DNA from: a virus
Lineage: Duplodnaviria > Caudoviricetes
IMG/VR virus record: IMGVR_UViG_3300033067_000212
Coordinates: 1 to 46,004 of that record
DNA length: 46,004 nucleotides
Strand: one strand, 5' to 3'
The notes beneath the pieces were generated by a model that was not told where the DNA came from, did not search any database, and worked only from the letters and a program-made list of their open reading frames with translations. Within the stretch, counting starts at the first letter, position 1. Every line of letters begins with the position of its first letter. The translations under genes and the position numbers were made by a program. This document shows positions 1-46,004 of the stretch, one piece after another.

Positions 1-1
1 G

Positions 2-1168
2 GGTACAGATTTTACTATCTTCCAGGAAGGGTGTCCTTTTACTCTGGTTGACTATGAACCCTTTAACCCCGGTAGCACTAAGCAAATCATTAATAGAATC
101 GGTAAGTGGTGGGACCCCATCGATAAGACTGATGGGCATATTGAAGCAGAACGGAATAAGGATAAGGTAAAGTTAGAAAGGGCTAAGACCTATGGATGGA
201 AGATCAATGAAAACAACCTCGGAACGTTATCAGACAGTGCTCCTGCCGCTACACGACAACTTGTACGTCGAATACTCTTTGAATCAAGACGGCGATTATT
301 GGAGGATTGGGTCAACCTTTCTTTGGAAGACGATAAAATCCATGGCAGGTTTAACGGAATCGGAACGTGGACACATCGTATGTCGCACACCGACCCTAAC
401 ATGGGAAACATATCCGCCCACAAAAGTATCAAGTACACAAGTACCGAGCTTAACTCCCTTGCTACTTCACTTGGCGGCAGAATGCGTAGCTTATTCACTG
501 CCAGTCCCGGAATGGTGCTCGTCGGTACTGACGCAGAAGGGATACAATTACGAATATTTGCCCACCTTATAAATGATAAGCCATTTATTGAAGCACTAAT
601 CAAAGGTAAGAAAGAAGATGGGTCGGACCCACACACGATTAATCAGAAAATCTTGGATGCGAATTCTAGAGATGACGCTAAGACATTCATCTACGCTTTC
701 CTCCTTGGAGCAGGAGTTGCAAAGGTTCAATCGATCCTTAAGAAAACAAAGCAAGAAGCATCCAAAGCAAGAGACTCATTCATCGTTGCGTACCCAGGTT
801 TAAAGAAGTTAAAAGAAGAAGTTATTCCTTTAGATGCAGAACGTGGTTATTTTACTGGACTTGACGGCCGATATGTGGTATGCTCTTCTGAGCACCTGAT
901 GCTAGCAGGCTACTTGCAAAACGCAGAAGCTTGCATTATGAAGCACGCTAATATCCTCTGGCGTGAACGCTTGAATGATCTCGGAATACCATTCAGGCAA
1001 GTTAACTTCGTCCATGACGAATGGCAAACAGAGTGCTTACAAGAACATGCTGAACTAGTAGCTCAAGTACAACGCCAATCTATTGTAGATACGGGCATTG
1101 CCCTTAAGGTTCGTTGTCCACTAGCAGGTAGTTCTAATATCGGATTGACTTGGTACGATACACATTAA
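2..1168 (+). CDS. polA: DNA polymerase family A, C-terminal polymerase domain (5'-partial; allele A)
   Basis: Frame is open from position 2. Motif A VGTDAEGIQLR, motif B RDDAKTFIYAFLLG, motif C VHDEWQ; also HGRFNGIGTWTHRMSH. Confidence 0.95.
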   Translation, partial: GTDFTIFQEGCPFTLVDYEPFNPGSTKQIINRIGKWWDPIDKTDGHIEAERNKDKVKLERAKTYGWKINENNLGTLSDSAPAATRQLVRRILFESRRRLLEDWVNLSLEDDKIHGRFNGIGTWTHRMSHTDPNMGNISAHKSIKYTSTELNSLATSLGGRMRSLFTASPGMVLVGTDAEGIQLRIFAHLINDKPFIEALIKGKKEDGSDPHTINQKILDANSRDDAKTFIYAFLLGAGVAKVQSILKKTKQEASKARDSFIVAYPGLKKLKEEVIPLDAERGYFTGLDGRYVVCSSEHLMLAGYLQNAEACIMKHANILWRERLNDLGIPFRQVNFVHDEWQTECLQEHAELVAQVQRQSIVDTGIALKVRCPLAGSSNIGLTWYDTH

Positions 1169-1188
1169 TTTAGAAAGGTAATGATTGT

Positions 1189-1446
1189 ATGAAAGAGATT
1201 AACGAAGATACTAAGCTAGAGCCCTGGAACGCAGACATCTCCTTCGTTCAGAAGAACCCACAAGGTGGGACTATTACTATTGCTGCCTCAAGTGAAGAGG
1301 AAGCTCGGGCTGTTATCACAGAGATGTTCCCAGCTGATTCAGAACTAAAGATTATTCAAGTATACCCTGAGTCTCAATGCCCCTCTATTCGAGAGATCCT
1401 AGCTAAGCGAGCTTCTTCACCTATGGATAAGAAAGAGATTAACTAA
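1189..1446 (+). CDS. hypothetical protein
   Basis: 85-aa ORF with AAGG upstream, tightly packed in the operon. Confidence 0.75.
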   Translation: MKEINEDTKLEPWNADISFVQKNPQGGTITIAASSEEEARAVITEMFPADSELKIIQVYPESQCPSIREILAKRASSPMDKKEIN

Positions 1447-1447
1447 T

Positions 1448-1873
1448 ATGAATATTGTATATCTTCGTGGTACTGCTCTATGGTCCAACCTAACTGAAGT
1501 TGATAAGTTCGGAAACTTTGGAACCAATCTAATTCTAGACGACGAGTCACTTGCTCTTTTCCGTAACTTAAAGGTTAAGGCTAAGACTAAGATTGATGAG
1601 AAGTCCGGTAAGCAGTATGTACGTATCAACCGTAAGCAGTACCGTACCGACAAGGATGGTGAACGACACGACAATGGTCCGATTAAGATTGTCGATAAGG
1701 AAGGCAATGATCATCCTGATAACATTGGCAATGGGTCAACTATCGTATGCAAGTTGATTGTGTACGATACTCAAGCTGGCCGTGGCATGCGACTAGAAGC
1801 AGTCATGGTTGAAGACCTGAAAGAATACACTAAGCCCACAGTTACCAAGTCAGATAGTGTGGTTCCTTTCTAA
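1448..1873 (+). CDS. single-stranded DNA-binding protein (T7 gp2.5-like OB fold)
   Basis: LRGTALWSNL, IGNGS and RLEAVMV pattern; C-terminal VVPF; lies between pol and exonuclease. Confidence 0.7.
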   Translation: MNIVYLRGTALWSNLTEVDKFGNFGTNLILDDESLALFRNLKVKAKTKIDEKSGKQYVRINRKQYRTDKDGERHDNGPIKIVDKEGNDHPDNIGNGSTIVCKLIVYDTQAGRGMRLEAVMVEDLKEYTKPTVTKSDSVVPF

Positions 1874-2052
1874 TGCAGAAGTATATCTGTAAATTTTGTG
1901 ATAAAAGTTACGGTAATATTTGCGTTGACCAACACGCTGCTGCACATTGTACCAGCCTGTCCGATAAAGATATCTCAGAAGCTAAGACCAAGGCCAAGCT
2001 GTTAGATGTCATCGGTAAGTTACGCAAAGCCGTATCAACATCGGGACATTAA
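1873..2052 (+). CDS. small putative zinc-binding protein (59 aa; not in ORF track)
   Basis: MQKYICKFCDKSYGNICVDQHAAAHC... has CxxC and HxxxH; TAATG coupling to the upstream gene. Confidence 0.6.
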   Translation: MQKYICKFCDKSYGNICVDQHAAAHCTSLSDKDISEAKTKAKLLDVIGKLRKAVSTSGH

Positions 2053-2055
2053 TTA

Positions 2056-2949
2056 ATGAAGAACATTACAACGCTAGTAGCTGACATTCATAATGTGCTC
2101 AACACTGGTAAGATTAATCCAGAGCTAATAGATGAATTCACTACTAACTTGAATGGTCTTCTGAAGCATAGGTTCTCAGGGGAGGCTGAAAAGCCTTCCT
2201 TGAGGATGTCTAATTTTGGTAAACCTAATCGTCAACTATGGTATTCGATTAATAAACCGGAACTAGGTGAACCCCTACGACCAGAAGTCCGACTCAAGTT
2301 TCTATATGGTGATCTAGTAGAGCAAATTATGCTCTTGCTTATTAAAGCTTCTGGTCACACTGTTACTGGTACACAAGATGAACTTAATCTCAATGGTCTC
2401 AAGGGACACCGAGATGCTATTGTTGATGGTGTATTAGTAGATGTAAAGAGCGCTTCCTCCTACGCCTTCGATAAGTTTGCTTATCACACACTAAATAAGG
2501 ATGATGCCTTCGGTTATATCGACCAGCTATCACTATACCTAACTGCATCACAAGATGATGTAGAAGTAAAGAAGCAAGCTGCATTCGTAGCTGTCAATAA
2601 AGAGAATGGAAAGATCGTAGTCGATACTTACTCATTAGAGAAGAAAGACTACACTAAGGAACTAACAGCTAAACGTGGTATGCTAGCTGAACCTAATCCA
2701 CCTAATCGTTGTTATGATGATATCGAGGATGGAAAGTCTGGCAATCGTAGGCTAGGTGTTAACTGTTCTTACTGTCCATTCAAGAAAGAATGTTGGCCAG
2801 GACTTCGTACATTCCTTTCTAAAGGTGAAGCTCCTAAGTATTTAACCAAGGTTGTACGAGAACCTAACATGGTAGAAGTGGTAGATGGCAAGATCAAGGA
2901 ACCGAAAACAACGGTCGAAAGTAATTCCTTACCAGGGTATAAATTTTAA
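2056..2949 (+). CDS. PD-(D/E)XK exonuclease (Cas4-like phage exonuclease)
   Basis: LRMSNFGKP, GHRDAIVDGVLVDVKS, YIDQLSLY and C-terminal CSYCPFKKECW. Confidence 0.85.
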   Translation: MKNITTLVADIHNVLNTGKINPELIDEFTTNLNGLLKHRFSGEAEKPSLRMSNFGKPNRQLWYSINKPELGEPLRPEVRLKFLYGDLVEQIMLLLIKASGHTVTGTQDELNLNGLKGHRDAIVDGVLVDVKSASSYAFDKFAYHTLNKDDAFGYIDQLSLYLTASQDDVEVKKQAAFVAVNKENGKIVVDTYSLEKKDYTKELTAKRGMLAEPNPPNRCYDDIEDGKSGNRRLGVNCSYCPFKKECWPGLRTFLSKGEAPKYLTKVVREPNMVEVVDGKIKEPKTTVESNSLPGYKF

Positions 2950-3298
2950 ATCTAAACTAGAGATTGAAATATACAAACAACTACGTAAGTGTAAGACACA
3001 CGAAATACGATACGAGAAAGTTAAACTACCTTACATCCTAGAACGACAGTACATCCCAGACTTTATCTGTAGTGGTAAGAATGGGATGTTCTTTATTGAG
3101 GTTAAGGGTTATCTTCGACCAGAAGATAGGACCAAGATGTTAGCTGCTATTGAAGCCAATCCTGGTCTAGACCTACGACTTCTATTCTCTAAGGATAATG
3201 TATTACGTAAGGGTTCTAAAACAAAGTATTCCGATTGGTGCAATAAGCACGGCATCAAGTATGCAATCGGAACCGTTCCTAAGGAGTGGTTTATTTGA
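2885..3298 (+). CDS. T7 endonuclease I-like Holliday junction resolvase
   Basis: FKSKLE, YE..KLPY, YIPDF, IEVKG and KYSDWCNKHG motifs. Confidence 0.9.
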   Translation: MARSRNRKQRSKVIPYQGINFKSKLEIEIYKQLRKCKTHEIRYEKVKLPYILERQYIPDFICSGKNGMFFIEVKGYLRPEDRTKMLAAIEANPGLDLRLLFSKDNVLRKGSKTKYSDWCNKHGIKYAIGTVPKEWFI

Positions 3299-3423
3299 GG
3301 ACTTTCACCGAACTACAACGATATTGTAATATTTTACTAGGTAATGCCAAGGAGAGTAAGACTATTTTAGAATCAGCTATTAATTATTTAGAGTTACACA
3401 AATGTCAAATTGCCACCTCGTAA
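3295..3423 (+). pseudogene. C-terminal remnant of an endonuclease VII-type (homing) endonuclease
   Basis: AT-rich intergenic frame reads CNILLGNAKESKTILESAINYL, resembling the EndoVII C-terminal CN..LG..K.....L..AI.YL signature; the N-terminal catalytic part is absent. Confidence 0.55.
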
Positions 3424-4166
3424 TTCCAGACGCTCACGCTCAAAAGGGAGATAAGAATGATAGAGCCATTTGGCTTGGTCGTCTCATTTGTGACCTTAAA
3501 CCTGATACCGTTGTTGATCTCGGTGACAGCGCTGATATGCCTAGTCTTTGTTCTTATGACAAAGGGACGAAGTCTTTTGAAGGACGAAGGTACAAAGATG
3601 ACATCAATGCGTACCTTGACTTCCAAGACAAACTCTGGTCAACTGTACGTAGTTCTAAAAAACGATTACCTAGGAATCGAGTGCGTCTTATTGGTAACCA
3701 CGAGCAACGTATTGAACGAGCTATTAATATCCAACCCACACTTGAGGGTGTTATTGGTTACTCCGATTTGCAACTGGATAGATATTACACTAATGTCGTC
3801 GGATACGTGGGAAGCACGCCAGGAACGGTTGAACTTGATGGTATCATCTATGCTCATTACCTTACCTCGGGAGTCGCGGGGAGACCTGTATCCGGTGAGC
3901 ATCTTGCATACACGCTCTTGACTAAGAAGTTCCAATCGTGTACAGTAGGCCATAATCATACACTTGATTATTGCACTAGGACTAATGGTCGTGGTGAGAA
4001 GATCATGGGTCTATGTGCTGGTGTCTTTAATGAACGACACATGACATGGGCTGGTGAGATGAATAAGATGTGGACTCGTGGCGTAGCTATCAAGCGTAAT
4101 GTATACAATGGTGTGTATGATCTAGAATGGGTAAGTTATGACAGACTTCGAAAAGAATATATGTAA
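3402..4166 (+). CDS. calcineurin-like metallophosphoesterase
   Basis: IPDAH, DLGDSAD, GNHE, AHY and GHNH motifs. Confidence 0.9.
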   Translation: MSNCHLVIPDAHAQKGDKNDRAIWLGRLICDLKPDTVVDLGDSADMPSLCSYDKGTKSFEGRRYKDDINAYLDFQDKLWSTVRSSKKRLPRNRVRLIGNHEQRIERAINIQPTLEGVIGYSDLQLDRYYTNVVGYVGSTPGTVELDGIIYAHYLTSGVAGRPVSGEHLAYTLLTKKFQSCTVGHNHTLDYCTRTNGRGEKIMGLCAGVFNERHMTWAGEMNKMWTRGVAIKRNVYNGVYDLEWVSYDRLRKEYM

Positions 4167-4219
4167 TCTACCTGGATACAAACCAGTAGATTTATCAGTA
4201 CTATTTAAGAGTAATTAAT

Positions 4220-4393
4220 ATGAACGAAGAAGAGCGAGCTAAAGCAGCCTTAGAGTTTCTTACCTTATCGGAAGTACTTGAATGGTCGGGTATGACAGAA
4301 GAGGATGCTTTAGCTTTCCTTCTATATCATGGTGCTATTAGAATTCCAGATGAAGTATTTGAATTGAAAGAAGAAGATGGGCAAGACCTATAA
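4220..4393 (+). CDS. small acidic hypothetical protein (57 aa; not in ORF track)
   Basis: MNEEERAKAALEFLTLSEVLEWSG...GQDL*, fills the operon gap. Confidence 0.6.
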   Translation: MNEEERAKAALEFLTLSEVLEWSGMTEEDALAFLLYHGAIRIPDEVFELKEEDGQDL

Positions 4394-4613
4394 GGATCGA
4401 AAAGATTATCATGACAAAGGTGGGAAGCGAGCATTTAAACGTAATCGCAATCCTATTGCCCGTGGGTTACACACTCCTCTATATCGACCGAGACGAACTG
4501 AGGATAAGCGTGACTCTATTATAGAACATTTAGTTAAAGAGGATATTAAGTATGACCAAGGAGACGACCTTTCCGAAACCATTTCGATCCCAACTAGGTT
4601 ACACGATCTTTAA
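4377..4613 (+). CDS. small basic hypothetical protein
   Basis: 78 aa, K/R-rich, contains RNPIARGLHTPLYRPR. Confidence 0.6.
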   Translation: MGKTYKDRKDYHDKGGKRAFKRNRNPIARGLHTPLYRPRRTEDKRDSIIEHLVKEDIKYDQGDDLSETISIPTRLHDL

Positions 4614-6225
4614 GGAAAAGTATAGTCATGAAGGTGCTGAGACGTGGGAGTTGCTATGTGAGAAACTCGTTCGTCGTGTGTGTGATAAGTTACCTAAAAG
4701 CGATCAAGACGAACTTATCCAAATCATGTCAAACATGGAGTTCATTCCTGGTGGACGTTATCTGTATTATGCTAACCGTCCTGTTTCTTTCTTCAATAAT
4801 TGTTACTTACTAAAAGCAGATGAGGATACCCGTGAAGATTGGGCATACCTTTCTTGGAAAGCTGAGTCTTGTCTTATTACTGGTGGCGGGATCGGTGTTG
4901 ATTACAGCATCTATCGGCCTAGTGGCTCTCCTATATCTCGTACCGGTGGTGTAGCTTCCGGTCCTATTCCTAAGATGATGATGATCAATGAGATTGGTCG
5001 TAACGTAATGCAAGGTGGAGCACGTCGTAGTGCCCTTTATGCTTCGCTACGCCACTCTCATAGTGATATCAATGAATTTCTAGAAGTTAAAGATTGGGAT
5101 AACCAGAAGGTAGCAGGAACAGATGCCACTATTGGGGATTTGGTGCGTGCTAATTTTGCTTATAACGCTCCGCTTAGCTGTACTAATATTTCTGTAAACT
5201 ACGATACTGCTTGGATTGAGAACTTCAAGAAGACAGGAGATGTAGGTGAGGTATTCAAAAAGAATGTTAGGATGGCACTCCGTAACGGGGAGCCTGGATT
5301 CTCTTTCAACTTCTACGACAAAGAAAATGAAACACTTAGAAACGCTTGCACTGAAGTATCGTCATCCGATGACTCAGACGTATGCAACCTCGGATCAATT
5401 AATCTTGCTCGAATCAATGATAAAGATCATTTTAGACGAGTAGTAGAACTCTCTACTAAGTTCCTGTTATGTGGTACACTAAAGGCTGACTTACCATATA
5501 AGAAGATCTATGAGGTACGAGAAAAGAATCGTCGTCTTGGTCTTGGTCTTATGGGTGTTCATGAATGGTTAATGAAGAAGTCTAAGCGTTATGAAGTTGA
5601 TGATGAACTACACCAATGGTTATCAATCTACAAGTCTACGTCTGAGGAAACTGGTCGTACTACTGCTGACGCTTTCGGTATTTCTCGTCCTGTTGCCTAT
5701 CGTGCTATTGCTCCTACCGGTACTATTGGTATTCTTGCTGGTACTAGTACTGGTATCGAACCAATCTTCGCGATTGCTTATAAGCGTAGATACCTCACAG
5801 AAGGCAAAAGGTGGAAATACCAATATCACGTAGATCATATTGCAAATGAACTAATCAAGGAATACGGACTTGACCCTACGAAAATCGAGACTGCAAGTGA
5901 CCTTGCCAGAGACTATGAGCGACGTATTGCTTTCCAAGCCGACATCCAAGACTATGTGGACATGTCTATCTCGTCTACTATCAATCTACCTGCTTGGGAC
6001 CCTATTGATCCAAGTGTTGATGCTGACACTTTTGGAAACACTTTGGCCCGATATGCTCACCGTCTTAGAGGCTTCACTGTTTACCCTGATGGGGCACGTG
6101 GTGGCCAGCCCCTTGTACCTATGGATTACAATGAGGTACGCCACAAACTTGGAGAAGAGTTTGAAGAATCAAGTGAAGTTAACGATGTATGTTCATTAAA
6201 TGGTGGCGGTGTATGTGGAGTTTAA
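4552..6225 (+). CDS. nrdJ: class II (adenosylcobalamin-dependent) ribonucleotide reductase
   Basis: FIPGGR, NNC, GGGIG, QGGARRSA, NACTE, CNLGSINL, IAPTGT and a C-terminal Cys pair; no nrdB partner in the genome. Confidence 0.9.
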   Translation: MTKETTFPKPFRSQLGYTIFKEKYSHEGAETWELLCEKLVRRVCDKLPKSDQDELIQIMSNMEFIPGGRYLYYANRPVSFFNNCYLLKADEDTREDWAYLSWKAESCLITGGGIGVDYSIYRPSGSPISRTGGVASGPIPKMMMINEIGRNVMQGGARRSALYASLRHSHSDINEFLEVKDWDNQKVAGTDATIGDLVRANFAYNAPLSCTNISVNYDTAWIENFKKTGDVGEVFKKNVRMALRNGEPGFSFNFYDKENETLRNACTEVSSSDDSDVCNLGSINLARINDKDHFRRVVELSTKFLLCGTLKADLPYKKIYEVREKNRRLGLGLMGVHEWLMKKSKRYEVDDELHQWLSIYKSTSEETGRTTADAFGISRPVAYRAIAPTGTIGILAGTSTGIEPIFAIAYKRRYLTEGKRWKYQYHVDHIANELIKEYGLDPTKIETASDLARDYERRIAFQADIQDYVDMSISSTINLPAWDPIDPSVDADTFGNTLARYAHRLRGFTVYPDGARGGQPLVPMDYNEVRHKLGEEFEESSEVNDVCSLNGGGVCGV

Positions 6226-6229
6226 GTAA

Positions 6230-6574
6230 TTGAAGCAAGTCAAGATTGCTAATCTAATTTATAAGGTATCGCGTAAAGCTGGTCTCACTAGTGATGATGG
6301 TCAACTTGCCTATGGTATCATTTCTAATAATAAACAAACTATCGAACTAGAAACTGAATTCCCTTCTCAAGATAAATATAAAGAAATTGTACTACACGAG
6401 GTTATCCATGGTGTGATTGATCAATATGGTATTGATAATCTAATCACACATGAGAATATGGAACCAATCGTTTCGATTCTAGCTCGTGGTCTAATGCAAG
6501 TCTTCCAAGATAACCCTGATCTAGTAAAGGAATTATTTAATGGAAAAGCAACTAAATCTACTAACCGACGATGA
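6230..6574 (+). CDS. HEXXH metallopeptidase-like protein
   Basis: EIVLHEVIHG motif with a downstream Glu; TTG start. Confidence 0.65.
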   Translation: MKQVKIANLIYKVSRKAGLTSDDGQLAYGIISNNKQTIELETEFPSQDKYKEIVLHEVIHGVIDQYGIDNLITHENMEPIVSILARGLMQVFQDNPDLVKELFNGKATKSTNRR

Positions 6575-6692
6575 ATGCACTTGTTCTCAATGCAAGACAC
6601 CAATCAAAGTAAAGACTGTAGATGACTTGAATAAGAAGCCTAAGACAAAAGAAAAGCCAACCAAAGATAAATACTCTGGCTGGCGTCCTTAA
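6540..6692 (+). CDS. small hypothetical protein (50 aa, CxCxxC; not in ORF track)
   Basis: MEKQLNLLTDDECTCSQCKTP... with AAGGA upstream. Confidence 0.45.
   Translation: MEKQLNLLTDDECTCSQCKTPIKVKTVDDLNKKPKTKEKPTKDKYSGWRP
6647..6684 (-). terminator. intrinsic terminator for the structural (-) operon
   Basis: On the - strand, GCCAGCCAGAG/CTTTGGTTGGC stem followed by TTTTCTTTT. Confidence 0.7.
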
Positions 6693-6696
6693 TCCC

Positions 6697-6735
6697 GAAG
6701 CCTCCTGTCTTAAATGACAGGGGGTTTCTTTGTTT
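6697..6735 (+). terminator. intrinsic terminator for the replication (+) operon
   Basis: GAAGCCTCCTGTC/GACAGGGGGTTTC stem plus T-rich tail at the convergence of the two genome arms. Confidence 0.8.
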
Positions 6736-6743
6736 GTAGTGTT

Positions 6744-9086
6744 TTACTTCTTTTGCTTAGCTCTAGCTGTAGCCATCACTTCTTGTATCGAAGCTGCTGG
6801 TATTTTAGCTGTCTCTTGAGCAAACATCTCATTCATTTGTGAAATGAGACCATCTAGTTCCTGAGCTAACTCAGGTGTCGGTTGAGATTTAAATAGCTGA
6901 GATGTCTCTAGTATCTGTTGTCTCATACCATCGAACTTATCCTTAGGCCATGAGTAGGTAGATGTACCATCATACTGGTTATTACCTGCTGATAGTGATG
7001 AAGGATTATCAGATCTTGCCAGATCAATTCTATCTTGTAGATTAGCGTCAGCACCTAATCCTCGTGGAGCACGACCACCAATCTTACCACCATTAGCTGT
7101 AGGTGATAGTGCATCGATGTTTAGTCCCGCTCTACTATAAAGACTACGGATACCATTAGCTAGATCATTAGTCTGTAGCTTGATGATAGGTGTTAGCTGT
7201 CGTGTTACTACATTCATCTGCTCGGCTAGTAGTGTAGCTTCTTGTAGATCACCAGTACGTTGTGTATTGCTAGGTGGTGCAGCCTTGTATGCTAATTCAC
7301 CTACTGGATTAAATTGAGAAGCAGAGAACTCACCGGTATTAGGATTGAAGTCAATCTTAGCGTATCGTACTCTATCAATGAAACCAGATTTAACAGAATC
7401 AATTGTAGTTTTATTGACTGTAAGACCAGTGTTCAATGCGAAGGATACGTAACCATCTAGTATTCGTGGTTCACGAGAACCAATAGCTTTAACTTGATTG
7501 GTCATATCTTGAGTAGTAAGCTTCTGGAAGATCTCCATTTGCTTAGCCTTAGACTCTTCTGGCTTTAAATTACCAGAGCTATCCTTTACTGCAATACGTC
7601 CAATCCAACCTACGTTCTCTGGTGCGAATAAGAATGTAGCGGCTTTGCTCCTAGCTACAGGATCAGTATTCTTGTCTAAGACTAGACGCACCACATCATC
7701 AGTTACTGCCTGAGTTACAGATGATGGATTGAGTGAAGCATTACCATACTCTTTGATGTTTCTAATCTTAGAATCTGCATTAGCTAGTGATGGTGTACGA
7801 CTAGTAAGAGCATCTGCTAACATCATCTCTCGTGCTGTACGATTAGCAGCATCTGCTAGCCCAGAGATAGAAGGACTATCACGTAAGGTAAGCATTTGAG
7901 ATGCTACTTGTGGACCGTAGGCTTTATTAGCAATATTGAATGCTCGGCTATGTTCATCATTAAGTAGACGTTGCTGACCATCAGCTAGTACTGTCTCAAT
8001 CTTCCTAGTGTTAGAATTGAATGCTCCCCAATCTTTATTCAGTAGTGGAGAATAATGAGCATCAAAGCGTTCTGTGTATGTCTTGATCGTATCTTCGATA
8101 TCCTTACGTTCCATACGACCAGCATTCACTAGTGATACACCACCACTATCATTATGTAATCGATTGGATAGACGAGCTAACCATTGGTTACGTAGTTCAC
8201 CAATAGAAAGATTCAATTCTTCTTGCATTTTAGGTGTGAACAATGAAGGATCGGCTTGGAACTTAGTAGCCATCTCATTGATCTCTTTAAAGGTAACACC
8301 CTTAGAAGTCATACCTTGTTTTACGAAAGCATTAAAGTCTTGACTTAGTGTCTCATTGACACCAGCCATAAAGACTTGCTTGTCTTCAGCAGCAATGCCA
8401 GTCTTAGCTGTATGAGCAGCAATAATCTGTGCTGTTCTATTCTTAATCTGGTTCTCACCGGCTAGCATAGACTCCATCTCTGGACGAGGAACAGGAGCAC
8501 CACGCTTAGCTTCAATACCAGCGATATCAATACCAGCTTTGATTAACTCTTGACGTACAGTTTCGTTACGCTTATCCTCGGCTGGCATGGTGTCGTACAC
8601 ATCTTGCCTTAGGGATTTGATAAGTGCTGAAGCTGGTTTAATACCAGTCATATCCTGGATACGACCATCGATATAGTCCTTATATCCAGAATACTTATAC
8701 CGTAGCTCACGAGCAATCTGGTCTAACTGTAGATTGTAGTAAGTATCCTTGACTACACCCATACGATTAGCTTGCTGTAGCTTAGCAGCACGATCTAGTT
8801 CACTATTGATCTGAGGTGGAATAGCATCAGCAGGAGGTGGATTACCAGCAAACATGTAGTTACTGATAGTCTGATCCTGAACAGCTTGTACTTTATTACG
8901 TACATCTTCTGATGCTTCTCGTTTAATAGAAGAATCAATAGCGTCTACGCCAGCTTTGATAGTATCTCCTAGAGCACCTAGAAGGGAGGACCCGCTACTA
9001 GCGGTTGTCTTACCTTGAGAGTACTGTAGGAAGGACGGTTCATTACCCGCCCCTCCTGAGATTGTGTTTGCAGTAAAGTCAACCAT
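6744..9086 (-). CDS. internal virion (ejection) protein
   Basis: 780 aa, predicted helical, last gene of the podoviral structural operon. Confidence 0.65.
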   Translation of the reverse strand: MVDFTANTISGGAGNEPSFLQYSQGKTTASSGSSLLGALGDTIKAGVDAIDSSIKREASEDVRNKVQAVQDQTISNYMFAGNPPPADAIPPQINSELDRAAKLQQANRMGVVKDTYYNLQLDQIARELRYKYSGYKDYIDGRIQDMTGIKPASALIKSLRQDVYDTMPAEDKRNETVRQELIKAGIDIAGIEAKRGAPVPRPEMESMLAGENQIKNRTAQIIAAHTAKTGIAAEDKQVFMAGVNETLSQDFNAFVKQGMTSKGVTFKEINEMATKFQADPSLFTPKMQEELNLSIGELRNQWLARLSNRLHNDSGGVSLVNAGRMERKDIEDTIKTYTERFDAHYSPLLNKDWGAFNSNTRKIETVLADGQQRLLNDEHSRAFNIANKAYGPQVASQMLTLRDSPSISGLADAANRTAREMMLADALTSRTPSLANADSKIRNIKEYGNASLNPSSVTQAVTDDVVRLVLDKNTDPVARSKAATFLFAPENVGWIGRIAVKDSSGNLKPEESKAKQMEIFQKLTTQDMTNQVKAIGSREPRILDGYVSFALNTGLTVNKTTIDSVKSGFIDRVRYAKIDFNPNTGEFSASQFNPVGELAYKAAPPSNTQRTGDLQEATLLAEQMNVVTRQLTPIIKLQTNDLANGIRSLYSRAGLNIDALSPTANGGKIGGRAPRGLGADANLQDRIDLARSDNPSSLSAGNNQYDGTSTYSWPKDKFDGMRQQILETSQLFKSQPTPELAQELDGLISQMNEMFAQETAKIPAASIQEVMATARAKQKK

Positions 9087-12000
9087 TACTGTGCATTCCT
9101 TTTATCCATTAGGTTATTGAAACGCTGAGCATTCTGTCTAGCGTAGTCATACTGTAGACGATCGGTTACTAGAGTTTGATGGCGCTTAGCCATCTGTGAG
9201 AACCACCGTTGAGTTTCATCCGGTTGGATTCCACCGAGAACAAAGAGTGCTCTCATTCGGTTCTCATATTTCTCCTGCAATGCAATGTCTGAAGTTTGTG
9301 TCCAAAGATTATAGAACTGTTCTGCTTGCTTTAGTACATCCTGCTTAGCCTTCTTCTCTTCTCTAATGGACTTGATAGTGTTGTGGTATTCAGCCACAGC
9401 AGCTGGTTCTAGTCCAAAGACAGAGTTGATTAATGTCTGAGCAGGAGTAATATTGTTAAGTAGAACATCTTCATTCTTAGTATGGTACTCCATATAGTTG
9501 AGACCATAATAAAGTTTACGAGCTTGATTAAATGAGCTAAAGTTCTCTAGTACATCTAGGAAATCCTGAGGTTCAAGAACCCTATTAGGATCTTTACCAG
9601 TAGCTAAGGAGACTAACTTCTCTCCTGAAATACCTACTAGTGTTCCTACAGTTGATAGTGCTTGTCTTGTACTCTTGACACCAGCACCACCTAGTAGATC
9701 TACTTTACCCCAAAATCCTTTATCATCATTGATCAAGTCATTGATGAAAGGATTACCATTAGGACCGTATGACTCCTTAACATTATACTTCATACCGGTA
9801 GCCCATTCAAGTATTGTTGCTGGGATACCTTCATTAAATACTTGAGCTACCTTGTTCTCGTCTGTCTGAATACCACGAGTTCTAAGAGCATTGAAGTACA
9901 GCTGCTGGACAGGTCCTAGAGCGCCCGTAACAGCCCCTACAGCGCCCACTGGCACACCGTAGGCTAGGGACATAGCCGTAACCATCCGAAGCTTCTCAGC
10001 GGTCGTTAAACGGCTTCTTCCTAAGTGCTTGTCTTGTACTCTTGACAGAAGCTGTTCAGTTAGACGGGTAGCATACCCAAAGAACTGTGTAGTAGGACCT
10101 AAAACTCCTGTTTGCCATGGGGCAAGAGAAGCCTGAGACATGTTATTGTTTAGTAGGTCAGCCCTAGGTAAGATAACATCCTTGGCAATCTGATCTGAGA
10201 ATGCACGAGTAGGATTGGCTTTACGCCATTCTAGATACGCTGCGTTCCAGGCACCATATCGTGTTAACTTCTCACCTTCGTTGAAGAACACTGCACTGTG
10301 GTCCAAGAACTTCTGGACACCAGTGTCGATAACCTTAGGTGATAGGTAGTCAGCTAAGTAAGCATGCTCCTTACCAACATGGAAGAAACCAATCTTTCTA
10401 GCTGCTTCATAAGACTCTAGGAAGTGATTGCTATCCCAACCCCATGATACTGCCCTAGCTGCTGCATCTCTTATAATACGAGACTCAGCAGTTACTTCTA
10501 GACTACGCATCATAGTAGCACCAAACATAGCTTGGGCTGTATTGATAGGACCAGCTACACCAGCCATACTGACGTATGTATTAAGCTGCTTGAAGAACTG
10601 GATAGGATTGAACATACTCATATTAGTAGTGAATGCTATACTCTTAAAGAATTGAGCAGGTGTCTTTATTGCACCTAGCATTAGTGGATCGACAACATTA
10701 ACCGTATTGACTATACGATTAGTAGCATTATCACCAATGGTAGAGGCTACTGATTCTAGTACATGATTTACAGTACGATTGAAATCATCTTTTAAACCTA
10801 GCATATTAGTGATAGCTCTGCGTGAATTACGAGCTTGAGCTAGAAGTTCTTTAGGAGCAGACTTATCAAAGTTACCATTGATAATATACTGTACTGGATT
10901 CTGCATTAGTACATCGAATGGTAATTTATATGCACCATGGAACTCAGCCATGAACTCAGTAATAGCACGAGCTTTAAGATCACCAATGTACCGACCTCTA
11001 GCAAAGTCAGTAGTGATTCTGTTCATTACTTCTACTGGATCAAGGATACGTGCTGGACGTAACTGTAGTAGTGGATTGTTTACAGATCCATTGTTGACAA
11101 TAGTATTCAATAGCTCACCACGTTCAGTAGCAAACTTAAGATTAACTTCACCATTGTATAGATTATAAACACTATCTCTAACGTCACGGAAACCAGGGAA
11201 AGCATCACCAATCTTGTGAGCTTGTTGTACTGTCTGGTTCATTTCAGTTACGTAGAAAGGTGTGTTATGATTTAATGGACCACCACGTTGAGAAAACTGT
11301 CTAACAAAATCATTATAAGTATATGGAAGGTGCTGTGCAAGATATGCCCGAAGACCTACGTTATCACCTGTAGCTAGTAATTCACGAGCCCTATTCAGGT
11401 GATTACTATATAGTTCAGCTTGTTGGCGAGTGTCAAAATGCAATACATTATTGTCCCCGTAATAATAAGACGATGGACGATTTCCGCCATAAGATACGAT
11501 GTTTGGTTGCCGAACAAAATACCCACGATCTGGATATTGAATATGAAAACCATCACGATAGGGGACTTGAGTTAAGGGTATCGGGGAATTCTGAAACTCT
11601 TTGGTCATTACGTAGTCTAGTGTGGGACCATTTCGGACTAGGTTATTTACTGTATCTCCTAACGGCATCCGACGTAGATTCTCAGCACCTTGCTCACTGA
11701 GTTGGATAATCTTGTATCCTTCACTGAGCATAGTCTGTATTGTCTGATCACCAAATCCAGGAGTGACTGTTGATGTACGGCGTACTAGATCAGGGTTCTG
11801 ATCCCAGATTATTACATGTCCTACTTCACGACCACGACTATCAAAGTGGATATTAGGTACTACCTTACCTTCGATAACATTCTTCATCTTAGTATTGATT
11901 GCACTACCGTTTTCCACTACCCTATCTAATGGTAAGGAGAACATCTCTAAACCGATACGTGCTTTAGAAGTATACACAGATAGGTTACGAGCCATTAGAT

Positions 12001-13918
12001 CAGCTGAGTGAAGCTGTAGATAAGTGAAGTACGCTTCCGTTTCCTTAGCAGTAGGAAGTCGGTTATGATACTGGTTCCAGTCACGTTCAAACTCAGGCAG
12101 TGTCCTAGAGGATACTCCTGGTGTCTGTGATCCTGGTGCTAATGTTACTTGCTGGTTACGAAGGAAAGCTGTTAGATCATTCCTACTCTGACGTGGTAAT
12201 GAACCAATCTCTTCTGCTCTAGCTTTGATTAAAGCAGTCATATTGGAACTACCATACTGAGCTACCTTAGCTTGACGGATAGTATCCTGAGCTACAGTAT
12301 CTTCTGATGATCGTAAGAAGCCAGCGTATGTATTGATAAGACCACCAGGAGTCTGGTGATTAGTCTCAACCATAATCTGATTGAAGACAGAAGCATTAGC
12401 TTCGTCGATATTCTTCTCTAGTTGAATCTTCCACTTACCACCATCTGCTTCAACAACCTTATAGTCCTTGAACTTATATAGGTCCTTAGCAGCTAGTTCA
12501 GCCTGTGACTTGAAATCAAACAAGGCACCGGTACGATCACCTACTTCGAATGTAACTTGTTCTACATTGGTTAGACGATTAACTGGTGTACTAGGATACA
12601 CATTCAATACAGCATTATTCATATTAGGATAACGCATGTTGAACATACGTACCTCTTCATCTAATGCAGCATTGAGTACTTCTGGTCTAGCGATACTACG
12701 ATCTACGAATGTGGTATCATTGAATACAGTCTTAAGAATTGACTGTGAATTAAATTCTAATGATTCCTTTAGACGTAGTGCTTGGTTCTGAGATAGGTTA
12801 CCACTAGCATTAGTACGAAGTGAATTGATATCGAAGAGTGGAGAAGACCAAGCTTTTATTCTATCCCAACCTTGTGTACCAATAGTAGCACTAGCTGCTT
12901 TAGTATCTAAGCTAGCAACTACATCAGCTAATGCAGCTTGTGTAGTCTGTCCTACTGCATTGAGTAGGTTGCCTTGTGTTATGTTACGAGCACTAGTAAA
13001 CTTAAGAAGACTCTTCATGCTATTACCTACTGGTAATGTAGCAATATCTAGAGCTAGACTTACGTTACTAAGGGCTTTGTCACTAGAACTATACTGCATA
13101 GCACCTTGTAAGAACTCACGAGCTTGGTGTAAGTTCTTACTTGCAAGGTACTCAGTAGCCTTGTCTAGCATACTAGCCGCATCATTAGTTGAAGCTAGGT
13201 ACAACTGTGTGTATTGATCTTCACGATTAGTACCTGGAATATAGGGAGTGCCTACTTCTTTGAGTAGGTTAGAGAAGCGATAAGTATTAAGGAATGGTAC
13301 GAAATTAGCAGCTACATCAGCTGCTTTATCTACCATACCTTGTTGTTTAATACGTCCTTCTACTTCCTCTAGTTTCTTTTGTACTAGTTCTTTAGTAGTG
13401 AGAATAGACTGAGCAGCATTGATTGTATCTAAAGACTCTTGCTTACGGTTAGCCATACTCTCTGAGAATGAAGCCACCTTAAAGAGTTCTTCTGTGCTCT
13501 TGTTAATTAAGTTACGAGCATACATCTCTTCTAGTACTGTATCAGGATTCTTTAGTTTAGCTAGTGGCATGTTACGCACTAGATCTAACTCCTCCTGAGT
13601 TACATTACCTTTACGAGAAGCAATATAATTACGTAGTGCATCTCTACGAACATTAGTCTCTCGTTCATATTCTGATACTACTGCTTCACTCTGATACCTA
13701 CCGATGTCCTGAGACGTAATAGCGCTCATCAGGACGTCCTTTGCATCTGGACGCTCTAATGCTAAGGCATACTTATCTGCCCGTGTAGAGGCTACCTGAG
13801 GGTCTACAGGCACCATATTCTTAGTGACTACTGTAGACATATCTACTTCAGGTAGATTAGAAGGATCGGAAGTAAAGTCTACTGTTGGTAGATTACTGAA
13901 ATCTAATACTGTTGCCAT
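9086..13918 (-). CDS. large internal virion (ejection) protein
   Basis: 1610 aa; size and position typical of podoviral core proteins. Confidence 0.7.
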   Translation of the reverse strand: MATVLDFSNLPTVDFTSDPSNLPEVDMSTVVTKNMVPVDPQVASTRADKYALALERPDAKDVLMSAITSQDIGRYQSEAVVSEYERETNVRRDALRNYIASRKGNVTQEELDLVRNMPLAKLKNPDTVLEEMYARNLINKSTEELFKVASFSESMANRKQESLDTINAAQSILTTKELVQKKLEEVEGRIKQQGMVDKAADVAANFVPFLNTYRFSNLLKEVGTPYIPGTNREDQYTQLYLASTNDAASMLDKATEYLASKNLHQAREFLQGAMQYSSSDKALSNVSLALDIATLPVGNSMKSLLKFTSARNITQGNLLNAVGQTTQAALADVVASLDTKAASATIGTQGWDRIKAWSSPLFDINSLRTNASGNLSQNQALRLKESLEFNSQSILKTVFNDTTFVDRSIARPEVLNAALDEEVRMFNMRYPNMNNAVLNVYPSTPVNRLTNVEQVTFEVGDRTGALFDFKSQAELAAKDLYKFKDYKVVEADGGKWKIQLEKNIDEANASVFNQIMVETNHQTPGGLINTYAGFLRSSEDTVAQDTIRQAKVAQYGSSNMTALIKARAEEIGSLPRQSRNDLTAFLRNQQVTLAPGSQTPGVSSRTLPEFERDWNQYHNRLPTAKETEAYFTYLQLHSADLMARNLSVYTSKARIGLEMFSLPLDRVVENGSAINTKMKNVIEGKVVPNIHFDSRGREVGHVIIWDQNPDLVRRTSTVTPGFGDQTIQTMLSEGYKIIQLSEQGAENLRRMPLGDTVNNLVRNGPTLDYVMTKEFQNSPIPLTQVPYRDGFHIQYPDRGYFVRQPNIVSYGGNRPSSYYYGDNNVLHFDTRQQAELYSNHLNRARELLATGDNVGLRAYLAQHLPYTYNDFVRQFSQRGGPLNHNTPFYVTEMNQTVQQAHKIGDAFPGFRDVRDSVYNLYNGEVNLKFATERGELLNTIVNNGSVNNPLLQLRPARILDPVEVMNRITTDFARGRYIGDLKARAITEFMAEFHGAYKLPFDVLMQNPVQYIINGNFDKSAPKELLAQARNSRRAITNMLGLKDDFNRTVNHVLESVASTIGDNATNRIVNTVNVVDPLMLGAIKTPAQFFKSIAFTTNMSMFNPIQFFKQLNTYVSMAGVAGPINTAQAMFGATMMRSLEVTAESRIIRDAAARAVSWGWDSNHFLESYEAARKIGFFHVGKEHAYLADYLSPKVIDTGVQKFLDHSAVFFNEGEKLTRYGAWNAAYLEWRKANPTRAFSDQIAKDVILPRADLLNNNMSQASLAPWQTGVLGPTTQFFGYATRLTEQLLSRVQDKHLGRSRLTTAEKLRMVTAMSLAYGVPVGAVGAVTGALGPVQQLYFNALRTRGIQTDENKVAQVFNEGIPATILEWATGMKYNVKESYGPNGNPFINDLINDDKGFWGKVDLLGGAGVKSTRQALSTVGTLVGISGEKLVSLATGKDPNRVLEPQDFLDVLENFSSFNQARKLYYGLNYMEYHTKNEDVLLNNITPAQTLINSVFGLEPAAVAEYHNTIKSIREEKKAKQDVLKQAEQFYNLWTQTSDIALQEKYENRMRALFVLGGIQPDETQRWFSQMAKRHQTLVTDRLQYDYARQNAQRFNNLMDKRNAQ

Positions 13919-14409
13919 TACTTAGCCGCCTTAGGATCGAAGAGGGTAGCACCGATGTTACCAATCTTCTCAGAAGAAGAGAACAATGAACGACCTACAT
14001 CTACAGTAGCATTAGCTGTACTTAGATCAGCCTTAGCATTAGATGTAGCTTCGTTAGCTGTGAATAGTTGTTCACCGATATTGATATTCTGAGCTAATGC
14101 TAAACTATTCTGGCCTAATGATCCTTCAATATTACCAAGGACACCACCTGCTACGCTACCGAAGTTAGCACCAGCAGCAGCTAATGAAGAATTAGCTTGT
14201 GCACGAGCACGCATCTCATCCTGGAATAGTTTACGTTGTTCACGTTGAGCCGTGAGTTCAGCTTGTTGACGACGTAGTTCCTCAGCCTTATTTGTAGAAT
14301 CAGCTAAGGCTTGGCTAGCATCTGCTTGTTTCTTGTAGCCGTAAGCAGACGTGGCTATACCAGCAGCTGCTGTTGATAAAGCGATAACTGTTGCTGTTGC
14401 GAATGGCAT
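13918..14409 (-). CDS. small internal virion protein (T7 gp14-like)
   Basis: Ala/Gly-rich hydrophobic N-terminus followed by a Gln-rich coiled coil; follows the GNAT gene. Confidence 0.65.
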   Translation of the reverse strand: MPFATATVIALSTAAAGIATSAYGYKKQADASQALADSTNKAEELRRQQAELTAQREQRKLFQDEMRARAQANSSLAAAGANFGSVAGGVLGNIEGSLGQNSLALAQNINIGEQLFTANEATSNAKADLSTANATVDVGRSLFSSSEKIGNIGATLFDPKAAK

Positions 14410-14864
14410 TATTTAACCTCTATAGAAAAGAACTTCTCTTCTTCTTGAAACCCTAGTTTAGTATAATACCTTTCTAGGGGTGGGTTCTTACGTGATGACA
14501 CAAGTATCTTGTTAGCTTGATGTTCCTTAGCCCATGAGAAGAACATGTCTAGTAGCATCTTACTGTGTCTACGGTACGGTTTACGTACTGCCCATACTAT
14601 CTCTTGTGCTGTTCTAGATTTGAATAGTAAGTATGGATTATCAAAGTAAGCACAAGCAATCATTCCTTGTGGAGTTCCTTGTTCATCCCTTAGTACGAAG
14701 ATATTACGATCTTCTTTGTTAATGTAAGTACGAGCTACCTCTAGTAACTTAATCCTCGGAAGTTGGATATCTACGTTATCTCCTATGAGTTCTTCGTAGA
14801 TATCTGCCAGTGTTTCTAGATCGGTATCTCGTACTTCACTAACCCACATTAGATTAGATGTCAC
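14409..14864 (-). CDS. GNAT-family acetyltransferase-like protein
   Basis: WAVRKPYRR and YYTKLGF; sits in the usual position after the tail nozzle gene. Confidence 0.75.
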   Translation of the reverse strand: MTSNLMWVSEVRDTDLETLADIYEELIGDNVDIQLPRIKLLEVARTYINKEDRNIFVLRDEQGTPQGMIACAYFDNPYLLFKSRTAQEIVWAVRKPYRRHSKMLLDMFFSWAKEHQANKILVSSRKNPPLERYYTKLGFQEEEKFFSIEVK

Positions 14865-17400
14865 TATTAACGCCTTCTCTCATACTCCATCCAATGATAT
14901 CGAATGGTTTACCTGTTTCACTTTCAAACTTAATCTGCATAGCACGACCTTTACCACGTACCTTTAATCGTCTGAAGTTAATATAACGATTAGTTAGTGC
15001 AGGATTGTATACCTGCTGGATAGAAGACCACTTACCTTCAGAACTATCTGATGTGTAGTCATGTCGTGTATGCATATAGCAGCTAGAGTTATCTAATTGG
15101 TTTAAGAATACAAAGCAGTATCCAGGTTGGAAGAATTTCTGAGTCTCTCCGTGAATTTTAAAGCCAGTGATAAAGTAGCTTGAGTAGTCTACTATTGCAC
15201 TAGGAGCACTGTAGTATGTTCCTAGTATAGTCCAATCCAAGAATATATTATCTTTAGCTTCTGCAAAGAATATGACTTCTTGTGTAGTAGAGATTTCTAC
15301 AGTTGTAAGATACTTAATCTTCGGTTCATTCAGTCGTTGTGCATCTTGTACATAGATAACAGATCGTAATTTATTAATTACAGGTTCAATAGTCCAAGTA
15401 TAGAATGCTTTAGTAATTGTGTTTAAACATAAGACTCTGTTATAGACATGATAGTTCTCAGGACTTAAAGAACTAGAATCATTGTACATCCACATAATTA
15501 CTTCGTTACGAGTATCGTAAGTACCTGTTATAAACTTACGGTTCAACTGTGGGATATCTACAATGAGTGACTTGATAGTTGATTGGCTAAGATTTACTAA
15601 CTGGAATGAGTCATAGTTAGGATCATACTGCATAGTATAGATGCCATCTTCTGCCCACCATACTGGCATACCCTTGACATCTATGATGCTATAGGGTGAT
15701 GTAGTACCTACTCCTGATAGTTTTTTAATAGAGTAGTCAGTAGCTCGTAGTGCACCATTAGTACCACCGATAAGCCATACACCATTACTAGCAAAGATAA
15801 CTAGTGAACTACGTAATGGGAATAGTCTTAAGATAGTACCGATCTCTAGGATCTTAATAACACCACCATCGTCAGATAGTAGTTCAAAGTAATCTTCTGA
15901 TGTTGGGTCATTCTTCTGATAGCATCTACCATACTCTTCCTTGTTAACAACAATCTGAGAGAACCAAACTTTATTAGTTTCTCCTTGAATGTCTAAACCA
16001 GAGTAGAATACACGACTACCTAGGAATGCTACTGCTGTGGGACGTTGGATATTAACAGAGGAAGCAGAAGCACTAGTACTAGAGTAGATAGTCAACTCAG
16101 CTACGTAGATAGCAGCTGTTGATACAGCAGGCTTGACTACGTTAATCCATACCTTATCCCATAGTGATGTGGTATTAGAAGAGTTGATAGTACGTGCAGC
16201 TGATTCGTTAGTAGCACTTTGGTTAAATGTAATGAATCCTAGTAGTACCGGTGCAGCTGAACCAGCCTTACCATACAGTTCTAATCGGACGTTAGTAGTA
16301 GTACCGGAGTTGATATAACCATGGTCATTACTACCTGAGACTGTGACTCTTGATACGGTTACTGGTGTAGAGAAAGATCTACCGATGAAACCACCAGAGA
16401 ATCCAGGGTAACCTAGGTTCTTAGTAGCACTAGCAGCCGATGCTTGTATCGTAGTACCATCATTAGCAGCTGAAGTATTAGATGTAAAATCAGTATATAC
16501 TGTACCTGTAGTAGATGGGATAACTACGTCTGTAGTGGCTAATGAGAAGGTATAACCTTCACCAGCTGCGGCTGCTACTCTATCTGGATTAGCTACACTA
16601 AGAATGAAATGTCCCTTAGGAGCAGGTGAGTTACCAGGAGATTTAGCAGTTACTCGTGTAGCATCGAATGCATCCGTATCAGATGCTCTAAATAAAGCTA
16701 CTTGATCTGCGTTACTTGGTAGTGAAGTTAAAGCTGTATCCCATTGTGATAATGCATCAGCTGAATGCCAACCTTGATTTAAAAGATTGTAGTAGTGTTT
16801 AGGATTGTTAGTTTTTAGCGTTGCAATGCTCTCTATAGGGCGTTGGTTGATGGTTAGGCCATCATCATACCCATCGAAATCCCGAGCCTGTAGCGTGATC
16901 GTAGAGACAGTAATCGTATCTAGAGAAGGGCTATATGATACAAAGAATGGGTCACAAGCATAGTTGACTACGAATAGATCACCGTTACCTGTAGCAAATG
17001 CACAGTCATATTCACTAGGTAGTAAGTTACTAGTAGCTGGACGACGGGATTCTAAATCAATAAAGAATGATTTCTTGTTATCTGTAACGACAGTGCTTGT
17101 TGACTGATCGTAGAAATACAAATACCTACCAGCCTGGACAACTAGTAGTGAGACATTACCTGTCCCAGCTACTGATTCCCAGAGGTAGGTTTTGTAAGAT
17201 TGTGTATCTGTCTTGCTAGTAAGGGTGTAGGTAGTATTCTCTACATCAATACCTTCACGTCGAGTGACGTTGCCTTTGTTATTGAAGATACAGTTTTCAG
17301 TTTCGAAACAAGCATTCTCTGGAAACGTAAGCGCTGTCTTTTCTGTAATCAATCCTTGAATAAAGTTGTTTTCAATTGCAGTAGCAGTCTTACGTGCCAT
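14854..17400 (-). CDS. tail tubular protein B / nozzle
   Basis: NNFIQGLITE, VTRREG, FLGSRVFYSG, DPTSE, DGGVIKI and KVRGKGRAMQIKF. Confidence 0.85.
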   Translation of the reverse strand: MARKTATAIENNFIQGLITEKTALTFPENACFETENCIFNNKGNVTRREGIDVENTTYTLTSKTDTQSYKTYLWESVAGTGNVSLLVVQAGRYLYFYDQSTSTVVTDNKKSFFIDLESRRPATSNLLPSEYDCAFATGNGDLFVVNYACDPFFVSYSPSLDTITVSTITLQARDFDGYDDGLTINQRPIESIATLKTNNPKHYYNLLNQGWHSADALSQWDTALTSLPSNADQVALFRASDTDAFDATRVTAKSPGNSPAPKGHFILSVANPDRVAAAAGEGYTFSLATTDVVIPSTTGTVYTDFTSNTSAANDGTTIQASAASATKNLGYPGFSGGFIGRSFSTPVTVSRVTVSGSNDHGYINSGTTTNVRLELYGKAGSAAPVLLGFITFNQSATNESAARTINSSNTTSLWDKVWINVVKPAVSTAAIYVAELTIYSSTSASASSVNIQRPTAVAFLGSRVFYSGLDIQGETNKVWFSQIVVNKEEYGRCYQKNDPTSEDYFELLSDDGGVIKILEIGTILRLFPLRSSLVIFASNGVWLIGGTNGALRATDYSIKKLSGVGTTSPYSIIDVKGMPVWWAEDGIYTMQYDPNYDSFQLVNLSQSTIKSLIVDIPQLNRKFITGTYDTRNEVIMWMYNDSSSLSPENYHVYNRVLCLNTITKAFYTWTIEPVINKLRSVIYVQDAQRLNEPKIKYLTTVEISTTQEVIFFAEAKDNIFLDWTILGTYYSAPSAIVDYSSYFITGFKIHGETQKFFQPGYCFVFLNQLDNSSCYMHTRHDYTSDSSEGKWSSIQQVYNPALTNRYINFRRLKVRGKGRAMQIKFESETGKPFDIIGWSMREGVNSDI

Positions 17401-17404
17401 TTAC

Positions 17405-17731
17405 TTATTCCTTGCTATCCATTTCCTGCTTCAATTTAAGGTACTCTTCATGGCGCTTAGCAGCAGCTAGTGCCTTAGATTCCTTCTTTCCAGGTACTGT
17501 CTCGTTATAAATACGAGTGGCTTCAGTCTTAGCTGAATGATAACGTACTACAGCTTTCTCTGCTTCACTAATACTAGTATAGTTTCCTTTAAGCCAGTCA
17601 GCTGTGCTTCCGCTCTTAGAGCGAATAGTCCATAGACCATAGGGGTCTGAAGCAGATAGAATATAAGTTACATCATTGTAAACTAATTCTTTAGTGCGCA
17701 TTGGAGTATGGTCTTCAATGTCTTCCATCAT
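17405..17731 (-). CDS. hypothetical protein
   Basis: 108-aa ORF between the tail genes (DPYGLW...LKGNYTS). Confidence 0.7.
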   Translation of the reverse strand: MMEDIEDHTPMRTKELVYNDVTYILSASDPYGLWTIRSKSGSTADWLKGNYTSISEAEKAVVRYHSAKTEATRIYNETVPGKKESKALAAAKRHEEYLKLKQEMDSKE

Positions 17732-17750
17732 TTAAGTTGGTCCTTAAAAG

Positions 17751-18512
17751 TTATCGTCTTCCGTATTTAGGAATCTTGTCAAATTCCGTACCTTCGAATA
17801 CTCGACGTTTGCGTTTCTGAATCTTAATCTTTTGTTCCCTAGCTTCATTAGCTGCCTCAGCATTGTTAGTTTGCTTTAGCTCAATGAAAGCCCGTACCTT
17901 TGCTTTGTTAATCAGGTATGGAAACTGTGATGGGGCGATTTCTGGTACGAAGGTATCCACCATTTGGAATGTTGGGTATACCAGACCCTTACACATAGTC
18001 TTTTCTTTTTGTAATGTAGAGTCTACAGTTGAATTATAGGAATCAAATAGGATAGAATAGTTAGATACTGTAGTGTAGTACTGTGGGAATTTATCATTTG
18101 AGTATAGAATAGGAAAGGATTCTCCATTAGAAGAGAATATCATCTGTCCTACGTTATCATTCTCAGCTAATGAGTTCTGACGAGAAAGAAATTCATCGAA
18201 TGGTAGGTACTTTACTTCTTCGTACCTATCGAATGTATCGGTATCTTCTTTAAAATTGTACTTGATAGAGGTTACATTAGTAACATCTGTAGGTACTGTC
18301 ATTAGAGTGGGTTGTAGTAGATCACCACTAGCATTCAATTCGAATAGTTTCTCGTGTTCTCGTAGATTTAGATCAACAGCACTATCATAATACACGCTTT
18401 TGATGATTAATGCAACTTGATTCGACTCTACTGTGTCACTAATACTGTTTACTTCATCACTATCCATTGAGGATAGGATTAGTTGAACCATCTCTAGCAA
18501 TGTTTGCTGCAT
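17751..18512 (-). CDS. tail tubular protein A / head-tail adaptor
   Basis: TLLEMVQLILSSMDSDEVNSISDTVESNQVA N-terminus and YGR C-terminus. Confidence 0.8.
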   Translation of the reverse strand: MQQTLLEMVQLILSSMDSDEVNSISDTVESNQVALIIKSVYYDSAVDLNLREHEKLFELNASGDLLQPTLMTVPTDVTNVTSIKYNFKEDTDTFDRYEEVKYLPFDEFLSRQNSLAENDNVGQMIFSSNGESFPILYSNDKFPQYYTTVSNYSILFDSYNSTVDSTLQKEKTMCKGLVYPTFQMVDTFVPEIAPSQFPYLINKAKVRAFIELKQTNNAEAANEAREQKIKIQKRKRRVFEGTEFDKIPKYGRR

Positions 18513-18513
18513 C

Positions 18514-18783
18514 TTAGACCTTTATAAACTTAAGTAGTACTTCAAAGATGAAGATAAATCCAGCTATGACACCAAGACCATAGTTGAATTTAGTTTCTAT
18601 AGCTGAGACTCGACTATTAGTTTTCTCTAATTCATTATGAAAGCAATGTTCTAGCTTTGTAATCTTTAGATCCATCTTCTCTTCGGTCTCAGCATGCTTA
18701 TCTAGTCGTCGTAGGATTTCATCTAGCGTTGCTTGTATCTTTCCTAAGTCTCTGTGGATATCAGAGTCAATGATTGGTGCCAT
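18514..18783 (-). CDS. coiled-coil protein with C-terminal TM helix (holin-like)
   Basis: Heptad region followed by GLGVIAGFIFIFEVLL; lies in the lysis cassette. Confidence 0.5.
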   Translation of the reverse strand: MAPIIDSDIHRDLGKIQATLDEILRRLDKHAETEEKMDLKITKLEHCFHNELEKTNSRVSAIETKFNYGLGVIAGFIFIFEVLLKFIKV

Positions 18784-18786
18784 CGA

Positions 18787-19191
18787 TTAACCCCTGCGAT
18801 AAGAAGATGTCTTAGTCGCGGGTTTACACTTGTTAGCTTCCTTCTTGAGTTGGCTAATCTGTGCTTCGTATTTATTAATGATTGCTTGGTTGTCCCAAGT
18901 CTTGAATTGCCAACCACCATATACGATAGCAGCTACGATGACAGTGAGAGTGGAGAGGTTCGCAAAGCAAACCCCTACACCTTCAAAGAATTTCTTTACT
19001 ACCCATACTACGCCTTCTACAGTGGCTTTAAGAGCAGGTGTGATTACATCACTAATGTTTGAGACTACATTACTTACTGATTTTAGAGTGACCATGAGTG
19101 CTATGATTCCTGCTAGTGCTAGCCCTGACCAATGAAGGGGATTAAGATAGGTAAGAAAGTTTAGTGGATTAAAGAGATCAAACATCTTCAT
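18787..19191 (-). CDS. membrane lysis protein (holin or i-spanin-like)
   Basis: 2-3 hydrophobic segments followed by a short coiled coil; immediately downstream of the endolysin. Confidence 0.5.
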   Translation of the reverse strand: MKMFDLFNPLNFLTYLNPLHWSGLALAGIIALMVTLKSVSNVVSNISDVITPALKATVEGVVWVVKKFFEGVGVCFANLSTLTVIVAAIVYGGWQFKTWDNQAIINKYEAQISQLKKEANKCKPATKTSSYRRG

Positions 19192-20032
19192 CTTCCTTTG
19201 ATGGAGTGTAACGACCTTCCTTATAATCCTGAACTGTTAGATGTTCTATGTATTTCAAGACTGTAAAGATACCGATAGCTAGACCACCGGCAATAACAAA
19301 CTTATAGTTCCATAGGAAATCTTTGAATGGATCAATGATGCGTTTAGCATTCTCGAAGTTATCCATTGTAAAGAGACCAGTAACAGTAGCTGTTAACCAA
19401 CCAATGAACTGTCTAAACCTTTGGATGATAGTTAGTTTGCGAGAAGTAGGAGAAAGATCAGCAACCTTAACTACAGAAATCTCTCGTACTCGCATGAGTA
19501 GTGGAATGCAACCCACTTGCTTAGAGACATGGTTCCTTTCGTACGATCCATCTTCTACGAATTTACCTTTGACATAGTGATTAGTACCACTCCAAAGATA
19601 TGGTGAATTGACACCAGTATTACGAGTACGATAACCTAGACCATTATACTTCTCTAGTTCAAAGCAGATAGATTCATCGGACCAGTCACTTACTTTATCT
19701 AGACCATCATACTTAATAGCATCGATGGCAGATTCATTCCAAGTAAAAGGTGGTTCTCCTAGTGGACGACCACGAGGAACATTCCTAGTACGCTTCTGTA
19801 GTGAGTCACCATTATGTAGGTGAGTAGTGAAGTCACCATTACCTTCTAGAATATGGATAACACCAATGACATCCCAAGGAACGCCAGTGGCTTTACTTAC
19901 TGCCATATAAGCATCTTTGTTCTTAAGGACTTGGGCAGCTTGTTTGTTTACCCGATCCTTCCAAGACTCCTTAACCTCCATGGTTTCTAGGAGTCTGGTA
20001 TATTCACTCTTTAATTTACCAAACGTGATCAT
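19178..20032 (-). CDS. endolysin, lysozyme-like, with C-terminal hydrophobic segments
   Basis: GVPWDVIGVIHILE, LHNGD, EKYNGLGY, SPYLWSGTNHYVKGKFVEDG. Confidence 0.85.
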   Translation of the reverse strand: MITFGKLKSEYTRLLETMEVKESWKDRVNKQAAQVLKNKDAYMAVSKATGVPWDVIGVIHILEGNGDFTTHLHNGDSLQKRTRNVPRGRPLGEPPFTWNESAIDAIKYDGLDKVSDWSDESICFELEKYNGLGYRTRNTGVNSPYLWSGTNHYVKGKFVEDGSYERNHVSKQVGCIPLLMRVREISVVKVADLSPTSRKLTIIQRFRQFIGWLTATVTGLFTMDNFENAKRIIDPFKDFLWNYKFVIAGGLAIGIFTVLKYIEHLTVQDYKEGRYTPSKEDEDV

Positions 20033-20044
20033 TATGAAATCCTA

Positions 20045-22063
20045 TTAAGTAGCTGTGGTAACTGCTGTCCAATCAGTAGCACCATCTGTGTTCACGTACA
20101 TACGAGTACTAGTAGAAGAACCATCAGACCTAAGGTATAGAGAACCCTTAGCTGCTGATAGTGTGGGTACTCCTGACCCGAAGAAGACACCAAAGTTAGG
20201 TGTAGCAGATACCGCTAGACCGGCCCCAGTTGAGCCACCAGCGGGGATTGCTGTGTTGGCGTGGGATACTACTGTACCACCGAAGAAACCAGCCCCTGCG
20301 TTTCCTAGACCCCCTGCGTTGCGAATGGCACCAGTAGTGGTACTCGTAGCAGCAGTAGTGTATGCAAAGTCTGTATGACCGAAGGAAATTGTAGATGGTG
20401 TAACAGTGATAGCTGAGATAGAATTAGGGAAGTCGTATAGTACGAAATTATGGAATGAATCTTTATAGAGATTCCACTTGGAAGTACTGTTATCTTGGAA
20501 TGTGAAACCTACTGATTCGCCACTATTAGCAGTGTTGTAAATTACAGCAGCAATATCACCACCGTTGTTAGCTTTGAAGTTACTGTTACCTGCTGTGACA
20601 ACAATACCGTTATTCATGTATGGCGCACTGGCAAAGGTAGGAGTGCCTGTGAATGCAGGTGATGCATTAAGTACGTTGAAACCAGTACCTGTACTAGTAG
20701 TAGTACCAGTACCACCCATATTGATGTTTAATGGTAGGTTGATAGTGTATGGATTGTTACCTAGAACGATGGAACCAGAATCGATGTTTGATGTATTCAT
20801 CAATTCTGTAGTGACATTTTGGAATGAGTTACCAACTAATGTTACACCATAGCATGTACTAGCAAAGTCTACACCAACATCCATTCCTTCGAATAGAACA
20901 CCAGTGATACTGATACCAGAATTAAAGGCACCACTTAATTTAATACACTTACCACCACTGCCTAAAGTGAATCCATTGATAGATCCACCATGCATTGTAA
21001 AGCCATGGACGTTTCGGATATCAATCCAAGTACCACCTACAGTAGCATCAGCAAAGATGCAAGAAATTAGATTAAGATTCTTAGCTTGCTTATTGGTAGT
21101 GACTTCGATACCAGATGGAATGTTATTGTAACCTAGTTCAAAGTTAGAAGAGATAATGGACCAACCAGTGGTTGGGTTTACGATTGCGTGCCCTACGTTA
21201 GCAATGGTTGTACATTTTTCTACAGTGATTACATTGTTCTCACCTGTATCACCATCCTCTAACCCAACCCATGGGTTAATAGAATGGGCAATCAGACACT
21301 CTTTGAAGTATACATCAACATTGTTTTTTAAGTACCAAACACGGGCACAAGTAAACGGAGCATAACCTTGTTTGTAGAATTGAATTCGATTGAAGGTGTT
21401 ACCACTTCCAGATGGTGTAGCAGTAGAGCAATCAAAGCAAGTACCAGAGAATGATCCTGATGTGTAAACTACTTGGAAGTTATCACAAGTGATACCACGA
21501 CCATCAGTAAAGTTAAAGATGTTTCCAGATCCTGATCCTGTAAAATAGAATACAGTACCTGAGTTAGCTAGGTAAAGTAGATCCTTACCACCAACACCTA
21601 GTAGTGTTATATTACGTAGGTTGGCTTGACCTATAGTACTAGTGATATAGTACTTACCTCTTGGGAATAAGAGGACACCACCCGTAGCGTTAACAGCACT
21701 AATAGCGGTATTGATATAACTAGTAACATCAGAAGTAGAAGTGTATGCTTGGATTGCAGCATGTAGATTAACAGGAATGTAGTCTAGGATATTGTAGTAA
21801 ATGATATTGCTATTAGTGATGATACTAACAGGACCAGTGATATCCTGTAATCGTACAGCATCTGTAGATTGAGTTGGTGTAGGAAGATTGAGGATATGAT
21901 GACCATTCATATCCAAACTTGATTGCATTGCATTAGGGGAAGTCCCATCACGAGATAGGGTTTTCTCCATAGCAGTCTGAATAGCAGCCATGTTGTTGTT
22001 GATATTAGCAACAGCACTTGACTGGTTATTGAGATTAACAAGTGGAGTGTAAGTAAATTTCAT
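20045..22063 (-). CDS. tail fibre/tailspike with pectate-lyase-like beta-helix
   Basis: Anchor LSRDGTSPNAM..LDMNGHHILNLP, AINTAIS-like..GGVLLFPRGKY entry to the beta-helix, C-terminal GSLYLRSDG..MYV module. Confidence 0.85.
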   Translation of the reverse strand: MKFTYTPLVNLNNQSSAVANINNNMAAIQTAMEKTLSRDGTSPNAMQSSLDMNGHHILNLPTPTQSTDAVRLQDITGPVSIITNSNIIYYNILDYIPVNLHAAIQAYTSTSDVTSYINTAISAVNATGGVLLFPRGKYYITSTIGQANLRNITLLGVGGKDLLYLANSGTVFYFTGSGSGNIFNFTDGRGITCDNFQVVYTSGSFSGTCFDCSTATPSGSGNTFNRIQFYKQGYAPFTCARVWYLKNNVDVYFKECLIAHSINPWVGLEDGDTGENNVITVEKCTTIANVGHAIVNPTTGWSIISSNFELGYNNIPSGIEVTTNKQAKNLNLISCIFADATVGGTWIDIRNVHGFTMHGGSINGFTLGSGGKCIKLSGAFNSGISITGVLFEGMDVGVDFASTCYGVTLVGNSFQNVTTELMNTSNIDSGSIVLGNNPYTINLPLNINMGGTGTTTSTGTGFNVLNASPAFTGTPTFASAPYMNNGIVVTAGNSNFKANNGGDIAAVIYNTANSGESVGFTFQDNSTSKWNLYKDSFHNFVLYDFPNSISAITVTPSTISFGHTDFAYTTAATSTTTGAIRNAGGLGNAGAGFFGGTVVSHANTAIPAGGSTGAGLAVSATPNFGVFFGSGVPTLSAAKGSLYLRSDGSSTSTRMYVNTDGATDWTAVTTAT

Positions 22064-22086
22064 AAAGGAACTTCCCCTAAGTTAGA

Positions 22087-22626
22087 TTAGCTGATTAGAG
22101 CTACGTTAGAAACAAGAGCGTTAGGGCGATACTTTACCTGAAGAACGATACGTCCAGCAGAGAATGTACCTACGCGCTTAGCAGTTAGTAGACCAGCATC
22201 AGTAGTAATAGTACCAACGAGGGCACCGATACCTGCTGTAGCAGCTGGTAGGATAGCTGAAACACTCCACTGAGTGGTTTCACCTACAGCGTCACATGAA
22301 GCAAGTAGGGCAGCGTTTACGATACCTGTGGTGCTTAGTGCAGTTGTACGATCTAGTTTGTAAAGACCGACTGTGTAAGATGTACCACCAGCAGCGGCAA
22401 TCTCAGCAACAGCCTTTACTTCTACGATCTGTGAACCCTTGGGAATAACTACGTTATCCGCAATGATTGTACCATCAGTAGTAGGGATTGTAGTTAGGTC
22501 GATTTCGACCTCAACAGTCTTGACACCACCGGTATCGACGCCACCATAAGTGCCGCCTTGAATCTGAGTCGCCTCAGTAACACCAGTCTTAATGTAAAGA
22601 CCATCAGAATTAAGCCATGTACCCAT
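22087..22626 (-). CDS. minor capsid / decoration protein
   Basis: WLNSDGL N-terminus, beta-rich, directly after the major capsid gene. Confidence 0.6.
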   Translation of the reverse strand: MGTWLNSDGLYIKTGVTEATQIQGGTYGGVDTGGVKTVEVEIDLTTIPTTDGTIIADNVVIPKGSQIVEVKAVAEIAAAGGTSYTVGLYKLDRTTALSTTGIVNAALLASCDAVGETTQWSVSAILPAATAGIGALVGTITTDAGLLTAKRVGTFSAGRIVLQVKYRPNALVSNVALIS

Positions 22627-22640
22627 AATTATACCTCCAA

Positions 22641-23588
22641 TTATACCTGATCAGTGTCAGTTACGACAACTACCATGTTTTCTGGACGGTATAGCTTGAA
22701 GCCATAGCGGCAAGTCGTAACATACTCGTCCTGCTGACGATCCTTGTTGTAGCTTGAGTCTACAGTAGGAGCCTGACGGATAGCACCGATAAAAGGAACT
22801 ACGTCTGGTGCAGCAGAGAAGAAGAGGTTGTTAACGCCAACAGTAGAAGTTACTGAGTTGATAGTTTCTGAAGCAGAATTGCTCTTTAGGTTCTGCGAAG
22901 TATAGACATCGAAACCGTAGATGTTCTTTACGAAACGCATACCTGAAGAGATACCACTAGAGACAATACCTTCCCACTGTGGGTTATTACTTACGTTTGA
23001 AATATTGGTAATTGTATTGACAGCGTACTCGACTGAAGGATCGACGATAGCTACGAGATTAGTAGCTGGTACGTTAGCCTTCTGAAGAGCGTATAGTGCA
23101 CGAGCAAAATCGTTTACTGACATTGTCTCGTTAGTACCGGAACCGATGAAGCGATGCTTTGCACCGTTGATCTGGTTATCGCTATTGAGAGTCTGAGCAC
23201 CAGGACCGAGGGCTAGAATCGCAGCTTCCATGGACTTCATGATAGCGCGATTCTGCTTTGGTACGAATGAAGAGACTAGCTGTGACATGACATAGCTATC
23301 CTGCTTCATCTTATTAGTGATAGCAGTAGCAGATGCCTTGTAGTCTGTGATGGAGAAGGTGAAGTTACCAGTATCCATCGCAGTGTAACGAATTGCCTGA
23401 CCTTCAGCGTAATCGTAGACCTCAGCCTGACCGATTGATGGGATGTTAAGTGTATCACCATCAGGGAAGTCAGTAATGAGATCAACGTAGCTCATGGCCA
23501 TTAGATCGTCTAGAAGCACTTCTTTAAGCTGAGTGCTCCAAAGACTGGAACGGATAAGATGATCCGTTGCGTTAGTTTGAAATGCCAT
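22641..23588 (-). CDS. major capsid protein
   Basis: LIRSSLWS, FPDGDTLNIPSIG, IYGFDVYTS and RYGFKLYRPEN; strong GGAG RBS. Confidence 0.9.
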   Translation of the reverse strand: MAFQTNATDHLIRSSLWSTQLKEVLLDDLMAMSYVDLITDFPDGDTLNIPSIGQAEVYDYAEGQAIRYTAMDTGNFTFSITDYKASATAITNKMKQDSYVMSQLVSSFVPKQNRAIMKSMEAAILALGPGAQTLNSDNQINGAKHRFIGSGTNETMSVNDFARALYALQKANVPATNLVAIVDPSVEYAVNTITNISNVSNNPQWEGIVSSGISSGMRFVKNIYGFDVYTSQNLKSNSASETINSVTSTVGVNNLFFSAAPDVVPFIGAIRQAPTVDSSYNKDRQQDEYVTTCRYGFKLYRPENMVVVVTDTDQV

Positions 23589-23602
23589 TAATTAACTCCT
23601 AA

Positions 23603-24340
23603 TTACTTTGGAATATCTAGCTTACCCTCCATAGCTAGACGGTGGATTTCGGATTGGGTCTTGCGTGAGAAATAAAGGCTAGGGTTTTCTTTACGCAATT
23701 TTTCAAAGTGCTTCCAATCACGTTCACCAAGATTGTTTGGATTGGAAGTTGGAGCAACACCACCACGAGGGGGTGGAGAATACTCACTACCTTTAGATTC
23801 ACGAATCTCTAGAAGGCGAAGCAAGGCATCTGGATGTGTCTTACCTAGATTATCAATAAACGCTTCTGAAACCTCTAGCTGCTGCGCTGCAACCTTTAGC
23901 TTCTCTGGAAAGTTAGGACCCCAATGCTTAGCAAGCTCTTGCTTGACTTTGCTTAGGTTATTAGTTTCCTCTTGTTTGCGCATACGTTCATTGAATTGCT
24001 CTTCTACGATGCGATTAATATCTTCAGGCTTTATACTTTTATCTTCTACCCGTTCACTAGGAGCTTGTAGGCTTGTAGGTGTTGGCGTAGTAGGTGCTTG
24101 GGATGAGGAAGTCTTCATCTTGTCGATGAACTGTTCCATAGTTAGTCGTCGGTCTAGTTCTTTGCGAAGGTCATCCTGTTCACGTTCGAGCTTCTTGATA
24201 TGCTCTTCCTTCTTTCGTGTAGCGTAAGCTAATGCTTGCTGATCACGATAAGGCTTCCCTTCACCAACTAGTTCTGAAAAATGATCTGCATTAGGGTCGA
24301 TAGGTAGCAGAGTAGTATCATTCTTAGTAAATAAATCCAT
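23603..24340 (-). CDS. capsid scaffolding protein
   Basis: LVGEGKPY, charged coiled coils, lies just upstream of the capsid gene. Confidence 0.8.
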   Translation of the reverse strand: MDLFTKNDTTLLPIDPNADHFSELVGEGKPYRDQQALAYATRKKEEHIKKLEREQDDLRKELDRRLTMEQFIDKMKTSSSQAPTTPTPTSLQAPSERVEDKSIKPEDINRIVEEQFNERMRKQEETNNLSKVKQELAKHWGPNFPEKLKVAAQQLEVSEAFIDNLGKTHPDALLRLLEIRESKGSEYSPPPRGGVAPTSNPNNLGERDWKHFEKLRKENPSLYFSRKTQSEIHRLAMEGKLDIPK

Positions 24341-24594
24341 TAGGATTGGTCTCCAATCAGGGTTAGGACTTTTGTCAGTCCTTCTTTTAATCCATTATTA
24401 TGAGCTTGTTTATAAGCCCATGCTGGGTTACTATAATCGGTATTCTTATCTAGAGTAGCAATCTCTTCTTTGATCAATTCTCTTAGTCGTTTAAAGGTCT
24501 TGTCGCCTTCTAGAATTGTCTGATAGGAAACCAGCTGTGATTTTTGCTGGTCCCTATCTTTAATATTGCTAACCCATACGATGGGTAGTTTCAT
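24340..24594 (-). CDS. hypothetical protein between portal and scaffold
   Basis: DYSNPAWAYKQAHNNG motif; overlapping start/stop with the scaffold gene. Confidence 0.75.
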   Translation of the reverse strand: MKLPIVWVSNIKDRDQQKSQLVSYQTILEGDKTFKRLRELIKEEIATLDKNTDYSNPAWAYKQAHNNGLKEGLTKVLTLIGDQS

Positions 24595-24597
24595 TTG

Positions 24598-26397
24598 TTA
24601 TCCATTCAATAGGGCAGGATCAGCATCACCAGGAAGGTGATTAGTAGGTGTTGAGGACACCATGGCTACATCCTGTTGTGCAGAAGCTTGCATCTTTGCA
24701 GCATCAGCTTGTTCTGAGATACGGATGAAAGGCATTACAATCTGATCATCATCTAGATTGAGTAATTCTTCCCACATCTTAGCTAGCTTAGTACTAGAGA
24801 AATGCATTAGGATCGCAGGATCAGAACCAGCACGAGAATTAAAGAAGTTGTTTAAGTCTTGTACTTTAAGGGAACGCTCTGCAAAGTGTCGAGCAGCAAC
24901 TGGTTTAATACGACCAGCACCTGTAATATCTTCTGCTGAAACAATACGGAAATCAGCAATCTTTAGTTCAGTATCAAACACTCGGATGGTTGTCTTATCT
25001 ACCATTCGTCGTGCTAATTCTAACATTGCATTGAGAATGTTCTCAGTGATTTGACGTTCGAATTGATTAATCTTATTTTGAAAGATACGACCTGCTGCTA
25101 GTTCTAGACGCTGTACTTCATACATTGTCTTCTCACCAGGAGTACGGAAGCCTGATGCTTCGCGTGGTGAACCAGCCATCTCTTCCATTTTAGCTTCTAG
25201 TTCCTTAATCTGCGTGTCAGCAGAAAGGACTTGAGAATCAATGGTAATAGGAACAACGTCTCCACTATCACCACAATAGATGCGTTCGAATGGTCCCCAA
25301 TCAAAGTCTTCTACATGTCCTTTGATCTTTAAGACAGGTAGTGCAGTTAAATCAAATACGTCAGCTTTTAAGTTTTCTAAATGATCGATGCGGTATTGCA
25401 TACCCACTAGGTTGTCTAGTGGACCCATAGCCCAGAGGTTATCTGGACGAACACGCCAACCCGCATGATAGATAGGTGCGGCACCAAAGTAAGAAGGATT
25501 AGGCCGCTTAGATAAAAGCTTATGACGATCAACTACACGGATCTCGTGGTTACGAAGATAAGTCCTAGTGTTGACATCATAGATATCACCATAGAAGGTG
25601 AGTAGTTCTACTGTACTAGAAGATAGATAATCAGAGAAAGAATCGAAGCCAGCGATATCGTATAATGCATCTTTAGTAATAGTAGTTCCTACATGAGAAG
25701 AACAATTACTACGTACTTCTAACATGTAGTCTATTAGTAGCTTAGCATCTTCCCGTTGGTCTTCTGGGAAAGAGTTAGCTTCAATCATCTCTTGTACTTC
25801 ACCTATAGAAATATAAGAACGAATGATCTTAGGTGCTTCTAAGAATGAAGGTGATGTTGGATTGAATACGATATCGAGTGGAGAGATACGACGGAATACT
25901 GGACCGACATATCCTACTCGTTCTTTCTTATTATCAGAAGCAGTCTGGGTCTTGTCTACCCATTCTGGCATTACGAATACGTTTCCATAATCGATGTAGT
26001 CATAAACTGCTTTGACCATCTCATCGTAGAATTCATTACGATCAGCTACCCAACGCATATAGTTCTCAATGGTTTCAACCTTACTATAGGTTTCGTCATG
26101 AGCTTCCTCACCTTCCCACTTCATCCATTGACGACGAGGAAACATAGAGGCAATATAGTTAGCATGAAGGTTGTCTCTGATTTGACAGAGCTTAGGGATA
26201 GTAGTTTTGTTAGACCAAGGGAGTTTAGCATTAGAGGTCTTAGTAGTATCAGTAGCAAAGATGTACTGTTGAATCTCCTGCCATTCTCGTACCTTAGCAG
26301 CACGAGCATTCTCCCAAGTCTGATAGTTACGAGCAATCTCACAACCCAATGTATCAGGTGTTAGAATGGTTTCTAGCTCTAAAACTTTTCCAGCCAT
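24598..26397 (-). CDS. portal protein
   Basis: LPWSNKTTIPKLCQIRDNLHANY, RISPLDIVFNP, MGPLDNLVGMQYRIDHLEN, RTPGEKT. Confidence 0.9.
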   Translation of the reverse strand: MAGKVLELETILTPDTLGCEIARNYQTWENARAAKVREWQEIQQYIFATDTTKTSNAKLPWSNKTTIPKLCQIRDNLHANYIASMFPRRQWMKWEGEEAHDETYSKVETIENYMRWVADRNEFYDEMVKAVYDYIDYGNVFVMPEWVDKTQTASDNKKERVGYVGPVFRRISPLDIVFNPTSPSFLEAPKIIRSYISIGEVQEMIEANSFPEDQREDAKLLIDYMLEVRSNCSSHVGTTITKDALYDIAGFDSFSDYLSSSTVELLTFYGDIYDVNTRTYLRNHEIRVVDRHKLLSKRPNPSYFGAAPIYHAGWRVRPDNLWAMGPLDNLVGMQYRIDHLENLKADVFDLTALPVLKIKGHVEDFDWGPFERIYCGDSGDVVPITIDSQVLSADTQIKELEAKMEEMAGSPREASGFRTPGEKTMYEVQRLELAAGRIFQNKINQFERQITENILNAMLELARRMVDKTTIRVFDTELKIADFRIVSAEDITGAGRIKPVAARHFAERSLKVQDLNNFFNSRAGSDPAILMHFSSTKLAKMWEELLNLDDDQIVMPFIRISEQADAAKMQASAQQDVAMVSSTPTNHLPGDADPALLNG

Positions 26398-27962
26398 TAG
26401 TATCCGCCAAATCTAGGGTTATAAGAAACTTGAGCTTTGCGTTCATGTGATATCGTATTATTGCCTATGAATGATGGGGCTACCATAATTTCCATACATG
26501 AAGCTAAAGCGTCTTTAATATCGTCGTGTTGTGGACGTTGGTTTACTAGTTCTTCTTCTAGTAGTTCACAGTTACCACCAAGATAATGCCACATTTGTTT
26601 ATTGACATACTTAGATTGTAAGGCAGCTGCGATACGTTCTTCTTTAGAACCCCTCTTAGGATTGTTATCATCTAGAGAAAGAGCTAAACCATATCGTCTA
26701 ATGTAATTCTCTTTTATATCTTTAACGATCATACTCTGAGCTTGAGTCACCTCGGCTCTTAGTTTGTTGTATCCCCACTTCATATGAGTTCGTAGGATAC
26801 GATCAAAGTATTCAGAGATTAAGTTAGTCTTGAATCGTTCGATATCGAGAACATAATAGTTATTCTCTCTATCGATGCCTACGACAACAAGAGCAGTATA
26901 GTCTGCTTCTTTACGTAGGGAGAAAGCGAAATCGATAGAAGCAAAGACATTAAGTCGATTTGCACCGTAGTACCATTTACCTGACTTCTGATTTAGAAGT
27001 GACTTGTTGTAGTACTGAAACATAGAAGACTTAATTGTTGAAGAGCCGGCATCGTTAGGGTTGTTGTAATACTGCGCTCTAAACTTAACTAAGTCTGCGT
27101 ATTGTGCTTTCTTCTTAGAGAGAATGTTTCTATCGAACCCAAACCACTTGCCATCTGGGCGTTGCTGCCTTGGCCATAGGAACTGTCCAGTTCCATCTCC
27201 TTGATCTTCTACTTGTCGTTCAAAGACTTCGTATAGTGGTTCAGTAGCGATGACATCACCGTCATCATTGTATAGTTCATAGTTCATTGAGTACATATCA
27301 CCATACAAATCCTTTGGATGGTAACGAGTACCTACCGCCCATAGGCGGCCATCTGCACCAGCGATAGATGCTAAGTAAGATACTTGATCACGTACCTTAG
27401 TACGTCCTGCTTCGTCATAAGCAGTCTCATCAATTACAACGTCATCAAGTACAGCAATATCACAATGAAGACCAGTAATTGTGGTAGTAAGGCCAGCAGT
27501 GAAGATAGTAGGATCTCGAATAAGCTCTTCTTCACGTAGTGGGTGATCGACATGAATTTCTGTTTCCGTCCACTTAGATCGCTTACCTTCTTCTACATTA
27601 ACCATCTCTGGCCAGTATGTAAGGTAGGTCTTGCTAGTAAGGATATCTTTAATAAACTTTAGCTGTTTGATAGCTAGTTTGCTAGTAGAAGAGATGTAAA
27701 GAATTCTGATAGCAGGGTTCTTAGTAATCTCCCAGGCTACTCGATAAGCGATCATAGCAGACTTCTGGTGATCTCGTGGGAGTAGTACTAATTGATGGGA
27801 CTTAGCTTCTGGTCTTGTCCACCATTGGATTAGTTCTTTATGTACGTGACCTAGTACACGATTAGGATGGATAAGAGCGATAAACGATTCTAAGTCTCGT
27901 AGTGCTGCTTCTTTATTCAGGTCTTGTTTGGTTTTCTTTGTTGTCACAGAATGGATACTCAC
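26397..27962 (-). CDS. terL: terminase large subunit
   Basis: PRDHQKS (Walker A), TGLHCDIAVLDD (Walker B), GTRYH, SIDFA and HDDIKDA nuclease motifs. Confidence 0.93.
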   Translation of the reverse strand: MSIHSVTTKKTKQDLNKEAALRDLESFIALIHPNRVLGHVHKELIQWWTRPEAKSHQLVLLPRDHQKSAMIAYRVAWEITKNPAIRILYISSTSKLAIKQLKFIKDILTSKTYLTYWPEMVNVEEGKRSKWTETEIHVDHPLREEELIRDPTIFTAGLTTTITGLHCDIAVLDDVVIDETAYDEAGRTKVRDQVSYLASIAGADGRLWAVGTRYHPKDLYGDMYSMNYELYNDDGDVIATEPLYEVFERQVEDQGDGTGQFLWPRQQRPDGKWFGFDRNILSKKKAQYADLVKFRAQYYNNPNDAGSSTIKSSMFQYYNKSLLNQKSGKWYYGANRLNVFASIDFAFSLRKEADYTALVVVGIDRENNYYVLDIERFKTNLISEYFDRILRTHMKWGYNKLRAEVTQAQSMIVKDIKENYIRRYGLALSLDDNNPKRGSKEERIAAALQSKYVNKQMWHYLGGNCELLEEELVNQRPQHDDIKDALASCMEIMVAPSFIGNNTISHERKAQVSYNPRFGGY

Positions 27963-28305
27963 TTCCCATAAATACAGGAGACACCACTCCGGTGCTCAGT
28001 AGTTTTAAATCTAATGATGGTGCTACGTAGATAAAGAAGTTTTCATTATTAGAAGCTGCTTCACGATCAGAGACCAACCTACAAGTTTCATTAGGTAGGT
28101 CTATTAAGGATTGATCTACGTCGTGCTTTGCTATGTTGATAAAGAAACCAGGAATAGTGATAGAAGTATCTTCACCAGTAGGGATTGTAATAGATAGATT
28201 AGGAATAACAGAACCTACCCATTCACCATCTACTACGTAATCAACTAGTGTAGCCTTAGCTTCATCTTCACTAGCAAACATTAAGACATGATCGAAATAA
28301 GACAT
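27913..28305 (-). CDS. hypothetical protein, probable partner of the upstream fibre
   Basis: 130 aa with an AGGA RBS. Confidence 0.65.
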   Translation of the reverse strand: MSYFDHVLMFASEDEAKATLVDYVVDGEWVGSVIPNLSITIPTGEDTSITIPGFFINIAKHDVDQSLIDLPNETCRLVSDREAASNNENFFIYVAPSLDLKLLSTGVVSPVFMGSEYPFCDNKENQTRPE

Positions 28306-28315
28306 ATACGTATCC

Positions 28316-30355
28316 TTAAGTAGTGATAGCCACTAAATCAGCATCTTTACGTCTAGTGCTCCATAGAGCAATCTTAGCAATAACAATGTTAGCTACACCT
28401 ACTGCTGGATTCCAAGAAGCAGAACCAATATAAGCTTTAGTCATTGTCTCTAATGGTGGATTAACACTAGTATCTGGTATAGCAGCAGCACCATTCAATG
28501 AGAAGGAACTATTATTGTGACCGTAATACATAGCTACTTTAGTCAATGCACCATCAAATGTAGGTGTACCAGTAAAAGAAGAAGTTTGATCTATGTTATT
28601 AGAAAGTACTGTACCTTTGACATCACTAACATGATTGATGAAAATAGCTTCAGTAGGATTGTTACTAGTAGGTGATAGGCTAATAAGGTAGCTATTAGTC
28701 GTAGATGTAGAAGGCTTGGTATAGAACTCAGAATATAGTGTGCATTGCTGGAAAGAAGAAGCAGTGGCAATTGTAGTAGTAGTGGGGACTAGATCAGTAT
28801 ATGTATCTAGCTGTTCTAATTGAGAACCCCATAAAGAGAATGTACCACCTGACGTAACAGCTGAATTTCGATATGGATAGATACGAATAGAAGAACAATC
28901 AGCAGGTGTCGTGAATGTAAAATCAAAACGTAGCCATACACCAGAAGTTAGAGTTACATTAGGTACTTGGTTATTATAAAGTAATACGGTATTAGTAATA
29001 TCATAGATAGCAAACTTGTACTCAGCAGAAAGGAACGTACCTAGATTCACATACTGAGAAAAGGTATAAACAGTGTTTGGTGTAACGGGAAAGGTTTGGT
29101 AGAGACATTGATTAGCACTAGTATCAACAGTTATAACATCAGCAGTTAAAGAAGAATCAGGTGCTGTAGCAGTATTAGGTGCTACTGAGACACCAGCAGT
29201 CTTTCCCCACGTAGCGTCATCATAAGAATTAGACTGTAGTGCTAGATTAGTAGTAGTGGTAACCAAACCAGTATTGAAAGCACCAGAAGATAGTAGTGCA
29301 CCGGTATCAGGAGAACGAGTAACTTGTGTTCCTACAGTCGGAATGTAAGAAGAAGCAGCATTTCCTGTTTCTACTTGGATTCCCCAAAGTTGGATAGTAC
29401 CTGAATTTACAGGTGGAGTAGCGAATGATGTAGGTTGCCTATAAGGGAATACACGTAAGTTAGTAGCACCTACGGTAGAAGTGAATGTGAATGATACACG
29501 TGACCACATATTCTGTGGTAACGAAGGCAAAGCTTGAGTGAAGAAGGTAACTGTAGTTTGGTCAGCAATACCAATGACTAAATCGGAAGAAGGAAAGTTA
29601 TTAGGTTTAACATAGAAAGAAAGAGTATAAACTGTACTAGCAGCAACACCAACAGAAATAACCTGATAAAGATATGAGTTAGCGTTACCAGCTGTTTGAT
29701 TGATAGTAACAGCTGTTTTAGTACCGTCTGGTGCATAATCAGAATTGTTGGTAATAGTGATACCACCACCTACATTCCAATTAGCATTGATGTCTTGAGA
29801 ACTGTACACTAGATTAGTGGCTGCTGGTTCTAAGAGAAGACCTAAGGGTTTACCGGTACCTAGCTCATGAGTGAGTCTAGCTGTGTTAACAGCAGCTGTA
29901 TCTACCATTCCTTTATTATTTACGAAGGTAGCTGTTGAAGCACGACTAATAGAAAGATTAGATAGTAGATCCTTATATACAGAACCTTCCTTGTATGTCT
30001 TGTTGACAAAGTCGAACTCTACATTAGCTGTAAAGTTAGAAGGAGGTGTAATTGCAAATGAACCACTAACAATAGTACATCTAGCAGCACCAGTAAATAA
30101 ATTAGTAGTGAATGGTGGAAGACAAATGTTTCTATAGCCTTCAGGAGAGTACGCAGTGGTTTGTTGTGTGGTGGTAGAATCAAGAGTTACTTTAACTAGC
30201 ATAGCACCACAAGGATGATATAGACCCCTATGGATAGCAGGATTACCTTCGACAACATACATAGAACCATCAGGAGCATTGAGACCAGTAAGAGTGGTCC
30301 CATTGACTACTGTGATCCTAAGCGAGCCATCATCTGCGTATAAAAAGTTGGGCAT
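28316..30355 (-). CDS. head spike/fibre-like virion protein with duplicated carbohydrate-binding-like modules
   Basis: SRASTATFVN..GLLLEPAATNL motif and two TNL..S....W..APD modules ending LWGIQVE and LWGSQLE. Confidence 0.7.
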   Translation of the reverse strand: MPNFLYADDGSLRITVVNGTTLTGLNAPDGSMYVVEGNPAIHRGLYHPCGAMLVKVTLDSTTTQQTTAYSPEGYRNICLPPFTTNLFTGAARCTIVSGSFAITPPSNFTANVEFDFVNKTYKEGSVYKDLLSNLSISRASTATFVNNKGMVDTAAVNTARLTHELGTGKPLGLLLEPAATNLVYSSQDINANWNVGGGITITNNSDYAPDGTKTAVTINQTAGNANSYLYQVISVGVAASTVYTLSFYVKPNNFPSSDLVIGIADQTTVTFFTQALPSLPQNMWSRVSFTFTSTVGATNLRVFPYRQPTSFATPPVNSGTIQLWGIQVETGNAASSYIPTVGTQVTRSPDTGALLSSGAFNTGLVTTTTNLALQSNSYDDATWGKTAGVSVAPNTATAPDSSLTADVITVDTSANQCLYQTFPVTPNTVYTFSQYVNLGTFLSAEYKFAIYDITNTVLLYNNQVPNVTLTSGVWLRFDFTFTTPADCSSIRIYPYRNSAVTSGGTFSLWGSQLEQLDTYTDLVPTTTTIATASSFQQCTLYSEFYTKPSTSTTNSYLISLSPTSNNPTEAIFINHVSDVKGTVLSNNIDQTSSFTGTPTFDGALTKVAMYYGHNNSSFSLNGAAAIPDTSVNPPLETMTKAYIGSASWNPAVGVANIVIAKIALWSTRRKDADLVAITT

Positions 30356-30673
30356 CAATACATCCTAAATAGAATTAGCGAAAGAATACGTATGAGTATG
30401 CCGGAGTGATCTGTACGAAGGACTAGCCAAAGGCCGAAGGTCTTTGGGTATGTCCGATCCATCAAGAGGATATCTTCGCGTGAGCCCTTAAGGCGAACGC
30501 AGAAGAGGAGAACTTAAAGGTGATGTTGATATACCCCCTGCCCCCTAGTACAATATAGAACTATTAAGTAACTACTATAGTGATAACTACTAATTGTAAC
30601 CTTAGTAGGTTCAACCCCGGTTTCGTTTCACTCAACCACCCCTTAAGTAAGGGGATATACATTTAATAATGTA

Positions 30674-30702
30674 ATTATACACTAGTGGGAAGTCATTGTC
30701 AA
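30674..30702 (-). promoter_or_regulatory. consensus sigma70 promoter pointing into the structural operon
   Basis: On the - strand, TTGACA-17 nt-TATAAT, a perfect match. Confidence 0.85.
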
Positions 30703-30881
30703 GAGAAATCGTACAAATTGTTAAGAAAATTATGTAGCAAAAATTTTGTGACGTATTTTTAAGGGGTTATTCCTCGCCGCCGCCTACCCCCGGCACCCCC
30801 ATTAACCCTTGTTAACTTAACCTTTTCTTAAATAAATTTAATTTAACTTCATAGATTGTATGAAAATGGGATTCTGAGGGT

Positions 30882-30896
30882 GCGGCATGTTGTCGC
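30882..30896. promoter_or_regulatory. possible RegR/RegA(PrrA)-type box
   Basis: GCGGC-ATGTT-GTCGC fits the GCGGC-N5-GTCGC RegR box; single occurrence. Confidence 0.3.
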
Positions 30897-31028
30897 AGGG
30901 TCTAGGATGTTAAAGATTTGTCAGAAAATTTGTAAATTTCCCGCCGCCACCTGCGGCCTGGTACACGCCTAACCCATTAAGATTGTTAATCTTTCTCCAA
31001 AGGAAGACGCGACAAGCGTCGTGAGCCC

Positions 31029-31160
31029 TCCGCCCATGTCGGTGTTGTGGATGTGGCCGCCGGTCCAGCACATGATCTCGCCGTCGTGGAACACCGGCTT
31101 CCACAGGTGCAGGTCGGGCGTGTGGGTGGCGAGGAAGCCGCTGTAGGGATCGTTGGCGAG
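31029..31160 (-). pseudogene. internal fragment of a bacterial hydantoinase B/5-oxoprolinase gene
   Basis: Reads LANDPYSGFLATHTPDLHLWKPVFHDGEIMCWTGGHIHNTDMGG (NDPY..H.PD..PVF.DGE..H..D.GG), with high-GC codons. Confidence 0.8.
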
Positions 31161-31258
31161 GCGCGTAGGGCTTGCCGCTCGGCCGATGGGTCATCGCCCC
31201 GGGCAACACGCCGAAGGGCTTCCTGCGCGATCCTACGGGCTTCCTCGATGCTGAAAGC
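31160..31258 (-). pseudogene. fragment of a tyrosine integrase arm-binding domain
   Basis: Reads AFSIEEARRIAQEALRRVARGDDPSAERQALRA. Confidence 0.7.
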
Positions 31259-31393
31259 GTCGCTAGACGCGACTTAACGGGGTACCCGCCGGTCGAGAAC
31301 AGCATCTCGCGCACGCGATAGACCTGGTTAGTTGTTTTGTCAGAAATTATGTGTATATACCTGACCAATAGAAAGCCCGAGAGGTGGCATCAG

Positions 31394-32083
31394 ATGTCTG
31401 GCGTAGCTGACAAAATCTTGAATCGTGTGCGCGGTCATGGCCGGGGGGTACGCGTGTACATCCCGAAGGACTTCCTCGACCTGGGCAGCCGTGCCTCCGT
31501 CGATCAGGCCTTGTCGCGTCTGTGCAAGGCCGGGACGCTCCGTCGTGTGGGTCGCGGTCTCTACGACTGGCCTCGCCATAGCGTCGTGCTGGATCAGCCT
31601 GCTCCCGCGAGCATCGATGCCGTGGTGGATGCCGTGAAGCGGCGCGCCAACGTCCAGGTCGTGCCGGGAAATTTGGCTGCCGCCAACGCGCTCGGGCTAA
31701 CTCATGCGGTGCCTACTCGCCCGGAGTTCCTGGCAAGCCGTCATCTTGGCGATGTCACGATCGGCAATCGCACGGTGACTTTCAGCGCCGCCGGTGCAGT
31801 TCTGTCCCCGTGGCTCGACACACCGGCAGCGGTTATCGTGCAGGCACTCGTTTGGCTGCATGACAATGCCAGAGACCGATTGACTGATGCCGTTCCGACC
31901 CTGCGCAAGCAGGCGTCAAACGACGCAAAGCGCTCGTTGGCGAAGGGTCTCAACAAACTCCCGGGCTGGGCCATTCCAGCCGCTCGCAGCATTGTGGAGA
32001 ATCGGGCACCACCGGCAGCATCGGCACGCCGACACGCTCGTAGTCGCGGAAGCGGTCGCTATAAGTCATTAACTCCAAAGTAA
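31394..32083 (+). CDS. DUF6088-family (AbiEi-like type IV antitoxin / wHTH regulator), orphan, with chimeric C-terminus
   Basis: PKDFLDLGSRASVDQALSRL..GTLRRVGRGLYD and AANALGLTHAVP; GAGGTG RBS; GC-rich; no toxin gene follows. Confidence 0.85.
   Translation: MSGVADKILNRVRGHGRGVRVYIPKDFLDLGSRASVDQALSRLCKAGTLRRVGRGLYDWPRHSVVLDQPAPASIDAVVDAVKRRANVQVVPGNLAAANALGLTHAVPTRPEFLASRHLGDVTIGNRTVTFSAAGAVLSPWLDTPAAVIVQALVWLHDNARDRLTDAVPTLRKQASNDAKRSLAKGLNKLPGWAIPAARSIVENRAPPAASARRHARSRGSGRYKSLTPK
32007..32054 (-). pseudogene. fragment of heme O synthase (protoheme IX farnesyltransferase, CtaB/CyoE family)
   Basis: Reads RFRDYERVGVPMLPVV, matching the DY...GVPMLPVV motif. Confidence 0.6.
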
Positions 32084-32152
32084 CTTGTCTATGGAATCCT
32101 GTGATTGTTCGGAGCTAATAGCGAACTCGCTTCGCTCGTTCTTCAGTCGAGT

Positions 32153-32561
32153 AAGACGCGACTAGCGTCGCTTAGCTTCGGATAAGGCACTCACGGTGCC
32201 TTGCACTAGCTGCCATCCCCTAGACGGGAACCGGCTAGCAACGGGGATGCTTTGATCACGGGCATGGTGTAGCAACCTTGCCCTATGGTTAGAGTACATC
32301 CACTAGGTAACGCCATGGGCAACATGGTGTTGTGCGAATTGATGCCGTGCCATCGAAGCGATAGCAGTCCCGTTAGGCAATCCAGCGGGGCGCGGGATAT
32401 CCTTTGCTAGTCGTGTTTCGTATCGGTTACGCATGACCTATGCACACTTGCGAGTGTGGTTAGGTGTAGCGTATGCGGTACTTCAAGTCACACTTGCGAA
32501 GCCATATCACCCATATGATCGTTATCCTACCTTCCATATCAAGCGACACTAGTCGCGTCTT
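32153..32561 (+). ncRNA. candidate large structured non-coding RNA
   Basis: No ORF of 60 aa or more, several nested helices with G-U pairs on +, closed by a 20/21-bp inverted motif pair. Confidence 0.5.
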
Positions 32562-32585
32562 CCGTTATCGACAAGGGAGTCTGCC

Positions 32586-32786
32586 ATGTACCGCTATGAC
32601 CGTAAGAATGACAAGCTAATGACAATCGACACGGCCAAGCCTCACGAAATGCCGGACGTTATCCAGTATGAGCCGACCCGTGGAATGATGCGTGGTGTGC
32701 CTAAGGTGTATCCGAAAAGCCACGATAACTCTGGCAAGTGTGCCAAGGTATCGGGCGGCTATGTTCAATTGAAGTATTCGCGTTAA
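32586..32786 (+). CDS. early hypothetical protein
   Basis: GGGAG RBS; the stop codon overlaps a motif copy. Confidence 0.7.
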   Translation: MYRYDRKNDKLMTIDTAKPHEMPDVIQYEPTRGMMRGVPKVYPKSHDNSGKCAKVSGGYVQLKYSR

Positions 32787-32849
32787 GACGCGACAAGCAT
32801 CGCTATAGGATCAAGCCGGACAATAGCCCGGCTTTCGTTCCCTTACGAC

Positions 32850-32879
32850 GCCTATTAACATCGTGTTAGTAGGTCTTTT
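32850..32879 (+). terminator. terminator-like hairpin
   Basis: GCCTATTAACA-TCG-TGTTAGTAGGT followed by CTTTT. Confidence 0.45.
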
Positions 32880-32895
32880 AAGGGAACAAACTACA

Positions 32896-33507
32896 ATGGC
32901 AATCGCTGTTACCAAGGATGGTGCTACGCTTTCCAAGCTCATTACGGGCATAAGGCGTCGCACTGCTTCGTTGCAAGCGGACATGCATGTCATCGCTGTC
33001 TCATGCGTCATGCACGCCGTCGAATTCGGCAATGCCTTGCCTGCAACTCAATTCGTCGAAGCTCTGACCGGAGGCAGCAAGTCGTATGCCATCCGTGTGA
33101 ATGCTTTGAAGAAATGGTTCGAAGAAGTCGGATGCTTCACTTGGAACAAGGAGGAAACTCCGGGCTTCAAGATGAACGCCGCTCGTCGTGCCATGCTCAA
33201 GGGTATGGACGAAGCCAAGGCTATCGCCACCTTGTCTAAGGTTCCGTTCTGGGAATACGCACCGGAACCGGAGTACAAGGGCTTCGACTTCAATGCTCGC
33301 CTTCTGTCGCTCATTTCCCAAGCGAACAAGGCCAAGCGTGAACACGGCGACGACGAAAAGACCAAGGTTGACGATACCTTGATCGCATCTATCCAGATGT
33401 TGCTCAATCGTACCGATGGCGACGACGACAACAGGGCTTCCGTTCCTATGATTGAAGCCGCTGTACTGGAAGCGTCCAACGTCGACGGCACCTATACCGT
33501 CAACTAG
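32896..33507 (+). CDS. early hypothetical protein
   Basis: Probable ATG start at 32896 (MAIAVTKDG...) after AAGGGA; H..AVSC..HA..FGN and FWEYAPE pattern resembles podoviral early proteins. Confidence 0.8.
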   Translation: MAIAVTKDGATLSKLITGIRRRTASLQADMHVIAVSCVMHAVEFGNALPATQFVEALTGGSKSYAIRVNALKKWFEEVGCFTWNKEETPGFKMNAARRAMLKGMDEAKAIATLSKVPFWEYAPEPEYKGFDFNARLLSLISQANKAKREHGDDEKTKVDDTLIASIQMLLNRTDGDDDNRASVPMIEAAVLEASNVDGTYTVN

Positions 33508-33610
33508 GACGCGACAAGCGTCGCTATAGAAGGCCACACTCCAATAGCGAACTCGCTTCGCTCGTTCTTCACAAGAAACTGTAAGACGCGACAAGCGTCG
33601 CTATAACTAT

Positions 33611-33646
33611 ACCTCGGTTAAGCTAACGCTTAGCCGGGGTTTTTGT
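33611..33646 (+). terminator. intrinsic terminator
   Basis: ACCTCGGTTAAGC-TAAC-GCTTAGCCGGGGT followed by TTTTGT. Confidence 0.8.
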
Positions 33647-33690
33647 GTTCTCATCTTAAAGCGATGCTTGTCGCGTCTGGAGCTATCACT

Positions 33691-33954
33691 ATGGCTGTCA
33701 TTCGGATCGAAGACAAGGATCTTGCTCGGCTTGCGAAGACCGGCAAGAAGAATCACACCACGTCTATCACTATCTACGTTGACGAGGTGAAGCCTGTTTC
33801 TCGGCATCGCTATGCCATCAAGCGTGGCAACGAGACTGTCATCGTCAATCGCGATGCCGTCACTACGGTCTACGCTAAGACGCGACAAGCGTCGCTTGGA
33901 CCGAAGCTCTACAAGGTGAAGGCATCGGCTGCCATCCTCTCGTCTCTGGTGTGA
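33691..33954 (+). CDS. early basic hypothetical protein
   Basis: GGAG RBS, then MAVIRIEDKD...; contains an in-frame motif copy (KTRQASL). Confidence 0.7.
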   Translation: MAVIRIEDKDLARLAKTGKKNHTTSITIYVDEVKPVSRHRYAIKRGNETVIVNRDAVTTVYAKTRQASLGPKLYKVKASAAILSSLV

Positions 33955-34043
33955 AGGAGAAATGTTAGACGCGACAAGCGTCGCTATGTGATCTTTGCCA
34001 TCCTCTCTATCGTCTATGTCATCTACGTATGGAGCAACTAGCT

Positions 34044-34226
34044 ATGAATCCCAACGATACTAAGATGAAGCAAGCACACCTTCAATCCGATCATAGGTGC
34101 CATTGCAATCTCAAGCCGAAGGACTGCAAATTCCCTGACTGCAACGCTGATCGCACACCCAAGCACATCATGCAGACTGTGGTGTCGCTTCTCCCTCCCC
34201 TCGCCAAGCATCTGATGGCTCACTGA
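34044..34226 (+). CDS. small Cys-rich hypothetical protein
   Basis: CHC..C...C pattern; GGAG upstream. Confidence 0.55.
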   Translation: MNPNDTKMKQAHLQSDHRCHCNLKPKDCKFPDCNADRTPKHIMQTVVSLLPPLAKHLMAH

Positions 34227-34228
34227 CC

Positions 34229-34615
34229 ATGCTCTTCTTTGTATACGGCACCCTGATGGAATACTCAGGGCGTATGACTCAGTTCTCTCCTGAAGCACAC
34301 AAGATCGATGACTTCGTACTCGATGGTGCTGTCATCTATTCTTTGGGAGGTTACCCTGGTCTCATCCTCACTGATGACAACACCGATTCTGTCAAAGGTG
34401 AGGTATGGTTTGTCCCTGATAAGGACATACCTAAGTTGGATCGCTATGAATCTGAAGGTTACCTCTACCTCAGACAAGTGGTCACGATCTTCAACGATAT
34501 CGATCCGGTATCTGCGTACATCTACAACCACGATGTGAATGGGTGTACTAAGATACCAGACGGTAACTGGTTGCAGTACATCAACAAAGCAAATAGCGAC
34601 GCTTGTCGCGTCTAG
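34229..34615 (+). CDS. gamma-glutamylcyclotransferase (AIG2/GGCT-like)
   Basis: FFVYGTLM, YPGL, VKGEVW, LDRYE, AYIY and GNW. Confidence 0.9.
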   Translation: MLFFVYGTLMEYSGRMTQFSPEAHKIDDFVLDGAVIYSLGGYPGLILTDDNTDSVKGEVWFVPDKDIPKLDRYESEGYLYLRQVVTIFNDIDPVSAYIYNHDVNGCTKIPDGNWLQYINKANSDACRV

Positions 34616-34625
34616 AGAGGTGTTC

Positions 34626-34742
34626 ATGCGTAAGATACCAACCATTGGTGAGCAAGTCAAGCACATGCTCGTCGCCCTCGCCATTACCGGTGTGTACATT
34701 CTCATCTGTGCTGTACACTCGATCGATATCCGTGCTGTCTAA
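34626..34742 (+). CDS. small membrane protein
   Basis: GAGAGG RBS; MRKIPT... with one TM segment. Confidence 0.55.
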   Translation: MRKIPTIGEQVKHMLVALAITGVYILICAVHSIDIRAV

Positions 34743-34773
34743 TCAACCTCTAGCCTTATGAAAGGGTTTCCAA

Positions 34774-35109
34774 ATGATCGTCTCTACTGCCAAGGCTCGC
34801 TCCCTCAAGCAAGGTGATACCATCAACACTCCCTCGGGTAAGGGTATCATCGGCCATCTGCGTAAGGTGAGCTACGAAATCCCTGCTCGCACTGTCGAAG
34901 CTGTCGTCATGGATGTGACGATGGAAGTCGGCATCGATGGCAACAAGGGTCAGCTTGTCCAGACTGTCCAGTGCTGGGCTGATGATGAAGTTCCTATCAT
35001 GCGTAAGCAAGGCTTCTGGTCTCGCTTGCTTGCTTCGCTCAAGCGTACTCCGAAGGCTACCTCTACCGAGGTGGCTGCTATCAAGGCTGAGTTCAAGGGT
35101 ACTCTCTAA
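34774..35109 (+). CDS. hypothetical protein
   Basis: 111 aa with consistent codon usage. Confidence 0.7.
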   Translation: MIVSTAKARSLKQGDTINTPSGKGIIGHLRKVSYEIPARTVEAVVMDVTMEVGIDGNKGQLVQTVQCWADDEVPIMRKQGFWSRLLASLKRTPKATSTEVAAIKAEFKGTL

Positions 35110-35957
35110 TGAAAGTAGAACTACAGGACTTTTATAGTAAGAATACACCACCAGAATATTTAAAGGTGAATTCTTTTCCTTTCTATGGTAAACCGTACTT
35201 CGGTAATAAGTCGGTTTGCTCGTACCAATTCAGACCTGATAATGAAGAAGGAACTATCTACCGTACACCACTAGCACCATGCTACGCTTCTCTGGCTTTC
35301 AATCCACGCACCAACTATAAGTACCTCGACACCTCTCTCTACATTCTTCATGAGAAAACTTATGACGCATCTCTTGCGTACTACAAGTTTCTCATCGAGG
35401 ATGAACGATCCCCGTTCCGCAAGTACCAGAAATACTTTTCCATTCAGTATGATTCTGAAGGGAGGGTGTCTCACCTAACTACTAAGCTCGGGGAAATCGA
35501 AATGAATTCCGAGCTTATGTGTTTCTACATCGCTACTCGTGCACCATATGAGATGTCAGGTAATGTGGTTGCATTCCATGAACTGACTAAGAAGGGTGTC
35601 GATCCTCGTGTAGCTTTTCTTGCATCCTTCTATATAACGTATATCGAAGATAAACTTTTCTATTCTCCTGCTGATCGAGGACACTCTATGTTTGGCCCTA
35701 TGTATGGGCCACCTCACTACGATGCTTTCTTTCATGGTAAGTTTGCACCTTATGTCAGGGATAAAGGGTTGTATGAGTATATCTTTCATGGTAACGACCC
35801 TATCCCGGAGTTTATCGGTGTCAAGTCCATTTACAAGGGGCCTTTTGCTTACATGTATGATAGATTGACTAGGAAAAGTAATAGTGAATATGTCATCGAA
35901 CTCAAGATCGATGATGTTGTCAAGTATTTGACCACTGCATTCAACAAGTATCTGTGA
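35109..35957 (+). CDS. hypothetical protein of the peptide-ligase cluster
   Basis: 282 aa, TAATG-coupled, aromatic-rich. Confidence 0.75.
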   Translation: MKVELQDFYSKNTPPEYLKVNSFPFYGKPYFGNKSVCSYQFRPDNEEGTIYRTPLAPCYASLAFNPRTNYKYLDTSLYILHEKTYDASLAYYKFLIEDERSPFRKYQKYFSIQYDSEGRVSHLTTKLGEIEMNSELMCFYIATRAPYEMSGNVVAFHELTKKGVDPRVAFLASFYITYIEDKLFYSPADRGHSMFGPMYGPPHYDAFFHGKFAPYVRDKGLYEYIFHGNDPIPEFIGVKSIYKGPFAYMYDRLTRKSNSEYVIELKIDDVVKYLTTAFNKYL

Positions 35958-35963
35958 GGGTGT

Positions 35964-36647
35964 ATGAATAAGGCTACCGACTACGGCATGAAGTATACTT
36001 TCTTCATGCCAACCAGTGACCATCAAGTGATATCATTCCTCACTAAGAATGGCCACTCTGTTGTGTTTGCTAATGAGAAGAATGTCAAGGCTGACATCGC
36101 CATCTTCACCGGTGGTGCTGATGTTCATCCCTTCTTGTACGGTGAGGATGTCCTCAAGTCTACGTCTGTGGATATCCGAAGGGATAAACGAGAGATCAAG
36201 ATGTTTCGTTCTCTCCCTGTTCAGATGCCGAAGGTGGGTATCTGTCGTGGTGCTCAGTTCCTCAATGTCTTGTCTGGTGGTTCTCTTTACCAGCATGTGA
36301 ACAAGCACACCGTACCTCATGATGTATACTCTGATATGTTCTCGACTCCATTCAAGGTATCAAGTACTCATCATCAGGTGATGCGTCCGGCTGAGCACGG
36401 TTGGGTTATGTGGTTTGCTCAAGAAAGTACCGAGGCCCACACCGATACCGAAGTAATCAACACCGCTAAGAATGCTGACTTCATCGAACCGGAGTTGGTA
36501 TGGTACGAGAACACCAATTCTCTGTGCTTCCAAGGTCATCCTGAGTACGATGGTTATCCTGAATTCCAAGAGGCATTCTTCGAGAACATCCACAGCATGT
36601 TCCAAGGTGATGTTCTTAGGGATCGTGAGAAAAGGAAGCCTGCTTAA
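35964..36647 (+). CDS. class I glutamine amidotransferase / peptidase C26-like
   Basis: FTGGADVHP, GICRGAQ, STHHQ and FQGHPE. Confidence 0.9.
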   Translation: MNKATDYGMKYTFFMPTSDHQVISFLTKNGHSVVFANEKNVKADIAIFTGGADVHPFLYGEDVLKSTSVDIRRDKREIKMFRSLPVQMPKVGICRGAQFLNVLSGGSLYQHVNKHTVPHDVYSDMFSTPFKVSSTHHQVMRPAEHGWVMWFAQESTEAHTDTEVINTAKNADFIEPELVWYENTNSLCFQGHPEYDGYPEFQEAFFENIHSMFQGDVLRDREKRKPA

Positions 36648-37789
36648 TGTGTGGTTTGTTTGGAGTACTATCAACCAACTATGCACCGTATGAATGTGAG
36701 TTCTTAACCGGTCTTGGTTGGCTTTCCAATTTCCGTGGTGACCATTCTTCTGGTCTCGCTATCGGTATGGATGACAAGTCACGACAGCATGGCTTCCGTA
36801 CCTGTACCATCACTCGTGTTGGTGGTACTGGTGCATTGTTCGAAGCTGCTAACGTGCAAGAGAAACTGCGTACTAGGGATGTTCGATTTGTTATCGGGCA
36901 TTCTAGGTTTGCTACTCATGGTGCTATCACTCGTGAGAACGCTCACCCTATTGTCGAGAGCCACATCATCGGCACTCACAACGGTACTATCAATGCTCTT
37001 GCACCTCCTAAGGATAACGAGGCTATCGAATCTGATAGCCGTCTCTTCTACCGTCTACTTGCTAAAGAAGGTATTGATGCAGCAGTGGACAAAGCACACA
37101 CTGGTGCTTATGCCCTAGTGTGGGTTAACGCACGAGACGGTACTCTCAACTTCCTTCGTAACGACAAGCGTCCTCTATTTCTTGCTCGTACTAAGGCTAA
37201 TGATACTGTCTTCTGGTCATCGGAACGTAGTTTCATAGAGATGGTTAACTCTCGTACCAATGATAGGTGTGAGAATATCATCTCTCTTCCAACCGATACC
37301 CTATTCTCTACCAAGACAGATGAAATCGACTTCACAAAACGAGAGGTTAAGAAGTCGTACACTCCTGTACGTAGCTTTCTTCCAGCACCTTCTAAGAAAA
37401 CATTCGGACCCGACAATGTGGACATTCACACATACATCCAAAGACAAGCAGATCCACCAGTCGATACTAAGGAACGGAAGAAACTTAAGCTTCTCTTGAA
37501 GGGCAAGTTTTACCGTGGTTTCAATTGTGATAAATGGAATGTCAAGGATGCTACCAATCGTTTGAAGAAAGGATGCACCATCACTGGTGAAATCCCTAAC
37601 GTGTTCTCTAGTGTGTGGTGGTACTCACCTACTGAGTTTGTTACCAACACTGTGTATCACGATAAGGAAGTGATTAAGAACTTCTTCCCCGAGGGAACTG
37701 TGTTCCATTGGGGTGGTGTTTATGAACATAACAAAGGTGCTGATGTCCGTATGCTCGGTCTAACAGGTGAAAGACATGCAATCCACTAA
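36647..37789 (+). CDS. class II (Ntn) glutamine amidotransferase
   Basis: MCGLFG, RGDHSSG, GHSRFAT, NAHP, HNGTI and DS motifs. Confidence 0.9.
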   Translation: MCGLFGVLSTNYAPYECEFLTGLGWLSNFRGDHSSGLAIGMDDKSRQHGFRTCTITRVGGTGALFEAANVQEKLRTRDVRFVIGHSRFATHGAITRENAHPIVESHIIGTHNGTINALAPPKDNEAIESDSRLFYRLLAKEGIDAAVDKAHTGAYALVWVNARDGTLNFLRNDKRPLFLARTKANDTVFWSSERSFIEMVNSRTNDRCENIISLPTDTLFSTKTDEIDFTKREVKKSYTPVRSFLPAPSKKTFGPDNVDIHTYIQRQADPPVDTKERKKLKLLLKGKFYRGFNCDKWNVKDATNRLKKGCTITGEIPNVFSSVWWYSPTEFVTNTVYHDKEVIKNFFPEGTVFHWGGVYEHNKGADVRMLGLTGERHAIH

Positions 37790-38741
37790 AGGTGTAAAGA
37801 TTACTGTTGGGTGTGATCCTGAGTTTTTCCTTTGGGATACTAAGGATAAAGCCTACGTCTCTGCTCACACCATGGTGCCAGGAGATAAGAAGAAACCTTT
37901 CAAGGTTCCTAATGGTGCCATTCAAGTAGACGGTACTGCTGTGGAATTCAATATCGATCCGGCTTCTTCTCCTAAGAAGTTCGCTGATTCTACTCAGTCG
38001 GTGTTGAATTATCTTCGTAAGACTATCGATCCTCGGTACGAATTTCGATTCGTTCCTGCTATCCACTACGATAAGGATTACTTCAAGTCCCTTCCCGAGC
38101 ACACCAAAGAACTTGGTTGTGATCCTGACTTCAATGCTTATACTAGTAAGACCAATCCCAAACCACCTGCTGATAAGGTAGGCACCATGCGTACTGGTTC
38201 CGGCCATATCCATATTGGTTGGACTAAGAACGCTGACATCACTGATCCTAACCACGTATGGGATTGTGAGTTGTTTACCAAAGCCATGGATGCTGTGTTC
38301 AAAACTCATTCTATCTTTTGGGATAACGATACACAACGTCAAAAACTGTACGGTAACTACGGTGCGTACCGTCCTAAGCCCTATGGTGTAGAGTACCGTG
38401 TTCCTAGTAATGCTTGGTTGGCTAAGCCTATTCTTTATCCTTGGTTAGCTAAGATTTGTCTTGCAGTCTTCAACTCACTGGAAACTGCTGCTGATACATT
38501 TGCTAGGAATTTTCGTTACGTTAATACTCCTAACTTTTATAACATAAAGTCCCATTATAATGACTTCAATTACTACCATGCTAAAGATAAAAATAAATAC
38601 CCATCATTCTTCTCTTATTACAATCCAGCTAGAAATGCTTACATGAACACCGCTCCATTTTTCGATGATGCTAGGATGCCTGAGATAGAAGAGTGGACTC
38701 CTGAGTTTTCTAAACCCGTGTGTAAAACCGAAATTTGGTGA
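37767..38741 (+). CDS. phiEco32-like COOH-NH2 ligase type 2
   Basis: VGCDPEFFL, QVDGTAVEFN, GCDPDFNAY, GHIHIG and GVEYR. Confidence 0.9.
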   Translation: MKDMQSTKGVKITVGCDPEFFLWDTKDKAYVSAHTMVPGDKKKPFKVPNGAIQVDGTAVEFNIDPASSPKKFADSTQSVLNYLRKTIDPRYEFRFVPAIHYDKDYFKSLPEHTKELGCDPDFNAYTSKTNPKPPADKVGTMRTGSGHIHIGWTKNADITDPNHVWDCELFTKAMDAVFKTHSIFWDNDTQRQKLYGNYGAYRPKPYGVEYRVPSNAWLAKPILYPWLAKICLAVFNSLETAADTFARNFRYVNTPNFYNIKSHYNDFNYYHAKDKNKYPSFFSYYNPARNAYMNTAPFFDDARMPEIEEWTPEFSKPVCKTEIW

Positions 38742-38744
38742 GAC

Positions 38745-39341
38745 ATGTTCGGATACATCAACATACAAGATCTAACATCATTCATGGATGGAGCGATCGT
38801 CCTGTATGATGGAATCCCTGGCTACGTTCGTGCTAATGCAGCCAATGATGGTAAGACTGTTAACTTCTACTCTTTGCATGGTGCTCCGGCAAAGGTGATC
38901 GATATCACAGACGATAAGTTCTCTTGTCGTAACATCGATCTAGGTTATATGCAGTACGGCACCAATGCTGTGTATGTCGAACGCCGTCCTATGCGTATCT
39001 TCAAACAAGGAATTGTCCGTAACCACTTGACTTGTGGTGGTCGTGGTATCGAACGTGATGCACTCTACACTAAGTCGTTTGCCAGTTGTATCTCTGGCTC
39101 ACACATGACATTCAAGGTTGCAATGAATAAGATCCTTAACTCAGAGGACAGTCGTGCATCCTATGCTTTCCATCGTCACTTTGCTTTGCAAAAGACAGAC
39201 GATGTCATTACTTTGAAGTACCGTGATGTAAGTGTTGCTGTTCATTCCACCTCTGGTTGGAAGCTCATCACTACTAATAAGTTCTCGAATGAACTGATCA
39301 CTATGATCAAGGAATGTGGAGGCCCCGATGTTATTGGGTGA
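38745..39341 (+). CDS. hypothetical protein of the peptide-ligase cluster
   Basis: DLGYM..YVERRPMRIFKQG; lies between the two ligases. Confidence 0.75.
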   Translation: MFGYINIQDLTSFMDGAIVLYDGIPGYVRANAANDGKTVNFYSLHGAPAKVIDITDDKFSCRNIDLGYMQYGTNAVYVERRPMRIFKQGIVRNHLTCGGRGIERDALYTKSFASCISGSHMTFKVAMNKILNSEDSRASYAFHRHFALQKTDDVITLKYRDVSVAVHSTSGWKLITTNKFSNELITMIKECGGPDVIG

Positions 39342-40320
39342 AATGTTTAAGAAGACTGTCGAAGGTGAAGTCGGTATCGAAGTAGAACAAGAGTTTCAAA
39401 ACTACATCGATCCATTCGATAGCAATACGTGGACCACACATGAAGATGGTTCGTTGCGTAATGCAGGGTATGAGTACGTAACTAAGAAACCAATCCATCG
39501 TACCGAAGTTGAAGGTGCACTTACTTCTCTTGCTACCTTCCTCAAGAAACATGACAAGATCAACGATCACAACTCACCACGTACTTCTATTCATATCCAT
39601 ATCAACACACTCGACTGCACTCCGCAACATGTTTGGAGTTGGGTGTTTGCTTACTGGTTGTTGGATACCCTGATGGTAGAGTTGTGTGGTATCTATCGTG
39701 TCACCAATCTCTTTTGTCTCAGGTTGAGGGATGCAACTAACATCCTTGGTATTGTCGAAAACGAACTCATGTCTACTAACTACCCTCACTTCGATACGTT
39801 CAATGGTGATGGGTTGCGTTACTCATCGCAGAATTTGATGGCACTCTATAAGTTCAGGTCCATCGAGTATCGTGCTAAGGGTGGTCGGTTCAATCCAGAT
39901 GATACTAAAGAATGGATCGAAGCACTCCTTGCTATCAAGGATGCTGCTAAGGAGTTTAATACTCCTGCTGACATCATCTCTTACTATTTCTCTGTCGGTC
40001 CCAATGCCTTTGCTCGTAAGTTTCTTACCAATGCGTACTACAATAAGGTTGTTGGTATCAACAAGTATCAAGATAAGATGCTTTATAATGCCCGTCTCCT
40101 TATGATGCTGGCTGGTAAGATCAACTGGGATAAGATCCTATCATCCAAGAATGATACTACATTCAAGTATTATTCTAAGCCTAAGAAGGAGGCGAAAATG
40201 GAGCAACCACTGAACTTAGAAAATGTATTGCGTGCTAATAATGCGTTTCTACAACAAGATGGTGTTCTAATTGCCCAAGATCTTCTACGTAATGCTCGTC
40301 CTCGGAGGAATGGAATCTAA
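39328..40320 (+). CDS. putative amidoligase (COOH-NH2 ligase fold)
   Basis: VGIEVE, EDGSLRN, EYV, SIHIHIN, RYS..N and SIEYR; ATG after GGAGG. Confidence 0.85.
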   Translation: MLLGEMFKKTVEGEVGIEVEQEFQNYIDPFDSNTWTTHEDGSLRNAGYEYVTKKPIHRTEVEGALTSLATFLKKHDKINDHNSPRTSIHIHINTLDCTPQHVWSWVFAYWLLDTLMVELCGIYRVTNLFCLRLRDATNILGIVENELMSTNYPHFDTFNGDGLRYSSQNLMALYKFRSIEYRAKGGRFNPDDTKEWIEALLAIKDAAKEFNTPADIISYYFSVGPNAFARKFLTNAYYNKVVGINKYQDKMLYNARLLMMLAGKINWDKILSSKNDTTFKYYSKPKKEAKMEQPLNLENVLRANNAFLQQDGVLIAQDLLRNARPRRNGI

Positions 40321-41099
40321 TGAAGTTTGCAATCCGCGCATACAAGTCATACTCTGAAAGTGCCCGTGCTTTAGCTGACAAGCTGGGGTGTAAGGTACTT
40401 CGTGATCGTGGTAGTACCTTTCGGTACAACCCTCGTCGCCACAAGGTTATCAATTGGGGAGGTAGTGTTAACTCTCACGGTGTTTCTAACCTAGAGTTTA
40501 TTAATCCTCCGTCCAACACAGCTATGTCTACCGACAAGCTTCGGTTCTTCAGAGCTATTGAGTCATCTAACGATGTTAATGAACTAGTACCTATTCCACC
40601 ATACACAACCAACAAGCAAGTAGCACAGGAGTGGCTTAACGATGGTAAGAAGGTGTGTGCACGGGCTTCACTTACTGGCAATAGTGGTGCTGGCCTTAGC
40701 ATTCTACGCATGGGTGATCAACTTCCTGATGTCCCACTGTATGTCAAGTACATCCCTAAGACTGACGAGTACCGTATCCATGTTGTCAAGGTAAGGGATG
40801 AATACAACACTCGTGTAGTTAAGAAGAAGCTTAAGCATGATGCTCCGGCTAATCGTAACAAGCTAATCCGTAACCACGAGAATGGATATATCTTCTCTGC
40901 TAATGTCGATAACATACCATTGTGTGTCAACGTAGCTGCGATCAATGCTATTAAAGCTATGCAACTAGACTTTGGTGCAGTTGATATCGGGTACAATTCT
41001 AAGACCGATACGTGCATCGTGTATGAAGTTAACACTGCCCCTGGTATTGAGGGTACTACTGTTGACTGGTACGCAGAACAGTTTGGAAAGTTAATCTAG
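40320..41099 (+). CDS. ATP-grasp peptide ligase (RimK/GshB-like)
   Basis: INWG, DKL, GNSGAG, EYRIHV, DFGAVDI and YEVNTAPG. Confidence 0.9.
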   Translation: MKFAIRAYKSYSESARALADKLGCKVLRDRGSTFRYNPRRHKVINWGGSVNSHGVSNLEFINPPSNTAMSTDKLRFFRAIESSNDVNELVPIPPYTTNKQVAQEWLNDGKKVCARASLTGNSGAGLSILRMGDQLPDVPLYVKYIPKTDEYRIHVVKVRDEYNTRVVKKKLKHDAPANRNKLIRNHENGYIFSANVDNIPLCVNVAAINAIKAMQLDFGAVDIGYNSKTDTCIVYEVNTAPGIEGTTVDWYAEQFGKLI

Positions 41100-41290
41100 T
41101 GAGGTGCGCTTGTTGTGATGCCATCCTACCACCTGAACGGTGGTCTGATGTGTGCTCTAAGTGTACCTCTATCATCAAGGATGCTGTCCTAGAGATGGAG
41201 ATAGCTGATCTAGCTGAGGATAAACCCACCCAAACACCTACTACTACACCACCTGAAGTGGTAGATGACTCTCCCCCTCCCTGGGAATAG
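41099..41290 (+). CDS. small zinc-ribbon-like protein
   Basis: MRCACCD...CSKC and C-terminal PPWE. Confidence 0.6.
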   Translation: MRCACCDAILPPERWSDVCSKCTSIIKDAVLEMEIADLAEDKPTQTPTTTPPEVVDDSPPPWE

Positions 41291-41447
41291 GGTCTAGAAG
41301 CCTCTACGTTGACCGTACAGCGGGATTTGAGGGGTGCCCGCTACCCATATAGCCACCCACCTTGCCTGCCCTGTACGGTCAAATTTACCCAGTAACAGAA
41401 AGGAAGTTAAATCTGAGAAGGTATCATTCGTTCAAACAAAATAACTA

Positions 41448-41476
41448 TTGACACAGTGTTGCTGATCTGCTACACT
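41448..41476 (+). promoter_or_regulatory. sigma70 promoter upstream of the replication operon
   Basis: TTGACA-17 nt-TACACT. Confidence 0.75.
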
Positions 41477-41703
41477 CCCTGTTGCCACATCTGAGAGATG
41501 GTTTGCTCTTGGGTGTGGCTCCCTTTTCTTTCTCTAAGGAGGGGGTAAGGGGGTGGATCACTAAGAAGGTTTATTAGTAGTGACTGATGAAAAACATTTA
41601 ATTTATCATTTAAATAAATTAGGTTATAAGTCTTATAGAGAATACTTAGTTTCTGATCATTACCGTCTCGTACTAGAAGACTTAGAAAGAAAATTAAGTA
41701 TAG

Positions 41704-43284
41704 ATGATTAAATCTAAACCTATTCGTAATAAGACCCATATCCCATGTCCTAAGTGTTCCTCTTCAGATGCGTTTGTAGAGTACGATGATGGACATGGGT
41801 TTTGTTTTTCTTGTAACCAAGTTACTCGTCTTAACTCTTTTACTTATGATGATAGTAAGGACACAACTATAGTGACACAACAATACGTACCTCATAGGGG
41901 TATCACAGCAGACACACTACGGTTCTATGATGTCAAGACTAACGTAGGTGCTAACAATTATCCCATCTCTTCTGACTTCAAATACGGTAGTGAGTTCACT
42001 ATCACTAGGGAATGGGATCGTAAAGCATTCAAGTCTACTGGTATCTCTGAGTCTATCAAGCTATTCGGACAAGATAAGTTTAATAGTGGTAGTGCTAAGT
42101 CAATCACTATCTGTGAAGGTGCACACGATGCACTAGCTGTGTATCAAATGCTAGGTAGCAAGTACCCTAGTGTAGCAGTAAGGTCTGCTAGTACAGCACT
42201 TAAAGACTTGCAAGCTAATCATACTTACGTTAATTCATTTGATCAAATCTATTTCTGCTTTGATAACGATGCTGCTGGTGAGAAGGCACTCTCACAATGT
42301 GCATCCTTGTTTGATGTCAACAAGGTATATCATGTCAAGCTAGACAAATACAAAGATGCCAATGACTACCTAATCAATGGTGTATCTAAAGAGTTTGTAT
42401 CTGCTTGGTTCAATGCACCACAATACATGCGTAAGGGTATCGTCTCTTCGTATCGTAAGATTGCCGAACTACTTAATACCGATACTAAAGCTACTGATGC
42501 TACCTTTCCATTCCCTACGTTAGATGGTCTCACCTTTGGTATCCGCTTTGGTGAGGTGTACCTCTTCACTGCACAAGAGAAGATCGGTAAGACTGAGGTG
42601 ATGCGTGCTATTGAGTATCATCTATGTAAGACTACCGATCATAACATCGGTATCATTCATCTAGAAGAACAAGAGAAACGATCTATCCAAGGTCTATGTT
42701 CATATGAACTACAAACACCATGCCATCTACCTACATCAGCTGCGTCGAAAGAAGATCAAATCAAAGCATACGAAGCGTTTACTAAGCACGATGGTCGCAT
42801 CTCTTTCTATACTCACTTTGGCAGTGATGACCCAGATAGTATTCTGGATACTATACGTTACATGGTTACAGTCTTGCATTGTAAATTCATTTTCCTTGAC
42901 CACATTACTATGTTGGTAACAGGATTCGAAGGTGATGATGAACGTAAGAAACTTGACTACATCTCTACTCGGCTTGCTATGCTTACGAGGGAATTGGACT
43001 TCGCTCTCTTCCTCGTCTCACATGTTAATGATGATGGTAAGACGAGAGGTTCTAGAAACATCTCTAAAATTGCTGATCTTATCGTACATCTCGATCGTGA
43101 TATTGAATCTGCTGATCCTAGCCAACGTAATAGAACTAACTTATTGGTTAAGGGTAATCGTTTTGGTGGCACCACTGGCCCTGCCGGTAGCCTTTTGTTT
43201 AATAGTGATACTTACACAATCAAGGAAGTAGATGAAACCGAGTTGGCGAAGGTGCGTACCACAGCTGGAATCGTACCGTTCTAA
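41704..43284 (+). CDS. T7 gp4-like primase-helicase
   Basis: CPKCSSSDA..CFSC zinc ribbon, TOPRIM ICEGAHDA and FDND, helicase IGKT, FLDH and VSH. Confidence 0.93.
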   Translation: MIKSKPIRNKTHIPCPKCSSSDAFVEYDDGHGFCFSCNQVTRLNSFTYDDSKDTTIVTQQYVPHRGITADTLRFYDVKTNVGANNYPISSDFKYGSEFTITREWDRKAFKSTGISESIKLFGQDKFNSGSAKSITICEGAHDALAVYQMLGSKYPSVAVRSASTALKDLQANHTYVNSFDQIYFCFDNDAAGEKALSQCASLFDVNKVYHVKLDKYKDANDYLINGVSKEFVSAWFNAPQYMRKGIVSSYRKIAELLNTDTKATDATFPFPTLDGLTFGIRFGEVYLFTAQEKIGKTEVMRAIEYHLCKTTDHNIGIIHLEEQEKRSIQGLCSYELQTPCHLPTSAASKEDQIKAYEAFTKHDGRISFYTHFGSDDPDSILDTIRYMVTVLHCKFIFLDHITMLVTGFEGDDERKKLDYISTRLAMLTRELDFALFLVSHVNDDGKTRGSRNISKIADLIVHLDRDIESADPSQRNRTNLLVKGNRFGGTTGPAGSLLFNSDTYTIKEVDETELAKVRTTAGIVPF

Positions 43285-43852
43285 GATTAAACTACAGGAT
43301 GATGGTATGTCCCCACATCCTGATTTACGTTTAAGACCTTATGATACTACCAATATGATTGATGTTAAGGTGGTATTCATGGGATGGAATCCATATCGTA
43401 ATAGGAAACAAGCTACAGGATTTGCATTCGAAGCAAATGAGGGTATACATAAACCACAAGAGTTAGCTACACTCCACTTAATGCTGATAGATGACATCAA
43501 GTGCAGGCCACCTTATAGACATAGCTTACGTCAATGGACTGAACAAGGTGTACTTCTTATCAACCGTAATATCCAACGATATAAATCATCTCGTGGGTTC
43601 TTCGATCACACTGAGTCTCATACGATACAGCATCGAACCTTGACTCATCTAGATCAATCACGTCGTGTGTTTGTATTCTTTGGCTATAGTGCACAGAAAC
43701 TATCTGTGTGTATTACTCGTGGATTGGTAATTAAGTTACCGTATCCACATCCTCACCGACTAGAAGAACTGAAGAAAGCTAAGCTGTTCTCTACTATCAA
43801 TAAGCATCTCGTGAAGCACAACATCAAACCTATCGATTGGAAACTAACATGA
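43232..43852 (+). CDS. uracil-DNA glycosylase family 1-like protein with substituted catalytic motifs
   Basis: VKVVFMGWNPY, ATGFAF, WTEQGVLLIN and PIDW; start uncertain. Confidence 0.75.
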   Translation: MKPSWRRCVPQLESYRSKIKLQDDGMSPHPDLRLRPYDTTNMIDVKVVFMGWNPYRNRKQATGFAFEANEGIHKPQELATLHLMLIDDIKCRPPYRHSLRQWTEQGVLLINRNIQRYKSSRGFFDHTESHTIQHRTLTHLDQSRRVFVFFGYSAQKLSVCITRGLVIKLPYPHPHRLEELKKAKLFSTINKHLVKHNIKPIDWKLT

Positions 43853-44202
43853 TCATTGAAGATGGATTCGGTGGCTGCTGTGGTATCAATATTCTCTATG
43901 GTTTTGGCAAGACTTCTTCTGCAAGTGTAAGAAACTATGACAATGTTAAGACTGTTTTAGAAGAAGTTAAAAGGAACCTTTCTACTAAAACTGGTATCAC
44001 ACTCATTGCATTGAATGAAGAACAACGTCCTATTTATGAATCCAGTATCGGTACACTTGGATTCTATCCGGTAGTATTCGATGCCTACCATAATGGTCAT
44101 GGTAAGAAGATCACACTCTATGCTCGGATCAATAATCCAAATAAGTCTTACATGGATGGTACTACCGTTAAGTCTAAAACTAAGAATAATATCAATTTCT
44201 AA
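43849..44202 (+). CDS. hypothetical protein
   Basis: ATGA overlap with the upstream gene; GCCG motif. Confidence 0.7.
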   Translation: MIIEDGFGGCCGINILYGFGKTSSASVRNYDNVKTVLEEVKRNLSTKTGITLIALNEEQRPIYESSIGTLGFYPVVFDAYHNGHGKKITLYARINNPNKSYMDGTTVKSKTKNNINF

Positions 44203-44203
44203 T

Positions 44204-44602
44204 ATGCTTCCTAACTACCTTATTCAAGAGGCTATTGGTGAAGCGAATAAGTCTACTGGTGTGGGAAAGAATAAGAACTATAGATTGGGCGCTGTTCTTT
44301 TTTCTTCTGACAGTCATTTTCTGTTTAGCTCTGGCCATAACAGTTACGGTACACACCCGCTTGCTTCTTTCTACGAATATCCACACATGCATGCTGAGAC
44401 AGACGCCATCATCAAAGCAGGAACAGATCACATTGGCCCAGGGATATCCTTGTTTGTTACCAGAATATTGAAGAATGGTAATCTAACCATGGCTAAGCCT
44501 TGTCCCCATTGTATCAATCTTATGAAGTATGTTGGTATTAATGAGGCTTACTATACTAATTGGAGTGGACACATCGAGTGCATGGATCTAAAACATACAT
44601 AA
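44204..44602 (+). CDS. Zn-dependent cytidine/dCMP deaminase-family protein
   Basis: LGAVL, GHN, HAE and KPCPHC. Confidence 0.88.
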   Translation: MLPNYLIQEAIGEANKSTGVGKNKNYRLGAVLFSSDSHFLFSSGHNSYGTHPLASFYEYPHMHAETDAIIKAGTDHIGPGISLFVTRILKNGNLTMAKPCPHCINLMKYVGINEAYYTNWSGHIECMDLKHT

Positions 44603-46004
44603 TAGATATAGAAACAGAGAGTCTAGAAGCTAAGGTATTACACCTTGTAATCCTAAAGGACATAGATACCAATGAATATTTTGAATACGATGCAAGTTCC
44701 TTCTCCGATCTTGTTCAACTATTGCGGAATGATCCCGTGTTGGTTGGACACAACATTATCAATTTCGATCTTCCTGTTCTGTCTCGGCACCTTGGTGTAT
44801 CGTTTAATCAAGGGAACATTGTGGACACTCTCGTCCTCAGTCATCTCTTATATCATGCTATTAATGATGGTCACTCTTTGGATGCATGGGGAACACGTCT
44901 CGGCCATCCTAAAACTAGTGTTGAATCATTTGAATATTGCACAGCCCAACTAAGATCGTACTGTAGGAATGACGTAGATCTAAATCATAAGCTCTACCTA
45001 TTCCTTATCGATAAGCTTAAACCTATGGGGTCCAAACCTATAGAGGTAGAGCATAAGATAGCTTTTATTTGTAGGGATATGCATGATAATGGATTCACCT
45101 TTAACTCGGAAGAAGCCACTAAGCTCCTTGAAGAGATCACTAAAGAGATCGAATCCTTGGATGTGGACATACAGAAAGCTTTTCCACCAGTCCTCAAACC
45201 CATTAGGGTTATCACACCTACCCTTACAAAGACAGGCACGTTGCATCTTAAAGATTTCAGATGGTACAAAGGCACTGACTTTACTATCTTCCAAGAAGGA
45301 TGCCCCTTTACTCTGGTTGATTATGAACCCTTCAATCCCGGCAGCACTAAGCAGATCATTGATAGGATCGGTAAGTGGTGGGGCCCTATCGACAAGACAG
45401 ATGGGCACATTGAAGCAGAACGGAATAGGGATAAAGTAAAGCTTGAAAGGGCTAGGATTTATGGATGGAAAATCTCGGAAAACAATCTCGCAACCCTATC
45501 AGAGAGTGCTCCTCCCGCTGCCCGACAATTGGTACGTAGAATTCTTTTGTCTACCAGACAGCGTACATTGGCGGATTGGATTCAATTGTCGTTGGAAGAC
45601 GGTAAGATCCATGGCAACTTTAACGGAATCGGAACGTGGACACATCGTATGTCTCACACCGAACCAAACATGGGAAACGTATCTGCCAACAAAAGCATCA
45701 AGTATACCAGTGAGGAACTTAATGCTCTTGCTACTTCTTTGGGTGGCAGAATGCGTGGACTATTCAAAGCAAGTCCCGGAATGGTGCTCGTCGGTACAGA
45801 TGCTGAAGGGATACAACTTAGAATATTTGCCCACCTTATAGACGATCCTACCTTTGCTCAATCATTAATACATGGAAAGAAAGAAGATGGGACGGACCCG
45901 CACTCGATCAATCAGAGAATCTTACAAGCGAATTCTAGAGATGACGCTAAGACATTCATCTACGCTTTCCTCCTTGGAGCAGGAGTTGCAAAGGTTCAAT
46001 CGAT
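44578..46004 (+). CDS. polA: DNA polymerase family A: 3'-5' exonuclease plus start of polymerase domain (3'-partial; allele B; absent from ORF track)
   Basis: IIDIETE (ExoI), VGHNIINFD (ExoII), DTLVLS, HSLDAWG, YCRND (ExoIII); open to the window end and continues at about 736. Confidence 0.93.
   Translation, partial: MHGSKTYIIDIETESLEAKVLHLVILKDIDTNEYFEYDASSFSDLVQLLRNDPVLVGHNIINFDLPVLSRHLGVSFNQGNIVDTLVLSHLLYHAINDGHSLDAWGTRLGHPKTSVESFEYCTAQLRSYCRNDVDLNHKLYLFLIDKLKPMGSKPIEVEHKIAFICRDMHDNGFTFNSEEATKLLEEITKEIESLDVDIQKAFPPVLKPIRVITPTLTKTGTLHLKDFRWYKGTDFTIFQEGCPFTLVDYEPFNPGSTKQIIDRIGKWWGPIDKTDGHIEAERNRDKVKLERARIYGWKISENNLATLSESAPPAARQLVRRILLSTRQRTLADWIQLSLEDGKIHGNFNGIGTWTHRMSHTEPNMGNVSANKSIKYTSEELNALATSLGGRMRGLFKASPGMVLVGTDAEGIQLRIFAHLIDDPTFAQSLIHGKKEDGTDPHSINQRILQANSRDDAKTFIYAFLLGAGVAKVQS

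Follow-up and report, generated by a model that had tools for sequence, protein, structure and literature searches.

Bacterial DNA scraps around a near-complete AbiEi-type antitoxin gene in the early region of a lytic wastewater phage

By what route do strictly lytic phages that lack an integrase come to carry genes of their hosts? Such gains are usually attributed to unspecified illegitimate recombination. The question becomes concrete in the window analysed here (the whole stretch of 46,004 nucleotides, a 46-kb podophage genome estimated to be 97% complete), in which a block of about 1 kb (31004-32063) consists of bacterial DNA scraps flanking one near-whole antitoxin gene of a lytic wastewater phage. 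In co-existing strains the steps themselves are visible: donors, joins, successive patches and one retained gene. A preliminary description, made from the sequence alone, had seen in the block a snapshot of degraded host DNA captured by a phage repeat. We lean instead, with moderate confidence, towards a patchwork that a lytic phage resembling Zobellviridae built up in its early arm, in several steps at microhomologies, and kept for the host AbiEi antitoxin it carries.

The pieces of the block and their donors

The coordinates first given for the block hold, with AAGACGCGACAAGCGTCG at 31004-31021 and GTCGCTATA at 32055-32063, and it is indeed GC-rich: 31001-32000 has 61-64% GC, compared with 39% over the 500 bases leftward. 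Its features and those around it are:

30479..30488, plus strand: phage copy of the left linker (identical 10-mer)
31004..31021, plus strand: left part of the phage hairpin repeat; in the window the cargo follows GTCG
31020..31029, plus strand: linker equal to phage 30479-30488, a possible templated insert; also in X19 and X2 contigs
31029..31160, minus strand: internal fragment of hydantoinase B/oxoprolinase (PF02538, E 8e-11; 44 codons, GC3 0.95)
31151..31254, minus strand: integrase arm-binding-domain fragment, part 1 (PF13356, Arm-DNA-bind_3, E 4e-6)
31255..31274, plus strand: 'permuted' hairpin repeat inside the integrase fragment; an intact forward copy stands here in X1 (P0133)
31275..31285, minus strand: integrase fragment, part 2; loose ends after 31254 in X2 and X20, longer in X1 and X19
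31286..31326, minus strand: high-GC3 coding patch reading NQVYRVREMLFSTGG; this form only in the window
31327..31393, plus strand: native antitoxin upstream region, aligning to L028, L029 and L054 from 31327-31329 onward
31394..32083, plus strand: AbiEi-type antitoxin (DUF6088) ORF, 229 aa (Pfam DUF6088, E 4e-18; PADLOC AbiEi, E 5e-47)
32003..32056, minus strand: internal fragment of heme o synthase (cyoE/ctaB), 91-96% to Hyphomicrobiaceae loci
32050..32063, plus strand: right junction, where the cyoE end overlaps the right repeat half; bridged in X1, X2 and X19
32117..32145, no strand assigned: second hairpin, whose core reads GCGAAGC on the minus strand; it recurs at 33543-33571 and is polymorphic between strains
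32153..34614, both orientations: early region with nine more repeat copies, between and inside small genes

The block is real, its joins being spanned by contigs from three studies; X19 may be the source sample, so that the independent studies for the junctions number two. The junction evidence consists of assembled contigs from six (X1, X2, X7, X8, X19, X20) of 24 listed runs, 20 of which were holders of the sequence, and a junction is bridged in three of the six. A single X19 contig (30873-33569) spans the entire block. In X1 a contig (31327-32112) bridges the right junction and the hydantoinase-integrase join is bridged as well, while in X2 one contig (31586-32098) bridges the right junction and another connects the left flank with the antitoxin by way of 13 nt of the block followed by 399 nt of other sequence. 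The comparison with backbone depth called for in the preliminary description gave values near the backbone on the joined contigs, at 8.9 against 13.4 on the next backbone contig in X19 and 5.75 against 7.6 in X1. In X2 the antitoxin contigs have a depth of 6.6 against 18-37 for the backbone, so most X2 phages seem to be without this block. The DUF6088-cyoE-phage join is identical in contigs of studies P1, P2 and P12, at near-backbone depth in two of them. X7, X8 and X20 also have DUF6088 pieces with 1-2 differences; as these stop short of any junction, they were assigned to neither phage nor host.

We also confirmed that the pieces come from separate bacterial loci: hydantoinase, integrase arm, DUF6088 and cyoE match distinct loci in Hyphomicrobiaceae-like genomes. 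Our whole-genome DNA searches covered the family of a Hyphomicrobium MAG (301 genomes) and G003. Within the family, the best DNA matches of the antitoxin (91%), of the hydantoinase fragment (92% over 130 nt, to G221:C10) and of the cyoE scrap lie in different genomes or contigs. The heme o synthase scrap, proposed from the outset and now placed at 32003-32056, reaches up to 96% over 50 nt to heme o synthase genes, and the host ORF that it matches scores above the TIGR01473 cut-off. DUF6088 and cyoE stand on different contigs in G001, G002 and G234, as do hydantoinase and cyoE in G221, and the host DUF6088 gene is followed by AbiEii, not by cyoE. The whole block is absent from all 301 genomes of the Hyphomicrobium-MAG family, none of which holds all the pieces at near identity either, and none of 72,556 plasmids covers more than 18% of it.

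Other parts of the first reading needed redrawing. The integrase arm domain stands, but its extent is 31151-31285 rather than 31160-31258, split by the 'permuted' motif. Part 1 is 100% identical to X2 and X20 contigs that read on as an unbroken integrase, and the 11 further integrase bases beyond the inserted repeat (31275-31285) are seen in X2 and X20 loose ends. These unbroken-integrase contigs may be host or phage; that of X2 has a depth of 23, close to the phage's. Homologues of the integrase fragment, at 42-56% amino-acid identity, occur in 18 of the 301 family genomes. The coding snippet is high in GC as described, with boundaries at 31286-31326 in place of 31285-31329. A related variant is present in X19, and native DUF6088 upstream DNA takes its place in X1. 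No donor for it was found in 251 family genomes or 11 genus genomes, and a comparison with 256 loci gave matches of 19-21 nt only, the best in a different gene and frame; we doubt that this patch alone is an artefact, but the suspicion is a reasonable one. The left linker CGTGAGCCCT does have its only copies at 30479 and 31020, yet the match is weak on its own, since phage DNA likewise contains 49 of the 1023 10-mers of the cargo. A GTCG duplicated at both ends of the block is not assured: GT at 32055-56 also fits cyoE, and the idea is weakened further by strains that exit the motif after AAGC (31017) and by the empty site, an uninterrupted motif without cargo, which the preliminary description had hoped to find and which was seen in none of the six runs.

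Remodelling between strains and the hairpin repeat

The joins agree with the microhomology stitching first suggested, as adjoining pieces have 2-6 exact bases in common, or as many as 8-10 if one mismatch is allowed: 6 exact bases between hydantoinase and integrase (9-10 with one mismatch), 4 exact between DUF6088 and cyoE (7/8), 4 nt between repeat and integrase, and 2 nt between cyoE and repeat (GT exact, with AAGCG also shared). Some of the 2-4 nt overlaps are near chance (p 0.18 and 0.02). The overlaps are minimum estimates, because donors are known through homologues (90-96%) or 30-nt loose ends; for two joins no donor was found. An 11-mer is common to 30917-30927, in phage DNA left of the block, and 31336-31346, in the antitoxin upstream region, these being its only copies in the window; it may be an old anchor, an operator mimic or chance.

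Four haplotypes (window, X19, X1 and X2) share 31327-32063, that is, the likely promoter, DUF6088 and the cyoE scrap, with point changes only. The roughly 320 bases to the left are remodelled: 7 differences fall within 323 nt, whereas 728 nt of the core have no indel (p about 3e-4 for a uniform spread, with events counted by eye in runs that were found with this sequence). X1 carries, after 31165, a reverse repeat of 22 nt flanked by TA on either side, a replaced patch at 31185-31201, the intact repeat at 31255 instead of the 'permuted' form, and native antitoxin upstream DNA instead of the 31286-31326 patch. X19 has more integrase and its variant of the coding patch. In X2 the left repeat is shorter by a 7-nt deletion and 399 nt of other DNA replace the hydantoinase fragment. 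X1 and X8 also have contigs in which different cargo begins after AAGC (31017) of the left repeat. The block is therefore the product of several steps and not of one capture event. A single snapshot of degraded DNA does not fit, for the core is old (23 private changes, 18:1 AT-ward) and intact, and there are at least four haplotypes. The hydantoinase and 31286-31326 scraps keep a GC3 of 0.94-0.95 and look younger than the core; together with the AT-ward synonymous changes and the lack of indels in the core, this agrees with a core that is old and under constraint and with scraps of later date.

The patchwork that we favour could have arisen as follows. The phage encodes an endonuclease I and a Cas4-like exonuclease, which would fragment host DNA; single strands would then anneal at microhomologies at the replication fork and become fixed, as in SPDIR, the short-patch form of double illegitimate recombination. 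The phage's own hairpins would be frequent donors, perhaps because folded oligonucleotides resist exonucleases, and the products would be tolerated only in the non-essential early end. The antitoxin would be expressed early and neutralise the host AbiEii, and selection would retain it while the scraps to its left turn over. A single-strand annealing protein was not identified in the genome. The ORF at 43232-43852 was considered as an annealase and rejected, being uracil-DNA-glycosylase-like; it adjoins the primase-helicase gene.

The hairpin repeat of about 20 nt deserves attention in its own right. It has 10 copies, all within 31006-34612 (0 in 100 shuffles), which make up about 6% of the early region; one lies in frame inside a gene. 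Its fold is a stem of 5 bp, within which CGTC is paired, closed by a 5-nt G(N3)A loop; on the opposite strand the 'permuted' form folds identically, with an A-T to T-A swap. Relative to the related viruses L012 and L024, copies are present, absent or inverted at matching sites. Insert lengths are 19-24 nt with variable ends, a copy stands at 30897 in X20 where the window is empty, X2 has a tandem repeat, and copies are inserted inside captured DNA at 31165 (X1) and 31255. The second hairpin is likewise present, absent or inverted between strains. Solitary copies of the 'permuted' 19-mer occur in L012, in a phage contig of X7 and, at 8 loci, in three viral lineages that are unrelated. A degenerate scan gave 123 loci from 52 of 64 collection parts, 94 after dereplication, many of which are chance matches in GC-rich DNA; the free stem position pairs in 42 of the 94 sites against 28% expected (p 4e-4), with all four pair types. 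These observations point to a hairpin family spreading within and between phage genomes. Among the loci with the 19-mer (L019; L008, L016-L018, L023, L025; L001-L010), one unrelated contig has arrays with a 38-nt period, and in several AT-rich contigs the 19-mer adjoins other small hairpins.

The repeat occurs in only 2 of the 301 host-family genomes, as a single copy in each (control, 1), and in none of 11 of the 13 terminase-linked loci (those other than L100 and L103). A search of Rfam gave no match, and none of the 9 promoter-like sites of sigma-70 type overlaps any copy. Exonuclease resistance is documented for mini-hairpins with GCGNAGC or GCGNNAGC cores (PMC13037366, in its accessible text). 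The second hairpin fits the resistant GCGAAGC core exactly, and the main repeat resembles these mini-hairpins by analogy, its 5-nt G(N3)A loop not being among those listed in the same portion of that source. The region is not enriched in such cores (4 against 1.6 and 3 against 1.9 in shuffles). Two side observations concern short hairpins in this part of the genome: contigs of X1 and X2 show the segment 30880-30905, close to where the genome presumably ends, in inverted orientation, and a further X2 contig shows it rearranged, and 33515-33569 (repeat tail plus second hairpin) is a 55-nt tandem duplication in X19 that is absent or shorter in X2, L012 and L024.

Could the repeat be a programmed landing site, cut by a phage or host nuclease so that the breaks were healed with any DNA? 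The junctions lend this view, which is that of the preliminary description, some colour: the left junction lies inside the repeat in three forms, after GTCG (window, X19, X2) and after AAGC with two other cargos (X1, X8), and the right junction lies inside a repeat half. The stem covariation across viruses also speaks for it, and hairpin-specific ssDNA nucleases exist (Ssn, according to the accessible part of PMC11893778). Nevertheless, we consider such targeting unlikely. No empty site appeared in the six runs, the left-junction forms may have a common origin, the repeat, as an insertion that is polymorphic in its own right, has entered captured DNA with variable ends, and no recombinase or HUH gene was found. 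Moreover, the tyrS gene in L012 and the cargo join in L024 lack an intact repeat, and the tyrS joins mean that capture in this lineage does not need one. A fixed landing pad is thus not supported, as the repeat is polymorphic, occurs within the integrase DNA that was captured and is one of a covarying hairpin family present in unrelated viruses; since all joins seen at this site lie in the repeat, it may still be a hotspot of breakage or landing. A further reading, which we would not expect to prove right but which merits mention, is that the hairpin is a minimal mobile DNA of unrelated phages that copies itself to new places as a folded single strand with a 1-2 nt end match, making the early end a mutable 'capture pad' that samples host fragments and fixes useful genes (AbiEi here, tyrS in a relative). 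If true, lytic phages would have a means of acquiring genes for counter-defence that needs no enzyme.

The captured antitoxin and the remaining alternatives

DUF6088 was first listed among the degraded pieces. That cannot be maintained, as the gene is nearly complete: residues 1-206 of the native 209 are followed by a 23-residue read-through tail, so that only the three final residues are missing. The same fused tail is found in P0133 (X1; a Logan protein on a 1056-nt contig). The PADLOC AbiEi match covers residues 3-205 and takes in the full length of the profile, and close AbiEi homologues have 204-212 aa. At the nucleotide level the gene is 91% identical to L028 and L030 and 90% to L029. 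Bacterial homologues overlap or directly precede an AbiEii toxin gene (L029, L054) and none was found in the phage genome; judged by its sequence, the phage gene is an orphan AbiEi antitoxin and not an AbiE system. The upstream region 31327-31393 likely holds its promoter or operator and its ribosome site. Relatives of DUF6088 were found in none of 13 candidates among viral contigs and, at 25-30% identity only, in 6 phage records; the PDB gave no match for the antitoxin protein (P0002).

Compared with three bacterial copies, the private changes of the antitoxin run 18 GC>AT to 1 AT>GC (hosts 25:15, p 0.011), and 17 are synonymous against 6 non-synonymous (neutral share 0.36, p 2e-4), an excess of which part could have arisen in the donor lineage. 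For P0002 with the AbiEii toxin of L054, a complex was predicted with a score of 0.82 (best of 3 controls 0.00), above a mark reached by 51 of 78 solved pairs and 2 of 108 mismatched pairs. The runs agree in at least 71% of contacts, the partner pLDDT is at least 84, and the predicted interface (residues 63-178) lies outside the fused tail. The antitoxin is thus predicted to bind the toxin of its L054 relative; as a crystal structure of AbiEi:AbiEii exists, the pass shows likeness to a solved complex and not binding by the phage copy. AbiEi binds AbiEii and triggers its inactivation, and AbiE-type systems block some phages, according to the accessible part of 10.64898/2026.01.19.700257, in which the S. 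agalactiae AbiE gave protection in E. coli against 0 of 32 phages; AbiE is therefore not always a defence. AbiEii/DUF6088 pairs are listed in a table of PMC12654330, in the portion available. The phage protein likely blunts the suicide (abortive-infection) defence of a host AbiE.

One may object that the antitoxin is a neutral passenger in a tolerant region. The block is a minority in X2, the phage haplotypes differ by 5 coding SNPs (3 synonymous), too few for a signal of selection, and runs found with this sequence favour intact copies. We nonetheless think neutrality distinctly unlikely, given a core whose 728 nt are free of indels next to 323 nt with 7 events, the 17:6 synonymous excess with its AT-ward skew, and the retention of both upstream region and reading frame.

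It could also be that an island, prophage or plasmid of the host had brought the integrase and antitoxin pieces together beforehand, and that they entered as one and underwent no more than remodelling in the phage. The two are genes of islands, AbiE adjoining ArdC in L029 and a type I restriction subunit in L054; the X1 integrase piece passes directly into native antitoxin upstream DNA, and in L024 this region contains an IS1595 transposase alongside genes of prophage type. Against this, no integrase match stands beside DUF6088 in L028, L029, L030 or L054, hydantoinase and cyoE are metabolic genes cut mid-codon-run, and the plasmid coverage never exceeds the 18% given above, so that prior joining appears improbable to us. 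An amplification or assembly chimera, to which the strain mosaic of the window and the unsupported 31286-31326 patch might point, is largely refuted and deserves hardly any credence, because the DUF6088-cyoE-phage join recurs across studies P1, P2 and P12 and the overlaps at the joins are far below assembler word length.

Comparable systems, the phage and its host

Taken together with known systems, the multi-step patchwork would best be read as SPDIR combined with moron capture in a plastic region like that of PeSL cassettes, with an antitoxin counter-defence like that of pseudo-ToxI or AdfB. SPDIR in Acinetobacter baylyi, as far as the accessible text describes it (10.1101/2023.11.22.568220), inserts patches of about 3-100 bp at (extended) microhomologies on both sides without a recombinase; its donors are ssDNA at the fork, it is suppressed by RecA and exonucleases, and it is very rare in the bacterial chromosome. 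The block resembles it in its short foreign or own patches, which would be joined at microhomologies, those of 8-54 nt being in the size range, but here the process would act in a lytic phage and is stacked at one locus, and the hydantoinase (130), integrase (135) and antitoxin (~680 nt) pieces are larger. PeSLs of the T4-type phages RB49 and phi1 are similar in being stem-loop repeats confined to a plastic early region that gains and loses genes without an integrase. They are described, in the accessible part of PMC2839356, as promoter-plus-terminator units of ~100 bp that shuffle whole ORFs by homologous crossover, whereas the repeat here has ~20 nt and no sigma-70 promoter, lies in both orientations and also inside genes and cargo, and accompanies broken host DNA.

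A lytic phage with an antitoxin and no toxin, as proposed here, has parallels in pseudo-ToxI of phiTE (PMC5449768) and AdfB of ICP1 against DarTG (PMC11481870), both taken from partial texts. The present gene differs as a direct capture of a host AbiEi (91% nt) with its upstream DNA and a fused tail, its function being a putative one; relative to AbiE proper (DUF6088 plus PF08843) it is an orphan in which the last 3 residues are replaced by 23. The REPs tagged with GTAG/CGTC are likewise short palindromes, patchy between strains, but as given in the available text of PMC3733652 their tag is unpaired on a stem of 8-9 bp, in contrast to the 5-bp stem with CGTC paired inside; instead of the many host copies and linked Y1 transposase of a REP/REPtron, we found copies in 2 of 301 genomes and no PF01797. 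The second hairpin carries the exact core of the DNA mini-hairpins of PMC13037366 (same portion of the source). Site-specific, integron-like capture does not agree with the lack of PF00589 or with junction points and insert lengths that vary. In the literature covered, largely outside subscription journals, we found no description of this repeat or of an orphan AbiEi in a lytic phage. The captured AbiEi antitoxin provides a testable case of counter-defence which, if true, would mean that AbiE of this DUF6088 type is active against phages in natural settings.

The genome encodes DNA polymerase A, a T7-type primase-helicase and an amidoligase cluster, and, as had been stated, no integrase (PF00589 absent); a Y1 transposase (PF01797), an HUH gene or another recombinase was not found in it either. 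Its terminase is 57% identical to those of the cobaviruses CRP-5, ICBM1 and P12053L. The structural arm ends at 30358 (minus strand) and the early arm starts from about 31000 (plus strand); terminase, gene order and two opposite arms place it with Zobellviridae, a placement made on these features rather than on a family tree. It differs from cobaviruses in having no DNA-level match for 30300-34700 in 50,697 phage records and in its probable Hyphomicrobiaceae host. As the genes of Zobellviridae form two clusters of opposite direction and their genomes have terminal repeats (accessible text of PMC9960094), the block likely lies near the first-entering end, and by gene order and the same source the genome end may be near 30400-31000. 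The contig ends (2-735 and 45271-46004) overlap by 735 nt at 84% identity, as two alleles of the DNA polymerase region, so the genome is closed but assembled from two strains. The early 203-aa protein had no relative among viral contigs (0 of 21 candidates), and 2056-2949 was left unnamed by the atlas. A perfect sigma-70 promoter (12/12) at 30702-30674 (minus strand) is directed into the structural arm, and a sister phage is present in ENA/Logan as a contig of 45,989 nt, reached via the cluster of 32896-33507 (P0141).

The piece matches of 91-96% in genomes of that family suggest that the host likely lies in or near Hyphomicrobiaceae; the antitoxin also matches a Lysobacterales MAG at 91%. A likely host group is thereby named for an uncultured phage. 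Hyphomicrobiaceae are wastewater denitrifiers.

The relative L012 (about 95% identity) holds a whole host-like tyrS gene of 423 aa at 4223-5494 (minus strand), corresponding to window site 34231. It is 72-75% identical to Hyphomicrobiaceae, fused to a phage start codon, and lies between diverged direct repeats of ~45 nt with no hairpin repeat at the joins; its GC3 of 0.74 points to an older capture. As tRNA-Tyr-cutting defences exist (PMC13096335, accessible part), the gene might possibly be linked to them. The tyrS of phage Ostro was considered as a parallel capture and rejected, being part of a contiguous stretch of host chromosome. In L024, 618-2306 contains GC-rich prophage-like small genes and an IS1595 transposase after an early gene, and L012, at another early site (6912-6966), has 55 nt that are 100% identical to this DNA.
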